A stretch of 64,000 nt of DNA from Rhodobacterales bacterium (GTDB lineage Bacteria; Pseudomonadota; Alphaproteobacteria; Rhodobacterales; Rhodobacteraceae): NCBI GenBank assembly GCA_033839205.1, contig JAJLKH010000096.1, positions 12,510 to 76,509 on the forward strand. The letters are read 5' to 3'. The notes beneath the pieces were generated by a model. The model did not search any database, was not told the DNA's origin, and saw only the letters and a program-made list of their open reading frames with translations. Position numbers and translations under genes: made by a program. Numbering within the stretch: position 1 is the first letter of the stretch; each line of letters begins with the position of its first letter. Shown in pieces: positions 1 through 64,000 of this stretch.

Positions 1-1
1 G

Positions 2-1195
2 GCGACGGTGGCGTTCGGGATGGGGATCGACAAGCCCGACATCCGCTGGGTCGCGCATGCCGACCTGCCCAAGTCGATCGAGGCCTATTACCAGGAGATC
101 GGCCGCGCCGGGCGCGATGGCGCACCGGCCGAGACATTGACGCTTTATGGCCCCGACGATATCCGCCTGCGCCGCAGCCAGATCGACGAGGGCCTGGCCC
201 CGCCGGAACGGCGCATGGCCGATCACGCGCGGCTGAACGCCCTGCTGGGGCTGGCCGAAGCGCTGGAATGCCGCCGTCAGACCTTGCTGCGCTATTTCGG
301 CGAGACGCCGGAGCCCTGCGGCAATTGCGATCTGTGCGAGAGCCCTGCCGCGGTGTTTGACGGCACGCTGGCCGTGCGCAAGGCGCTGTCGGCCATTCTG
401 CGGACCGAGGAATGGTTCGGCGCGGGGCATCTGATCGACATCCTGACCGGGACCGCGACCGACAAGGTGCGCGAGCGCGGGCATGACGCGCTGCCCACCT
501 TCGGCGTGGGCAAGGATTATTCGCGGCCCCAGTGGCAGGCGATTTTCCGGCAGATGATGGGGCATGACCTGATCCGGCCCGATCCCGAACGCCATGGCGC
601 GCTGCGCATGACCGAGGCGGCGCGCCCGATCCTGCGGGATGAGGCGTCGATCACCCTGCGCAGCGATTCCGTGGCCAGGCCCGATCGCCGCCCGGCCGTG
701 AAAACGCTTGTCTCGGACGAGGATGCGCCGCTTTTGTCGGCGCTTAAGGCCAAGCGGCGTGCGCTGGCCGAGGCGGCGCGGGTGCCGGCCTATGTGATCT
801 TTACCGACAAGACCCTGATCGAGATGGCCGAGACGCGTCCCGCCACGCTGGACGCGATGGCGCGGATCGGGGGCGTGGGCGCGAAGAAGCTGGAAAGCTA
901 TGGCGCGACCTTCCTGGAGGTGATCACCGGCGCGGTGGAGCAGATGCATCCCGCCCGGCGCAAGATCGCGGGGCGGTCCGAGGCCACGCTTTATGACCGG
1001 CTGCTGGCTGCGCAGGCCGATCTGGCGCGGGGATCGCAGGGCGTGGACAAACCGCTGAGCTGTTCTGCCGCCTTGCTGGCCAAGGTCGCGCAACTGCGCC
1101 CGCGCGATGCCCGCGAGATGGAGCGCCTGCTGGGCGACAAGCGCGCCGAACGTTTTGGCCCTGCGTTTCTGGACGTGCTGCGTGATGCGGGCTAG
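2..1195 (+). CDS. recQ: ATP-dependent DNA helicase RecQ, C-terminal part (5' end lies outside the window)
   Basis: The frame is open to the window edge. It carries helicase motif VI ([10 protein letters not shown]), a Zn-binding Cys cluster (ECRRQ..CGNCDLC), an RQC-like region and a C-terminal HRDC-like segment ([15 protein letters not shown]). Confidence 0.9.
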
Positions 1196-1228
1196 ATCAC
1201 CCGCAAGGCTGCTGAAAAGGGGAAATAT

Positions 1229-2005
1229 ATGCTGATCACCGTCTCGCCCGCCAAGAAGCTGGACATGACCGAGGTTTCGGACCTGACCCCGACCCGTCCC
1301 GATTTCGCGCGCGATGCGGAAAGTCTGGCCAAGGTTGCGCGCGATCTGACGGTGAAGGACCTGCAAAAGCTGATGGGCATCAGCGAGAGCCTAGCGCGGC
1401 TGAATGCGGAACGCTTTCGGGACTTCGGCACGATGGACGAGAAACCGGCCGCGCTGGCCTTTGCCGGGGACACCTATCAAGGGCTTGAAGCGGGATCGCT
1501 GGACGCGGAGGAGATGGCCTTTGCGCAGGATCACCTGCGCATCCTGTCGGGGCTTTATGGTGTGCTGCGCCCGCTGGACGCGATCCAGCCCTACCGGCTG
1601 GAGATGGGAAGCCGGTTGAAGACAGAGCGCGGCGCCTCGCTTTATGATTACTGGGGCGACCGGATCGCGCAGGCGCTGAATGCGCAGGCCGATGTGCTGG
1701 GCACCGACACGTTGATCAATTGCGCCAGCCAGGAATATTTCGGCGCGGTGGACCTGTCGGCGCTGAAGCTGCGGGTGATCACCCCCGTTTTCCTTGAGGA
1801 AAAGAACGGCGAGGCCAAGATCGTCAGCTTCTACGCCAAGAAGGCGCGGGGCGCGATGGCGCGGTTCATCATCCAGCGCCGCCTGACCAGCGCAGAGGGG
1901 CTGCGGGATTTCGACACCGGCGGCTATGCTTTCCGCCCGGAGCTGAGCGAGGGGGACCGCTGGGTTTTCCTGCGCGATGCGATCGCGGCGGACAAGGCCG
2001 CCTGA
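1229..2005 (+). CDS. yaaA: Peroxide stress protein YaaA (UPF0246 family)
   Basis: 258-aa ORF. The N-terminus MLITVSPAKKLDM and the length are typical of YaaA. A purine-rich tract (AAAAGGGGAAA) lies just upstream of the ATG. Confidence 0.85.
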   Translation: MLITVSPAKKLDMTEVSDLTPTRPDFARDAESLAKVARDLTVKDLQKLMGISESLARLNAERFRDFGTMDEKPAALAFAGDTYQGLEAGSLDAEEMAFAQDHLRILSGLYGVLRPLDAIQPYRLEMGSRLKTERGASLYDYWGDRIAQALNAQADVLGTDTLINCASQEYFGAVDLSALKLRVITPVFLEEKNGEAKIVSFYAKKARGAMARFIIQRRLTSAEGLRDFDTGGYAFRPELSEGDRWVFLRDAIAADKAA

Positions 2006-2014
2006 GCAAAGCGA

Positions 2015-4285
<2,271 letters not shown>

Positions 4286-4444
4286 TGCTGATGTTTCCGT
4301 ATGCGAAGGCAGTTGCCACTCTCTCTTTCGCGCAGCATCCCGCAGCCGGGTGAATTCCCGGTAAACGCGGGCCATCCCGAACACGGGAATCCTTGCGCCA
4401 TGCCATCGGGCCATGCACCATGCCGAAAAAGAGGAGGATCGCCC

Positions 4445-7400
4445 ATGCCACGCATGACCGCCTTGTCTCGCGGCGCTGGTCGCGGCCGTTTCCTTGGGCT
4501 TTGCCTGGCCTTTGCCCTGTCCCTTCCGTGGGTAAATTCCGGCGCCCCGGTGCGGGCCGAGGGGCTGCTGCCCGAGGCGCGATTTGTCGTCACGCAGGAC
4601 ATGGATTTTCCGGGTGGCGACCTTCAACCGCAGTTCGACACCACGCTGGAGGCCTGCCGCCGGATCTGCCTGGCCGATCCGGCCTGCCAGGCCTTTACCT
4701 TCAACACCCGGTCGAACGCCTGCTTTCCGAAAACCGGGGTCACGACGCGGAGCACGTTCATCGGGGCAACATCGGCCGAGTTGCGGCGCACCGATCCCGG
4801 CCTGATGCAGACCGCAGCCGCGCGCGCGGCCGATCTGGCATTCCTCGGTGACGCCACGCTGCAACGCGCGCGCGCCTTTGCGCAGGAGATCGGCTTTCTG
4901 CATCCGGCGGGCGCGCTGGACCTGGACCAGATCCTGCAAGCCGCGCTTGAGCGGGCCAATGCGGCCGATCCCGGCAATGCCGCGCATTGGATCGGCGCGG
5001 CCGCCAGCCTGACCGACCGGTCCGATCTGTGGGTGGAATACGCCCGGCTTCTGTCGCGGCTCAAGCCGTCTGCCTATGACCAGCAGCAGCGCGTGAAAGA
5101 GCGCGCGATCAGCGCCGCGATCAACGGATACCTGCGCAGCGCGAATGCCGCCGCGCAGGTCAGCGCGCTGGAGGTTCTGGCCCAGCGGCTGGAGGATGCG
5201 GGGCGCGGGCGCGACATGATCCCGGCCCTGCGTTTGGCCCAGGCGATCGCGCCGCGCGCGGATATCGCCGCCGCCCTGGAGGATTCGGTGGGCAAATACG
5301 GGTTCCGGGTGACCGGCAACAGCGTGAACAACGATACGGCATCCCCGCGCATCTGCGTCCAATTCTCGGAGCCACTGATCAAGGCGGGGCAGGATTACAC
5401 GCCTTTCCTGGGGCTTGCCGATGCGACGCTGTCTGTCGTGGCCGAGGAGTCGCAACTTTGCGTCGATGGTGTGCGGCATGGGGCGCGCTACCGGATCGTG
5501 TTGCGCGCGGGCCTGCCCGCCGCCAGTGGCGAGACGCTGCTGCGCGATGTCGAGCAGACGCTTTACGTGCGCGACCGCAGCCCCGGCATCGTCTTTCCCG
5601 GACGCGCCTATGTGCTGCCGCGCAGCGCCGATGCGGCACTGCCGGTGCAGACGGTCAACCTTGACCGGGTCGACCTGACCTTGCGGCGCGTCAGTGACCG
5701 CAACCTGCTGCGCGCGATGCAGGACAATTATTTCGGCGCGACCCTGCCCGAATGGCAGGCCCGCGCTTTTGCCGCCGATATCGCCGAGGAGGTCTGGACC
5801 GGCAGCGGCACGACCGGGAACAGCCTGAACCAGGACATGACGACACGGCTGCCGCTGGGCGATGTGCTGGCCGGGATGCCTGCGGGGATCTATGCGCTGA
5901 CGGCGCGGATCCCCGGTGGCGATCCCTATGAGGATCCGGGAGCGACCCAATGGTTCGTGCTGTCCGATCTGGGGGTTTCGACCATGCTGGGCAACGATGG
6001 GCTGCATGTGATCGTGCGTCGCCTGTCCGATGCCACGGCGCTGGAGGGGGCCGAGGTCAACCTGCTGAGCCGGGCCAATGCCGTGATCGCGCAGGGACAG
6101 ACCGACGCGCAGGGCTATCTGCGCTTTGCCCCCGGCCTGACACGTGGCACAGGACCCGCCGCACCCGCGATGATCGTGGTGCAGCACGGCGCGCGCAGCG
6201 GCGCGGGCGGCGAACAGCCGTCAGATGCGGACACGCCCGAGGACATGACCTTTCTGTCGCTGACCGATCCCGCCTTCGACCTGTCGGATCGCGGCGTTCA
6301 GGGCCGCCCGCCCAGCCCGCCGATCGATGTCTTTCTGGCGACCGACCGTGGCGCTTACCGCGTGGGCGAGGTGATCCATGCGACGGTTCTGGCCCGCGAC
6401 GATACCGCAGCGGCCATCCCCGGCCTGCCGATCACCGCGATCCTGACCCGGCCCGATGGTGTTGAATACGCAAGGACACTGTCGACGCAGGACGCGGCGG
6501 GGGGACATGTCTTTGCGCTACCGCTGGGCCGTGCCGTGCCGCGTGGGACCTGGCGTCTGGATATCAAGGCGGATGTGGACGCAGCCCCCCTGTCCAGCCG
6601 CACCCTGCTGGTCGAGGATTTCCTGCCCGAACGGATCGATTTCGACCTTGCCCTGCCCGATGGGCCGATCCGCAGCGGCGACACCCCGCCCCTGACGGTG
6701 CAGGCGCGCTACCTTTTCGGTGCACCCGGTGCCGATCTGGCGGTGGAGGGCGAGGTTCTGCTGCGTGGCACTGACCAGCTTGGGGATGTTCCGCTTTACC
6801 GTTTCGGGCGGCATGACGACCCGGTCAGCCCCCGGATCCGGTCGCTTGAGCCTGCGCGCACCGATGCCGCCGGCGCAGCAACCCTGCCACTGACCCTGCC
6901 AGAGATACAGGCGGCGGGCAGCCCGCTTGAGGCGCAGATCACCCTGCGGGTCAGCGAGGGCGCAAACCGCCCCGTCGAGCGCCAGTTGCGCCGCGCCCTT
7001 ACACCGGATGGTCCGATGATCGGCATTCGCCCGATGTTCGATGGCACGCTGGCCGAAGGGGCCGAGGCGGCCTTTCGCGTGATCGGTCTGACCCCTGACC
7101 TGACGCCTGCGCCCTTGCCTATCCGCTGGACGGTGAACCGGGTCGAGACCCGGTATCAGTGGTATCAGCAGTACGGCGACTGGCAATGGGAGCCGATCAC
7201 GACCCGCACCCGCATCGCCAGTGGCGAGGCGGTTCTGGGGGAGCAGCCCTTTGGCCTTGCAACACCGGTCGACTGGGGGCGCTATGAGCTGGTGGTCGAG
7301 ACGCGGGAGGGCGCATATGCCGCCTCGTCCATCGGGTTCGATGCCGGGTGGTATGCGCCGGCCGATACAGCCACGACGCCCGATCTTCTGGACCTGTCGC

Positions 7401-9976
7401 TGGACCGGCCCAGTTATCGCAGCGGCGATACCGCCATGCTGCGCATCGTGCCGCGCCATGCAGGGATCGCCAGTATCGCGGTCATGTCGAACCGTCTGAT
7501 CCAGATGCAGACCATCGCGGTGGAAGAAGGCGAGAACCTGATCCCGCTGGATGTCACGGATGACTGGGGCGCGGGCGCCTATGTCAGCGCCATGGTCATC
7601 AGGCCGATGGATGTTGCGGCGGGGCAGATGCCCGCCCGCGCCCTGGGGCTGGCCCATGCCGGGGTCGATCCCGGCGCGAAGCGCCTGACGGTGGGCATCG
7701 ACGCGCCGCAGGCTGCCGATCCGCGCGGCCCACTGGAGGTGGCCGTCAAGGTCGAGGGCATTGCGCCGGGAGAGGCGGCGTATGTCACGCTGGCGGCGGT
7801 CGATCTGGGTATCCTGAACCTGACCGGATTCCAGAGCCCGGATCCATCGGCGCATTACTTCGGGCAGCGCCGCCTGGGGATGGAGTTGCGCGACCTTTAC
7901 GGCAGGCTGATCGACGGGATGAACGGCGCGATGGGTCAGGTGCGTTCGGGCGGGGACGCGGGCGCGCAGATGCGCCTGCAATCCCCACCACCGACCGAGG
8001 ATCTTCTGGCCTTTTTCAGCGGCCCCGTGACCGTTGGGGCGGATGGGCGCGCGGTGATCGGTTTCGATCTGCCCGCTTTCAACGGGACCGTGCGGCTGAT
8101 GGCGGTGGCTTGGTCCGCCGGTGGCGTGGGGCAGGCGGAGGCGGATGTTCTTGTCCGCGATCCGGTGGTCGTGACGGCCAGCCTTCCGCGCTTTCTTGCC
8201 CCCGGTGATGACAGCCGCCTGCTGCTTGAAATCATCCATGCCGACGGGCCTGCGGGCCGCATGGGTCTGGACATCACGGCCGATGGGGTTTTGCTGGACG
8301 GCACAAGCATTCCGTCAGGCATGACGCTGGCGGCGGGCGAAAAGCAGACCCTGTCCATCCCGATCGGGGCCGATGTGCCGGGCGATCACAGCCTGCGGAT
8401 CGCCTTGACCACGCCGGACGGGCGGCAATTGCTGAAACGCCTGATCCTGCCGGTGCGCGCCAATGATCCCGAAACATCGGCAACCGCGCGGCTGACACTG
8501 GCACCGGGCGAGGCGCTTGACCTGGCAACTGCAACCTTTGACGGGCTGCGTGCGGGAACCGGCGCGCTGACGCTGACGGCGGGGCCGCTGGCGCGCCTGA
8601 ACGCCCCGGCGCTGCTGGCGCAGCTGGATCGCTACCCCTATGGCTGCACCGAGCAGATCGCCAGTCAGACCATGCCACTGGTGACGCTGGGCAGCATGGC
8701 GCAGGCCCTGGGTCTGAGCGATCAGAATGCCATACGGACCCGTATTGATCAGGGGCTCGACCGCATCCTGACCCGGCAATCCGCCAACGGCGCCTTTGGC
8801 CTGTGGCAGGCGGGATCCGGGGATTTCTGGCTGGATGCCTATGTGACCGATCTTCTGTCGCGCGCCCGCGCGGCGGGCCATTCTCTGCCCGAGAAGGCAT
8901 TTACCGCAGCCTTGGACAACCTGCGCAACCGCATCAACTTTGCCCCGGATTTCGACAGCGGCGGCGAGGATATCGCCTATGCCTTGATGGTTCTGGCCCG
9001 TGAAGGTGCCGCGAACATGGGCGACCTGCGCTATTATGCCGATCAGAAGGCAGAGGCGCTGGCCACCCCGCTTGCCCTTGCGCAACTGGGCGCGGCGCTG
9101 GCGCTTTACGGGGATCAGACCCGCGCCGACCGGCTGTTTGCACAGGCCGGACGCATGATCGCCGCGACCGGTCCAAATGAAAGCCCGGTATGGCGGGCCG
9201 ATTACGGCAGCGATCTGCGCGATACCGCGGGTGTTCTGGCCCTGGCCGTCGAGGTCGGCAGCAAGGCCGTGGATACGGCATCCCTTGGGCAGCGGATTGC
9301 GGCGGTGAGCCGTGCCTTTTCCACGCAGGAAGCCACATGGTCGCTGCTGGCGGCCCATGCGCTGGTGCGCGATCCCGGCGTGGCCGGGCTGGAGGTGAAC
9401 GGGTTGCCGGTGTCCGGCCCGGTGCTGCGCGCCACGGCTGCCGATCTGGCGCTGGCGCCGATCAGCCTGCGCAATGCGACAGGCGCGCCGACCGAGGTGA
9501 CGCTGACCACCTACGGGATCCCGGCAGGCGCGACCGAGGCCAGCGGCTATGGCTACCGGATCAGTCGCGAATACTACAGCATGGAGGGTGAGCCGCTTTC
9601 GATTGCGGCGGTTCCGGCCGGCACGCGCATGGTTGCGGTTCTGACGGTGACACCCGCGGATGGCAGCGGTGCGCGGTTGATGATCAACGACGCCCTGCCC
9701 GCCGGGTTCGAGATCGACAATCCCAACCTGATGCGCGCAGGCGACATCGCGGCGCTTGACTGGCTGGAGCCTGCCTATGCGGAACATGCCGAATTCCGTT
9801 CGGACCGTTTCCTTGCGGCTGTAGACTGGCAATCGGATGAGCCATTCACCCTGGCCTATGTGCTGCGGGCCACGTCGCCGGGGGCTTTCCACCATCCTGC
9901 GGCCCTGGTCGAGGACATGTATCGCCCGGAATACCGGGCGACGACGGCATCCGGTCGTGTCGTGGTGACGGATTGA
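4445..9976 (+). CDS. Alpha-2-macroglobulin family protein with an N-terminal PAN/Apple-like module
   Basis: Very long ORF. I place the start at ATG 4445, which has GAGGAGGA just upstream and is followed by a hydrophobic signal-like segment (FLGLCLAFALSLPW). The thioester motif YPYGCTEQ is intact (CTEQ codons 8645..8656). pbpC lies immediately downstream, as is usual for bacterial A2M genes. Confidence 0.88.
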   Translation: MPRMTALSRGAGRGRFLGLCLAFALSLPWVNSGAPVRAEGLLPEARFVVTQDMDFPGGDLQPQFDTTLEACRRICLADPACQAFTFNTRSNACFPKTGVTTRSTFIGATSAELRRTDPGLMQTAAARAADLAFLGDATLQRARAFAQEIGFLHPAGALDLDQILQAALERANAADPGNAAHWIGAAASLTDRSDLWVEYARLLSRLKPSAYDQQQRVKERAISAAINGYLRSANAAAQVSALEVLAQRLEDAGRGRDMIPALRLAQAIAPRADIAAALEDSVGKYGFRVTGNSVNNDTASPRICVQFSEPLIKAGQDYTPFLGLADATLSVVAEESQLCVDGVRHGARYRIVLRAGLPAASGETLLRDVEQTLYVRDRSPGIVFPGRAYVLPRSADAALPVQTVNLDRVDLTLRRVSDRNLLRAMQDNYFGATLPEWQARAFAADIAEEVWTGSGTTGNSLNQDMTTRLPLGDVLAGMPAGIYALTARIPGGDPYEDPGATQWFVLSDLGVSTMLGNDGLHVIVRRLSDATALEGAEVNLLSRANAVIAQGQTDAQGYLRFAPGLTRGTGPAAPAMIVVQHGARSGAGGEQPSDADTPEDMTFLSLTDPAFDLSDRGVQGRPPSPPIDVFLATDRGAYRVGEVIHATVLARDDTAAAIPGLPITAILTRPDGVEYARTLSTQDAAGGHVFALPLGRAVPRGTWRLDIKADVDAAPLSSRTLLVEDFLPERIDFDLALPDGPIRSGDTPPLTVQARYLFGAPGADLAVEGEVLLRGTDQLGDVPLYRFGRHDDPVSPRIRSLEPARTDAAGAATLPLTLPEIQAAGSPLEAQITLRVSEGANRPVERQLRRALTPDGPMIGIRPMFDGTLAEGAEAAFRVIGLTPDLTPAPLPIRWTVNRVETRYQWYQQYGDWQWEPITTRTRIASGEAVLGEQPFGLATPVDWGRYELVVETREGAYAASSIGFDAGWYAPADTATTPDLLDLSLDRPSYRSGDTAMLRIVPRHAGIASIAVMSNRLIQMQTIAVEEGENLIPLDVTDDWGAGAYVSAMVIRPMDVAAGQMPARALGLAHAGVDPGAKRLTVGIDAPQAADPRGPLEVAVKVEGIAPGEAAYVTLAAVDLGILNLTGFQSPDPSAHYFGQRRLGMELRDLYGRLIDGMNGAMGQVRSGGDAGAQMRLQSPPPTEDLLAFFSGPVTVGADGRAVIGFDLPAFNGTVRLMAVAWSAGGVGQAEADVLVRDPVVVTASLPRFLAPGDDSRLLLEIIHADGPAGRMGLDITADGVLLDGTSIPSGMTLAAGEKQTLSIPIGADVPGDHSLRIALTTPDGRQLLKRLILPVRANDPETSATARLTLAPGEALDLATATFDGLRAGTGALTLTAGPLARLNAPALLAQLDRYPYGCTEQIASQTMPLVTLGSMAQALGLSDQNAIRTRIDQGLDRILTRQSANGAFGLWQAGSGDFWLDAYVTDLLSRARAAGHSLPEKAFTAALDNLRNRINFAPDFDSGGEDIAYALMVLAREGAANMGDLRYYADQKAEALATPLALAQLGAALALYGDQTRADRLFAQAGRMIAATGPNESPVWRADYGSDLRDTAGVLALAVEVGSKAVDTASLGQRIAAVSRAFSTQEATWSLLAAHALVRDPGVAGLEVNGLPVSGPVLRATAADLALAPISLRNATGAPTEVTLTTYGIPAGATEASGYGYRISREYYSMEGEPLSIAAVPAGTRMVAVLTVTPADGSGARLMINDALPAGFEIDNPNLMRAGDIAALDWLEPAYAEHAEFRSDRFLAAVDWQSDEPFTLAYVLRATSPGAFHHPAALVEDMYRPEYRATTASGRVVVTD

Positions 9977-9980
9977 CGCG

Positions 9981-12011
9981 ATGAGTCGCCTTTGGCCCTT
10001 TGCCCTTGTGGCGCTGCTGCTGGTCGCGGCGGCGCTGCGCGACATGGCCGATGCCTGGATCGATGCGACAGTCCTGCCCGCAACCCTGCCCCACACATCC
10101 GTCGAGATGCGGGACAGGCATGGCGCTTTGCTGCGTGTCTATACGGTGGCGGATGGACGCTGGCGTCTGGCCGTGGACCCGGCGCGGGTTGACCCCCGCT
10201 TTGTCGAGATGCTGCTGGCCTATGAGGACAGGCGCTTTCGCGATCACGCGGGCGTGGACCCGCTGGCCCTGATGCGGGCGGCGGGGCAGGCCATCCGGCA
10301 TGGGCGGATCGTGTCGGGCGGATCCACCCTGACGATGCAGGTTGCGCGGCTTCTGGAGGAAACGGGCACGGGGGCCTGGCCGGGCAAACTGCGCCAGATG
10401 CGGGTGGCGCTGGCGCTGGAGCGGCGGCTGAGCAAGGCGCAGATCCTTGGGCTATACCTGACGCTGGCGCCCTATGGCGGCAATATCGAAGGGCTGCGCG
10501 CCGCCAGCCTGGCCTGGTTGGGGAAGGAGCCCGCGCGCCTGACAGCCGCGCAGGCCGCCTTGCTGGTGGCCTTGCCGCAATCCCCCGCCGCGCGCCGCCC
10601 GGACCGCGCGCCCGAAACGGCGCGCGCTGCCCGCGACCGTGTTCTGACGCGACTGGCCCGACAGGGTGTGATCAGCGCCGAGACGGCGCAAGCGGCGGCA
10701 AGCGAGCCTGTTCCGGTGCAGCGCATTGCCTTTCCTGCGCTGGCCCCGCATCTGACGGACCGCGCCAAGGCAGAAGAACCGACAGCCCGGCGTCACGATC
10801 TGACGCTGGATGCAGCCCTGCAACGCAAGCTTGAGGATCTTGCCGCCGATGCCCTGCGCGGGCTGGGCGAACGGCTGTCCATCGCAATCCTTGTGGCGGA
10901 TCATGCCACCGGCGAGATCCTGGCTTCGGTCGGGTCGGCCGGGGTGACCGAAGAGACGCGGCAAGGCTTTGTCGACATGGCGACGGCGCTGCGGTCACCC
11001 GGATCGACCCTGAAGCCCTTGGTCTATGCCTTGGCCTTCGACAGGGGACTGGCCCATCCCGAGACCCTGATCGACGACCGGCCTGTCGCCTTTGGCGGCT
11101 ATGCGCCGCAGAATTTCGACGGTCTGTTTCGCGGCGAGGTTCGGGTGGCCGAGGCGCTGCGGCTGTCACTGAATGTGCCTGTGGTGCATCTGACCGAGGC
11201 GCTGGGACCTGCCAACCTGATGGCCGCCCTGACCCGCGCCGGGGTCAAGACCGCCTTGCCCGGCGGGCAACCCGGCCTTGCCGTGGCCCTGGGTGGCGTG
11301 GGAGTCACCCTGGAGGGGCTGGTGCAGCTTTACGCGGGGCTTGCCGGCGACGGGCAGGCCCGCCCCCTGCTTTGGCGGCAAGGTGATGCCTTGCCGGACA
11401 GGCAACGGATCGTCAGCCGATCCGCTGCATGGCAGGTGGCGCATGTGATGGCGGAAATGCCGCCGCCACCCGGCGCGGCGGGGATGCGGCTGGCCTACAA
11501 GACTGGCACATCCTATGGGCACCGCGATGCCTGGGCGGTTGGCTTTGACGGGGCGCATGTGGCGGGTGTCTGGATCGGGCGGCCCGATGGCACGCCGGTG
11601 CCGGGGGCCTTTGGCGGTGATCTGGCGGCGCCTGTGCTGTTCCAGGCGTTCCAGCGGATCAAGCCGCAGGCGGTTGCCCTGCCTGCACCGCCGCCGGAAA
11701 CCCTGATCCTGCCCAACGCAAGCCTGCCCCTGCCCTTGCAACGCTTTGGCGCGCGGGGCGCGGCTCCGGTGGATGCGCCGCGTCTGGCCTTTCCGCCCGA
11801 TGGCGCGCATCTGCCGCTGGCGGGACAGGCGCTGATCGTGAAACTGCGCGATGGGGTGCCGCCCTTTACCTGGCTGGCCGATGGAGCGCCGCTGCTGGTG
11901 GGCACCCATCGCCGTGAAGCGGCGCTGGAGGGGTTGGGCAAGGGTCATGTGACCCTGTCGGTGATCGACGCGGCGGGCCGCGCCGACCGGGTGCAGGTGG
12001 TGCTGGAGTAA
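9981..12011 (+). CDS. pbpC: Penicillin-binding protein 1C
   Basis: Glycosyltransferase motifs are present (YEDRRFRDHAGVD, GGSTLTMQ), as are the transpeptidase motifs SxxK (GSTLKP) and KTGTS. The ATG lies 4 nt after the A2M stop. Confidence 0.9.
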   Translation: MSRLWPFALVALLLVAAALRDMADAWIDATVLPATLPHTSVEMRDRHGALLRVYTVADGRWRLAVDPARVDPRFVEMLLAYEDRRFRDHAGVDPLALMRAAGQAIRHGRIVSGGSTLTMQVARLLEETGTGAWPGKLRQMRVALALERRLSKAQILGLYLTLAPYGGNIEGLRAASLAWLGKEPARLTAAQAALLVALPQSPAARRPDRAPETARAARDRVLTRLARQGVISAETAQAAASEPVPVQRIAFPALAPHLTDRAKAEEPTARRHDLTLDAALQRKLEDLAADALRGLGERLSIAILVADHATGEILASVGSAGVTEETRQGFVDMATALRSPGSTLKPLVYALAFDRGLAHPETLIDDRPVAFGGYAPQNFDGLFRGEVRVAEALRLSLNVPVVHLTEALGPANLMAALTRAGVKTALPGGQPGLAVALGGVGVTLEGLVQLYAGLAGDGQARPLLWRQGDALPDRQRIVSRSAAWQVAHVMAEMPPPPGAAGMRLAYKTGTSYGHRDAWAVGFDGAHVAGVWIGRPDGTPVPGAFGGDLAAPVLFQAFQRIKPQAVALPAPPPETLILPNASLPLPLQRFGARGAAPVDAPRLAFPPDGAHLPLAGQALIVKLRDGVPPFTWLADGAPLLVGTHRREAALEGLGKGHVTLSVIDAAGRADRVQVVLE

Positions 12012-12035
12012 CCCTTGCGGGTTACTTCGCGTGGC

Positions 12036-13211
12036 TTACATCCGCTCGACCGCGAGGGCGATGCCCTGACCGCCGCCGATGCACATGGTGATCAAAGCGC
12101 GCTTGCCGCCAATACGCTCCAGTTCCGCAAGTGCCTTGATCACAAGGATCGCACCAGTGGCGCCGACCGGGTGGCCCAGCGCGATGGCGCCGCCATTGGG
12201 GTTCACGATGGCGGGGTCCAGCCCCAGGCCACGGTTCACGGCAACGGCCTGCGCGGCAAAAGCCTCGTTGCTTTCGACCACGTCGAAATCGCTGGCCTTG
12301 AGGCCGGTGCGCGCCAGCAGCGCCTCGACCGCGGGAACGGGGCCGATGCCCATCACCTCGGGGCGGACGCCGGCGTGGGCATAGCCCAGCACGCGGGCGC
12401 GGGGTTTGAGACCTGCTTTTTCCGCCGCCTCGGCGCGGGCCAGCACCATGGCCGCCGCGCCGTCATTGATGCCAGAGGCGTTGCCTGCGGTGACCGATCC
12501 GTCCTTCTTGAACACGGGCTTCAGCCCTGCCAGCGCCTCGAGGCTGGTGGCCTTGGGGTGTTCATCCGTGTCGAAGGCCACGGTCTGGCGTTTCACGGTC
12601 ACTTCGACCGGGACGATCTGATCCTTGAACCGACCTTCGGCGATGGCGCGGGCCGCGCGGACCTGGCTTTCCATCGCGAAGGCGTCCTGATCCTCGCGGG
12701 TCACGCCATGTTCACCGGCCACGTTTTCCGCCGTGACACCCATGTGACCCGATCCGAAGGGGCAGTTCAGCGTCCCCAGCAGCATGTCGAGCGTGCGGAT
12801 GTCGCCCATCTTGGCGCCCCAGCGCTGATCGGGCACGATGTAGGGTGCGCGGCTCATGCTTTCTGCGCCGCCGGCCAGACCGAATTGCGCATCCCCCAGC
12901 ATCAGCGACTGGATCACCGAGACCACGGCCTGCGCACCCGATCCGCAGAGGCGGTTCACGTTCATCGCGGGCACGGTATCGGGGATACCTGCCTTCATGG
13001 CGGCGACACGCGACAGGTACATGTCCTTGGGTTCTGTATTGATCACGTTGCCAAAGACCACATGGCCGATCTGCGCGCCCTCGACGCCGGAGCGGGCCAG
13101 CGCCTCGCGCGCGACGATGGCGCCCAGTTCGGTGGGCGGGGTTGCGGCCAGCGCGCCGCCGAATGTGCCGATGGCGGTGCGCGCGCCGTCGAGAATGACG
13201 ATATCGGTCAT
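12036..13211 (-). CDS. Acetyl-CoA C-acetyltransferase (thiolase II)
   Basis: 391 aa. It has the active-site Cys motif NRLCGSGAQA and the C-terminal CIGGGQGIA signature. Confidence 0.92.
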   Translation of the reverse strand: MTDIVILDGARTAIGTFGGALAATPPTELGAIVAREALARSGVEGAQIGHVVFGNVINTEPKDMYLSRVAAMKAGIPDTVPAMNVNRLCGSGAQAVVSVIQSLMLGDAQFGLAGGAESMSRAPYIVPDQRWGAKMGDIRTLDMLLGTLNCPFGSGHMGVTAENVAGEHGVTREDQDAFAMESQVRAARAIAEGRFKDQIVPVEVTVKRQTVAFDTDEHPKATSLEALAGLKPVFKKDGSVTAGNASGINDGAAAMVLARAEAAEKAGLKPRARVLGYAHAGVRPEVMGIGPVPAVEALLARTGLKASDFDVVESNEAFAAQAVAVNRGLGLDPAIVNPNGGAIALGHPVGATGAILVIKALAELERIGGKRALITMCIGGGQGIALAVERM

Positions 13212-13301
13212 GGGAAATCCCCCCTGGATTGAATTCTGGTCACCTGTTTGGTGTCCCCCCCTTGCCGCAAAGTCAAGCCGGGGTGGGTGCGGAACGTTCC
13301 G

Positions 13302-14030
13302 TCACGGGGCCAGCGGCCTGCGGCCACCCGGCCCCAGCGTCCAGACCTGGCCATCTTCGAACACCGCCACGGTCAGGGGCCTGCCATAGCCCGCGCCGCT
13401 GTCCAGGTTGATCCGGTTGCCATAATGGGCGGGGGCGTCCAGCGCGGTGTGGCCATGCACGACCAGCCAGGGATGCGCCCCCGTATGGTCAAGGAAAGGG
13501 CCGCGGATCCAGAGCATGTCATCCTCGGTCTGATCGGGCAGCGGAACGCCGGGCGCGATGCCTGCATGCACGAAGAGCATGCCCGCCGCCTGATGAAAGA
13601 TCGGCATGGCCTGCAGAAAGGCCAGATGCGCGGCAGGCACGGCGGCGCGCGCATCTTCGAGCATCTTGGGCGCCGGGCGGCCGGCGCCCGCATCCACGCC
13701 ATAGGAGACGAGGGTCTTGTCACCACCAAGGCGCGGGTTCAGCCAATCGACGCCTGAGACCACGCGCGCATCATGGATGCGCCCGTCTTCCAGGTAGCGT
13801 TGGAACATGCGGTCGTGATTGCCCTTGAGCACGGTCCAGTCACGCCCGGCGGCCTGACCCTGCATCAGCGTTTCGATCACGGCGCGGCTGCCCGGTCCGC
13901 GATCCACAAGATCGCCCAGGCTGATCAGCGGCGCATCCGCCCCGCCATCGGCGGCGATCAGATTCAGCGCGGTGTCCAGCATCGCGATCTCGCCATGAAT
14001 GTCACCGATCACGTAAAGCGGGCCGGTCAT
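13302..14030 (-). CDS. Metallophosphoesterase (PPP-type Ser/Thr phosphatase / ApaH-like)
   Basis: The motifs GDIHG, GDLVDRG, GNHD and VHGH occur in order. I place the start at ATG 14030 (MTGPLYVIGDIHG) rather than at the longer track ORF. Confidence 0.8.
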   Translation of the reverse strand: MTGPLYVIGDIHGEIAMLDTALNLIAADGGADAPLISLGDLVDRGPGSRAVIETLMQGQAAGRDWTVLKGNHDRMFQRYLEDGRIHDARVVSGVDWLNPRLGGDKTLVSYGVDAGAGRPAPKMLEDARAAVPAAHLAFLQAMPIFHQAAGMLFVHAGIAPGVPLPDQTEDDMLWIRGPFLDHTGAHPWLVVHGHTALDAPAHYGNRINLDSGAGYGRPLTVAVFEDGQVWTLGPGGRRPLAP

Positions 14031-14270
14031 CGCATCACCTTTCCCCAGGGTCCTGCGCATAGCCTTATCCGATATGCCGGAAGGCCGGAAGGGACCGTAC
14101 TTTGCAGAATGGCGGGTTTGGGGCATGATGCCCCCGTGACCCGCCGCAAGAGACGGGCACCCGTAACCAGTTCCTGGAAACACCAAGGATGTGGCCCTGC
14201 GCCCTGTTCCGTGATCGCAGGAAAGTCCGCATCCCCGTCAGTCAAGACGGATAACGGAAAGGACAAGGAT

Positions 14271-14654
14271 ATGAGGGGTATAGCGTTCTATTTTCTCTGC
14301 GCCGCCATCGTGGCGGTTCTGATCGGCATGGGCTGGGGGATCCAGATGTCGGCCGCGGGCGATCACAAGCTGGCCGGTGCGCATGCGCATCTCAACCTGG
14401 TGGGGTGGGTCACGCTGTCGATCTTTGCCTTCTATTACCATCTGGTGCCCGCGGCGCAGGAAGGGTGGCTGCCGAAACTGCATCTGGCCTGCGCCATTGG
14501 CGGGCTGGTGCTGCTGGTGCCCGGGATCGTCATGGCGATCAGGGGGCAGGACATGACCCTGGCCAAGGCGGGGTCCGTGCTGACGCTGGCGTCAATGGCG
14601 CTGTTCCTGCTGGTGGTCTTGAAACAAGGGATGCAACGGGATCAGGCCGCATGA
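14271..14654 (+). CDS. Small integral membrane protein (about 4 TM helices), function unknown
   Basis: 127 aa, with GGAAAGGACAAGG before ATG 14271. It has four hydrophobic stretches and an HAHLNLVGW motif. A strong terminator follows. Confidence 0.6.
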   Translation: MRGIAFYFLCAAIVAVLIGMGWGIQMSAAGDHKLAGAHAHLNLVGWVTLSIFAFYYHLVPAAQEGWLPKLHLACAIGGLVLLVPGIVMAIRGQDMTLAKAGSVLTLASMALFLLVVLKQGMQRDQAA

Positions 14655-14669
14655 AGCCCTGACGAAAAA

Positions 14670-14702
14670 CGCCGCCCCTGCGAGGGGCGGCGTGTTCTTT
14701 TT
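14670..14702. terminator. Bidirectional intrinsic terminator between the membrane-protein gene and serA
   Basis: Hairpin CGCCGCCCC-TGCGA-GGGGCGGCG, flanked by AAAAA upstream and TGTTCTTTTT downstream. Confidence 0.65.
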
Positions 14703-14719
14703 CATGGAAAGCGTGGTGA

Positions 14720-16315
14720 TCAGTTCACATCGAATTCCAGCGGTTTGACCTGCTGGAACAGACCCGTGTCCTTCAGCGCCTTGCAGACAGCCTCGTTCAC
14801 GGCCTCGTCGACATAAAGGATCGCGATCGCCTCGCCGCCCGCCGCGGCGCGGCCGAGGGTGAAGTTGGCGATGTTCACGCCGGCCTTGCCCATCGTGGTG
14901 CCCAGCGCGCCGATGATGCCCGGCACATCCTCGTTCGTGGTGTAGAGCATATGCGCCCCCACCTCGGCATCGATGTTGATGCCCTTGATCTGGATGAAGC
15001 GCGGCTTGCCATCGCTGAACACCGTGCCCGCGATGGAGCGTTCACGCTTTTCGGTCACGACCGTTACCTTGATGTAGCCGTCGAAGGCGCCCGATTTGTC
15101 CTGGTTCGTGGTCGAGATCTTGACGCCGCGTTCCTTCGCGATCACCGGCGCACTGACCATGTTCACATCGGGGTTCACGCGCTTCATGATGCCCGCGACC
15201 ACGGCCGAGTTCAGCGCGGCGAGGTTCATTTCGGCGACGACACCATCGTAAAGGATGTTGATCGCCTTGATCGGCTCGTCCGTCATCTGGCCGATGAAGC
15301 TGCCCAGGTGGCCTGCCAGCTTGACCCAGGGGCCCATGACCTTGGCTTCTTCGGCGGTGACCGACGGCATGTTCAGCGCGTTGGTCACGGCACCGGTCAG
15401 CAGGTAATCCGACATCTGTTCGGCCACCTGAAGGGCCACGTTTTCCTGTGCCTCGGTGGTGGATGCACCAAGGTGCGGCGTGCAGACGACGTTGGGCAGG
15501 CCGAACAGCGGGTTTTCGGTTGCGGGTTCGACGGAAAACACGTCGAAGGCGGCACCCGCCACATGGCCCGATTTCAGCAGATCGGCCAGCGCCTGTTCGT
15601 CCACCAGGCCGCCACGGGCGCAGTTGATGATGCGCACGCCGGGCTTGGTCTTTTCAAGGTTCTCGCGGCTGAGGATGTTGCGGGTCGCATCGGTCAGCGG
15701 CACGTGCAGCGTGATGAAATCGGCGCGGCGCAGCAGCTCTTCCAGTTCGACCTTCTCGACATGCATCTTCGATGCTTTCTCGTCCGAGAGGTAGGGGTCA
15801 TAGGCGATGACCTTCATGTGCAGGCCGCGCGCGCGGTCGCAGACGATGCCGCCGATATTGCCCGCGCCGATCACGCCCAGCGTCTTGCCGGTCAGTTCGA
15901 CACCCATGAATTTCGATTTTTCCCACTTGCCCGCATGGGTCGAGGCGGAGGCCTCGGGGATCTGGCGCGCCACGGCGAACATCATCGCGATGGCATGTTC
16001 GGCGGTGGTGATCATGTTGCCGAAGGGCGTGTTCATCACGATCACGCCGCGTCTGCTGGCCGCGTCCTTGTCGACGTTGTCGACACCGATGCCGGCGCGG
16101 CCCACGACCTTGAGATTGGTCGCGGCCTCAAGCACCTTTTCGGTCACCTTGGTGGCCGAACGGATCGCCAGGCCATCGTAATTGCCGATGATTTCCAGCA
16201 GCTTTTCCTTGTCCTTGCCCAGCTTGGGCTGGAAATCGACGTCGATCCCGCGGTCGCGGAAGATCTGCACGGCGGCATCGGACAATTCGTCGGAGATGAG
16301 AACTTTGGGAGCCAT
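14720..16315 (-). CDS. serA: D-3-phosphoglycerate dehydrogenase
   Basis: 531 aa from ATG 16315 (MAPKVLISD). It has the NAD-binding motif GVIGAGNIGG and a long form with a C-terminal ACT-like domain. It lies downstream of serC. Confidence 0.92.
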   Translation of the reverse strand: MAPKVLISDELSDAAVQIFRDRGIDVDFQPKLGKDKEKLLEIIGNYDGLAIRSATKVTEKVLEAATNLKVVGRAGIGVDNVDKDAASRRGVIVMNTPFGNMITTAEHAIAMMFAVARQIPEASASTHAGKWEKSKFMGVELTGKTLGVIGAGNIGGIVCDRARGLHMKVIAYDPYLSDEKASKMHVEKVELEELLRRADFITLHVPLTDATRNILSRENLEKTKPGVRIINCARGGLVDEQALADLLKSGHVAGAAFDVFSVEPATENPLFGLPNVVCTPHLGASTTEAQENVALQVAEQMSDYLLTGAVTNALNMPSVTAEEAKVMGPWVKLAGHLGSFIGQMTDEPIKAINILYDGVVAEMNLAALNSAVVAGIMKRVNPDVNMVSAPVIAKERGVKISTTNQDKSGAFDGYIKVTVVTEKRERSIAGTVFSDGKPRFIQIKGINIDAEVGAHMLYTTNEDVPGIIGALGTTMGKAGVNIANFTLGRAAAGGEAIAILYVDEAVNEAVCKALKDTGLFQQVKPLEFDVN

Positions 16316-16395
16316 GTCAGTGGTCCTTCGATATGAATGAGAGAGGAGCGGGGCGCGCATCAGCGCGCACCCCGGAAAGAGCGGGGATCAGCGGA

Positions 16396-17550
16396 TCAGG
16401 CGGCTTCGGCCTGGGCTGCGATCTCGGCCTCGAAGGCCCATTCCAGCCAGGGCAGAACGGCCTGCACATCGGCGGTTTCCACCGTGCCGCCGCACCAGAT
16501 CCGAAGGCCCGCGGGCGCATCGCGATAGGCGCCGATATCGAGCGCGACACCTTCGGATTCCAGCCGCTTGGCGACAGCCTTGGCGAAGGCGGCACCGTCC
16601 TTGATGCGGTCATCGGTGAACTTGAGACAGACGGATGTGTTGGACCGCGTGGCAGGATCAACGGCCAGGTTGGCGATCCAGGGACGGGTTTCGCAGAAAT
16701 CCCAGATCGCGCCGGCGTTCGCATCGGCGCGCGCCATCAGCCCCTTGAGCCCACCGACCGAGCGCGCCCAGTCGAGTGCGACCAGGTAATCCTCGACCGC
16801 CAGCATCGACGGCGTGTTGATCGTCTCGCCGACGAAGATGCCTTCGTTCAGCTTGCCCTTGGAGGTCAGGCGGAAGATCTTGGGCAGGGGCCAGGCGGGT
16901 GTGTAGCTTTCCAGACGCGCGACGGCGCGGGGGCTGAGGACCAGCATCCCATGTGCCGCTTCGCCGCCCAGCACCTTCTGCCAGCTGAAGGTGGTCACAT
17001 CCAGCTTATCCCAAGGCAGGTCCTGCGCGAAGGCGGCCGAGGTTGCATCGCACATCGTCAGACCCTTGCGGTCCGCCGGGATCGCATCGCCATTGGGCAT
17101 GCGCACACCGGATGTGGTGCCGTTCCAGGTGAAGCAGACGTCACGGTCGTAATCGAGCGCGGCCATGTCCACGATCTCGCCATAGGGTGCTTCATGCACG
17201 CGGGCGTCGATCTTGAGCTGTTTGACGGCGTCGGTGACCCAGCCCGCGCCAAAGCTTTCCCAGGCGACCATTTCGGCAGGGCGTTCGCCCAGCATGGTCC
17301 ACATGGCCATTTCAAAGGCGCCGGTATCCGAGGCGGGAACGATCCCGATGCGGTAATCGGACGGAATGCCGAGGATCTCGCGTGTGCCCTCGATGGCGGC
17401 CTTTAGCTTGGCCTTGCCGATACCTGCGCGGTGGCTGCGGCCCAGGGGCGCGTCCGACAGCAGATCAAGCGAGAATGTGGGGATTTTGGCGCAGGGGCCA
17501 GAGGAGAACCGCGGATTGGCCGGCCGCGATGCCGGTTTCGTCGTCGTCAT
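16396..17550 (-). CDS. serC: Phosphoserine aminotransferase
   Basis: 384 aa. The N-terminus [16 protein letters not shown] is typical of alphaproteobacterial SerC. It is in operon position directly upstream of serA. Confidence 0.9.
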
Positions 17551-17660
17551 TGATGCTATCCTTCCAGATAAGCGCCCCCCGTTGGGGAGGGGTGTCCCAT
17601 CGCCGGAAATAGAAGGGTTCGGATGCTTTCACAACGGGAAAAATGGCGCTATAGCGCCGC
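17551..17660 (-). promoter_or_regulatory. Candidate structured serC 5' leader (possible serC-leader motif / attenuator)
   Basis: Read on the minus strand, the hairpin GGCGC-UAUA-GCGCC is followed by AUUUUU (palindrome at 17645..17658). Nearer the start codon are a CCCC..GGGG hairpin and a short stem that overlaps the GGAAGGA RBS. Confidence 0.3.
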
Positions 17661-17707
17661 ATCACGCACAATTTGCGACATCACCATCCACGATCGGAAA
17701 CACGCCC

Positions 17708-18592
17708 ATGTTCATTGCCACGGTTCTTGCCAATCCCGTCACGCGCAACCTGGAAGGTTCCTTGCTGGACAGCCTGCGCAATGCCTGGGGTGGTGGCGAT
17801 GTGGTCTGGCTGGATCCCGACGTGGCGGCCGAGTTTTCCCTGCCTGCAATTCCCGGCAATCGCTGGCAGGTCTGGGAGGATCTGCAAGGCATCGGGCTGG
17901 ACCTTGTGGTGCAGCCCGTCGCGGGGCGGCGCAAGCGGATGCTTCTGGCCGATATGGACAGCACGATGATCCAGCAGGAATGCATCGACGAACTGGCCGA
18001 CATGGCCGGTGTGGGCGCGCATGTGGCTGACATCACCGCGCGCGCCATGAATGGCGAGCTGGATTTCGAAGAGGCATTGCTGGAACGTGTGGCGCTGCTG
18101 CGTGGCCTGGACGAAGGCGTGATCGCGCAGGTGCTGCGCGAGCGGATCACCTTCATGCCGGGCGGCGCCGAACTGGTCGCCACGATGAAGGCCAGTGGCG
18201 GACATGCGGCGCTGGTGTCGGGTGGTTTCACCGCCTTTACGACGCGCGTGGCCGAGGTGCTGGGCTTTGACGAGCATCGCGCGAATACACTGCTGGTCGC
18301 GGATGGCAAGCTGGCCGGAGACGTGGCCCGCCCCATCCTTGGACGGCAAGCCAAGATCGAGGCGCTGGAACAGATCAGCGCGCGGCTGGGCATCGCGGAA
18401 TCCCATGTAATCGCCGTGGGCGACGGGGCCAATGATCTGGGGATGCTGGGGCGCGCGGGCACCGGCGTCGCATTGCATGCCAAGCCCAGCGTGGCCGCGC
18501 AATGCGATGTGCGGATCAACCATGGCGACCTGACCGCGCTGCTGTTCATCCAGGGCTATGCACGATCGGATTTCATCAAGACGCTTGCCTGA
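17708..18592 (+). CDS. serB: Phosphoserine phosphatase
   Basis: HAD motif I (DMDSTMI) and motif III (GDGANDL) are present. The start is at ATG 17708 (MFIATVLANP). The gene is divergent from serC. Confidence 0.88.
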   Translation: MFIATVLANPVTRNLEGSLLDSLRNAWGGGDVVWLDPDVAAEFSLPAIPGNRWQVWEDLQGIGLDLVVQPVAGRRKRMLLADMDSTMIQQECIDELADMAGVGAHVADITARAMNGELDFEEALLERVALLRGLDEGVIAQVLRERITFMPGGAELVATMKASGGHAALVSGGFTAFTTRVAEVLGFDEHRANTLLVADGKLAGDVARPILGRQAKIEALEQISARLGIAESHVIAVGDGANDLGMLGRAGTGVALHAKPSVAAQCDVRINHGDLTALLFIQGYARSDFIKTLA

Positions 18593-18606
18593 TTCCCGGC
18601 CAAACG

Positions 18607-18622
18607 TTAACCTGGCGTTAAC
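18607..18622 (+). promoter_or_regulatory. Candidate CtrA-type box TTAACCTGGCGTTAAC (TTAA-N7-TTAAC)
   Basis: This is a perfect match to the TTAA-N7-TTAAC pattern. It forms an 11-bp direct repeat CGTTAACC, 57 nt upstream of the Hint-domain ORF start. Confidence 0.45.
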
Positions 18623-18678
18623 CTTCGCTGCCGCGTTTCAACAAAACCTGGGGGGCTTGTTGACAAGGGCCCAGGTTA

Positions 18679-19668
18679 GTGCCGACGATCGAGATCTTCG
18701 CCACAGGCGACGAAATAGGCACCTTTAGCAGCGTGTCATCATCCGGTAATTCCAACGGGATGAAGGTGACGTTGGGGGGCGTGCAGCCGCTGGGCAGTGC
18801 GACGGACGTGTTTCGGATCGTGATCCGGCAAGTCAACACCGGCGGCGCCTTGTTTCAGAACGGGCAGTTGGTCGACATTTATGCCTGGCCCGATACCGAT
18901 CCGCCTTCACCGCCGATCTATTCCTCGCTCAACCCGCAGCATGATCAGTTCCAGGGCCGCGCCTCGTCGGCGGAGCATCAGATCTTTACCAGCGCCGGGG
19001 TAGTGCTTGACCTCAACGGGATCACGGCGGGCACGCTGCAATATGGTCCCGGCATCAACCCTCCGCGCGATCAGCAACTGTCGTTTACCAGTTTCTCACC
19101 CGATCCGCCCGTCTTTCCATGCTTTGCCGCGGGCACCCTGATCGAGGCAGAGGGCGGACCGAGGGCGGTGGAAACCCTGAGAGAAGGGGATCTGGTGCTG
19201 ACCGCCGACAACGGGCTGCAACCGATCCGCTGGATCGGACAGCGCCGGGTCTCGGGACTGGATCGTCTGGCGCCGATCCTGATCAAGGCGGGCGCCCTGG
19301 GCAATTACCGTGACCTGCTGGTATCGCCGCAGCACCGGATGCTGATGCAGGATTGGCGCATGCAGATCTATTTCGCCGCACCGCAGGTTCTGGTGGCGGC
19401 AAAGCACCTGGTGAACGGCAAAACCATCACATTGGCCCCAAGGCAGCAGATCACATATGTCCATCTGGCCTTTGACCGGCACGAGATCATCTTTGCCGAG
19501 GGCTGCCCCAGCGAAAGCCTGTTTCTGGCCGATGAATCCATGGCTTCTCTTGGTGCAGAGGCGTTGGCCGAACTGAGAGAGATCTTTCCCGAGTTGCGTG
19601 ATCACGCGCCCGGCGGCAAGGCCGCGCGGGCGTTCCTGCGCGGATGGGAAGCCGCGTTGGTCGCATGA
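18679..19668 (+). CDS. Hint (bacterial intein-like, BIL) domain-containing protein
   Basis: The C-terminal module starts with CFAAGT (Cys codon 19120..19122). It continues with GDLVLTADNGLQPIRWIGQRRV, SPQHRML and IIFAEGCPSESLF. The N-terminal 147 aa are unrecognised. The GTG start is uncertain. Confidence 0.8.
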   Translation: MPTIEIFATGDEIGTFSSVSSSGNSNGMKVTLGGVQPLGSATDVFRIVIRQVNTGGALFQNGQLVDIYAWPDTDPPSPPIYSSLNPQHDQFQGRASSAEHQIFTSAGVVLDLNGITAGTLQYGPGINPPRDQQLSFTSFSPDPPVFPCFAAGTLIEAEGGPRAVETLREGDLVLTADNGLQPIRWIGQRRVSGLDRLAPILIKAGALGNYRDLLVSPQHRMLMQDWRMQIYFAAPQVLVAAKHLVNGKTITLAPRQQITYVHLAFDRHEIIFAEGCPSESLFLADESMASLGAEALAELREIFPELRDHAPGGKAARAFLRGWEAALVA

Positions 19669-19687
19669 TCCTGCCCCAAACCGGCAA

Positions 19688-20683
19688 TCAGGCGAAGGCG
19701 GCGCCCGGTCGGATCATCCCGGTCGCGATCCCGCGACGGTTCAGGATCGGCGCATTCAGAAACTGGCGCGTCGCGGGATGATCGGCATCCAGCACCCCGA
19801 GGCGCACGAGGATCGCGGCGATCGCGCATTCCGCCCCGCGCGTCGTGCCATCCGTGATCTTGAGCGCCACGCCCAGTTTCCGTTCGGGGATGATGGCGAT
19901 GAAGAACGCCTCTGCCCCGGTCTTGAGCGCGACGCGCCCGTTCATCGCGCGCATCAGCAAGGTGCAGGCGCGGCCTTCGCCGGCGACCAGTTCGGGAAAG
20001 GTCACCATCGCCTGCACCAGGCGCGCAGCCGCGCTTTGCTGGGTGCCCGCCCCCTCATGGGCGGCGGCGAAGAAGGCCATCGCGCGGGCCATACCATGCA
20101 GGGAGGTGGCGAAGTTCGGGGCGGAACAGCCGTCGATGCCGTATCCCGGGCTTGTCTCTGCGGTGATTTCCTCGAAAGCTTCAAGGCAGGCGCGCTGCAC
20201 CGGGTGATCGGGGTCGACATAGTCCGCGCCACCGCGCAGGTGGCGGTTGAGCGTCAGGAAACCTGCATGTTTGCCCGAACAGTTGTTGTGAATCTGACAG
20301 GGTTTTTGCCCCGCGCGGATCAGCGCATCGCGCGCCGGCAGATCGGCGGGTTCCTGCGGCCCGCAGCGGAAATCATCGACGGTGCATCCGATATGATCCA
20401 GCCAGCCTTTCACCCGGTCCGTATGGATCGCCGCCCCCTGGTGGCTGGCGCAGGCAAGGGCCAGGTGTTCGGGCCACAGCCGCGCGGCATCGGCCGCACC
20501 GCTGGTGATCAGCGGCATGGCCTGCAACATTTTCGAGGACGAGCGCGGCATGACCACCGCCTGCGGATCACCCCATGCTTCGACGATCCCGCCCGAAGCA
20601 TCGCAGATCACGGCATGACCATGATGGATGCTTTCAAGAAAGGGGCCGCGCCAGATCTCGGCCATGGGAACTGGGGGGGTCAT
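19688..20683 (-). CDS. Asparaginase family protein (L-asparaginase II type)
   Basis: About 331 aa from ATG 20683, with AAAGGAG upstream. The family-typical motifs ESIHHGHAVICDASG and PRSSSKMLQAMP are present. Confidence 0.8.
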   Translation of the reverse strand: MTPPVPMAEIWRGPFLESIHHGHAVICDASGGIVEAWGDPQAVVMPRSSSKMLQAMPLITSGAADAARLWPEHLALACASHQGAAIHTDRVKGWLDHIGCTVDDFRCGPQEPADLPARDALIRAGQKPCQIHNNCSGKHAGFLTLNRHLRGGADYVDPDHPVQRACLEAFEEITAETSPGYGIDGCSAPNFATSLHGMARAMAFFAAAHEGAGTQQSAAARLVQAMVTFPELVAGEGRACTLLMRAMNGRVALKTGAEAFFIAIIPERKLGVALKITDGTTRGAECAIAAILVRLGVLDADHPATRQFLNAPILNRRGIATGMIRPGAAFA

Positions 20684-20877
20684 CGATTGCTCCTTTGTAA
20701 ACTCTGCGCGATCCTTGGAGATGGCTGTGCGATTTTCCGCCAACAGCACTTTCGCATGTGGCAGCTTTCAGGCTATTGTTGCAAGGTCGAGAAGAACATG
20801 GGTCAAGCGCGAATGCCGAAAACGGCGGGCCTGACCCATCGCGGAATTGAGGCACGTACGGCTTGGAGGCTGGACAG

Positions 20878-21417
20878 ATGACATCAAGACTGGCGCGCGG
20901 TTGGATCTGCGCAAGTGTCGGGGCGGTGATGGCCCTTGCAGCGACCGGAGCATGGGCGCAACAGACAAGCACAAACCAGGTGGCTGCCAAGACGGATTGG
21001 AGCGTTTTCGAGGACGCCGATCCCAAGGAATGCTGGGCGGTATCTTCGCCCAAGGAAACGGTGAACACGCGTGATGGCCGCGTGGTGGCCGTGCAGCGCG
21101 GTGAAATCCTGCTGATGACCTTCTACCGCCCTGCGGCCGGGGTCAGCGGCCAGGTGACCTTCACGGGCGGCTATCCTTTCGCCTCGGGGTCGACCGTGAA
21201 CCTGAACATCAACGACACCCAGTTCGAGCTTTTCACCGAGGGCGAATGGGCATGGCCTGCATCGGCCGAGGATGATGCCAAGATCATCGCCGCGATGAAA
21301 GGCGGCTCTTCCGCCATTCTGACGGCGCGGTCGTCGCGCGGGACGGTGACCAAGGATACATTTTCCTTGCTGGGCTACACGGCCGCCACCGAAGAGGCCG
21401 CGCGCCGCTGCCAGTAA
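20878..21417 (+). CDS. Invasion-associated locus B (IalB)-like periplasmic protein
   Basis: It has a signal peptide ending ATGAWAQ and a paired-Cys architecture (KECW ... RRCQ). GGAGG lies upstream of ATG 20878. Confidence 0.7.
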   Translation: MTSRLARGWICASVGAVMALAATGAWAQQTSTNQVAAKTDWSVFEDADPKECWAVSSPKETVNTRDGRVVAVQRGEILLMTFYRPAAGVSGQVTFTGGYPFASGSTVNLNINDTQFELFTEGEWAWPASAEDDAKIIAAMKGGSSAILTARSSRGTVTKDTFSLLGYTAATEEAARRCQ

Positions 21418-21439
21418 CGGGCGCGCCTGACCAGACCAG

Positions 21440-21464
21440 GGCAGCCCCATGCGGGCTGCCTTTT
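21440..21464 (+). terminator. Intrinsic terminator after the ialB-like gene
   Basis: Hairpin GGCAGCCC-CATGC-GGGCTGCC followed by TTTT. Confidence 0.6.
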
Positions 21465-21557
21465 CACATTTGAAACTTGGCTTTGGATTCGCCGCGCGAA
21501 TCCTGTATGACCCCGCTCTGTTTCCAAGCCCGCTCTGTTTCCAGGGATGCAAAGCCG

Positions 21558-22739
<1,182 letters not shown>

Positions 22740-22892
22740 TCGGTCAGCATTGCGGAAGCTGTCGCGCCAATCAACCGACGCTGCCTTAATTGTTTCGGTT
22801 TGCCACGCAATCGCCCTGATCCGGTAGAATTGGCGCCAAAATCTTTGAACAGACTGTTTCCTGTAGAGAGTTATTCAACAGGAGTTCGGGAC

Positions 22893-23105
22893 ATGTCCGT
22901 CATCCAAGCCAGCGACGCCTTCATGGCCGCGCAAGTTCTTGACCTGGTGCTGAGCGAGCGCCGCAAGGCGTTGTCGCCGCGCGAGTGGAAACACCGCCTT
23001 GCCGGTTACGGCTACAACCTGATGCAATCGGACGAGGGCGTGGTTGTCACCAGCATTCGCACGGGCACACAGGTCTGCGCCGTTCCCGGTGAAATGTCGG
23101 TCTGA
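22893..23105 (+). CDS. Hypothetical small protein (70 aa)
   Basis: ACAGGAG lies 7 nt upstream of ATG 22893. I recognise no family. The gene sits after a lower-GC spacer. Confidence 0.4.
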   Translation: MSVIQASDAFMAAQVLDLVLSERRKALSPREWKHRLAGYGYNLMQSDEGVVVTSIRTGTQVCAVPGEMSV

Positions 23106-23159
23106 CGGCAACACCCATCCGCCCGGCGGGTTGTGTGGCGCCTTGCTGTGTTGTCACGC

Positions 23160-24392
23160 CTATTCGCTGATCCGCGCCACGACAAGCGGATCCTGCTGAT
23201 CGTTCGAGAACAGCAAAAGCGCGCCGTTCGGATCAATGTCGAACCGGCTGATCCGTTGCAGATCGGCAAGGAACCGTTGTTCCTGCTCCATCAGATCCGG
23301 AGCACAGGCCATACGCGTGGATGCGGCGGGTCCGATGCTCAGGCCTTCGCCGCTCAACTCGAACGCGGCATTGTAGCGATTGCAGCCGCTGCGCCCGGCA
23401 AGCCGCCGCGTGACCGCATCGAATTCCAGCGTCACGACGGAATCGGCCACAAGCCCGGCGCCACCGATCTCTTGAACGATCCATTCCACACCGGCCAGCA
23501 AATCCATCGATTCGCCACCGCAGCCGTCCAGGGTTCGGTCCTGCATGGTCACACTCACGGTCTGGGGAAAGGGTGTACCCGACATCAGGTCATGGCAGAT
23601 CGTTTCGGACAGGCGCACCACCATGCCCTGGGCGGCCATGTCAAAGACGAAATCCGCCCCGGCCAGCGCTGCCCGCGGCAACTTGGCGCGCAAGGGGGTC
23701 TGCCCGATGTTCGGGATCAATTCGACCATGCCGCCCACGATCGTCAGCGACCAGAAGGGTTCCGTTCCGCGGGCGCGGTAGGGTTGTTCGGGTTCCGGGG
23801 GAACGGCCACGCATTCCGGCAGAACCTCACCCTCGAGCGAGACCAGCGCGGTATCGCCTTTCGTCCAGTAATAGGTGCCCGGATCTTGCGGATCCTCGAA
23901 CTTGGCCCCCGATGCGGCGGTAACCTGCGACAGGACCAGACGGTCGGTATCGGTTTCCAGCACGGCGCGATCTTCGAAGAAGCCAACCTTCAGCCGCGTG
24001 TCGCCGCAGCGCAGGGTGCTGGCAAAGCCCATCGGCTGATACCGGTTCATGACCACATCGCCCAGCGCCACAGGCGCCGTGCCTGCCGGCACCACGATGG
24101 CATCGCTGACCCACAAAGGCTGCCCATCCAGAACGAGTGCCGCGCGAATCGTCGCGCTGACTCCATCGGGCAGCGTCATGGAAAACGGGATCGGCACCTG
24201 CCGCCCGCCGGATTGAAACCGTGCCTCGGCAAGGGGGGTGTCCTGCAGCCCCCTGGCTTCGATCACGATATCGACGCCGGGAGGCAAGGCATCGCGCGTC
24301 AGGTAGGTGAGGGCACCGTCAAGGTTGCGGGCTTCGGCCGCGCCGACCAGCAAGGACACCGCCACAACACAGCTGCCGAAAACGCGCATCAC
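23160..24392 (-). CDS. Secreted multidomain protein with a C-terminal META (HslJ-like) domain
   Basis: It has a signal peptide (VAVSLLVGAAEA). Four segments follow in order: a YbaY-like N-terminal segment, an MliC-like Cys-bounded segment, a GTEPFWSL (COG3650-like) segment and a META-like C-terminus (SGCNRYNAAFELSGEGLSIGPAASTRMAC). Confidence 0.75.
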   Translation of the reverse strand: MMRVFGSCVVAVSLLVGAAEARNLDGALTYLTRDALPPGVDIVIEARGLQDTPLAEARFQSGGRQVPIPFSMTLPDGVSATIRAALVLDGQPLWVSDAIVVPAGTAPVALGDVVMNRYQPMGFASTLRCGDTRLKVGFFEDRAVLETDTDRLVLSQVTAASGAKFEDPQDPGTYYWTKGDTALVSLEGEVLPECVAVPPEPEQPYRARGTEPFWSLTIVGGMVELIPNIGQTPLRAKLPRAALAGADFVFDMAAQGMVVRLSETICHDLMSGTPFPQTVSVTMQDRTLDGCGGESMDLLAGVEWIVQEIGGAGLVADSVVTLEFDAVTRRLAGRSGCNRYNAAFELSGEGLSIGPAASTRMACAPDLMEQEQRFLADLQRISRFDIDPNGALLLFSNDQQDPLVVARISE

Positions 24393-24513
24393 CCCGGCTC
24401 CTTCCGAAAAGCTGCCGCTTGCGGGTCAGTATAGATAACCGGCTTGCGCGCTCAATCCCTTGAAGCCGGGCGCGCCGGTTTTTGCCTGTCAGCGGTGCAT
24501 CATGGTCCGCCGG

Positions 24514-25359
24514 TCAGCGCCCCGGAATGGCCGCGCGCTTTTCACCGGCGCCTTCCCAGTCCGTCATGGCGGCAATCGCTTCGTCCGCGGTTTCGACGTA
24601 ATGGAAGAGCGACAGGTCTTCGGCCGAGATCGTACCAGCCTCGGCCAGGGCATCCCAGTTGATGATGCGCTGCCAGAATGCCTTGCCGAACAGCAGGAAG
24701 GGCACGCGCTTCATGCGGCCCGTCTGGATCAGCGTGAGGCTTTCGAACATCTCGTCCAATGTGCCGAAGCCGCCGGGAAAGACACAGACCGCATTGGCCC
24801 GCATCAGGAAATGCATCTTGCGGATGGCGAAATAGTGAAAGTTGAAGCACAGGTCGGGCGTGACGTATTCGTTGGGCGCCTGTTCATGCGGCAAGACGAT
24901 GTTCAGGCCGATCGAGATGCCGCCCGCCTCGCGCGCGCCACGGTTGCCCGCCTCCATCACGCCGGGGCCGCCCCCGGTGGTGATGATGTTGCGGTGCCCC
25001 CCGGATTCAAGCGATGCCTGGGTTACGAGAAAGGCAAAGCGGCGCGCCTCGTCATAGTAGCGGGACAGGTCGGCGAGTTTCCTGTTCGAGGCTGCCGCGG
25101 CTTTGTCGGGGGCCGGGATGCGCGCGCCACCGAACAGGACCACGGTGCTTTCGACGCCGTATTCATCCAGCAGCATCTGCGGTTTCAGCAATTCTAGCTG
25201 CAGGCGGACCGGGCGCAGTTCATCGCGGCACAAGAATTCGTTGTCGGCGAAGGCCAACCGATAGGCCGATGACCGCGTCTGTTCGGTTTCGGGGACGCCA
25301 TGGGCTGTCTTGATATCCGTATGCGCGTCGCGAAACGGGCTGCTGCGGTCTTCGTTCAT
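24514..25359 (-). CDS. LOG family protein (TIGR00730-type nucleotide phosphoribohydrolase)
   Basis: The motifs GGGPGVMEAGNRGA and PGGFGTLDEMFE are present. Confidence 0.85.
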   Translation of the reverse strand: MNEDRSSPFRDAHTDIKTAHGVPETEQTRSSAYRLAFADNEFLCRDELRPVRLQLELLKPQMLLDEYGVESTVVLFGGARIPAPDKAAAASNRKLADLSRYYDEARRFAFLVTQASLESGGHRNIITTGGGPGVMEAGNRGAREAGGISIGLNIVLPHEQAPNEYVTPDLCFNFHYFAIRKMHFLMRANAVCVFPGGFGTLDEMFESLTLIQTGRMKRVPFLLFGKAFWQRIINWDALAEAGTISAEDLSLFHYVETADEAIAAMTDWEGAGEKRAAIPGR

Positions 25360-25529
25360 CGGGGTCGCTTTCCTGAAGGGCCTTTTGCCGGGGTATCAAA
25401 GCCGAAGCCGCAAGACCAGTGACGTTGGAGTGAGAGCGCCCCGGAGGCGGCCACGCCGTTGCGATTGCGCGCGGGGGCGCTTGGCCTTATAGGCGTCCGA
25501 AACCCTTTTCACAGCACGGAGACGCAGAC

Positions 25530-26357
25530 ATGTCGAACGCCGCCCTGGAAACAGCCATCGAAGCCGCCTGGGACGCCCGCGACGGCATTACCCCCGCCAC
25601 AAAGGGCGAGACGCGCGATGCAATCGAAGCAACGCTGGATGCGCTGGACAGCGGCAAGCTTCGCGTGGCGGAGCGTCAGGCGGACGGTCAGTGGCATGTG
25701 AACCAGTGGGCCAAGAAGGCCGTGCTTCTGGGTTTCCGCATCAAGGACATGGAAGTGCATGATGGCGGCCCGCAGTCGGGCGGCTGGTGGGACAAGGTCG
25801 ACAGCAAGTTCAAGGGCTGGCAGCCCGCCGACTGGAAATCCGCAGGCTTCCGCGCGGTTCCCAACTGCGTCGTGCGCCGGTCTGCCTATATCGCGCCGGG
25901 CGTGGTGCTGATGCCGTCTTTCGTGAACCTGGGCGCCTATGTCGACAGCGGCACCATGGTCGACACATGGGCCACGGTTGGCAGCTGCGCGCAGATCGGC
26001 AAGAACGTGCACCTGTCGGGTGGCGTGGGCATCGGCGGCGTGCTGGAACCGATGCAGGCGGGCCCCACGATCATTGAGGACAACTGCTTTATAGGCGCGC
26101 GTTCGGAAGTGGTCGAAGGCTGCATCGTGCGCGAAGGTTCGGTGCTGGGCATGGGTGTCTTCATCGGCAAATCCACCAAGATCGTGGACCGCGAGACCGG
26201 CGAAGTGATGTATGGCGAAGTGCCGGCCGGTTCGGTCGTTGTCGCAGGTTCGATGCCGTCGAAGAACGGGATCAACCTTTACTGCGCCGTGATCGTCAAG
26301 AAGGTGGACGCGCAGACCCGCTCGAAGACCTCGATCAACGAGCTGTTGCGTGACTGA
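25530..26357 (+). CDS. dapD: 2,3,4,5-tetrahydropyridine-2,6-dicarboxylate N-succinyltransferase
   Basis: 275 aa with hexapeptide-repeat LbH core and the typical DapD N-terminus (AAWDARD..TP). Confidence 0.92.
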
Positions 26358-26694
26358 TCAGCCCGAAAAGCCCAAGAAGAAACCATCGCGCCAGCAGGTC
26401 TATACCCTGCTGGTCGAGGTGGGCCGCAAGGAAGGCGACGGGCTGCCGCCCAAATCCACCGGTGCGGCGCTGATGATCTATGCATCCGGCGTGGATGAGG
26501 CCGAAGCCGTGCGCGAGACGGTGGCGATCCTGAAGCAGGCCGACATGGCCCCGCTTGACGTGACGGGATACGGCACGCTCGAGGAACGGCTGGCCGATGG
26601 CCAGGAAATCGACGAGGACGAACGCGCCCTGATGGCCCGCGCGCTTGAGGAAAACGCCGTCATCGTGGCGCAGATGACCCCTTTCGAGGACTGA
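26350..26694 (+). CDS. Hypothetical acidic protein (114 aa), translationally coupled to dapD
   Basis: The GTG start overlaps the dapD stop (GTGACTGA). Codon usage is consistent with the neighbours. I recognise no family. Confidence 0.55.
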
Positions 26695-26710
26695 AAGACC
26701 TGGGCGATGC

Positions 26711-27811
26711 CTAGGCCGCCCGGCGCTCGGACAGGGTGATTGCCTCGTAGGCGCGCAGCACGGGATAGGCCGAAGCGGCATGATCCGGCAGGCGCGACCG
26801 TTCGATCCCCGCCAGCAGGCTGGCCGCAAGGCGCGCGTGATTGCGCCTGATCCGACCGATAAACAGGCTTTCCATCGGCGTACCCGCGGCAAGGATCGCC
26901 TCATGGGCCGGCAACAGGACCTGCCCATAGGTCGCTGTGGGACCCGTCGCGCAGAAATGCGCGGCCGTTCCGTTGACCAGATGCCTTGCGGGCACCAGCA
27001 CGAATTCCTCATCGAACAGATATTCGACATCCGACCCACCGATCACAAGCATCTGTTCCGGGGCGACGACGATATCCTGCTGGAGGCCGAAATAGGGTGC
27101 GCGCAACCGCACAGGCCGGAGGAATCCGCGCGCGGGCACGGTGCGGCGCAGCACATGCAGCACCGGCTGTGTGGTGCCATCCGCCAGCCGCATGACATCG
27201 CCGCGCTTGACCTGGCCCAAAGGCTTGTACCCATAAGGCGTGCACAGGGGCACGCGCGCATCCAGCGTCGGCAGGGGGCCGACGGGTTCGATCCGCGTCG
27301 AGATCGCGAAGAAGGTCACTTCGGGATCCATGGACCGCATGGCGGGCATCATCGTCACCGCATGCACATCGCCGAGCGGCAGGGGTGGCGGATCGCTCAG
27401 TTCGGTCATGAACTGCACCGGCTGGTTCGGCTTTTCCACGACCAGCCGCCCCCAGCGGGCGGGCGCATCCCAGGAATAGCTGATGCGCAGCGTTTCATCA
27501 CCCCCGGTGGCATCGTGCTTGACCACGCAGTGACAGGCATCGTTTCCCTGGAATACGACAAGGGCGATACCGCCGCCGGGCAAGGCCCGCAGCGACAACC
27601 CGCGCCGCCAGGGGTGGGCCTGGTCCCATTCCAGAAGGGTCTGGGGCCGCCCGTCGGGGGCAAGCCGTGCCTCCATCAGCAGGGTCCCCCGCGTCAGAAG
27701 CGCCAGCGGATCGTCACGCTGCAGCGAGGTTTCGGAACGGCCGGCATCGCTGCCGAGACCGGAGCAGGAAAACCGCGGGTCCATCGAGTCGGCGATCGCA
27801 ATCCATGCCAT
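26711..27811 (-). CDS. Degenerate Hint-like domain protein
   Basis: Its C-terminal half aligns by eye block for block with the neighbouring Hint module: GDVMRLADGTTQPVLHVLRRTV, VAPEQMLVI, GTPMESLF. It lacks the CFxxGT start and the block-B His. The ATG lies 1 nt after the stop of the upstream gene. Confidence 0.65.
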   Translation of the reverse strand: MAWIAIADSMDPRFSCSGLGSDAGRSETSLQRDDPLALLTRGTLLMEARLAPDGRPQTLLEWDQAHPWRRGLSLRALPGGGIALVVFQGNDACHCVVKHDATGGDETLRISYSWDAPARWGRLVVEKPNQPVQFMTELSDPPPLPLGDVHAVTMMPAMRSMDPEVTFFAISTRIEPVGPLPTLDARVPLCTPYGYKPLGQVKRGDVMRLADGTTQPVLHVLRRTVPARGFLRPVRLRAPYFGLQQDIVVAPEQMLVIGGSDVEYLFDEEFVLVPARHLVNGTAAHFCATGPTATYGQVLLPAHEAILAAGTPMESLFIGRIRRNHARLAASLLAGIERSRLPDHAASAYPVLRAYEAITLSERRAA

Positions 27812-27812
27812 G

Positions 27813-29411
27813 TCAGGCCACCCGCCGTTCGGCCTGCAACAGGCGCGCCTCGTAGCAGCGCAACATGCGCCGCGCGGCCGGGCTGTAACCCTGCCCCGTC
27901 ACCGGATCCAGCTCCGGGAACAGGGCCGTGATCTCGCCGATGACATCGGCCTCGAAAGACCGAGCGATCTGGGGACCCGGCAGGAAGCTTTCGGTTTCGA
28001 GCCCTTCGGAAAAGACCACCTGGTGCCGGTCGAACAGGATATGCACGTAATCGACCATGCCACCTTCGATCCGGCGCACGCTTCGATCATTGACGAGGTC
28101 ACGCGCCGCGACCAGAACCTCGCGCTCGCCGAACAGGACCTCGGCCAGGCTGTCGCGGATCAGGACGCGGTGCAGGGGCGAGACCATCAGGCTGCGATGC
28201 TCGCCAAAGGTATTGGCCGCGATGAAGATCGGCGCAAACTCCGCCCGCGCCTCGACCCGGCGCTGGCCGATCCAGCGCAGCGGTTGCGGGCCGTCATCCT
28301 TTGTCAGGACCAGGTCGCCCGGTGTCAGGGTTTCGACCGGAACCTCGCCCCGCGGGGTCATGACCATCGTGCCGGCCACGAAACAGGGAACTGAATCGAC
28401 GATCACGAAACCTGTATCGGTCTGCCCGGTGCTGCTGGCGACCGTGTAGGTGAAATTCGCCACCTCGACATTGCCGTCACCCACGACCGTCAGCGTGCCA
28501 TCGGCGTTCACCGTCACCTGCTGCCCGGTTCCCAGGGTCAGGACAGTGCCCACCACGACGGGCTGGCCGTTGATATGGGTGATGGTCAGCACCCCACCCG
28601 TGGCGTTCACATCATTGCCAAGGACGTCGATCACCACGGAGCCGTTGGGATAGATCTCGGCCAAGTCCGTTTGCGCGACCAGCACCGTCTGGACCGAATT
28701 GCCCGCGATCAGCACATTGGTGTCATATTGGGAATCCAGCACATCCGCGATGCCGATTCGGATCGAGTTGACCTCGCCCGGGTTCACCACCATCGTCAGG
28801 GTCATGGTGACGGTGAAGCCGTCCATCTCGGTGTTGTAGGGGCTGCCCACGTTGGAGATGAAGAGGTTCTGGTTGCTGCCCGCATTCAGGTTGTTGGGAT
28901 CGACATCCCCGTCGCCCACCGCCAGTTCGACCTGTTGGCCGTTGACCCAGACGCCGAAGAAATCCTGATAGGCGCCATTTGCGAATTCAGGATACTCCTC
29001 GGAGGAGAAGACGAATTGCATCGTCATCAGGTTGCCGGTGGGGATGAAATCCACGTCCAGCCAGGCCGCATCAAAGGTGCTGGTGCCGGCGGCCGCGTTG
29101 AACTGCGCGTTGTTGTTCACGCCCGATGTGTCGGTTGTTCTGGACGCGCTCAGGTTGGCCTGGGTCGGGTTTGCATTGCTGCCACCGGCCGCGTTGGTGA
29201 AATCATTCGCCCGCCCGGTTGACAGGATCACGCCTGTATCGCTGGGGGTCACGAAGGGCGATACACTGTCACCGTTGCTGTAGATGCCTGACGAGCGCGC
29301 GTCTCCGGTGTAGCTTGCGCTGACCACGGTGACACCATCACCGAAGATCTCGTTGGCCATCTGCAATGCAGAGGCGTTCGTGTTCACCGGCAACCTGGAT
29401 GCTGCAACCAT
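27813..29411 (-). CDS. Choice-of-anchor-L-like / cadherin-like / Hint (BIL) domain protein
   Basis: The N-terminal region carries FVFSSEEYPEF, EMDGFT and IGIADVLDSQYDTNVLI. A middle segment reads DVLGNDVNATGG..VTVNADGTLTV. The Hint module starts at CFVAGT (Cys343, codon 28383..28385), followed by LRWIGQRRV, SPLHRVL and VVFSEGLETESF. Confidence 0.85.
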   Translation of the reverse strand: MVAASRLPVNTNASALQMANEIFGDGVTVVSASYTGDARSSGIYSNGDSVSPFVTPSDTGVILSTGRANDFTNAAGGSNANPTQANLSASRTTDTSGVNNNAQFNAAAGTSTFDAAWLDVDFIPTGNLMTMQFVFSSEEYPEFANGAYQDFFGVWVNGQQVELAVGDGDVDPNNLNAGSNQNLFISNVGSPYNTEMDGFTVTMTLTMVVNPGEVNSIRIGIADVLDSQYDTNVLIAGNSVQTVLVAQTDLAEIYPNGSVVIDVLGNDVNATGGVLTITHINGQPVVVGTVLTLGTGQQVTVNADGTLTVVGDGNVEVANFTYTVASSTGQTDTGFVIVDSVPCFVAGTMVMTPRGEVPVETLTPGDLVLTKDDGPQPLRWIGQRRVEARAEFAPIFIAANTFGEHRSLMVSPLHRVLIRDSLAEVLFGEREVLVAARDLVNDRSVRRIEGGMVDYVHILFDRHQVVFSEGLETESFLPGPQIARSFEADVIGEITALFPELDPVTGQGYSPAARRMLRCYEARLLQAERRVA

Positions 29412-29559
29412 TTATATCCTGCCCCACTTGGCCTGAGACAGGACAGCACAAGATCCGTGACACGCGAATGGCGCGCCGTGTGCCGGCCGGAGCCTGCACA
29501 TTCCTTGATCCGGACCACGTTGGATCCTGCTGCTTTCGACCTGCCTCGGGTCTTATTGA

Positions 29560-29575
29560 TTAAAGCGGAGTTAAC
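29560..29575 (-). promoter_or_regulatory. Candidate CtrA-type box TTAAAGCGGAGTTAAC (TTAA-N7-TTAAC)
   Basis: This is a perfect pattern match about 150 nt upstream of the Hint operon start (29411). A third GTTAACACT copy lies at 29593..29601. Confidence 0.45.
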
Positions 29576-29729
29576 ACTTTCGTTTCGGCGCTGTTAACAC
29601 TCTTCCACCCGGACCCATGCTATCGCCATGAAATTGCGCCTTTTCCGACACATACGCACAATCCTTGATTGTTTGCCGTGACGGAAAAACCAGTCTATCG
29701 ATGCACAACCCCATGAAAGGACCCCATCC

Positions 29730-30899
29730 ATGGCCCAGACACCCAGCACTGCACATGCCCCGGTCGACCCCGCGGATCTGACCGTGCAGCTGATCCGCTG
29801 CCCCTCGGTGACGCCGGAAGAAGGCGGCGCGCTGGTTCTGTTGCAATCTTTGCTGGAAAGCGCGGGCTTTGCCTGTACCCGCGTGGATAGGGGCGCGGTA
29901 TCCAACCTCTTCGCGCGCTGGGGCGCGAAAGGGCATCCCCATACCTTCGGCTTCAACGGGCACACCGATGTGGTCCCCGTGGGTGACGAGGCCGCATGGA
30001 CCGTGCCGCCCTTCGGCGGGGTGATCAAGGACGGCCAGATCTGGGGACGCGGGGCCACCGACATGAAATCGGGTGTCGCCGCCTTTGCCGCGGCCGCGAT
30101 TGATTTCGTGCGCCAGACCCCGCCCGACGGGGCGGTGGTTCTGACCATCACCGGCGATGAGGAAGGCGACGCGGTGGATGGCACGACCGCGCTTCTGGAC
30201 TGGATGCGTGACAATGGCGAGGCGATGAGCGTCTGCCTTGTGGGTGAGCCCACCTGCCCCGAACGCATGGGCGAGATGATCAAGATCGGGCGGCGCGGAT
30301 CGCTGACCGCGTTTTTCACCGTGACGGGGGTGCAGGGACATTCCGCCTATCCGCACCGCGCCAGGAACCCGCTGCCCGCGATGGCGCGTCTGATGGACCG
30401 CCTGTCCAGCCATGAACTGGACCGGGGCAACGACCATTTCGACCCCTCGACCCTGGCGGTGGTGACCATCGACACGGGCAATCCCGCCACCAACGTGATT
30501 CCCGCCCAGTGCCGTGCCAGCGTGAACATCCGCTTCAATGATATCCACTCGGGCGCCAGCCTGACCGATTGGCTGCGCGCAGAGGCGGACAGGGTGGCCG
30601 AGGAATTCGGCGTAGCCGTGGACATGACAGTGAAGATCTCCGGCGAAAGCTTTCTGACCCCGCCCGGAGCGCTGTCGGACTTGGTCAGCGCGGCGGTGCA
30701 GGCGGAAACCAACGTGGTGCCTGTCCTTTCCACCTCGGGCGGAACCTCGGATGCCAGATTCGTCAAGGATCACTGTCCGGTGGTGGAATTCGGCCTTGTC
30801 GGCCGCACGATGCACCAGGTCGATGAACGGGTTGATATCGCCCATATCCACCAGCTCAAGTCTATCTACACCCGCATCCTGTGCAGCTATTTCGGTTAG
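29730..30899 (+). CDS. dapE: Succinyl-diaminopimelate desuccinylase
   Basis: M20 peptidase motifs GHTDVVP and [10 protein letters not shown] are present. The 389-aa length is typical of DapE. Confidence 0.92.
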
Positions 30900-30976
30900 G
30901 CCGCGCGAGGTGGGAGGCCGGGCATGGGCACCGATTCCCCCATGACGGCACCCCGCACCTGTGATAACCGAAGCGC

Positions 30977-33229
30977 ATGAGCCAGCTTCCCACAAAGACC
31001 GAGATCCTGAACTGGATCGCGGATCATCCGACCCTCACCGCGAAACGCGATATCGCCAAGGCCTTCGGGATCAAGGGCGCGGCGCGGATCGATCTGAAGC
31101 GCATCCTCAAGGAGCTTGAGGATGAGGGTCATCTTGAGAAGCGCAAGAAAACCTATCGCGACCCGGATCGCCTGCCTCCCGTCAGCATCGTGCAGGTTGG
31201 CCCGCCCAATGCCGAAGGCGACATGACCGCCCGCCCGCTGGAATGGACCGGCGACGGCCCCGAGCCGCGCATCCTGATGATCGCGCGCGCCACCGACCCG
31301 GCGCTTGGCGAAGGCGACCGCATCCTTGCGCGTCTGACCGAAGTCCGCGGACAGACCCATCATTACGAGGGCCGGCTGATCCGCCGCATCGGGACCAATC
31401 CGGCCCGGGTTCTGGGGGTATTTCGCAAGACATCCGAAGGCGGGCGCATCCTGCCCATCGACAAGGGCGACGGCAAGGAATGGCAGGTGCCCGAAGGGGC
31501 CACCGGCGGCGCAAAGGATGGCGAACTGGTCGAGGCGGAACAGGCCGGACCAAAGGCCCGGATGGGCCTGCCGCGCGCGCGGATCATCAACCGGCTGGGC
31601 GATCCATCCGCGCCCAAGGCGGTTTCGCTGATCGCGATCCACCAGCACGGCATTCCCGACGATTTCCCCGACGAGGTGATAGCCGAGGCGGACAGCATGA
31701 AACCCGCGGGCCTGTCGGGGCGCGAGGACATGCGCGACATGCCCCTGATCACGATTGATCCCTGGGATGCGCGCGACCACGACGATGCCTGCTGGGCCCA
31801 TGCCGACGACGATCCCGCCAATCCCGGCGGTCATGTGATCTGGGTCGCCATCGCCGATGTGGCGCATTACGTGCATCCCGGATCCGCGCTGGACATCGAG
31901 GCGCGCAAGCGCGGCAATTCCAGCTATTTCCCGGACCGCGTGGTGCCGATGCTGCCCGACCGGCTGTCGGGCGATCTGTGCTCGTTGCACGAAGGTGTGC
32001 CGCGCGCCTGCATTGCGGTGCGCATGCAGGTGGACGCGGAAGGCCAGAAGATAGGCCATCGGTTCGTGCGCGGGCTGATGCGTTCTGTCGCCTCGCTGAA
32101 CTACCGCGAGGTGCAGGAGGCGCGTGACGGGACCCCGAACGAGAAATGCGCGCCGCTGATGGACCTGGTGATCAACCCGCTTTACGCCGCCTATGACGCG
32201 CTGGTGAAGGCGCGCACGCGTCGTCAGCCGCTGGACCTGGACCTGCCCGAGCGCAAGGTGATCCTGTCGGAAGAGGGCAAGGTGACATCGGTCAACTTCG
32301 CAGAACGTCTGGACGCGCACCGCCTGATCGAGGAATTCATGGTGCTGGCCAATGTCGCCGCCGCCGAGACCCTGATCGCGCGCCGCTCGCCCCTGCTGTT
32401 CCGGGTGCACGAGGAACCCAGCCCCGAAAAACTGGAGGCGCTGCGCGATACGGCCGAGGCGGCCGGTCTTGTGCTGGCCAAGGGGCAGGTGTTGAAGACC
32501 GCGCATCTGAACGCGCTTCTGGCGCAGGCCGAAGGCACGGATCATGACGAGCTGATCAACATCTCGACCCTGCGCGCGATGACCCAGGCCTATTACAGCC
32601 CGTCGAACTTTGGTCATTTCGGGCTGGCCTTGCAGGCCTATGCGCATTTCACCTCGCCCATTCGGCGCTATTCGGACCTGGTGGTGCACCGGGCGCTGAT
32701 CTCGGCGCATAAATGGGGCGATGACGGGCTGAGCCATCACGAGATCGACCGGCTGGAAGCGACCGCCCAGCATATCAGCGAAACCGAGCGGCGATCGATG
32801 ATGGCCGAGAGGGACACGAACGATCGCTACCTGGCGGCTTTCCTGTCGGACCGCCTGGGTGCGGAATTCACGGGGCGGATCAGCGGTATCGCCAAGTTCG
32901 GCGCCTTCGTGAAACTGGATGAAACGGGTGCCGACGGGCTGATCCCGATCCGGTCGCTGGGCAGTGAATATTTCCATTTCGACCGCGACGCCGGCACGCT
33001 GATGGGATCGAACACCGGCCTGACCATCGGTCTGGGCCAACGCGTCAGGGTGAAGTTGACCGAGGCCGCCCCGGTGACCGGTGGCATCGCGCTGGAACTG
33101 ATCAGCATCGAGGGTCGCGATATGCCCAAGGGTCCGCCTGCGTCACGCGGCAAGCCGCCGAAACGCGCCTTGGGCAAGGCAAAACACAAGGCCGCCAAGC
33201 TGAAACGCAAGGCGGATCGGCGCCGCTGA
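30977..33229 (+). CDS. rnr: Ribonuclease R
   Basis: It has an RNB catalytic domain (HFGLALQAYAHFTSPIRRYSDLVVHR), a C-terminal S1 domain and a Lys/Arg-rich tail. Confidence 0.92.
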   Translation: MSQLPTKTEILNWIADHPTLTAKRDIAKAFGIKGAARIDLKRILKELEDEGHLEKRKKTYRDPDRLPPVSIVQVGPPNAEGDMTARPLEWTGDGPEPRILMIARATDPALGEGDRILARLTEVRGQTHHYEGRLIRRIGTNPARVLGVFRKTSEGGRILPIDKGDGKEWQVPEGATGGAKDGELVEAEQAGPKARMGLPRARIINRLGDPSAPKAVSLIAIHQHGIPDDFPDEVIAEADSMKPAGLSGREDMRDMPLITIDPWDARDHDDACWAHADDDPANPGGHVIWVAIADVAHYVHPGSALDIEARKRGNSSYFPDRVVPMLPDRLSGDLCSLHEGVPRACIAVRMQVDAEGQKIGHRFVRGLMRSVASLNYREVQEARDGTPNEKCAPLMDLVINPLYAAYDALVKARTRRQPLDLDLPERKVILSEEGKVTSVNFAERLDAHRLIEEFMVLANVAAAETLIARRSPLLFRVHEEPSPEKLEALRDTAEAAGLVLAKGQVLKTAHLNALLAQAEGTDHDELINISTLRAMTQAYYSPSNFGHFGLALQAYAHFTSPIRRYSDLVVHRALISAHKWGDDGLSHHEIDRLEATAQHISETERRSMMAERDTNDRYLAAFLSDRLGAEFTGRISGIAKFGAFVKLDETGADGLIPIRSLGSEYFHFDRDAGTLMGSNTGLTIGLGQRVRVKLTEAAPVTGGIALELISIEGRDMPKGPPASRGKPPKRALGKAKHKAAKLKRKADRRR

Positions 33230-33356
33230 GCGCGGGGCGCATCCGCCATAGGCGGAACCCTGCGGCAGCGGTGCGCGTCATGACAGAACGCTTTTGCAAA
33301 CACCGCGCTTGCGCTACCATTGTGAAAAATGACCAAGCACAAGCGAGGCCGGGCAC

Positions 33357-34649
33357 ATGAGCAAAGCATTCCTGATTCCACTGTCAGCGGTGATCCTGAT
33401 GACAAATTCCGCATGCGCGGGACCGGTTGAACGGTCGCTGCGCCCAGAGGCGCGGCCATCGGCCCTGTCGACCGTGCAAAGGGCCGCTGCCCCGGCGACA
33501 CTGGCGCCTGCCGTCTCGGCCGAAACAAGGGCAGGCTTCGAACGCTGGGCCGCAGGGTTCCGTAGCCGCGCGGCGGCCAAGGGGATACGGCCGGATGTGC
33601 TGCAACGCGCCTTCGCGGGCATCGGCTATGACCCCGCGGTGATCGAGAGGGACCGCAACCAGGCAGAGTTCACCCGTCAGATCTGGGACTATCTTGACAG
33701 CGCCGCCTCGCCCGTGCGGGTCGAGAATGGGCGCGCCGCGCTGCAGAAGCACCGCCGCGCCTTGCAGGCCATCGAGGACCGTTTCGGTGTCGAGAAAGAG
33801 GTCGTCACCGCGGTCTGGGGTCTGGAAAGCGCCTATGGCGAACGGCGCGGCACGATGGATGTGATCCAGTCGCTGGCGACACTGGCCCATGACGGGCGGC
33901 GCGGCGCGTTTTTCGAGTCGCAGTTGATCGCGGCGCTTCAGATCATCCAGGCGGGCGATGTGGACCCGCGCAGCATGACCGGCAGCTGGGCGGGGGCCAT
34001 GGGTCATACCCAGTTCATCCCGACATCCTACCTGGCCTATGCGGTGGACTTCACCGGCGACGGCAAGCGCGACATCTGGTCGGATGATCCGACGGATGCG
34101 CTGGCCTCGACCGCTGCATACCTGAAGCGGTTCGGCTGGACCAAGGGGCAGCCGTGGGGCGTCGAAGTGCGCCTGCCCGCCGGGTTCAACGCAGGGCTGG
34201 CCAAGCGCGACATCAAGCGCGCGCCCTCGGACTGGGCCGCGATGGGTGTGACCGACATGAACGGGCGCGCGGTGCCGAACCATGGTGCGGCGTCGATCCT
34301 GCTGCCTGCGGGCACGGCGGGCGCGGCCTTCATGATCTTCGACAATTTCGCCGTGATCGAGCGTTACAACAAGGCCGATGCCTATGTGATCGGGGTCGGC
34401 CATCTGTCCGACCGCATCAAGGGCGGTCCCGAGATCCAGACACCCTGGCCGCGCGGTTACACACCGCTGTCTTTTGAAGAGCGGATGGAGATGCAGCAGC
34501 GCCTTCAGGCGCGTGGTTTCGGGATCGAGAAGATCGACGGGATCATCGGGCCCAACACGACCGAGGCGATCCGCGCCTTCCAGCGGTCGGTCGGCGTGCA
34601 ACCTGACGGCTTTCCCAGCCAGGATGTTCTGGCCCTGCTCAAGCGCTGA
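33357..34649 (+). CDS. Lytic murein transglycosylase (MltB/SLT_2 type) with a C-terminal peptidoglycan-binding domain
   Basis: It has a signal/lipobox-like N-terminus (LMTNSAC), the motifs VWGLESAYG and GHTQFIP, and a PG_binding_1-like IDGIIGPNTTEAIRAFQ. Confidence 0.88.
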   Translation: MSKAFLIPLSAVILMTNSACAGPVERSLRPEARPSALSTVQRAAAPATLAPAVSAETRAGFERWAAGFRSRAAAKGIRPDVLQRAFAGIGYDPAVIERDRNQAEFTRQIWDYLDSAASPVRVENGRAALQKHRRALQAIEDRFGVEKEVVTAVWGLESAYGERRGTMDVIQSLATLAHDGRRGAFFESQLIAALQIIQAGDVDPRSMTGSWAGAMGHTQFIPTSYLAYAVDFTGDGKRDIWSDDPTDALASTAAYLKRFGWTKGQPWGVEVRLPAGFNAGLAKRDIKRAPSDWAAMGVTDMNGRAVPNHGAASILLPAGTAGAAFMIFDNFAVIERYNKADAYVIGVGHLSDRIKGGPEIQTPWPRGYTPLSFEERMEMQQRLQARGFGIEKIDGIIGPNTTEAIRAFQRSVGVQPDGFPSQDVLALLKR

Positions 34650-34763
34650 TCGGGCGCCCTTGGGACGGTGGCGCCCCGGCGCCCCCGTCGCCTGAGTATC
34701 TCAGGCAAGATGAAGCGCGGGCGTCAATTTGCTTGCGCGGCGGGGTGGTCGTGGGTGTAGCCT

Positions 34764-35789
34764 GTGGCCATGCCACGCAAGAACCCCTATCGCCCCTTTA
34801 CCCCGGATCCCGCGCAGATGGCGCTGGCGCCCCTCGTGTCGGGCAATGCGATCAACGGGCTGGGCGAAACTGAACCGCGCGCCGCGCGCATGGTCTATTG
34901 GGCGCCAAACCCCGACGACATCCCCCATGGCGCGATGCAGCGCTGGTTCTACACTGTCGACCCCGGTTCGCCGCCCATTGTGGCCGCGCGCGCCGAGCGG
35001 CAGATCATCCTGAACGCGCCCTTGGCCGATCTGGTGCCTGAGCCTGTGGAACGCGATCCCGAAGCATGGACCGCATCCTTGGCACGGTTCGTCGTGGAAG
35101 GGATTTGCGAGAAAACCGGCGTGGCCGTGATGGACCCTGCTTGGGTTTACGAGGGGCAGAGCATTGCGCAATCACGGGTGATCGTGCTTGGCGTGCAGCA
35201 TGATTTCGACGCGATCAGCGCCGCGCCCGAAGCCGTGGCGGGTGGCGAGGTGATCCGCCAATATGGTCGCGCGGCGGGTGCTGCCAAGGCGGTGGCAAGC
35301 TGGCTGCGCCAGCAAGGATGGGAGGCAGAGCCGGTGACGGGGCCGATGGCGGGCAAGCTGTTGCTGATCCCGCCCGCGCTGGCCTGCGGTTTCGGCGAAT
35401 TGGGCAAGCACGGGTCGATCATCGACGCCGAAATGGGATCGTCCTTCCGGCTGTCGGCGGTGCTGACCGATGCGCCCTTCGCCCCGACCCCGCCGGAAAA
35501 CCATGGCATCGACGATTTCTGCGCCAGTTGCCGCATCTGCGAGGATGCCTGCCCGCCGATGGCCATATCCCAGGACAAGCAGACCGTGCGCGGGGTGGAA
35601 AAGTGGTATGTGGATTTCGACCGCTGTCTGCCCTTTTTCAACCAGACCAACGGCTGCGCGATCTGCATCGCCGTCTGCCCCTGGTCGCGCCCCGGTGTTG
35701 GCCTTAACCTTGCGGCAAAGCTGGCCCGCCGCGCGGCGCGGGTGCAGGGGTCAGCAGCGGACGCAGCAACGCCAGGGGATGCGCCCTAA
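34764..35789 (+). CDS. 4Fe-4S dicluster protein (epoxyqueuosine reductase / reductive-dehalogenase-like)
   Basis: Two ferredoxin-type clusters are present: CASCRICEDACP and CAICIAVCP. An alternative ATG lies at 34770. The 3' end overlaps the convergent dnaE2 by 86 nt. Confidence 0.7.
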   Translation: MAMPRKNPYRPFTPDPAQMALAPLVSGNAINGLGETEPRAARMVYWAPNPDDIPHGAMQRWFYTVDPGSPPIVAARAERQIILNAPLADLVPEPVERDPEAWTASLARFVVEGICEKTGVAVMDPAWVYEGQSIAQSRVIVLGVQHDFDAISAAPEAVAGGEVIRQYGRAAGAAKAVASWLRQQGWEAEPVTGPMAGKLLLIPPALACGFGELGKHGSIIDAEMGSSFRLSAVLTDAPFAPTPPENHGIDDFCASCRICEDACPPMAISQDKQTVRGVEKWYVDFDRCLPFFNQTNGCAICIAVCPWSRPGVGLNLAAKLARRAARVQGSAADAATPGDAP

Positions 35790-38631
35790 GCGACAGGCGC
35801 ATGGCGACGTAATCCTCGACCACTTCCTCGCCCAGGGTCATCTGCGGCAGATGGGCGGCGGGTTCGACGATCCCCTCGCCGTCCATATCCAGCGCAAAGA
35901 GTGGCAGGGGCGCATCGGCGGTCAGGGCCTTGGCCTCCCACAGCGCCTGGCGGCGGGTCAGACCCAGGTTTGCAAAGGCATCCGCCTCGGCCAGCCGGGC
36001 CACCACGGCGGGGGCCAGGCCCGCACGACGCCAGACATCGGCAACCGACAGATAGCCGTTGCCGCGCGCCGCCGACAGCCATGCGGCATCATCCTCGCGC
36101 AGGCCCTTGACCTGGCGAAAACCCAGACGCAGGGCCAGCCCGCCCATCCCGTCGGGTTCCATCACGTTGTCCCAATAGCTGTGGTTCACGCAAACGGGGC
36201 GCACCTGCACGCCATGTTCGCGCGCATCGCGGATGATCTGCGCGGGCGCATAAAAGCCCATGGGCTGCGCGTTCAGGAGCGCACAGGCGAAGATACCGGG
36301 GTGATGACACTTGAGCCAGGCCGAGGCATAGACCAGAAGCGCGAAACTGGCCGCGTGGCTTTCGGGAAAGCCGTAGCTGCCAAAACCCTCGATCTGGCTG
36401 AAGCAGCGTTCGGCAAAGTCCATGTCATAGCCGTTGCGCGCCATGCCACGCAGGAACCGCGTGCGGAATTCCGACACGTTGCCATGTTTCTTGAAGGTGG
36501 CCAGCGACCGGCGCAGCCTGTCGGCCTCGTCGGGGGTAAAACCCGCGCCGATGATGGCGATCTGCATCGCCTGTTCCTGAAAAAGCGGCACGCCCAGCGT
36601 CTTGGCCAGCACATCGCCCAGCGCGTCCGAGGGAAACTCCATCCTCTCCTCGCCATTGCGGCGGCGCAGGTAGGGATGGACCATGTCGCCCTGGATCGGG
36701 CCGGGGCGCACGATCGCCACCTCGATCACCAGGTCGTAGAAGCAGCGTGGCTTCATCCGGGGCAGGAAGTTCATTTGCGCGCGGCTTTCCACCTGGAACA
36801 CGCCCACGGAATCGGCGCGGCACAGCATGTCATAGACGCGCGGATCCTCGGGCGGCAGGGTCGCCAGCCGGTGCCTTGTGCCGTGATGCTGTGCGATCAG
36901 GTCGAAAGCCTTGCGGATACAGGTCAGCATGCCGAGGCTGAGAATATCGACCTTGAGGATGCCCAGCGTATCGATATCGTCCTTGTCCCAGCAGATCACC
37001 GTGCGCCCTTCCATCGCGGCATTCTCGATGGGCACAAGTTCGTCCAGCCGGCCTTCGGTGATAATGAAACCGCCGACATGCTGGCTGAGGTGGCGGGGAA
37101 AGCCCACGATCTCGTGGATCAGGGCCATGGTGCGCGCCAGCCGCGGCTCGGAGGGATCAAGGCCGATCTCGCGCAGGCGGGCATCCTCGGTGCCCGACAT
37201 GCCGTAGAACCCCCAAAGCTGCGAACTGAGGGCGGCCACGGTATCCTGCGACAGGCCCATCGCGGCGCCCACCTCGCGGATGGCGCGCTTGCCACGGTAA
37301 TGGATCACGGTGGCGCAAAGCCCGGCACGGTGGCGGCCGTAGCGGTCATAGATATGCTGGATCACCTCTTCGCGGCGTTCATGTTCGAAATCGACGTCGA
37401 TATCGGGCGGCTCGTCGCGGGCCTCGGACACGAAACGCTCGAAGACCATGGTGCCGATTTCAGGACTGACCGAGGTGACGCCCAGACAATAGCAGACCAC
37501 CGAATTTGCCGCCGATCCGCGCCCCTGGCACAGGATGCCGCGCCCGCGCGCGAAATCGACGATGTCATGCACGGTCAGGAAATAGGGTTCATATTTCAGC
37601 CTGGTGATCAGGGTCAGCTCGTGTTCGAGCATGGCGCGCACGCGATCCGGCGCACCTTCGGGATAGCGCCAGTTCAGCCCGGCCAGGGCCAGGCGGCGCA
37701 GGCGGGCGGCGGCGGTTTCATTGCCTGTCACCTCGGACGGATATTCATAGCGCAATTCATCCAGCGAGAATGAGAGCCGCCCCGCCAGCGCACCGGCCCG
37801 GTCCACCGCATCGGCATGGGGGCCGAAAAGGCGGCGCATCTCGGGTTCCGCGCGCAGGCGCTGTTCGCCATTGGCCAGCGCCGCGCGGCCCAGCCGATCG
37901 ACCGTGGTGCCGGTGCGGATCGCGGTCAGCACATCGGCCATCTGGCGGCGGCGCCCCTCGTGCATCAGGGGCTTGGCCGAGGCCAGCGTGGGAACGCCCA
38001 GATCGGCGGCCAGCCTTGCCAGACGATCAAAGCGGGTTCGATCCTGCCCGTCATAGCGGGGGGCCATGACAAGATGCATCTGGCAGGCCAAGCGGCGCGT
38101 CAGCCCGCGCGCCAGCGGCAGCCAGTCACCCGCGCCGCTGTCAGGCGTGGCCTTGTGTGGCGGGTGCAACAGGAATTGCAGCCCATCGGTCTGCCCCTCA
38201 AGGTCGGTCAGGCGCAGATCACAGCCCCCCTTGGGCGCGCGGCGGCGGCCCAGCGTCAGCAAGCGGCACAGATGCGCCCAGCCGGTCCGGTTTTCCGGCA
38301 GCGCGGTCAGCACCACCCCTTCGGCCAGATGCAACGTGGCAGCGGGGATCAGACGGGGGCAGGTGAACCGCGGACCCTGGTCATCGGGGCCGCGCGTGGG
38401 ATCGGGTGGGCCGATCAGACCGTGCTGCGCCTGATGCGCCTGCCGTTCGGCAACCTGCCGCGCAATCTCGCGCGCGGATGCGTGGGCGCGCACGATCCCG
38501 GCCACGGAATTCACATCGGCAATCGCGATGGCCGCGATGCCCAGGCTGGCGGCACGCTGCATGAACTCCTCAGGGTGGGACGCCCCGGTGAGAAAGGTAA
38601 AATTCGAGGTGATGCATAGCTCTGCAAACAT
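35704..38631 (-). CDS. dnaE2: Error-prone DNA polymerase DnaE2 (ImuC), apparently lacking the C-terminal OB-fold region
   Basis: It has a PHP N-terminus (AELCITSNFTFLTGASHPEEF) and Pol III alpha core motifs (GRGSAANSVVCYCLGVT). At 975 aa, it ends shortly after HPLALLRP with a non-homologous Pro/Ala tail. Confidence 0.8.
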   Translation of the reverse strand: MFAELCITSNFTFLTGASHPEEFMQRAASLGIAAIAIADVNSVAGIVRAHASAREIARQVAERQAHQAQHGLIGPPDPTRGPDDQGPRFTCPRLIPAATLHLAEGVVLTALPENRTGWAHLCRLLTLGRRRAPKGGCDLRLTDLEGQTDGLQFLLHPPHKATPDSGAGDWLPLARGLTRRLACQMHLVMAPRYDGQDRTRFDRLARLAADLGVPTLASAKPLMHEGRRRQMADVLTAIRTGTTVDRLGRAALANGEQRLRAEPEMRRLFGPHADAVDRAGALAGRLSFSLDELRYEYPSEVTGNETAAARLRRLALAGLNWRYPEGAPDRVRAMLEHELTLITRLKYEPYFLTVHDIVDFARGRGILCQGRGSAANSVVCYCLGVTSVSPEIGTMVFERFVSEARDEPPDIDVDFEHERREEVIQHIYDRYGRHRAGLCATVIHYRGKRAIREVGAAMGLSQDTVAALSSQLWGFYGMSGTEDARLREIGLDPSEPRLARTMALIHEIVGFPRHLSQHVGGFIITEGRLDELVPIENAAMEGRTVICWDKDDIDTLGILKVDILSLGMLTCIRKAFDLIAQHHGTRHRLATLPPEDPRVYDMLCRADSVGVFQVESRAQMNFLPRMKPRCFYDLVIEVAIVRPGPIQGDMVHPYLRRRNGEERMEFPSDALGDVLAKTLGVPLFQEQAMQIAIIGAGFTPDEADRLRRSLATFKKHGNVSEFRTRFLRGMARNGYDMDFAERCFSQIEGFGSYGFPESHAASFALLVYASAWLKCHHPGIFACALLNAQPMGFYAPAQIIRDAREHGVQVRPVCVNHSYWDNVMEPDGMGGLALRLGFRQVKGLREDDAAWLSAARGNGYLSVADVWRRAGLAPAVVARLAEADAFANLGLTRRQALWEAKALTADAPLPLFALDMDGEGIVEPAAHLPQMTLGEEVVEDYVAMRLSLRAHPLALLRPLLTPAPAPRGGPALPQG

Positions 38632-38646
38632 GGCATGTCAGAGTAT

Positions 38647-38661
38647 ATTCACGTTTTGTTC
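38647..38661 (-). promoter_or_regulatory. Candidate alphaproteobacterial LexA (SOS) box, GAAC-N7-GAAT on the gene strand
   Basis: The plus strand reads ATTCACGTTTTGTTC. This has one mismatch to GAAC-N7-GAAC and lies 16-30 nt upstream of the dnaE2 ATG, in an AT-rich spacer. Confidence 0.35.
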
Positions 38662-38740
38662 TTTTTCGAGTCCTATCATCGAATAGATCTGCGGCAGATG
38701 GCGCAGATGGTTTTTCAGGAACGATGAGGGGGATGGCGTG

Positions 38741-39601
38741 TCAGGCTGTGGGGCGCAGGCGCATCATGAGATAGATGTTGAACCGCGCAAAATTCTCGCG
38801 GTTGCGCATCTGCTGGTTCAGGCGCTGATCAAGGCGTGCACGCTTGCGTTCGCTGACCAAGGCGCGGATCGCGCGGTGCAGCACCCAGCGCAGGCGCGGC
38901 CTGTGGCGCGCAAGATCCTGATCAACGCGGGCCAGACCATAGCCGAAGACGTTGAAGAGGCCCTGTTCGATCTCGACCGAGGGGGCGGCGGACAGGGTCA
39001 CGTCCTCTTCGCTGATCACCTCGAGCGGGAGGGCGGCCAGCGTGTCGCGGAAGGCGGCGATGCGGTGTCCACCCCCAACAGGGGCCAGCATCCGGTCGCC
39101 GGTATATTCCGGGCTGCGGAAGCAATCTGCGACGATGATCTCGCCCCCGGGCGCCAGCAGCTCAAGGCATTTGGGCAGGCCCTGATCCAGAGGAATATAC
39201 TGAAAGCTTTCCGAAAAAAGGCAGATGTCGAAGCTGGCCGGCTCGGCCTGAAAATCCTCGAACATGCATTCATGCACGCGGGCGGCGGGTGCATTGGCGC
39301 GGCAGCGCCCGGCAAGGAAGGGGCTGGGCACAACGATATCCACGGAATGGCCAAGGGCCAGCAGCTTTTTCGCGGTTTCGCCCGCGCCGCCGCCGATATC
39401 AAGAATACGGCAAGGACGATCGGGCAGCAGTGCGAACAGCCGGTCTGTATAGGCTTCTTGCGCGGTACGCAGGTTGGCGGCGCTGACATCCAGCCCGTCC
39501 CACAGGCCGTAGTGCAGATTTTCAGCCCCGGTCAGCCATTTGGTGAATGCCAGCCCGACATCAAGGCCGATGGCCTGCGTGTTGATCTTATCCTGTCCCA
39601 T
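38741..39601 (-). CDS. Class I SAM-dependent methyltransferase
   Basis: SAM motif I is present (ILDIGGGAGETA). 286 aa. Confidence 0.8.
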   Translation of the reverse strand: MGQDKINTQAIGLDVGLAFTKWLTGAENLHYGLWDGLDVSAANLRTAQEAYTDRLFALLPDRPCRILDIGGGAGETAKKLLALGHSVDIVVPSPFLAGRCRANAPAARVHECMFEDFQAEPASFDICLFSESFQYIPLDQGLPKCLELLAPGGEIIVADCFRSPEYTGDRMLAPVGGGHRIAAFRDTLAALPLEVISEEDVTLSAAPSVEIEQGLFNVFGYGLARVDQDLARHRPRLRWVLHRAIRALVSERKRARLDQRLNQQMRNRENFARFNIYLMMRLRPTA

Positions 39602-39683
39602 AGGGCGCAGTTAGACGAAACCCGGCCATCTGGGAAGCATGTTTCGGCAGGGCCCGTGTGATTGTGCCGGGTCCGTGGCGCAA

Positions 39684-40172
39684 TCAGATCAAGGGTTCGA
39701 ATTCAGCCAGAACACGGGCATAGACCTCGCGCTTGAAGGGGACGATGTGATCCACCAGATCCGAAGGGTCAAGCCAGCGCCATTCGGAGAATTCAGGATG
39801 GCTGGTCAGTATGTCGACCTGATCGTCACTGCCATGAAAACGCATCAGAAACCATTTCTGGCGCTGTCCCCGGAACTGGCCCTGCCAGATGCGCGGCACG
39901 ATCTCGTGCGGCAGATCATAGGGGATCCAGTCAGCGGTTTCGGCAACGACCGTCACAAGATCAGGCGTCACGCCGGTTTCTTCCCAAAGCTCGCGCAAGG
40001 CGGCCTCGCGCGGTTCCTCGCCCTGATCGATGCCGCCCTGGGGCATCTGCCAGGCAGGGGTGTCATTGTCCAGGCGCTGCCCCACGAAGACCTGACCATG
40101 CGCATTGGCAAGCATCACGCCCACACAGGGGCGGTAAGGCAGGCGGGCGATCTCTTCGGGGGTCTGTGCCAT
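39684..40172 (-). CDS. rppH: RNA pyrophosphohydrolase
   Basis: A Nudix box is present ([23 protein letters not shown]). The N-terminus is RppH-like (YRPCVGVML). Confidence 0.9.
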
Positions 40173-40235
40173 GGTGTGCAGTTCCGGTTGTACTTGGCGC
40201 CCCGCAGCCCGAAAGATGCGGGGCGCCCTGATTGA

Positions 40236-41570
40236 TCAGCGCGCAGGCCCGAGCGCCGAGAGGCCCTTGAGGATATCCAGCGCATAGGCCAGCTGGTAAT
40301 CATCTTCGCGCAGCTTGGCGGACAGTTCGGCCTTGGCGCGATCCTCCTCGATCTGGCGGATCTGATCTTCGGTCAGGCTGTCGTTGTTCAGCGAGCCGCG
40401 TAGATCGGCCTCGGACCGGCTGGGCGCGGTGCTTTCCTCTTCCTCGGGCGAGGCGGGCTGCCGGCGCGGCTGTTCCACCAGAATATCGGGCGAGACGCCC
40501 AACGCCTGGATGGACCGGCCCGAGGGTGTGTAATAGCGCGCCGTCGTCAGACGCATCGCCCCTTCGCCGCGCAGCGGCATGACGGTCTGCACAGACCCTT
40601 TGCCGAAACTCTTGGTGCCGATCACCACCGCGCGGCGGTGATCCTGAAGCGCGCCCGCCACGATTTCCGAAGCCGAGGCAGAACCGCCGTTGATCAGAAC
40701 GACGACCGGTTTGCCCTGGGCCAAATCGCCCGGCGTGGCGTTGTAACGCTCTCCATCCTCGGGGTTGCGACCGCGGGTCGAGACGATCTCGCCCTTTTCC
40801 AGGAAGGCATCCGACACGCGGATCGCCTGGGTCAAGAGACCGCCGGGGTTGTTGCGCAGATCAAGAACGATCCCGCTGATCCCGTCGATCCCGCCGGCTT
40901 CCTTGATGGCGTTGGCCAGACCGGATTCAAGATTGCTGTAGGTCTGGTCGTTGAAGGTCGTGACGCGCAGCACAACAGCCTGCCCTTCGGTCCGGGTGCG
41001 GACCGCCGTCAGCTTGATGGTATCGCGGATGATCGAGACGTCGAAGGGTTCGGCGGTGCCTTCGCGCAGAACGGTGATGACGATCTCGCTGCCCACCGGG
41101 CCACGCATCATGTCGACGGCCTGATCCAGCGTCAGGCCCAGCAGGCTTTGACCATCCACATGGGTAATGAAATCGCCCGCTTCGATCCCGGCCGCGTCGG
41201 CGGGTGTGCCATCGATCGGCGAGACGACCTTGACGAAGCCCTCTTCCTGCGTGACCTCGATCCCCAGCCCGCCGAATTCACCGCGGGTCTGCACGCGCAT
41301 GTCGGCGGCATCCTCGGGCGACATGTAGCTGGAATGCGGATCAAGCGATGTCAGCATCCCGTTGATCGCCGCCTCGATCAGTTCGTTGGTATCCACTTCT
41401 TCGACATATTGCGCGCGGATCCGTTCGAAAATGTCGCCGAACAGGTCAAGCTGTTCATAGACGCTGCTGTTTTTCGACGATTCCTGCGCCAGAAGCGGTG
41501 CTGCCAGCTGCGTCGTGGCAAGGACCCCGATCATCGTTCCGCCGATCGCAGCCATCACGAACTTGTTCAT
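40236..41570 (-). CDS. ctpA: Carboxy-terminal processing peptidase (S41)
   Basis: It has a PDZ segment, the catalytic region GGSASASEIVAGALQD..FGKGSVQ, and an N-terminal TM/signal segment. The start is at ATG 41570. Confidence 0.9.
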   Translation of the reverse strand: MNKFVMAAIGGTMIGVLATTQLAAPLLAQESSKNSSVYEQLDLFGDIFERIRAQYVEEVDTNELIEAAINGMLTSLDPHSSYMSPEDAADMRVQTRGEFGGLGIEVTQEEGFVKVVSPIDGTPADAAGIEAGDFITHVDGQSLLGLTLDQAVDMMRGPVGSEIVITVLREGTAEPFDVSIIRDTIKLTAVRTRTEGQAVVLRVTTFNDQTYSNLESGLANAIKEAGGIDGISGIVLDLRNNPGGLLTQAIRVSDAFLEKGEIVSTRGRNPEDGERYNATPGDLAQGKPVVVLINGGSASASEIVAGALQDHRRAVVIGTKSFGKGSVQTVMPLRGEGAMRLTTARYYTPSGRSIQALGVSPDILVEQPRRQPASPEEEESTAPSRSEADLRGSLNNDSLTEDQIRQIEEDRAKAELSAKLREDDYQLAYALDILKGLSALGPAR

Positions 41571-41572
41571 GC

Positions 41573-42730
41573 CTAATCTTCCTCTCGCGTTGCGAACCAT
41601 GCTTCCGGGTCGACCGGCGCATCATCCTGCCTGACTTCGATATAGAGCGTTTCCGAACGCCCTGTTCCAGTCCCATTGCCGGAATTGGCAAGAATATCGC
41701 CAATTTCCGCATCCTGACCGCCCATCAATCCCACGGGACTGCCGGCAGGGATCACCTCTCCGATGCCACCATAAACCACATCCAATCCGGCAAGCACGAA
41801 AAGAGTGCCGGCTTGAGGCTCCAGAATCATCACGTTTCCGTAGTCCAGAAGCGGGCCACGATAGCGGATCGTGGCAGCGGTCGGTGACGAAACAAGGGCG
41901 CGCGGCCGGGTCGCCAGCAAAAGACCGGGCCGGGTAATGCCGGCGGCATCCGCCTCGCCCGCGCGGCGCAGGATCTGGCCCTGCACAGGCAGGGGAAGGC
42001 TGCCCCGCAGGTCCGAAATATCAGGCAGGTCGGTCCGATCTTCGTCGGTGGTGATTTCCGACAGGCCGCTGGCAAAGCCTTCCAGCGTTTCTGTCGAGGC
42101 GATCAGGATCGCCGTCCGCACCGGATCAGCAGTGAAGCGACGTGGCAGATCAGTGCGATCGGCCACCGCTTGCGACAGTGCCGTGCGCGCCTCCTGCACA
42201 CCGTTCAGGCCGGTCTGGAGGGTTTCGACCGCGTTCTGCTGCAACAGCCGCAGGGTCGAGATTTCCTGCAGCTTACGGCGCAGGTCGTCGGCCCGCAGAT
42301 TCAGGGCGGGCGTCACATCGGCCAGGATCATGCCGGCACGTGCCGTACCCATCGGCCCCTCGGGATGCATAAGCATCACGGGCGAGGGCCGGCTGCCCAT
42401 GCTTTGCAACACGCCAAGAAGCTGCGCGATTTCGGCCTCGCGCGACTGCAGTTCGCGGGTCAGGCGCGCCTCGCGCAGACTGGCACGGCGCAACCCGTCG
42501 CGCATCGCCTCGAGCCCGTCTTCGAATGCGGCGACCGTTTCGCTCAGGGCGCGCACCCTGTCGCGTGCCGATTGCGCCGCGTCCAGCTGCCGCGTGGCCT
42601 GATCCAGACGTTCAGCCGCCGCCCTTGCCGCTTGCGCTGCCTCTGCATCGGCGCCGGCTTGCGCCCGAAGGGGCGCGCCGCCAAAGGACAAGGCAGAGAT
42701 CAGCAGCGCGAAGGCAAGATAACGGATCAT
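41573..42730 (-). CDS. Murein hydrolase activator EnvC-like / M23 (LytM) family protein
   Basis: It has a signal peptide, a long Ala/Gln/Arg coiled coil and a C-terminal LytM-like domain. The start overlaps the gpmI stop (ATGA). Confidence 0.8.
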   Translation of the reverse strand: MIRYLAFALLISALSFGGAPLRAQAGADAEAAQAARAAAERLDQATRQLDAAQSARDRVRALSETVAAFEDGLEAMRDGLRRASLREARLTRELQSREAEIAQLLGVLQSMGSRPSPVMLMHPEGPMGTARAGMILADVTPALNLRADDLRRKLQEISTLRLLQQNAVETLQTGLNGVQEARTALSQAVADRTDLPRRFTADPVRTAILIASTETLEGFASGLSEITTDEDRTDLPDISDLRGSLPLPVQGQILRRAGEADAAGITRPGLLLATRPRALVSSPTAATIRYRGPLLDYGNVMILEPQAGTLFVLAGLDVVYGGIGEVIPAGSPVGLMGGQDAEIGDILANSGNGTGTGRSETLYIEVRQDDAPVDPEAWFATREED

Positions 42731-44244
42731 GCGATCAGGCTTTCCCCTGTCATCTCGGGCGGTTTGGGCAGCTCCATCAGTTGCAGAAGCGTAGGCGCCA
42801 GATCGGCCAGCCTGCCGGGTTTCAGCGTCACGCCTGAAGGCCCGCCGACCAAGGCAACCGGCACCGGGTTCAGTGTATGCGCGGTATGCGGCCCGCCGGT
42901 TTCCGGATCGACCATCACCTCGCAGTTGCCGTGATCGGCGGTCACGATCATCGCGCCCCCCACCTCTTGCAGGGCTGCGACAACGCGGGCAAGCCCCTGG
43001 TCCACGGCTTCACAGGCGGCAATGGCGGCTTTCAGATCGCCGGTATGCCCCACCATGTCGGGGTTGGCGTAATTCACCACGATCAGATCGTAATCGTCAT
43101 GGATCGCCTGCACAAAGTGATCGGTCACCTCCTCGCAGGACATCTCGGGTTGCAGATCGTAGGTCGCCACCTTGGGCGAAGGCGCCATGTAGCGATCCTC
43201 ACCGGTCTCGGGCTGTTCCTCGCCCCCGTTCAGGAAGAAGGTGACATGGGGGTATTTCTCGGTCTCGGCCAGGCGGAACTGGCGCTTGCCATGCTTGGCC
43301 ACCCATTCACCCAGCGTGTTCACGATCTCGCGCGCGGGGAAAACGGTGGTCATGTAGGCGTTATGCGCCTCGGAATATTCCACCATACCCAGGCTGGCCG
43401 CCCATGCGGGGCGCGTGCCCAGATCAAAGGCGGCAAAGCCCGGCTCGGCCATAGCGGCCAGGATCTCGCGGGCGCGGTCGGCACGGAAATTCAGGCAGAA
43501 CAGACCGTCGCCATCCCGTGCGCCGGCATAGTCGCCGATCACTGTGGCGGTGATGAATTCATCCGTCTCGGAACGGTTGTATCCCGCCGTGACGGCCGCA
43601 TGTGCGGTTGCGGCATGCAACCCCTTGCCATGGACCATCGCTTCGTAGGCTTCGGCCACACGTTCCCAGCGGTTGTCCCGATCCATGGTAAAGTAGCGCC
43701 CGGTCAAGGTGCCGATCCGCGCATCGGCGGGCAATGCGGCCTGCAATTCCTCGAGGTAGCCATAGGCGGATTTCGGGGCCACATCGCGCCCGTCGGTCAC
43801 CGCATGGAGAACCACGGGCACCCCGGCTTCGGTAATCGCCCGTGTCGCGGCCAGGATATGATTGATATGGCCATGCACCCCGCCATCCGACACCAGCCCC
43901 AGAAGATGCGCGACACCGCCCGATGCCTTTAGCTTTCCGATGAAATCAAGCAAGGCGGCGTTGGTGAAAAAGCTGCCATCCTCGATCGCAAGGTCGATCT
44001 GGCCCAAGTCCATCGCGACGACACGCCCCGCGCCGATATTGGTATGGCCCACTTCGGAATTGCCCATCTGACCGGTTGGCAGCCCCACATCAGGACCATG
44101 CGTGATCAGCAGATTATGCGGACAGGTCGCCATGATCCTGTCAAAGGTCGGCGTATCGGCCAGCGCCGGCGCGTTCGCTGTCCGCTCTTCCCGGTGGCCC
44201 CATCCGTCCAGAATGCACAGCACAACGGGTTTCGGGGTCGTCAT
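42727..44244 (-). CDS. gpmI: 2,3-bisphosphoglycerate-independent phosphoglycerate mutase
   Basis: The motifs ILDGWG, SDGGVHGH and TADHGN are present. 505 aa. Confidence 0.93.
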   Translation of the reverse strand: MTTPKPVVLCILDGWGHREERTANAPALADTPTFDRIMATCPHNLLITHGPDVGLPTGQMGNSEVGHTNIGAGRVVAMDLGQIDLAIEDGSFFTNAALLDFIGKLKASGGVAHLLGLVSDGGVHGHINHILAATRAITEAGVPVVLHAVTDGRDVAPKSAYGYLEELQAALPADARIGTLTGRYFTMDRDNRWERVAEAYEAMVHGKGLHAATAHAAVTAGYNRSETDEFITATVIGDYAGARDGDGLFCLNFRADRAREILAAMAEPGFAAFDLGTRPAWAASLGMVEYSEAHNAYMTTVFPAREIVNTLGEWVAKHGKRQFRLAETEKYPHVTFFLNGGEEQPETGEDRYMAPSPKVATYDLQPEMSCEEVTDHFVQAIHDDYDLIVVNYANPDMVGHTGDLKAAIAACEAVDQGLARVVAALQEVGGAMIVTADHGNCEVMVDPETGGPHTAHTLNPVPVALVGGPSGVTLKPGRLADLAPTLLQLMELPKPPEMTGESLIA

Positions 44245-44368
44245 CGTCCAAGTCTCCTGCTTGATACGATGCCTCTTAACCCTTTGTGGGCCGAGGGTGA
44301 ACCGCTTTTGCGCGCCTGCGACCCCATGCAGCGACGGGATCGCGGGAAGGGAACATGACGTGGTTCGG

Positions 44369-45685
44369 TCAGTTCGATGTCTCCGTCAGCCCTTCCGGCT
44401 GCCCGACAACAACAAAGCTCAGCCGCGCGGGATCAAGCAGGGTGCGCGCCACGCGGTTCACGTCCTCCAGCGTCACGGCATTCACCTGATCGTTGCGGGT
44501 TGCGGCATAGTCGATGGGCAGTCCTCGCATCTGCATGCCGACGATGATGTTGGCGATCGTCCCGTTCCCGTCGAACCGCAACGGATAGGCCCCGGTCAGA
44601 TAGGTCTTGGCATTGTCCAGCTCGTCCTGGGTGACGCCGTCCTGCTGCATCCGCGCCCATTCCGCGCGGATCACCTCTACCGCCTCGGCAACACGGTCAT
44701 TGGCCGAGGCGACAGACCCGCCCCAGACCTGCGCCAGTTCGCGGTCCGCAAGGTAGGTGTAGATGCCATAGGTCAAGCCGCGCTTTTCACGCACTTCGGT
44801 CATCAGGCGGCTTTCAAAACCGCCGCCGCCCAGGATGTGATCCAGGATGAAGGCGGCGAAGAAATCAGGATCTTCCTGCCCGATACCGGGTTGTCCGAAT
44901 AGCACGACGGATTGCGGTGTGGGGAAATCCACGACGTCGACACCGCCGGGGAATGTCGGATCGGCAGGTCCGGGCAAGGCGGCACCGGTTGCGGGCAGAT
45001 CGCCAAGCAGGCTGTCCAGCAAGGCGCCCAGCTGATCCGCCGTGATGTCGCCCACCGCCGAGACGTGGATGCGGTCACGCGCCAGCGTGTCTGCATGGGC
45101 GGCAAGCAGATCGTCCCGGGTCAGGGCGCTGACCGTATCGATCGTGCCATCCAGCGAAGAGCCATAGGGATGATCGCCATAGACAAGCGCATCAAAGCGC
45201 CGCGAGGCGATGCTCTGGGGGTTTTTCTCATCCGATCGAAGACCGGACAGGACCTGCGCGCGGACCCGTTCGATGGCGTCATCGTCAAATCGCGGCTGCA
45301 CCAGCGACTGTCGCAACAGATCGACCGCCGCATCACGGTTTTCGGTCAGGAACTGCGCCGATACCGAGAGCGCATCATCCGACACCGAATAGCGGAACGA
45401 GGCCGCCAGACCGTCGCGTGCGCGGGCAAACGCACGGGCATCCATCTCGCCAGCCCCTTCTTCCAGCAGCGCCGCCATCAGGTTGGTAGCGCCACGCTTT
45501 TCCGCCGCCTCGACCGAGGCACCGCCACGGAACCGGATTTCCAGCGCGGTGAAGGGGATCGCATGATCTTCGACCAGCCAGGCAGTGATGCCACCGGGGC
45601 TGACCACTTCCTTGATCTCGATCGCGGCGCGCGCTGGCAGCGCGGCCAGCGCCAGCATTACGGGCAGAATGAAACGCATCATCAC
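44369..45685 (-). CDS. M16 family peptidase, non-catalytic-type subunit
   Basis: The length and architecture are insulinase-like, without an HxxEH motif. A 4-nt overlap links it to the upstream M16 gene. Confidence 0.82.
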   Translation of the reverse strand: MMMRFILPVMLALAALPARAAIEIKEVVSPGGITAWLVEDHAIPFTALEIRFRGGASVEAAEKRGATNLMAALLEEGAGEMDARAFARARDGLAASFRYSVSDDALSVSAQFLTENRDAAVDLLRQSLVQPRFDDDAIERVRAQVLSGLRSDEKNPQSIASRRFDALVYGDHPYGSSLDGTIDTVSALTRDDLLAAHADTLARDRIHVSAVGDITADQLGALLDSLLGDLPATGAALPGPADPTFPGGVDVVDFPTPQSVVLFGQPGIGQEDPDFFAAFILDHILGGGGFESRLMTEVREKRGLTYGIYTYLADRELAQVWGGSVASANDRVAEAVEVIRAEWARMQQDGVTQDELDNAKTYLTGAYPLRFDGNGTIANIIVGMQMRGLPIDYAATRNDQVNAVTLEDVNRVARTLLDPARLSFVVVGQPEGLTETSN

Positions 45686-47028
45686 TGGGTCACCTCCTCT
45701 GCCATCAACCAGCCGGTCACGGCTTGTCTGCGGTCCAGCACCATCCGCGCGGCGGCCAGCACGTCATCCGCCGTCACGGCTTGCAAGAGGTCGGGCCACG
45801 CCTGCACGTCTTCGACCGTCAGGCCCTGGGTCAGGGCGCGGCCATAGCGGTTGGCGATCGATTCCACGTCATCGCGGGCATAGATCTGCGCGGCGCGCAT
45901 CTGCATCTTGATCCGCTCCAGTTGCTCTGCGTCGACGCCTGTTTCCAGGAAATCAGCCAGCACGCGGTCCATCGCGGCTTCGGCCTCTTCCAGGCTCACG
46001 CCTTCGGACGGAACGACAACAACATCAAAGGTTGTCCGGTCCAGCGAGGTGCCGCCGTAGAAAGCCCCGGTGAAGGTGGCGATCTGTGTGTCGAACTGAA
46101 GCGCCTCGGCCATCACCGATGTCGTGCCGGATCCCAGCACCTCGGACAGGACGGTCAAGGCCGCCGCCGTTTCCTGCGCGCCGCTGTCACGCTCTGGCGC
46201 CAGGTAGGACCGGCTGACATAGGGCTGGGCCACGCGCGCATCGCGATAGATCAGACGCCTCTCGGCGGTTTGGGGCGGCTCTGACGGGCGCAGGCGTTCA
46301 GGCAGGTCCGGGTTGGGCGGGATCGGGCCGTAATGCTCTTCGGCCAGCGCGCGCACCTCGTCCGGGGTCACGTCACCTGCCACGATCAGGATCGCATTGT
46401 TGGGCGCGTAATAGCGCTGGTAGAAAGCCAGCGCATCATCGCGGTCCAGCGCCACCATCTCGTGCCGCCAACCGATGATCGGCACGCCGTAGCGATGGTT
46501 CAGGTATTGCACCGCATCCTTTTGTTCGCGGAACAACGCGGCAGGGCTATTTTCGACCCGCTGGTTACGCTCTTCGATGATGACATCGCGTTCCGTCGCG
46601 ATCTCGGCATCGTCCAGCCGCAGATTGACCATGCGGTCCGCCTCCATCTGCATCATCAGGCCAAGCCGATCCGCCGCGACACGCTGGAAATAGGCGGTGT
46701 AGTCATAGCTGGTGAAGGCGTTGTCGCGCCCACCGTTGCGCGCCACGGTGCGAGAAAACTCGCCCGACTCCATCTTTTCGGTGCGCTTGAACATCAGGTG
46801 TTCAAGGAAATGCGCGATCCCCGAGGCGCCCGCAGGCTCATCGGCCGACCCTGCGCGATACCAGACCATATGCATGACGACAGGCGCGCGATGGTCTTCG
46901 ACGACCACGACATCCATGCCGTTCTGCAATGTGAAGGACGTCACCTGATCATCGGCAAGGGCAGGCCGGGCCATGGCCTGCGACAGCACTATGGCAAGGC
47001 TGAACGCAACAGCAGACAAACGCAGCAC
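45682..47028 (-). CDS. M16 family zinc peptidase (HxxEH)
   Basis: It has the zinc motif HFLEHLMFK and a signal peptide. Confidence 0.88.
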   Translation of the reverse strand: MLRLSAVAFSLAIVLSQAMARPALADDQVTSFTLQNGMDVVVVEDHRAPVVMHMVWYRAGSADEPAGASGIAHFLEHLMFKRTEKMESGEFSRTVARNGGRDNAFTSYDYTAYFQRVAADRLGLMMQMEADRMVNLRLDDAEIATERDVIIEERNQRVENSPAALFREQKDAVQYLNHRYGVPIIGWRHEMVALDRDDALAFYQRYYAPNNAILIVAGDVTPDEVRALAEEHYGPIPPNPDLPERLRPSEPPQTAERRLIYRDARVAQPYVSRSYLAPERDSGAQETAAALTVLSEVLGSGTTSVMAEALQFDTQIATFTGAFYGGTSLDRTTFDVVVVPSEGVSLEEAEAAMDRVLADFLETGVDAEQLERIKMQMRAAQIYARDDVESIANRYGRALTQGLTVEDVQAWPDLLQAVTADDVLAAARMVLDRRQAVTGWLMAEEVTQ

Positions 47029-47110
47029 GGGATTCCTCCTGGTGTTAGGTTCTACCTAGATTAGGAAGTGAACGTCCGGCTGCAACCCGGACTGACGCAG
47101 TTGTGACGGA

Positions 47111-47647
47111 TCAGCGCCGTTCGGGCGGCGGTGCCGACGGGGTTGCGACGCCCATGCGGCGGAAACGCCGCAATTCGGCATAGGGATCGGTCATCTCGCT
47201 GCTGTAGACTTCGTGATACCGGTCCACGTCGCGGAACAGGCGGAACTTGGTAAAGCGGGACCTGTCACGCTGGAACGCGTCATCCTCTGCGGCCAGGGTC
47301 ATCCGAATGTCGCTGGACACGCCATTGCGGGACACATGGCGAACAAGGGCCGTGTCCGACCCGGCGATCCCTTGGGGTGCCAGCGCCGCTGGCCGTCCGC
47401 CCAGGGCCGCGACCCCATCCGCCAGGGGGTTCTGATCGGTCAGGTTCACCCCGCCGGGTGTCGGGGTCGGCAGGCTGGCCATATCCTTGGGCATCTCGAG
47501 CGGCTTTGCCGGCAGAACCGAGAATTCGTCAGGCCCGGCGCCGAAATTGCGAAGGTCGCGCAACTGCAGATCACCCTGCGGTCGCGAACAGGCCGAAAGG
47601 GCCAGAACGGCCACCAAGATCATCCCATGCGTCAGACGCATTGCCAC
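47111..47647 (-). CDS. DUF3035-like lipoprotein
   Basis: It has a lipobox (LALSAC) and the family-typical motifs PDEFSVLPAKPLEMP and LPTPTPGG. Confidence 0.7.
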   Translation of the reverse strand: MAMRLTHGMILVAVLALSACSRPQGDLQLRDLRNFGAGPDEFSVLPAKPLEMPKDMASLPTPTPGGVNLTDQNPLADGVAALGGRPAALAPQGIAGSDTALVRHVSRNGVSSDIRMTLAAEDDAFQRDRSRFTKFRLFRDVDRYHEVYSSEMTDPYAELRRFRRMGVATPSAPPPERR

Positions 47648-47694
47648 CCTCCTGACGTTTCCGCCCCCAGCATTAGCCGATCATGCGCCGATCG

Positions 47695-48165
47695 TCACGG
47701 GGCCTTTTTCTCGCCGGTGAAAAGAACCAGCCCCAGTGCGCCGACAAAGATCGAGATATCGGCGATGTTGAACGCATAGGGATTGCGCAGGCCGCAGCAC
47801 GACATGTTGAGGAAATCCGCAACCGCCCCGTAAAGAACCCTGTCCACCACGTTGCCCAGCGCGCCACCCACAAGCAAGCCTGCGGCAACCAGGCCCAGCC
47901 GCCCCGGCGGTTCCTTGCGCACCCACCACAGCACGCCCCCCGAAATCACCAACGCCACCGCGATCAGAACCCAACGCGCACCGTCCGCAGCCTGCGAGAA
48001 AAGGCCGAAGTTGATCCCGTAATTCCACGCCATCCGCAGGTTCAGGTAGGGCGGAAAGACATCGATGGCCCCGACGACCGCAAGGTCCATCATGTGAACG
48101 ACAAGATACTTGACGGCTTGATCGGCCACGAAGATCACGGCCGCGACCCAGAAAATCAGTCTCAT
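47695..48165 (-). CDS. lspA: Signal peptidase II
   Basis: 156 aa with four TM segments and the motifs ADQAVK, NYGINFG and [10 protein letters not shown]. Confidence 0.9.
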
Positions 48166-48276
48166 GCGCTCTCCTTGTCGGCCTGCGTGTCACCCACGCG
48201 CGTCATACCGTTTCTGCTTGCTTCAAATATCCCCGCCGGAGGCATCCACGATCCGGCCCTTCGCGACATCTCCGGC

Positions 48277-49869
48277 TCAGTGCCGGAAATGCCGCATGCC
48301 CGTAAAGACCATCGCGAGACCCGCATCATCCGCCGCCGCGATCACCTCGGCGTCGCGCATGGACCCGCCCGGCTGGATGATCGCCGTGGCACCGGCCTCG
48401 GCGGCGGTCAGCAGACCGTCGGCAAAGGGAAAGAACGCATCCGACGCCACGACCGATCCTTGGGTCAGCGGCGCGGACAGCCCCAGCGCCTCTGCCATGT
48501 CCTGCGCCTTGCGCGCCGCGATCCGGCAGCTGTCCACGCGGCTCATCTGTCCGGCACCGACACCCACGGTCGCGCCATCCTTCACATAGACGATGGCATT
48601 GGACTTGACATGCTTGGCCACCTTCCAGGCAAACAGCAGATCCGCCAGTTCGGCATCGCTGGGCGCGCGTTTCGTCACGACCTTCAGATCATCCAGGCCG
48701 ATGTGGCCATTGTCCTTGTCCTGCACAAGATAGCCACCCGAGACCTGCCGCCAGGTCAGCGCCGCCTCGGCCGGATTGGCCAGACCCGGGGTGATCAGCA
48801 GCCGCAAGTTCTTCTTGGCCGCGAAGATGTCGCGCGCGCCCTGATCGGCGCCCGGCGCGATCACCACTTCGGTGAAGATCTGCGATATTTCCTCGGCGGT
48901 GGCGGCATCCAGCGTGCTGTTCAGGGCGATGATCCCGCCAAAGGCGCTGGTGCGGTCGCAATCGAAGGCGCGCGCATAGGCCTCTTTCAGGGTCGCACCA
49001 CGGGCCACACCGCAGGGGTTGGCATGTTTGATGATCGCGCAGGCCGGCCCGTCCGAGGGCGCGAATTCGCTGACCAGTTCAAAGGCAGCGTCGGTGTCGT
49101 TGATATTGTTGTAGGACAGCTCCTTGCCCTGCAACTGCTGCGCAGTCGCCACGCCGGGGCGCGCGCTGCCGTCAAGGTAGAAGGATGCGGACTGATGCGG
49201 GTTCTCGCCATACCGCAGGCTCTGCGCCAGCTTGCCTGCCACCACGCGGCGGCGCGGGGCGGTCTCGCCGATCGCGGCGGCCATCCAGGTGGAGACAGCC
49301 GCGTCATAGGCCCCGGTGCGCGCATAAGCGATCTGCGCCAGCCGCTGCCGGAATGCCAGAGAGGTGGCGCCGTCATGCGCCTCAAGCTCGGCCAGCAGGG
49401 GGGCGTAATCCTCGACATCGACGACGACGTTGACAAAGCCGTGGTTCTTCGCCGCCGCACGGATCATCGCCGGGCCGCCGATATCGATATTCTCGATGCA
49501 GGTCTCGTAATCGGCGCCTTTGGCTACCGTTTCCTCGAACGGGTAGAGGTTGACGACCAGCAGGTCGATTGCCCCGATGCCATGCGCCTCCATCGCGGCG
49601 CGGTGATCGGCATTGTCACGCAGCGCCAGCAGTCCGCCATGCACGGCCGGGTGCAGCGTCTTGACGCGGCCATCCATCATTTCGGGAAAGCCGGTCACAT
49701 CGGCCACATCCTTGACCGTCAGACCGGCCGCGCGCAAGGCCGCCGCCGACCCGCCCGTGGACAGCAGTTCGATCCCCCGCGCCGCCAGCGCATGGCCCAG
49801 GTCCAGCAGCCCGGTCTTGTCGGATACGGAAATCAGCGCGCGGCGCACTGGGTGCAGGTCGGTCGTCAT
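48277..49869 (-). CDS. purH: Bifunctional AICAR formyltransferase / IMP cyclohydrolase
   Basis: The 530-aa sequence is PurH-like over its full length ([22 protein letters not shown]-terminal FTGMRHFRH). Confidence 0.95.
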
Positions 49870-49912
49870 GGTTCTTGGCCCCCGAGGTCGTTTGGCCCCC
49901 GCAGACAGGGGC

Positions 49913-51661
49913 CTAAAGTGTCACATCCATCTCGTCCCGGTTCAGGTCGCGGATACTGATCGGCGTATCCTGCGCCTTGGTCAAAGACCACCGGGTGCGC
50001 GTCGCATAGTCCATCGCGCGGCCGGATAAAACGATTTGTTTGGTCGCACGCGGGGCAAGACGGCCTTTTTCCAGGTAAACGCTGGGCTCAAGCGTCATCT
50101 GGGCGCGGCTGTCATGGCGGAACACCCACAATTCCCCGCTTTTCAGCGCCAGTGAAATTGCCGTCCCGCCCATGTCCAGCTCGGCCTCCACCTCGGGATG
50201 CAGATGAAACCGGATCGCGAAGGGGATACCCTGCAGGCGGATGGCATCCATTTGCCGGTCGAATGTCTTCTGCGATGCCGCGTTCAGCGCGATCAACAGG
50301 TCCTCGCCCGCAAGGCCGCTGCCATCGAAAGTCAGTTCCAGCGTGCGCGCATGGGTCAGGCCGTGGGTGCGCACATATCCGTCATGCCCCCCCTGAAAGC
50401 GCAGCCCATCGGGCATCTGCGAGATTTCGACGGGCACATCCTTGGGTGCATCCATCAGCCATTCGGCCCGCCCCGACAAGGCCCCCTTGGCCTTGCCAAG
50501 TCGGGCGCTGGAAAATCCCGCCAGCGTCACGGTGGAATGGCTGGGCGTGGCGCGCCCGGCGCGACGCCATTCCAAACCGAAAGCGGCCCCCGATCCGCAA
50601 TTGACCACCACCGGACGCCGCCCCGATGTCAGCTCGAACGCCAGGGTCGAGGCATGGGCATTCACCGAAGCAGCACCCGAAGGCGGAGGGGCGGCATCCA
50701 CGATGACGCTGGTCCGCCCCGCGCCCAACCGGGCAAATCCCATCGACAGCCCTTCGGGCATCCTGTTCTTGACATCCGATGCGGCCAGCGCCGCATCCAG
50801 CCGACCCTCCAGGCCGCGCCCCCCGCCGTGAAACCTTGCAAGACCACCATCGGAATGGCGCAGCGTGCGCAGGCTGGGCGCGATCCGGTCGATCGCCGCC
50901 AACAGATCCTGCGGGACCGTCCGCTCCGCTTCGCCCAGCGCGGCGGCGGCCCATGTCAAAAGGGTAAAGACCTCCAGCAACTCCTCGGGATTGCGCGTGG
51001 GAATGCCGCCCTGCTCGTCGACCTGCGCCCGACAGTCGCGGGCCAGCGCCCGCATCGCCGGCTCGATCAGCCGCTCCATCCCCTGCAGGGACAGACCGGC
51101 ATAGATCGTGCCCGTCAGCGCCTCGATCCGCGGCAGCCCGGGCGAGGCCGCGCGCCAGCGCCGCCCCAGGAAGATCGCCTGCTGCGCCAGCGACCTGTAG
51201 AATGCCTCGGTCTGCGTCTTGTCGCGGCCGCGCAACACGAACAGCGCGTGATGGATCCAGCGGATAACCCGGCGTCCCGTCAGATCCGGTGTCCATCCGG
51301 GCCCCTGCCCGCGACCGAACCGCTCGATCCACGCCCAAAGCCACTCCTGCGCCAGGGCGCGGGTCGCCGTATCGCCGACAGCCGCCAGGTCATCCAGCCA
51401 TCCAAAACCCTGCAATTCGTCCTCGAACAGATCGTCCGGCGCCTCGACCTGCCAGAGCGTCCGACCTTCCGCCACGATCAGATGCCCCGCGAACAGGTAA
51501 TTCCCCGCCAGCAATTGCCGCCCCTTGGCGAAACTGCCGATGGTCCGGGGTTCGGGTTGGCTGACAAAACCGGTGGCCGGGCGCGACAGGGTGCTCAACC
51601 GCGCATGAAAGCGGTGCATCCAGCGCTTGCGACGCGCCGAAAAGCTCTCGGATCGGGACAT
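49913..51661 (-). CDS. Heparinase II/III-like family protein
   Basis: 582 aa. The call rests on general resemblance to the family that sits between purH and rsmB in related genomes ([12 protein letters not shown] region). It is less certain than the neighbouring calls. Confidence 0.6.
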
Positions 51662-51829
51662 TGCTCTGCCTCTCGCGCGGGTTGACGCGTCTTTGGCCCA
51701 GCATAGACCGGCGAACTGCGCAAGTCACCGCCGAATTCCCCGCCCCGGCTTCTTCTTGCCGGAAATATCCTCGGGGGGCATGGCCCGCAGGGCCATCGGG
51801 GGGCAGACAGCCCCCCGTCCGTCCTGTGT

Positions 51830-53095
51830 TCAGATCCGCAGGCAGGCGATGTAGAACCCGTCCATTCCACCCTGATCCGCCCAGAAATCCGGGCGCAGCC
51901 GCAGCCCGCCTTCCGATGTGATCCAGGCCTTGTCGATGCCCGGCAGGTTCAGCGCATCGGGATCCACCCGCAGGCCGTCATGACGCTCCAGCGCCTCGTC
52001 CACCTGTACTTCTCCCTCATCGGGCAGCAGCGAGCAGGTGCAATAGACGAGCCGCCCGCCCGGTTTCAGCAGGCCCAGCGCATGATCCAGCATCCGCGCC
52101 TGCAGATCGAACAGGTCGCCGAAATCGGATCCGTCTTTTGCATGGGGCAGGTCGGGATGACGCCGAATCGTCCCCGTGGCCGAGCAGGGCGCATCCAGCA
52201 GGATCGCATCATACTGCCCTTCATGCTCAAGCGCGTCGCCAACCACCAGCCTGGCCTGCAGGCCCGTCCGTTCCAGGTTGGCCGCGACACGCGCCATTCG
52301 CGCCTCTGACAGATCAAGCGCGGTCACCTCGGCCCCGGCAGCGGCAAGCTGCATCGTCTTACCGCCAGGTGCCGCGCACATGTCCAGAACCGTCTCGCCC
52401 GGCTGCGCCGCAAGCACCCGCGCGGGGATCGCCGCGGCAGCATCCTGCACCCACCAGGCGCCGCTATCATAACCGGGCAAGGCGGTGACCTGCCCCGCAG
52501 CCCCCAGCCTTACCGATCCCGTAGGCAGTAGAAGCCCCCCGACATCCGCGGCCAGCGCGACCGGGTCAAGCCGCGCCGTCAGGTCCAGCGGGGGCGTGGC
52601 AAATTGCACGGCTTCCATCTCTGTGACCACCGCGGCGCCATAGGCCTCGAGCAGTGGCGCGCGCAGCCATTTCGGCAGGCGCGGCACACGCAGCTTTGAC
52701 CATGCAGCGGGCCCTTCCGCCGCGATTTTGCGCAGAACCGCGTTGACCAGACCCTTGAGGGCGCCTGTCCGCTTGTCCTGCCCCACGATCTGCACAGCCT
52801 CGTTGACCACGCCATGGGCATCGCCGCCCATGCAGATCTCGACCGTGGCCAGCCGCAGCATGTTGCGCACGGTCAGGGGCGGGTTCTTGCGCAGGTGACG
52901 TTCCAGCAACCTGTCCGCGCGCTCCATCCCCCGCAGCGTGTCCAGCGCAAGCCGCTGCGCGCGTGCACGGTCGGCCGGCTCCAGCCGGTCCAATGCCCCC
53001 ATCGCCAGCAGTTCGGACATCAGCCGCCCTTCGCCGGTGATCCGGTCCAGCAGGTGATGCGCCGCGCGGCGGGGGGAGGATTGGGGGACGGCCAT
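51830..53095 (-). CDS. rsmB: RsmB/Sun-type 16S rRNA (cytosine-C5) methyltransferase
   Basis: It has the SAM motif DMCAAPGGKT, the catalytic Cys motifs PCSATGTIRRHPD and TCSL, and a NusB-like N-terminus. Confidence 0.85.
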   Translation of the reverse strand: MAVPQSSPRRAAHHLLDRITGEGRLMSELLAMGALDRLEPADRARAQRLALDTLRGMERADRLLERHLRKNPPLTVRNMLRLATVEICMGGDAHGVVNEAVQIVGQDKRTGALKGLVNAVLRKIAAEGPAAWSKLRVPRLPKWLRAPLLEAYGAAVVTEMEAVQFATPPLDLTARLDPVALAADVGGLLLPTGSVRLGAAGQVTALPGYDSGAWWVQDAAAAIPARVLAAQPGETVLDMCAAPGGKTMQLAAAGAEVTALDLSEARMARVAANLERTGLQARLVVGDALEHEGQYDAILLDAPCSATGTIRRHPDLPHAKDGSDFGDLFDLQARMLDHALGLLKPGGRLVYCTCSLLPDEGEVQVDEALERHDGLRVDPDALNLPGIDKAWITSEGGLRLRPDFWADQGGMDGFYIACLRI

Positions 53096-53161
53096 GGCGT
53101 TTTCCTTGCTTGCAGGCGGTTGCGCCGTATATCAAGCGCAGATGCCAGAAGGAAGACAGCC

Positions 53162-53353
53162 GTGACCGACGAGAACCAAAGCCCCGAACAGCGCGACCTG
53201 CCCCCCGCCGCCCTGCGCGCCCTCGCCGAGGCCGAAGAGCGCCGCAAGCGCGCCAAGGCGCTTGAGCTGCCCAAGGAGCTTGGCGGGCGCAACGGCCCCG
53301 AGCCCGTGCGCTACGGCGATTGGGAAAAAAAGGGGATCGCCATCGATTTCTGA
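53162..53353 (+). CDS. DUF1674 (SDHAF4-like) small protein
   Basis: The GTG start has GAAGGAAG upstream. The C-terminus PEPVRYGDWEKKGIAIDF is characteristic of the family. Confidence 0.7.
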   Translation: MTDENQSPEQRDLPPAALRALAEAEERRKRAKALELPKELGGRNGPEPVRYGDWEKKGIAIDF

Positions 53354-53379
53354 TGGCGCACCCCTGACGTCAGGGTGGG

Positions 53380-53757
53380 TTACTGCAGGGCGAAATCCGC
53401 GTGCTCGCCCTTGCCCTGGTCCGACACGAAGCGGACCGTCTGGCCCTGCACCAGCACGGCCTGGCAATTCTGGCCAAGATCGCTGCCGCCCCAGTTCAGG
53501 TCACGGCAGAAATAGCCGTCCTGCCAGCGCCATGCGCCGGTGACATCCCACCCCAGACCCTTGCCGGTGATCTCGCCGTCAGGCTTCACGGTCAGGCGCA
53601 CGACAATCGGGCCATAGCCTTTCAACCGCAGATCCTTGCCAGCCACCGTGGACAGAAAGGCATTCTTGTCCGGGATCGGCGTGAATTGTTCGGCGCGGGC
53701 GGACCCCGCTTCGGACAGGGTCACCCCAAGGCTAAGGACAAGGGCAGCGGTTCTCAT
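53380..53757 (-). CDS. Hypothetical secreted protein (125 aa)
   Basis: It has a signal peptide ending ARAEQ and two Cys residues. I recognise no family. Confidence 0.55.
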   Translation of the reverse strand: MRTAALVLSLGVTLSEAGSARAEQFTPIPDKNAFLSTVAGKDLRLKGYGPIVVRLTVKPDGEITGKGLGWDVTGAWRWQDGYFCRDLNWGGSDLGQNCQAVLVQGQTVRFVSDQGKGEHADFALQ

Positions 53758-53913
53758 GATCCACCTCTGAAGGTTATCGACGATTTCCCACAGTATACGC
53801 CAGAATCAGCTTAACGGATCATTCACGCGCTCACATCCGCGCGAGGCTCGGCAGCTTCCTGCCGATCCGTCAGGGTTGTCCGTTGCCCGCCTTCAGTCGT
53901 CCTTTGCCCGCCC

Positions 53914-54732
53914 TCAAGGGGTCGCAAGGCCCAGCACATCCACCATGTCGTATTCGCCCGGATGCCGCCCCTGCCCCCAGAGCGCCGCCTTCAGCGCGCC
54001 CCGGGCAAAGACCGCGCGATCGGTCGCGATATGGCGCAGGATGATCCGCTCGCCTGGGGCGGCGAACATCACGTCATGCTCGCCCACGATGTCACCGCCG
54101 CGAATGGCGGAAAAGCCGATATGGCCACGTTCGCGCGCACCGGTGATCCCTTCGCGGGCCGCGTCGCGCACGTCATCCAGCCGGACACCGCGCCCGATGG
54201 CGGCCGCCTCGCCCAGCATCAGCGCTGTGCCCGAGGGGGCATCCACCTTGCGGTTATGATGCGCCTCGATCACCTCAATGTCGAAATCTTCATCAAGGGC
54301 GGCGGCAACCCGTTTCGTCAGTTGCACCAGCAGGTTGACGCCCAGCGACATGTTGCCGGCACGCACGACGACAGCATGGCGTGCAGCGGCCTTGATCGCG
54401 GCCAGATCATCCACGGACAAGCCCGTGGTGCCGATCACATGCACGGCCCGCGCCTGCGCCGCCAGCGCGGCAAATTCGACCGTGGCCGCCGGGCTGGTGA
54501 AGTCAATAACAGCCTGCGCGCGTGCGAATGCCTCAAGCGGGTCATCCGTGACCGTCACGCCCAGTGCGGCCCCACCCATGGCGGTGCCCAGGTCCTGCCC
54601 GACCCAGGCGTGGCCTTTGCGTTCGACCGCCCCGATAAGCCTTGCCTGATCGCTGTCCAGGATCGTCCGCACCAGCATCTGGCCCATCCGTCCCGATACG
54701 CCCGTAACCACGATACCCGGTTTTTCCGTCAT
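53914..54732 (-). CDS. dapB: 4-hydroxy-tetrahydrodipicolinate reductase
   Basis: It has the NAD motif [10 protein letters not shown] and the signature [15 protein letters not shown]. The start is at ATG 54732. Confidence 0.92.
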
Positions 54733-54819
54733 GCTGTCGATCCCGTCTGGCAGAAGTTGTCCCTTGCGCCCCTCATATCCAAGCAACCGCCGCTTGGCAA
54801 AGCCTGCGGGAAGCCTTAG

Positions 54820-55218
54820 ATGGGCGGCATGGCAAAAAGCACATCATCCTCAGGTCCGGGCCAACGCCAGCTGCGTGTCGGCGAACTGATCCGCCGCACC
54901 CTCTCAGAGGTGCTGTTGCGCGGTGACATCCATGACCCCGATCTCAACCGCATGTCCATCACCGTGGGCGAGGTGCGCGTGACCACCGATCTGCGGGTCG
55001 CCACGATCTATGTCCTGCCGCTGGGCGGCGAGGGCAAGGACGAGGTCATCAAGCTTCTGGCCCGCAACAAGGGCGAGCTGCGCCGCATCATCGGCAAGAA
55101 GGTCGCGCTCAAGTTTGCACCTGAACTGCGCTTCCAGCTGGACGAGACATTCGACCGGATGGACGAAACCCGCCGCCTTTTCGCGCAGGACGCCGTCCGG
55201 CGCGATCTTGACGACTGA
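54820..55218 (+). CDS. rbfA: Ribosome-binding factor A
   Basis: The motifs [14 protein letters not shown] and [10 protein letters not shown] are present. About 130 aa. Confidence 0.9.
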
Positions 55219-55964
55219 TGCGCAGGCTCCTGGCCCTGACGGCCGGCCTGATGGTCTGTGTCGTGTCCCCTGTCGTGGCGCTGGAATGCCGTGAAACCAC
55301 CCATGACGATATCGTCTACGCGTTATGCGAGGTCGATACCGCGACCGAACGGCTTGAGCTGTTCCTGAACGATCCGGCGGGCCGGCCCTATGGTCATTTC
55401 TCCGCGATAGACGACGCCCTGGGCGCGGTGGGGCAGACCCTCGCATTCGGCATGAACGCGGGCATGTACCATCAGAACCGCCAGCCGGTGGGCCTGTATA
55501 TCGAGAATGGCGAAACCCTTTCTCCGCTGCAAACCCGCGAAAGCTTTGGCAATTTCGGCCTGCTGCCGAACGGTGTGCTGTGCCTGACCGAAACCGGCGC
55601 GAACGTGATCGAGACGCTGCGCTATCGCGACACCGCGCCAGACTGCCGCGCCGCCACCCAATCGGGCCCCATGCTGGTGATCGACGGCGCGCTGCATCCG
55701 CGTTTCCTGCCTGACAGCACATCGCGCTATATCCGAAATGGCGTCGGCACGTCCGATGACGGAAGTCGCGCGGTTTTCGTGATCTCGCGCAATCCGGTGA
55801 CGTTCCACCAGTTTGCCCGCTTTTTCCGCGACGCGCTGGGTCTGCGGCAGGCGCTTTATTTCGACGGCAATATCTCGCGCCTGCATGCGCCCCAACTGGG
55901 ACGGTCGGATCCGGGTTTCCGCATGGGGCCGATCATCGGCCTGCCCGCGCCCAAGGGCGACTGA
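55218..55964 (+). CDS. Phosphodiester glycosidase (DUF2233) family protein
   Basis: It has a signal peptide and the motifs FGMNAGMY, NFGLLPNGV, QSGPMLV and ALYFDGNIS. The ATG overlaps the rbfA stop (TGATG). Confidence 0.72.
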   Translation: MRRLLALTAGLMVCVVSPVVALECRETTHDDIVYALCEVDTATERLELFLNDPAGRPYGHFSAIDDALGAVGQTLAFGMNAGMYHQNRQPVGLYIENGETLSPLQTRESFGNFGLLPNGVLCLTETGANVIETLRYRDTAPDCRAATQSGPMLVIDGALHPRFLPDSTSRYIRNGVGTSDDGSRAVFVISRNPVTFHQFARFFRDALGLRQALYFDGNISRLHAPQLGRSDPGFRMGPIIGLPAPKGD

Positions 55965-56085
55965 TCCCGCCGGATCCTGCCACAAATGCGCAAAGGTCGC
56001 GGCACGCTTCAGCTGCAACGCCAGCGTTTGACAGACCGCCGCCCTTGGGCTAGGCCCCGCGCTTTGACAGGAACGGGACAAAACC

Positions 56086-56994
56086 ATGGGACGCAAGCGC
56101 AAGGGTCGTGACATTTCGGGCTGGCTGGTGGTGGACAAGCCCGCGGGCCTGACATCGACCGCCGTGGTCAACAAGGTACGCTGGGCGCTGGATGCCAACA
56201 AGGCGGGCCATGCCGGCACGCTGGACCCCGAAGCGACAGGCGTTCTGGCCGTGGCCCTTGGCGAAGCGACCAAGACCGTCCCCTATATCACCGATGCGCT
56301 CAAGGCCTATCGGTTCACGATCCGGCTGGGACAGGCCACCAACACCGACGACGCCGAGGGCGAAGTGATCGCAACCTCTGACATCCGCCCGGACGACACG
56401 ACGATCAAAGAGGCGCTGCATGCCTTTGTTGGTGAGATCATGCAGGTGCCGCCGCGCTTTTCCGCTGTCAAGATCGACGGGGAACGCGCCTACAAGCTGG
56501 CCCGGGATGACGAGGCATTCGAGATCGCCGCGCGGCCCTTGTGGGTCGAGGAACTGGTGATGACGGACCGGCCCGATGCCGATCATGTCGTGCTTGAGAT
56601 GACCTGCGGCAAGGGCGGCTATGTCCGGTCGATCGCGCGCGATCTGGGCGAGGCCCTGGGCTGTCATGCCCATGTGGTGACCCTGCGCCGCGTCTGGTCC
56701 GGCCCGTTCGAGGCGACGGATGGTCTGACCCTTGACCAGATCGACGCGATGGCGCGGACACCCGATCTGGACGCCCATGTGCTGCCGCTGGAAACCGGCC
56801 TTGCCGATCTGCCCGAGTTGCGCTGCACCCCGGAAGGCGCTGCACGCCTGCGCAACGGAAACCCCGGCATGGTTCTGGCCTCTGACGTGGAATACGGCGA
56901 CGAAGCCTGGGCCAGCCTGGACGGTCACGCCGTGGCCGTGGGCATCTACAAGGCGGGCGAACTGCATCCCAGCCGCGTCTTCAACCAGGGCTGA
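56086..56994 (+). CDS. truB: tRNA pseudouridine(55) synthase
   Basis: It has the catalytic motif [14 protein letters not shown] and [10 protein letters not shown]. Confidence 0.93.
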
Positions 56995-57041
56995 GGCGCC
57001 GCCGCCTTGCAAAGCACGGGCGGGCAAGGCACAACCGGGGC

Positions 57042-57569
57042 ATGATCACACGCGATTTCCTGAAAGGCGATGCGCAGTCGACAGCGGTCTATTCCGACTG
57101 CGAACGCTATCGGTATCTGCTGACGCGCACCTGGAACGTGGAAGGGCCGCGCGCCCTGTTCGTGATGCTCAACCCATCGACCGCGACCGAGGCGCAGAAC
57201 GACCCCACGGTCGAGCGGTGTGAACGCCGCGCCCGCGCGCTTGGGTTCGGCAGTTTTCGGGTCACCAATATCTTTGCCTGGCGCGACACCGATCCGCGCG
57301 CGATGCGCGCCGCATCCGATCCGGTCGGCCCTGCCAATGACGCGGCCATCGCGGACAGCTGCGGCTGGGCCAGGGGACCAGGGGACAGGATCATCGCCGC
57401 GTGGGGCACCCACGGCGCGCATCTGGATCGCGGCGCGGCCGTTGAACGCCTGCTGCGCGCGCAACGGCGCCCCCTGCATCACCTTGGTTTGACCAAGGAC
57501 GGACATCCCAAGCACCCGCTCTATATTTCCTACGACCAGAAACCGATCCTCTGGCCTGCCCAACCCTGA
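57042..57569 (+). CDS. DUF1643 domain protein
   Basis: The family-typical motifs CERYRYLLTRTW, MLNPSTA and NIFAWR are present. Confidence 0.78.
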   Translation: MITRDFLKGDAQSTAVYSDCERYRYLLTRTWNVEGPRALFVMLNPSTATEAQNDPTVERCERRARALGFGSFRVTNIFAWRDTDPRAMRAASDPVGPANDAAIADSCGWARGPGDRIIAAWGTHGAHLDRGAAVERLLRAQRRPLHHLGLTKDGHPKHPLYISYDQKPILWPAQP

Positions 57570-57588
57570 ACCGCGGAAAGGAAAGCCG

Positions 57589-57903
57589 ATGACAGACAGC
57601 ACCCGTCATCAACCCTCTGACGATCAGGCCGAGGCGATGCGCGCCCTTGCCCGCGAGGTCGAGCGCCTGAACACTCACCGATTCATCAAGGTGCACAACT
57701 CGATCTGGCGGTTGGTGGGCTTTCAGTTCCTGCGGGGTCTGGCTTTTGGCCTTGGTTCGGTTCTCGGGGCCTCGATCCTTGTCTCGGCCCTTGCCTGGTG
57801 GGTGTCGCAGTTCGAATTCCTGCCCATCATCGGCGAATGGGCCTCGGAACTGGCGAAAGAGATCGACCTCAGCCGCGGCACGAGTGGCAGCGGCCAGAAT
57901 TAA
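57589..57903 (+). CDS. DUF5665-like small membrane protein
   Basis: 104 aa with two hydrophobic helices (FLRGLAFGLGSVLGASILVSALAWW). It lies 19 nt after the DUF1643 gene. Confidence 0.6.
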   Translation: MTDSTRHQPSDDQAEAMRALAREVERLNTHRFIKVHNSIWRLVGFQFLRGLAFGLGSVLGASILVSALAWWVSQFEFLPIIGEWASELAKEIDLSRGTSGSGQN

Positions 57904-57992
57904 CCACGCCATCAGAACGGATTTGACCCGTGGCCGGCCCTTGTGGCTGTTAGAGGCGGGGTGGTCTTTTCCGTGTGGTGCGAGGGTTTTTC

Positions 57993-59000
57993 ATGCTGAT
58001 CTTGACAGGCATCTTTGGTCTGATGCTCGCCGGTGCTGCATTTGTCGGGCTGTCAGGCGCCTCGGATGACGCAGACGACAGGGATGCCCAGGATTCCCTG
58101 AACGCAGGGCCAGACTCCTCTGCGGATCATGTCGGGACCGCCAATGCGACCTCCGGTCTTGTCGCCCTTCTGGATAACGCGTCCGAGTCCAACACATCGG
58201 AACAAGCTGATGATACGGACCAGATCCTTGCGGGACAGGCGGGCCCCGACCTGATCGAAGGCGGTGGCGGTGACGACCAGATCGGCGGGCGCGACGGCAA
58301 CGACACGCTGCGTGGCGCGGACGGTCGGGATGACCTGCATGGCGCCGAAGGCGATGATCTTGTGATGGGCGGGCAAGGCAACGACCAGCTTTATGGCGGC
58401 ACCGGCGATGACAGCCTGACAGGCGGTGATGGCGATGATCTGCTTTTCGGCCAGAACGGGGATGACCTGCTGCGGGGTGACGCAGGCATGGACAGCCTGC
58501 ATGGTGGCGATGGCATGGACCAGTTGTTCGGGGGCGCGGGTCATGACGCGCTGCATGGCGGCTTGGGCGATGACAGCCTGACCGGCGGGCCAGGCAATGA
58601 CACGCTGTTCGGTGGCGCAGGCAATGACCTGCTGCTGGGCCACCGCCCCGAAGATGCGGAAGACCCCGATGCGGATTACCTCAATGGCGGGGATGGCGAG
58701 GATACGATCCTTGCCGGCAACGGCGATATCCTGACGGGGGGGCGCGGCGCGGACCTGTTCCAGCTGGGGCATTGGATCACCGATCCGGCCGACATCGTGG
58801 ATTTCGATCTGGCCGAAGACAGCCTGCTTGTGGTCTATGACAACACCGGCGGCGCCGAACCCCAGATCGAACTGCGCACTGATGAAGACGGGTCGGACCG
58901 GATCAGCCTCTATCTGGATGGGGCGCATGTTGCATCATTGTCGGGCGCAAGCGGGCTGATGCTGTCGGATATCGTGATCATGGGACAGTCACAGATGTGA
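57993..59000 (+). CDS. RTX-type calcium-binding repeat protein with an N-terminal hydrophobic helix
   Basis: It carries about 20 GGxGxDxL-type nonapeptide repeats. The start is at ATG 57993 ([20 protein letters not shown]). Confidence 0.85.
58221..58780 (+). repeat. Tandem degenerate 27-nt (nonapeptide) RTX repeat array inside the CDS
   Basis: Repeated GGC/GAT-rich units encode G-G-x-G-x-D-x-L/F-x. This array also generates the long antisense ORF. Confidence 0.8.
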
Positions 59001-59193
59001 TCGCGCCCATCAGCGAAACCTGGACCCAGAGGCACGGCAACCCCCTGACCGATTGCGGTTTTCCCTTTCCAAATGGAGGGATTTCCCCTATACGCGCGCA
59101 ATCCATGCCGGATTCCCGGCCGGATATCTCCACGGACCCTGCTGGACGACATCCCGGCTTGCGCCCTTCACCTTTCATTCAAAGGAGACCCCG

Positions 59194-59463
59194 ATGTCGA
59201 TTACTGTCGAAGAAAAAGCACGTGTGATCAAGGAATTCGCAACCAAGGAAGGCGACACCGGTTCGCCCGAAGTCCAGGTTGCCATCCTCACCTCGCGCAT
59301 CTCAACGCTGACCGAGCATTTCAAGACCCACAAGAAGGACAACCACGGTCGCCGTGGCCTTCTGATGATGGTGGCCCAGCGCCGCAAGCTGCTGGATTAC
59401 CTGAAGGCAAAAGACGAGGGCCGTTATCAGGACCTCATCAAGCGCCTGGGCATCCGTCGCTGA
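59194..59463 (+). CDS. rpsO: 30S ribosomal protein S15
   Basis: 89 aa ([41 protein letters not shown]). AAAGGAG lies upstream. Confidence 0.96.
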
Positions 59464-59476
59464 GACAAGACAAAGG

Positions 59477-59503
59477 ACCGCGCCCCAAAAGGGCGCGGTT
59501 TTA
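59477..59503 (+). terminator. Intrinsic terminator/attenuator after rpsO
   Basis: Hairpin ACCGCGCCC-CAAAA-GGGCGCGGT followed by TTT. Confidence 0.6.
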
Positions 59504-59635
59504 CCATGATCCGATTGCCATCACGTCGGGCTTTGCGGCGATGGCAGGATGAACGAAGCAGAAGCCAAGGGGCAATACGGCCCCAGATGAAACGGCCAAA
59601 GGGGATGGGCCCCGGAGGCCAAGATAGGATACGAG

Positions 59636-61774
59636 ATGTTTAACGTAACGACCAAAACGATGCAGTGGGGCGATGAGACGCTGACACTGGAAACGGGCAA
59701 GATCGCCCGCCAGGCAGATGGCACCGTCATCGCGACCCTGGGCGAAACCTCGGTGATGGCAAACGTCACCTTCGCCAAGGAACCCAAGCCGGGTCAGGAT
59801 TTCTTTCCGCTGACCGTCCATTACCAGGAAAAATACTATGCTGCCGGCAAGGTGCCGGGCGGCTTTTTCAAGCGCGAAGCGCGTCCGACCGAAAAGGAAA
59901 CGCTGACCGCGCGCCTGATCGACCGTCCGATCCGCCCGCTCTTCGTCGAAGGCTTCAAGAACGAAGTGCTGGTAATGTGCACCGTGCTGTCGCATGACCT
60001 TGTGAACGACCCCGATGTGGTGGCGATGATCGCCGCCTCTGCTGCGCTGACCCTGTCGGGCGCGCCCTTCATGGGCCCGATCGCCGGCTGCCGCGTGGGC
60101 TTTGTGAACGGTGAATATGTGCTCAACCCCTCGGTTGACGACATGCAGAACCTGCGCACCAACCCCGAGCAGCGCCTGGACCTGGTTGTCGCCGGCACCA
60201 AGGACGCCGTGATGATGGTGGAATCGGAAGCCTATGAGCTGACCGAGGCCGAGATGCTGGGCGCCGTCGTCTTTGCGCATCAGCAGATCCAGCCGGTGAT
60301 CGACCTGATCATCGAACTGGCCGAAGCTGCCGCGAAAGAGCCTTTCGACTTCCAGCCCGCCGATTACAGCGCGCTTTATGCCGCCGTGAAAGCCGTGGGC
60401 GAGGACAAGATCCGCGCCGCCTATGCCATCACCGACAAGCAGGCGCGCACCACCGCGGTTGCCGAAGCCAAGGCCGCCATCAAGGAAGCCCTGACCGAGG
60501 AACAGCTGGCCGATGCCAACCTGGGCACCGCGCTGAAGAAACTGGAAGCCAGCGTTCTGCGCGGCGATGTGGTGAAAACCGGCAAGCGGATCGACGGACG
60601 TGACACGACCACCGTGCGCCCGATCGTCTGCGAAACCGGCCTGCTGCCGCGCACCCATGGGTCGGCCCTGTTCACCCGTGGCGAAACCCAGGGCCTGGTC
60701 GTGACCACGCTGGGCACCGGCGATGACGAACAGTTCATCGATGCGCTGCATGGCAACTTCAAATCCAATTTCATGCTGCACTACAACTTCCCCCCCTATT
60801 CGGTGGGCGAGGTTGGCCGCGTGGGATCGCCCGGCCGTCGTGAAATCGGCCATGGCAAGCTGGCATGGCGCGCGCTTCAGGCCGTGCTGCCCGCTGCCAC
60901 CGATTTCCCCTACACGATCCGCATCGTGTCCGAGATCACAGAATCGAACGGTTCCTCGTCGATGGCATCGGTCTGCGGCGGTTCGCTGTCGATGATGGAT
61001 GCAGGTGTTCCCCTGAAAGCGCCGGTTGCCGGTGTGGCCATGGGCCTGATCCTGGAAGAAGATGGCTCTTACGCCGTGCTGACCGACATCCTGGGTGACG
61101 AAGACCACCTGGGCGACATGGACTTCAAGGTGGCAGGTACCGAGAACGGGATCACCAGCCTTCAGATGGACATCAAGGTTGCCGGCATCACCCCCGAGAT
61201 CATGGAAAAAGCCCTGGCGCAAGCCAAGGACGGCCGTATCCACATCCTGGGCGAGATGGCCAAGGCCCTGACGGGCGCTGCCGAATTCTCGATCCACGCA
61301 CCGCGTATCGAGACGATGCAGATCCCGACCGACAAGATCCGTGAAGTGATCGGCTCGGGCGGCAAGGTCATCCGCGAGATCGTGGAAGTCTCGGGCGCGA
61401 AGGTCGACATCAACGACGACGGCATCATCAAGATCGCATCGCCCAACGGCGAGTCGATCAAGAAGGCCTATGACATGATCTGGTCCATCGTGGCCGAGCC
61501 GGAAGAAGGCAAGATCTACAAAGGCACCGTGGTCAAACTGGTCGATTTCGGCGCTTTCGTGAACTTCTTCGGCAAGCGCGACGGCCTGGTGCACGTGTCC
61601 CAGATCGAAAACCGCCGCCTGAACCATCCGTCGGATGTTCTCAAGGAAGGTCAGGAAGTCTGGGTCAAGCTGCTGGGCTTCGATGATCGCGGCAAGGTTC
61701 GCCTGGCGATGAAATCGGTGAACCAGGAAACCGGCGAAGAGATCACCAAGGAAGCGGCAGAAGCGGGCGAATAA
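59636..61774 (+). CDS. pnp: Polyribonucleotide nucleotidyltransferase
   Basis: 712 aa with two RNase PH domains, then KH and S1 domains. The PNPase sequence is canonical. Confidence 0.96.
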
Positions 61775-61801
61775 GCCCCCTTTTCCCTTTGGAACGGACA
61801 A

Positions 61802-61836
61802 GGCCCCGATGGCAGCATCGGGGCCTTTCTTTGTTT
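61802..61836 (+). terminator. Intrinsic terminator after pnp
   Basis: Hairpin GGCCCCGATG-GCAG-CATCGGGGCC followed by TTTCTTTGTTT. Confidence 0.7.
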
Positions 61837-61924
61837 GCCACGATGCGATGAATTGACAGCCCATGCGCCGCTGTCCATGGTTAAAGGGTGGTTCCGTTTT
61901 TGGTTAACGAGTGAGCGTGTAGCG

Positions 61925-62683
61925 ATGACGACCGAGACCCCCGATCTAATCCCCGCAACAGATATCTATGGTGGCGTCCGACTGAGTACGGATATGGCCC
62001 CCGAGATGGGAACCATGTCTGCGCCCAAGGGCGTGGCGCTGGTGCTGCATGGCTTTGATCTGATGAAAAACCACCAACCCGGGCAGGCCTTGCTTGTCGC
62101 CGTGGACTGGCTTCGATTCAAGCTTGAGAAACAGGGCTATCAGGTCATCTTCGGGCGCTACAACACCCATCAATCGTTCATCTATGGCGCGCAGGAAATC
62201 GCAGCATACCTCAAGAACAACAATGTTCCGACGAACAACCTGTCGATTTTCGCCTATTCGATGGGCGGACTTGTCGCCCGCCAGATGATCGCGAATGGGC
62301 TGAAGCCCAAACGTCTTTTCACCTATTGCACGCCGCACCTGGGCACCATGTTGCATGTGCCCCCGATCAACCACGGCGCCATGTCGATGATGCCCATCAG
62401 CCAGGATCTGGGCAAACTCAACAAGAATGCGACCGAGGCAGCCTTGCGCGGCAATGTGACGGCAATCGGTTTCAGCCATGCCAACCCTTCGCCGCAACTG
62501 CATGACGGCGTGGTGGACATCAATTCGGCCACGGGTGTCGGCCTTGGTTTCGGGCGGCCGGTGCATTGGTTGTCGATGCGCGTCGGGCCGCAATTGCCGC
62601 TTGATCCCCATGGGGCGGTGCAGAACCTGCCGGATATCGAGCCTGCCCTGTCGATGTTCGTCGGGGACGTTCTGAAAGGCTGA
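61925..62683 (+). CDS. Alpha/beta hydrolase, lipase/esterase-like (GxSxG)
   Basis: The nucleophile elbow is FAYSMGGLVAR (Ser codon 62258..62260), with an upstream LVLHGF strand. Candidate acid and base residues are in HDGVVD and DPHGAV. There is no signal peptide. GC is lower than in the flanks. Confidence 0.68.
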   Translation: MTTETPDLIPATDIYGGVRLSTDMAPEMGTMSAPKGVALVLHGFDLMKNHQPGQALLVAVDWLRFKLEKQGYQVIFGRYNTHQSFIYGAQEIAAYLKNNNVPTNNLSIFAYSMGGLVARQMIANGLKPKRLFTYCTPHLGTMLHVPPINHGAMSMMPISQDLGKLNKNATEAALRGNVTAIGFSHANPSPQLHDGVVDINSATGVGLGFGRPVHWLSMRVGPQLPLDPHGAVQNLPDIEPALSMFVGDVLKG

Positions 62684-62687
62684 CACG

Positions 62688-63089
62688 ATGCTGGAACCCA
62701 GCCCCGAAGACCCAAGGCGGTTCATGCCACGGGTCCGCTTCGACGGCACCGCCATAGAGTTCGAGGCGATGTGCCTGATCCGTTGGGACATCAACCTGCT
62801 GTTGATCGCGGTTCGGCCATTCGAAAATCATCTGCCTCGGGATGACATGGCGATGGCCCCCTATGTTCCGCCCGCAGACCTGAGCAGCTACAAATCGCGC
62901 AACCCGAATTTCCAGTTCATCTGCGAAGTCGACCAGCGCAACGGATTTGACCGCGCGACAAAGGTAACGGCCTCTGGCCGCCTGACCAACAGCAAGGACC
63001 AAAAGGACTTTTTCGACGACGCGTGTTTCTTTCAGGACTTCCTGCCCGAGGACTTGGACGACACCACCCGCATGCCTTACGACAGCTGA
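62688..63089 (+). CDS. Hypothetical protein (133 aa), operonic with the hydrolase
   Basis: The ATG lies 4 nt after the hydrolase stop. I see no TM segment, signal peptide or recognisable family. The C-terminus is acidic. Confidence 0.5.
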   Translation: MLEPSPEDPRRFMPRVRFDGTAIEFEAMCLIRWDINLLLIAVRPFENHLPRDDMAMAPYVPPADLSSYKSRNPNFQFICEVDQRNGFDRATKVTASGRLTNSKDQKDFFDDACFFQDFLPEDLDDTTRMPYDS

Positions 63090-63099
63090 TCGCGTCCGG

Positions 63100-64000
63100 T
63101 TAGATAATCTCGTCCTCGTCGAACAGTGGCGGCGCCTCCATCTGCGCTGCTACCATTTCCAATGCAGCCTCGGCATGGGCGACCTTGGGCGTTTCAGCCA
63201 CGTGGAACAACGCGTCGCCCTCGTTCACGACAGGCATGTTGCTGCGCCCCACGATGATCCCGTTGGACTGTGCCGCGATCTCGACCTCGGCCACGCCGAA
63301 AGGGTCGGATACCGCGCCAAGCACTGTTCCCGCTTCAACAAGATCGCCGATCCCGCGATAGGTGCGCAGCAGACCGCCGGCGGGCGCGCGGTACCAGCTT
63401 GATCTTGTGCAGGTCACCGGACGCGCGCGCAGGCGCGGCACGCCTTTGGGGCCGATCATCCCCAGGCTCTGCATCACCCGCAGGATACCGGACAACCCGG
63501 CGCGCGCCGCCAATTCGTCAAAACGCAGCCCTTCGCCCGCCTCGTAAAGCAGCACATCCACACCCGCCGCCTCGGCCGCCATGCGCAGTGATCCGTCGCG
63601 CAGCTTGGAGTGCAGCATGACAGGCGCACCGAAGGCCTGGCCCAGCGCCTCAAGCCGCGCATTGCCCGGCGTCAGGCGGATCTGAGGCAGGTTCGACCGC
63701 TGCACGGCGGCCGAATGCAGATCGATCCCGAAATCCGAGCGGCTGACGATCTGGCTGAGAAAGATATGCGCCAGCCGCGCGCCCAGCGATCCCTCGGCAG
63801 ATCCGGGAAAACAGCGGTTCAGGTCGCGCCGATCCGGCAGGTAGCGCGAGTGGTTCAGGAAACCGAAGGTGTTCACGATCGGCACCGCCAGCAGCGTGCC
63901 GGCCATGCGTTCCAGGTTGGGCGCGCGCAGCAGGCGGCGCACGATCTCGACCCCGATCACCTCGTCGCCATGGATCGCAGCGGATACGAACATCACCGGC
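63100..64000 (-). CDS. Succinylglutamate desuccinylase/aspartoacylase (AstE/AspA, M14-like) family protein, N-terminus outside the window
   Basis: The motifs AAIHGDEVIGVEI and RRDLNRCFPGS are present. The frame is open to the window edge. Confidence 0.8.
   Translation of the reverse strand, partial: PVMFVSAAIHGDEVIGVEIVRRLLRAPNLERMAGTLLAVPIVNTFGFLNHSRYLPDRRDLNRCFPGSAEGSLGARLAHIFLSQIVSRSDFGIDLHSAAVQRSNLPQIRLTPGNARLEALGQAFGAPVMLHSKLRDGSLRMAAEAAGVDVLLYEAGEGLRFDELAARAGLSGILRVMQSLGMIGPKGVPRLRARPVTCTRSSWYRAPAGGLLRTYRGIGDLVEAGTVLGAVSDPFGVAEVEIAAQSNGIIVGRSNMPVVNEGDALFHVAETPKVAHAEAALEMVAAQMEAPPLFDEDEII

Follow-up and report, generated by a model that had tools for sequence, protein, structure and literature searches.

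An apparently functional and a catalytically dead Hint_2 domain in a conserved gene pair next to dapE in Rhodobacterales

Two adjacent minus-strand genes, here called P1 and P2, were analysed within a 64,000-nucleotide stretch of DNA from a Rhodobacterales bacterium (the whole stretch is referred to below as the window). Both open reading frames and the junction between them lie where the original prediction had placed them, and the neighbouring dapD and dapE genes were each identified by an equivalog-level profile match:

25530..26357: dapD
26711..27811, minus strand: P2, 366 aa, predicted LamG/ConA-like sandwich, then a Hint_2 domain that lacks the catalytic residues, then a tail
27809..27815, minus strand: stop/start junction TGAcATG, with a P1/P2 spacer of 1 nt
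27813..29411, minus strand: P1, putative precursor of 532 aa
29730..30899: dapE

The tight coupling that had been proposed for the two genes is kept in 63 of 66 orthologous pairs, where the P1-P2 spacing ranges from -4 to +5 nt, and in the distant loci L089 and L090 the genes overlap by ATGA. The dapE gene was found as the divergent neighbour in all 76 of 76 related loci from many genera, and this adjacency persists even where the N-terminal domains of P2 are only about 30% identical. The GC content was computed to be 62.5% for P1, 66.7% for P2, and 64.7% for the window, and GC3 is in the range of 0.79-0.82 for P1, P2, and all neighbours. These values, together with the constant position of dapE, contradict the earlier view of the pair as an insertion splitting dapD and dapE, with a GC content of about 60% against about 66% in the flanks. 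The locus is ancestral and vertically inherited in Roseobacter-group Rhodobacterales. Its surroundings consist of housekeeping genes, and neither secretion genes nor phage genes were found near P1 and P2. Several database entries call P1 orthologs by the name of the adjacent dapD enzyme, an annotation error that is worth correcting. No published account of a live/dead Hint pair was found in the literature searched, which agrees with the novelty claimed for it.

The architecture previously read from the P1 sequence by eye (a choice-of-anchor-L domain, a beta segment, a Hint module from Cys343 with an SPLH motif, and a tail) was confirmed by profile matches:

28692..29363, minus strand: choice-of-anchor-L domain, residues 17-240, adhesin-like cargo (NF038133, E 1.4e-47)
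28398..28679, minus strand: Big_9/cadherin-like Ig domain, residues 245-338 (PF17963, E 1.2e-6)
27975..28388, minus strand: Hint_2 domain, residues 342-479 (PF13403, profile positions 1-146, E 1.6e-51)
27816..27974, minus strand: C-terminal tail, residues 480-532, beyond the Pfam Hint_2 model (column conservation)

The profile search proposed with the original prediction gave 162 bits for choice_anch_L (NCBIfam; cutoff 27) and, over the full profile length, 175 bits for Hint_2 (cutoff 28.4); some P1 orthologs also match Cadherin_4. The predicted scissile junction is Pro342-Cys343 (codons 28388..28383, motif VPCFVAGT), and the block-B motif is S411-P-L-H414 followed by Arg (SPLH414R). Among the P1 orthologs, Cys343 is present in 64 of 65 sequences, and both His414 and Pro342 in 65 of 65. 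The Hint domain ends with GLETESFLPG, after which the tail begins, and both the C-terminal His-Asn motif of inteins and their +1 nucleophile are absent. The orthologs are full length, 68-96% identical, and encoded at a fixed locus, with omega values of 0.05-0.11. Judging from these residues, the P1 Hint domain is apparently functional and is predicted to cut itself. In canonical inteins, Pro at position -1 is unfavourable for N-terminal cleavage; with an invariant Pro342 at this position, the processing of P1 may therefore be slow or conditional.

The structural model of P1 is only of moderate confidence (pLDDT 66, and less than 50 in the tail), which weakens its matches to adhesin folds. In Foldseek searches, the cargo of this model matched the peptide-binding domains of the RTX adhesins FrhA and MpIBP, MAM-Ig, and CBM51, and the Hint domain matched inteins, the BIL domain 2lwy, and the Hedgehog Hh-C domain 1at0. 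Inspection of P1 and P2 revealed no N-terminal signal peptide, and neither protein contains RTX repeats. P1 is similar to the RTX adhesins of V. cholerae (FrhA) and Marinomonas (MpIBP) in its predicted peptide-binding-type beta-sandwich with Ig-like modules and in having no signal peptide, but it differs from them in having neither RTX repeats nor a retention module. Choice-of-anchor L proteins as defined in NCBIfam end in a classical sorting signal, which may be of several kinds. Unlike in these surface proteins, the Hint_2 domain and tail form the C-terminus of P1 at the place where the sorting signal would be, and no PEP-CTERM, LPXTG, or T9SS signal was seen in its sequence.

P2 is composed of three parts:

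27272..27811, minus strand: N-terminal domain, residues 1 to about 180, predicted jelly-roll (AlphaFold2 model, Foldseek)
26855..27271, minus strand: pseudo-Hint domain, residues 181-319 (Hint_2 profile, Foldseek)
26714..26854, minus strand: C-terminal tail, residues 320-366, homolog of the P1 tail, confidently modelled

The Hint fold that had been proposed for P2 despite its missing CFxxGT motif and block-B His is supported in agreement by profile, HMM-HMM, and Foldseek comparisons. The Hint_2 profile (positions 10-146) matched residues 190-319 with an E value of 1.4e-25 and 90.9 bits against the cutoff of 28.4. The AlphaFold2 model of P2 has a pLDDT of 90.8 (about 85-90 in the tail) and a pTM of 0.88, and its Hint half matched the BIL2 domain 6y75 and the inteins 6riy and 6mwy with TMt values of 0.6-0.68. 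The N-terminal half, for which there is no Pfam or NCBIfam match, had been described as unrecognisable, but it is modelled with confidence as a beta-sandwich that resembles the laminin-G/neurexin LNS/CBM40/ConA-like lectin type. Its Foldseek matches in the PDB were LNS, LG, and CBM40 domains, with a probability of 1.0 and a TMt of only about 0.4.

The position of Cys1 is occupied in P2 by Thr182 (27268..27266) and that of the block-B His by Gln253 (27055..27053), which is invariant among close orthologs. Across the P2 family, 115 clusters were compared, and with few exceptions their Cys1 position is G, T, S, or A; the only Cys found there belongs to a sequence truncated at block B (P0146). Block B contains Gln in most of the 115 clusters and His in about 14. 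The P2 domain family includes about 255 clusters, the full-length members listed being about 345-370 aa long, and relatives are present in 460 species genomes. The omega of P2 is 0.10-0.15, and purifying selection was observed in every segment of both genes. The dead Hint domain of P2 is an ancient selected state and not decay. The term "degenerate" originally applied to P2 therefore stands for the loss of catalytic residues but not for decay. The lost residues and the lower GC content counted by hand could still be taken as signs that P2 is a decaying Hint duplicate, and the pair a recent horizontal insertion between dapD and dapE. This explanation retains virtually no probability, being refuted by the low omega in all P2 segments, by 63 near-invariant positions, fixed length, and occurrence in 460 genomes, as well as by the dapE adjacency in 76/76 loci and a GC3 equal to the flanks.

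The correspondence of the two Hint domains, earlier aligned block for block by eye, was borne out by both BLASTP and HMM-HMM comparison. In BLASTP, the Hint domain and tail of P1 are 30% identical to P2 over 200 aa (E 1e-16), and the alignment takes in the blocks compared by eye together with the C-terminal tail; the HMM-HMM comparison of the same regions gave a probability of 99.8% (E 4.5e-29). On the other hand, the N-terminal domains of P1 and P2 are unrelated in sequence. A third Hint_2 protein with a different cargo is encoded elsewhere in the window, and it has the tail that is common to P1 and P2.

In every sampled P1 ortholog, P2 comes next, as was expected if the two genes always occur together. 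The converse does not hold, as P1 was deleted from about 12 genomes in which P2 is still intact. In these genomes, 61-63 of the 63 conserved positions of P2 are kept, and both the promoter block and a residual piece of the P1 3' end are still present at the loci; at locus L067, P1 is shrinking. Because P2 persists in about 12 genomes lacking P1, it is a constant component and not solely the partner of an adjacent P1. The evolutionary rates of P1 and P2 co-vary beyond dapE (partial r 0.33-0.47), which could be explained by a shared locus history. P1 and P2 may even be functionally independent, sharing the Hint domain and tail as an export or sorting module and being co-transcribed via one envelope or adhesion programme, with P2 having no effect on P1. 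Such independence is consistent with the unchanged P2 in P1-less genomes and with the unrelated N-terminal domains, and the other cargo of the third protein means that the module is reusable. The near-universal stop/start coupling, the presence of P2 after every sampled P1 ortholog, and the rate co-variation argue against it, although not decisively, and we regard independence as a real possibility but on the unlikely side.

The regulator-type box that had been predicted upstream of P1 is present as the first of three features:

29560..29574, no strand assigned: TTAA-N7-TTAA (CtrA-type) site, about 150 nt 5' of the P1 ATG
29540..29549, minus strand: invariant CCGAGGCAGG block, promoter-proximal or in the 5' leader, identical at almost all of the 80 loci compared
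29416..29444, minus strand: predicted hairpin (CCUGUCUCA...UGGGGCAGG), which would mask the SD-like stretch before the P1 AUG

The TTAA-N7-TTAA site overlaps a -10-like TGTTAAC element. Only two such sites occur in the 64 kb window (0 expected), one before each live Hint_2 gene, and with at most one mismatch the site was found at -130 to -210 in 34 of 67 P1-containing loci, compared with 1.3 expected. The site makes CtrA a candidate regulator only, because the TTAAC-containing elements also fit the -35/-10 of a sigma-70 promoter of the alphaproteobacterial type, and loci without P1 keep them too. The CtrA literature searched contains no mention of the P1 and P2 genes. The CCGAGGCAGG block is unique within the window and is also kept in P1-less loci, and the 5' strand of the leader hairpin is complementary to this block as well. 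The leader fold has a z value of -2.31, pairing of its SD-like strand is predicted at 45 of 56 loci, and no Rfam match was obtained for the P1 leader. The RNA-pairing model fails if transcription starts 3' of the invariant block.

A CtrA-type site before genes whose products have no signal peptides would also suit accessory structural proteins of a gene transfer agent (GTA) or domesticated phage, one example being a fibre that binds the receptor and ends in a module that cleaves itself. Producer cells activated by CtrA would synthesise such proteins in the cytoplasm and free them by lysis. Among the receptor-binding proteins of phages, lectin-like and Ig-like beta folds are frequent, and GTAs are near-universal in this group (PMC5026251). 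We consider a GTA or phage role to be quite improbable, as the neighbourhood is phage-free and housekeeping, a tblastn search of 50,697 phage records returned no relatives of P2 or of the P1 cargo, and neither P1 nor P2 has a PHROG match. Moreover, the products of the RcGTA head-spike genes ghsA/ghsB (rcc01079/rcc01080) are without detectable conserved domains.

The P1 Hint domain can be compared with several known systems. B-type bacterial intein-like (BIL) domains (Amitai et al., 2003; Dassa et al., 2004) cleave at their N-terminus in vitro and were described from the hypervariable parts of proteins that are not themselves conserved (PMC7765530). In a secreted R. pomeroyi protein without a signal peptide, the intein-like region ("...NNCFVAG") yielded no peptides (PMC2953401). 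As in B-type BIL or Hint_2 domains, P1 has the full profile, an N-terminal Cys, a block-B His, and no His-Asn motif, and its Hint domain is alphaproteobacterial and C-terminal in a secreted- or surface-looking protein, so that N-terminal autocleavage would be expected. Unlike them, P1 is highly conserved at a fixed chromosomal locus and not hypervariable, has a dead paralog beside it that is itself conserved, and carries a conserved 50-aa tail outside the Pfam model. The arrangement of a cargo, a Hint domain starting with Cys-Phe, and a short conserved C-terminal region is that of Hedgehog/Hog proteins, as in which only the first step, the N-S acyl shift, would be used, and the varied cargos on one module are reminiscent of the nematode Hog families. 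However, the P1 system is bacterial with a dead paralog in the same operon, and no similarity of the P1 tail to the Hedgehog sterol-recognition region was found. In the Tetrahymena BUBL loci (PDB 6y75, 6tmm), BIL domains flank ubiquitin-like domains, and BIL2 from this system ranks with the closest folds that Foldseek matched to the Hint half of P2. BUBL is a precedent for a BIL thioester that is resolved by transfer to another molecule and not by hydrolysis, but it is eukaryotic, with a ubiquitin-like cargo and active BIL domains.

In polymorphic toxin, CDI, and MafB systems, the HINT domain likewise severs parts of a secreted multidomain protein, and reviews describe HINT domains as the releasing peptidases of polymorphic toxins. 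There, Hint precedes a variable C-terminal toxin, followed by an immunity gene, a layout that the adjacent P2 gene with its small gap resembles. P1 could on this basis be an effector from which HINT frees a toxic module, with P2 as immunity protein or antidote. This is very improbable: the P1 Hint domain is terminal, followed by no toxin domain but just by the conserved 50-aa tail also present in P2, and its N-terminal cargo is conserved and adhesin-like. P1 as a whole is highly conserved and not polymorphic, the next gene encodes a Hint paralog that persists without P1, and no PADLOC match was obtained at the locus.

We hypothesize, at slightly less than even confidence, that P1 is a self-processing adhesin-like precursor and that P2 is a non-cleaving Hint-fold lectin representing the constant core of the pair. 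The architecture, fold, loss of catalytic residues, conservation, selection, synteny, coupling, and motif enrichment are results of the analysis, whereas self-cleavage, export, a location at the cell surface, regulation by CtrA or by the leader RNA, and contact between P1 and P2 are inferred. Transcription would begin at the promoter with the CtrA-type TTAA-N7-TTAA site, the structured leader of the message would mask the ribosome-binding site, and the stop/start coupling would favour joint production of P1 and P2. The P1 Hint domain would then make an N-to-S acyl shift at the Pro342-Cys343 junction, and resolution of the thioester by hydrolysis or transfer would separate the cargo of about 36 kDa (choice-of-anchor-L and Ig-like domains) from the Hint domain and tail of about 21 kDa. 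P2 cannot cut itself because the nucleophile and block-B His were removed, and it would stay one polypeptide with its LamG/ConA-like binding domain permanently joined to the Hint fold. P2 would thus be the constant core, and P1 an optional client or co-component. In the most likely division of labour, the shared Hint domain and tail would be a common sorting or docking device, in which the live P1 Hint releases or transfers its cargo and the dead P2 Hint retains the lectin-like domain; P2 might possibly be a dock, receptor, or regulator for P1 and paralogous Hint_2 proteins.

A more far-reaching version, which we consider unlikely, regards the Hint_2 domain and tail as a bacterial Hedgehog-like anchoring module under CtrA-type cell-cycle control. 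The P1 thioester would in this case link its adhesin-like cargo by a covalent bond to an acceptor in the envelope, replacing classical sorting signals, and P1 and other Hint_2 proteins would depend on P2 to dock them or to present the acceptor. An undescribed leader RNA would gate translation, with the 5' GAGGCAGG block competing with the ribosome-binding site for the anti-SD-like strand.

What bacterial intein-like domains do in the cell has been an open question since their description in 2003, and their scattered occurrence in hypervariable proteins, as they were characterised, made them hard to study. The locus described here is a conserved, single-copy, syntenic pair and hence tractable for addressing this question, also in culturable marine carriers such as Roseovarius mucosus, Thalassovita gelatinovora, and Sulfitobacter species. 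It offers a built-in comparison of a live and a dead version of one fold with a candidate regulatory input, and a natural control is available because lineages that deleted P1 kept P2. If the dead Hint domain is a partner or dock, Hint would join the enzyme folds having regulatory pseudoenzyme paralogs, and this would suggest how Rhodobacterales handle the many Hint_2 proteins they have that lack a signal peptide.

The two minus-strand ORFs between dapD (25530..26357) and dapE (29730..30899) are separated by one base, and the coordinates and TGAcATG junction of the original prediction are exactly right.

Genes of the Hint pair and their junction
27813..29411, minus strand: P1, 532 aa, intact Hint_2 gene
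26711..27811, minus strand: P2, 366 aa, dead-Hint gene
27815..27809, minus strand: P1/P2 junction TGAcATG, one base between the ORFs

The P1 architecture previously read by eye was recovered by profile searches, in which residues 17-240 match choice-of-anchor-L (NCBIfam, E 1.4e-47), residues 245-338 match Big_9 (Pfam), and residues 342-479 match full-length Hint_2 (Pfam, E 1.6e-51), with about 50 residues beyond it, here called the tail. The Hint module claimed for P2 also held, with a Hint_2 profile match at residues 190-319 (E 1.4e-25) and a Hint fold in Foldseek; outside Hint_2, Pfam and NCBIfam profile searches gave no other domain match in P2. The genes on either flank matched the dapD and dapE equivalogs. 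The Hint and tail of P1 align with the C-terminal half of P2 at 30% identity over 200 aa without large gaps (BLASTP, E 1e-16), and HMM-HMM comparison of the ortholog alignments gave 99.8% probability over 181 columns including the tail. At the active site, Cys343 of P1 is aligned with Thr182 of P2, and His414 (SPLHR) with Gln253, as expected from the proposed catalytic loss of P2. The usual database name for P1 and P2 alike is "Hint domain-containing protein".

The AlphaFold2 model of P2 was confident (pLDDT 90.8, pTM 0.88, alignment of 24 orthologs). Its N-terminal half, earlier described as unrecognisable, is modelled as a jelly-roll resembling laminin-G, neurexin LNS, CBM40, and other ConA-like lectin domains, and its C-terminal part as a Hint fold matching the Tetrahymena BIL2 domain and several inteins (Foldseek on the model). 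Sequence search of solved structures returned nothing useful beyond a marginal match to the BIL 2lwy, and the N-domain was rejected as a diverged choice-of-anchor-L or Big_9 (hhalign probability below 1%). With the N-domain as the sole query, exhaustive HMMER search gave 255 clusters at 50% identity. Among the 150 clusters listed, full-length members measure about 345-370 aa, which makes the two-domain architecture essentially fixed; the distant relatives are almost all metagenomic proteins. In 115 such clusters, Gly, Thr, Ser, or Ala occupies the Cys1 position with few exceptions, and the single sequence with Cys there (database protein P0146) is itself cut short at block B. Gln has replaced the block-B His in most of these clusters, and about 14 distant members retain the His together with the "xFxAGT" motif. 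This residue pattern indicates that nucleophile loss is a defining and ancient feature of the P2 family, the rest of the active site having eroded by degrees. The Cys in "PLCTPYG" of P2 was considered as a displaced nucleophile and rejected, as it is not conserved and is Ala in most members. The dN/dS of P2 against close relatives was 0.10-0.15 in every segment, pseudo-Hint and tail included, and the dead Hint is not a product of decay. P2 belongs to the Hint fold family but not to its catalytic members.

Among P1 orthologs from the genome loci, Pro342 was found in 65/65, Cys343 in 64/65, and His414 in 65/65; tail residues 480-525 were strongly conserved, and none of the 65 carried the intein-type C-terminal His-Asn. 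The dN/dS of P1 was 0.05-0.11. B-type BIL domains lack, among the motifs of inteins, only the C-terminal one, and their cleavage is N-terminal (PMC7765530), a description that the P1 Hint matches. By every sequence criterion tested, P1 is a Hint_2, B-type BIL member. Published BILs are residents of hypervariable, non-conserved proteins, and P1 departs from that. The P1 structure model was only moderately confident (pLDDT 66); in it, Foldseek likened the cargo to RTX-adhesin modules that bind ligands (the peptide-binding domains of FrhA and MpIBP), MAM-Ig, and CBM51, and the Hint to inteins, the BIL 2lwy, and Hedgehog Hh-C. The conserved tail had pLDDT below 50 in this model and the homologous P2 tail is ordered, which is compatible with, though no proof of, a P1 tail in need of a partner. 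No N-terminal signal peptide was seen by inspection in either P1 or P2. In the published R. pomeroyi exoproteome, a type-I-secretion protein with no signal peptide has an internal intein-like "...NNCFVAG" region that yielded no peptides (PMC2953401), which gives indirect support to processing of such domains in secreted Roseobacter proteins. Public records of three P1 orthologs (P0359, P0367, P0385) bear the dapD product name [quoted passage not shown], evidently an annotation error.

P2 relatives were found in 460 genomes (scan with one genome per species), and the best 80 loci were used for locus comparisons. The named organisms among them are all Rhodobacterales, including Seohaeicola (the closest, 88-96% identity), Roseovarius, Sulfitobacter, Thalassovita, Lutimaribacter, Shimia, Sediminimonas, and others. 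The divergent upstream neighbour is dapE in 76/76 loci with enough sequence, and dapD lies inside the downstream flank in 48/70. Distant P2 relatives (N-domain about 30% identity) keep the same dapE-P1-P2 order with an ATGA overlap. GC3 is 0.79-0.82 across P1, P2, and their neighbours; the P1 cargo has a lower overall GC (60%), with GC3 unchanged, which suggests an effect of amino-acid composition and not foreign origin. The pair is therefore ancestral here, as opposed to an insertion of foreign composition. The original view of an insertion interrupting dapD/dapE, marked by its lower GC, has to be abandoned, and a decaying insertion is refuted. A further ORF lies at the dapD end of the locus.

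26350..26694, plus strand: small ORF, 114 aa, overlapping the dapD end by 8 nt and convergent with P2

Homologs of this ORF occur in 57/70 related loci at about 75-99% identity; it matched no Pfam, NCBIfam, or PADLOC family and is an uncharacterised small protein, apparently coupled to dapD.

The expected co-occurrence of the two genes stood in 66 loci, where P1 directly precedes P2 with a stop-to-start spacing of -4 to +5 nt in 63/66, but not in about 12 loci without P1. The latter keep the upstream promoter block and an apparent remnant of the P1 3'-end just before P2, so P1 was lost by internal deletion. Roseovarius marisflavi (7103..7999 of its locus) appears to be a snapshot of this loss: its P1 ORF encodes 298 aa, lacks most of the cargo, and reads PCFIADT at the entry motif, upstream of an intact P2. 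Of the 63 most conserved positions, P2 in P1-less genomes has 61-63, like P1-linked copies, and each of the P1 orthologs examined in context has P2 downstream. The dependency is asymmetric, with P2 the core and P1 dispensable. P1 and P2 distances co-vary with dapE controlled (mirror-tree test, partial r 0.33-0.47, Mantel p about 0.002), a weak sign, because shared locus history could also explain it. It is plausible that P1 and P2 are independent in function and have only the module in common.

Some loci differ in gene content. In Shimia thalassica and a Thalassobius genome, a second P1-like gene (choice-of-anchor-L and Hint, about 50% identity) lies shortly downstream of P2 (L064 9680..11236, L080 10598..12160), and more Hint_2 and tail paralogs occur within 8 kb at L009, L011, L028, L044, and L051. 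In a metagenome-assembled genome (L014 6006..7607), the P2 frame has 533 aa against 366 residues matched by tblastn, which may be due to loss of the stop codon, to a fusion, or to misassembly.

The region upstream of P1 contains promoter-like and candidate leader elements, and a related site lies elsewhere in the window.

Sites and upstream elements
29412..29729, minus-strand sense: P1 upstream region, holding the block and hairpins
29560..29574: TTAA-N7-TTAA site 1, about 150 nt upstream of P1
18607..18621: TTAA-N7-TTAA site 2, GTTAACctggcGTTAAC, 58 nt upstream of the third Hint_2 and tail gene
18679..19668, plus strand: third Hint_2 and tail gene, 329 aa, intact "PCFAAGT", unlinked to the pair
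29540..29549: invariant block CCGAGGCAGG, downstream of the promoter-like elements, exact in almost all 80 loci
29416..29444: predicted RBS-masking hairpin CUGYCUC...GRGGCAG, ending 5-12 nt before AUG

The window holds exactly two TTAA-N7-TTAA sites against none expected from shuffles, and from their positions both perfect sites lie upstream of catalytically intact Hint_2 genes. The third protein has no signal peptide, and its N-terminal cargo (about 145 aa) is unrelated. With at most one mismatch, the site occurs at -130 to -210 in 34/67 P1-containing loci against 1.3 expected. The pattern cTTAACA-N13/14-TG(C/T)TAAC is conserved at 29575..29615 of the window and in related loci (alignment anchored on the invariant block). 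The alphaproteobacterial sigma-70 consensus, TTGACGS-N10-14-GCTANAWC, fits this pattern as well, and loci without P1 keep the pattern. CtrA control of P1/P2, predicted from the sites, is thus plausible and not established, because the same TTAAC elements fit such a promoter. A sigma-70 promoter scan with an E. coli-type consensus gave no matches, and a sigma-54 reading of GGCAGG-N-GC, made by eye, was dropped since the loci do not share its GG-N10-GC spacing.

The CCGAGGCAGG block has one exact copy in the window, with 1-mismatch copies at chance level. After the block, the sequence has a short hairpin (GNRA-like loop, stem differing from genus to genus) and then a variable region. For the window leader, folding gave z = -2.3, and the Shine-Dalgarno-like strand is predicted to be paired in 45/56 loci. 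The candidate pairing segments are GAGGCAGG, CUGCCUC, and GGGGCAGG. Since the hairpin 5' strand (CUGYCUC) is equally complementary to the CCGAGGCAGG block, an alternative-pairing switch is suggested. There was no Rfam match at E<=1, and the leader is a candidate new cis-regulatory element, a model that hangs on the position of the transcription start. The CCGAGGCAGG block could instead be a DNA element.

We hypothesize that P1 is a self-processing adhesin-like precursor, whose cargo would be split from Hint and tail at Pro342|Cys343. P2 would carry the same module in a form unable to cleave, so its lectin-like domain would stay attached; the two would be made together, with P2 as the constant component. 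This three-part reading is the best-supported one. Towards P1, P2 may act as a dock or a regulator, or may simply accompany it. In canonical inteins, a Pro at -1 disfavours cleavage, so P1 processing, with its invariant Pro, may be slow or triggered. A GTA or phage accessory role for the pair is unlikely, because phage tblastn and PHROG gave no relatives, which also speaks against phage origin, and because the GTA head-spike proteins ghsA/ghsB do not carry Hint domains, their source paper reporting no detectable conserved domains. A toxin-immunity pair is likewise unlikely, as no toxin domain was found and PADLOC gave no match; a defence system was rejected on the same PADLOC result. In the literature, we found no description of the P2 family, the live/dead pairing, the dapE linkage, or the leader, and nothing specific to the pair in work on CtrA-regulated or exoproteome Hint proteins, pseudo-Hint domains, or BUBL. 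The closest layout to the cargo-Hint-tail of P1 is that of Hedgehog/Hog proteins, and cargo transfer has a precedent in Tetrahymena BUBL. The pair, whose function we infer, is well suited to experiment.
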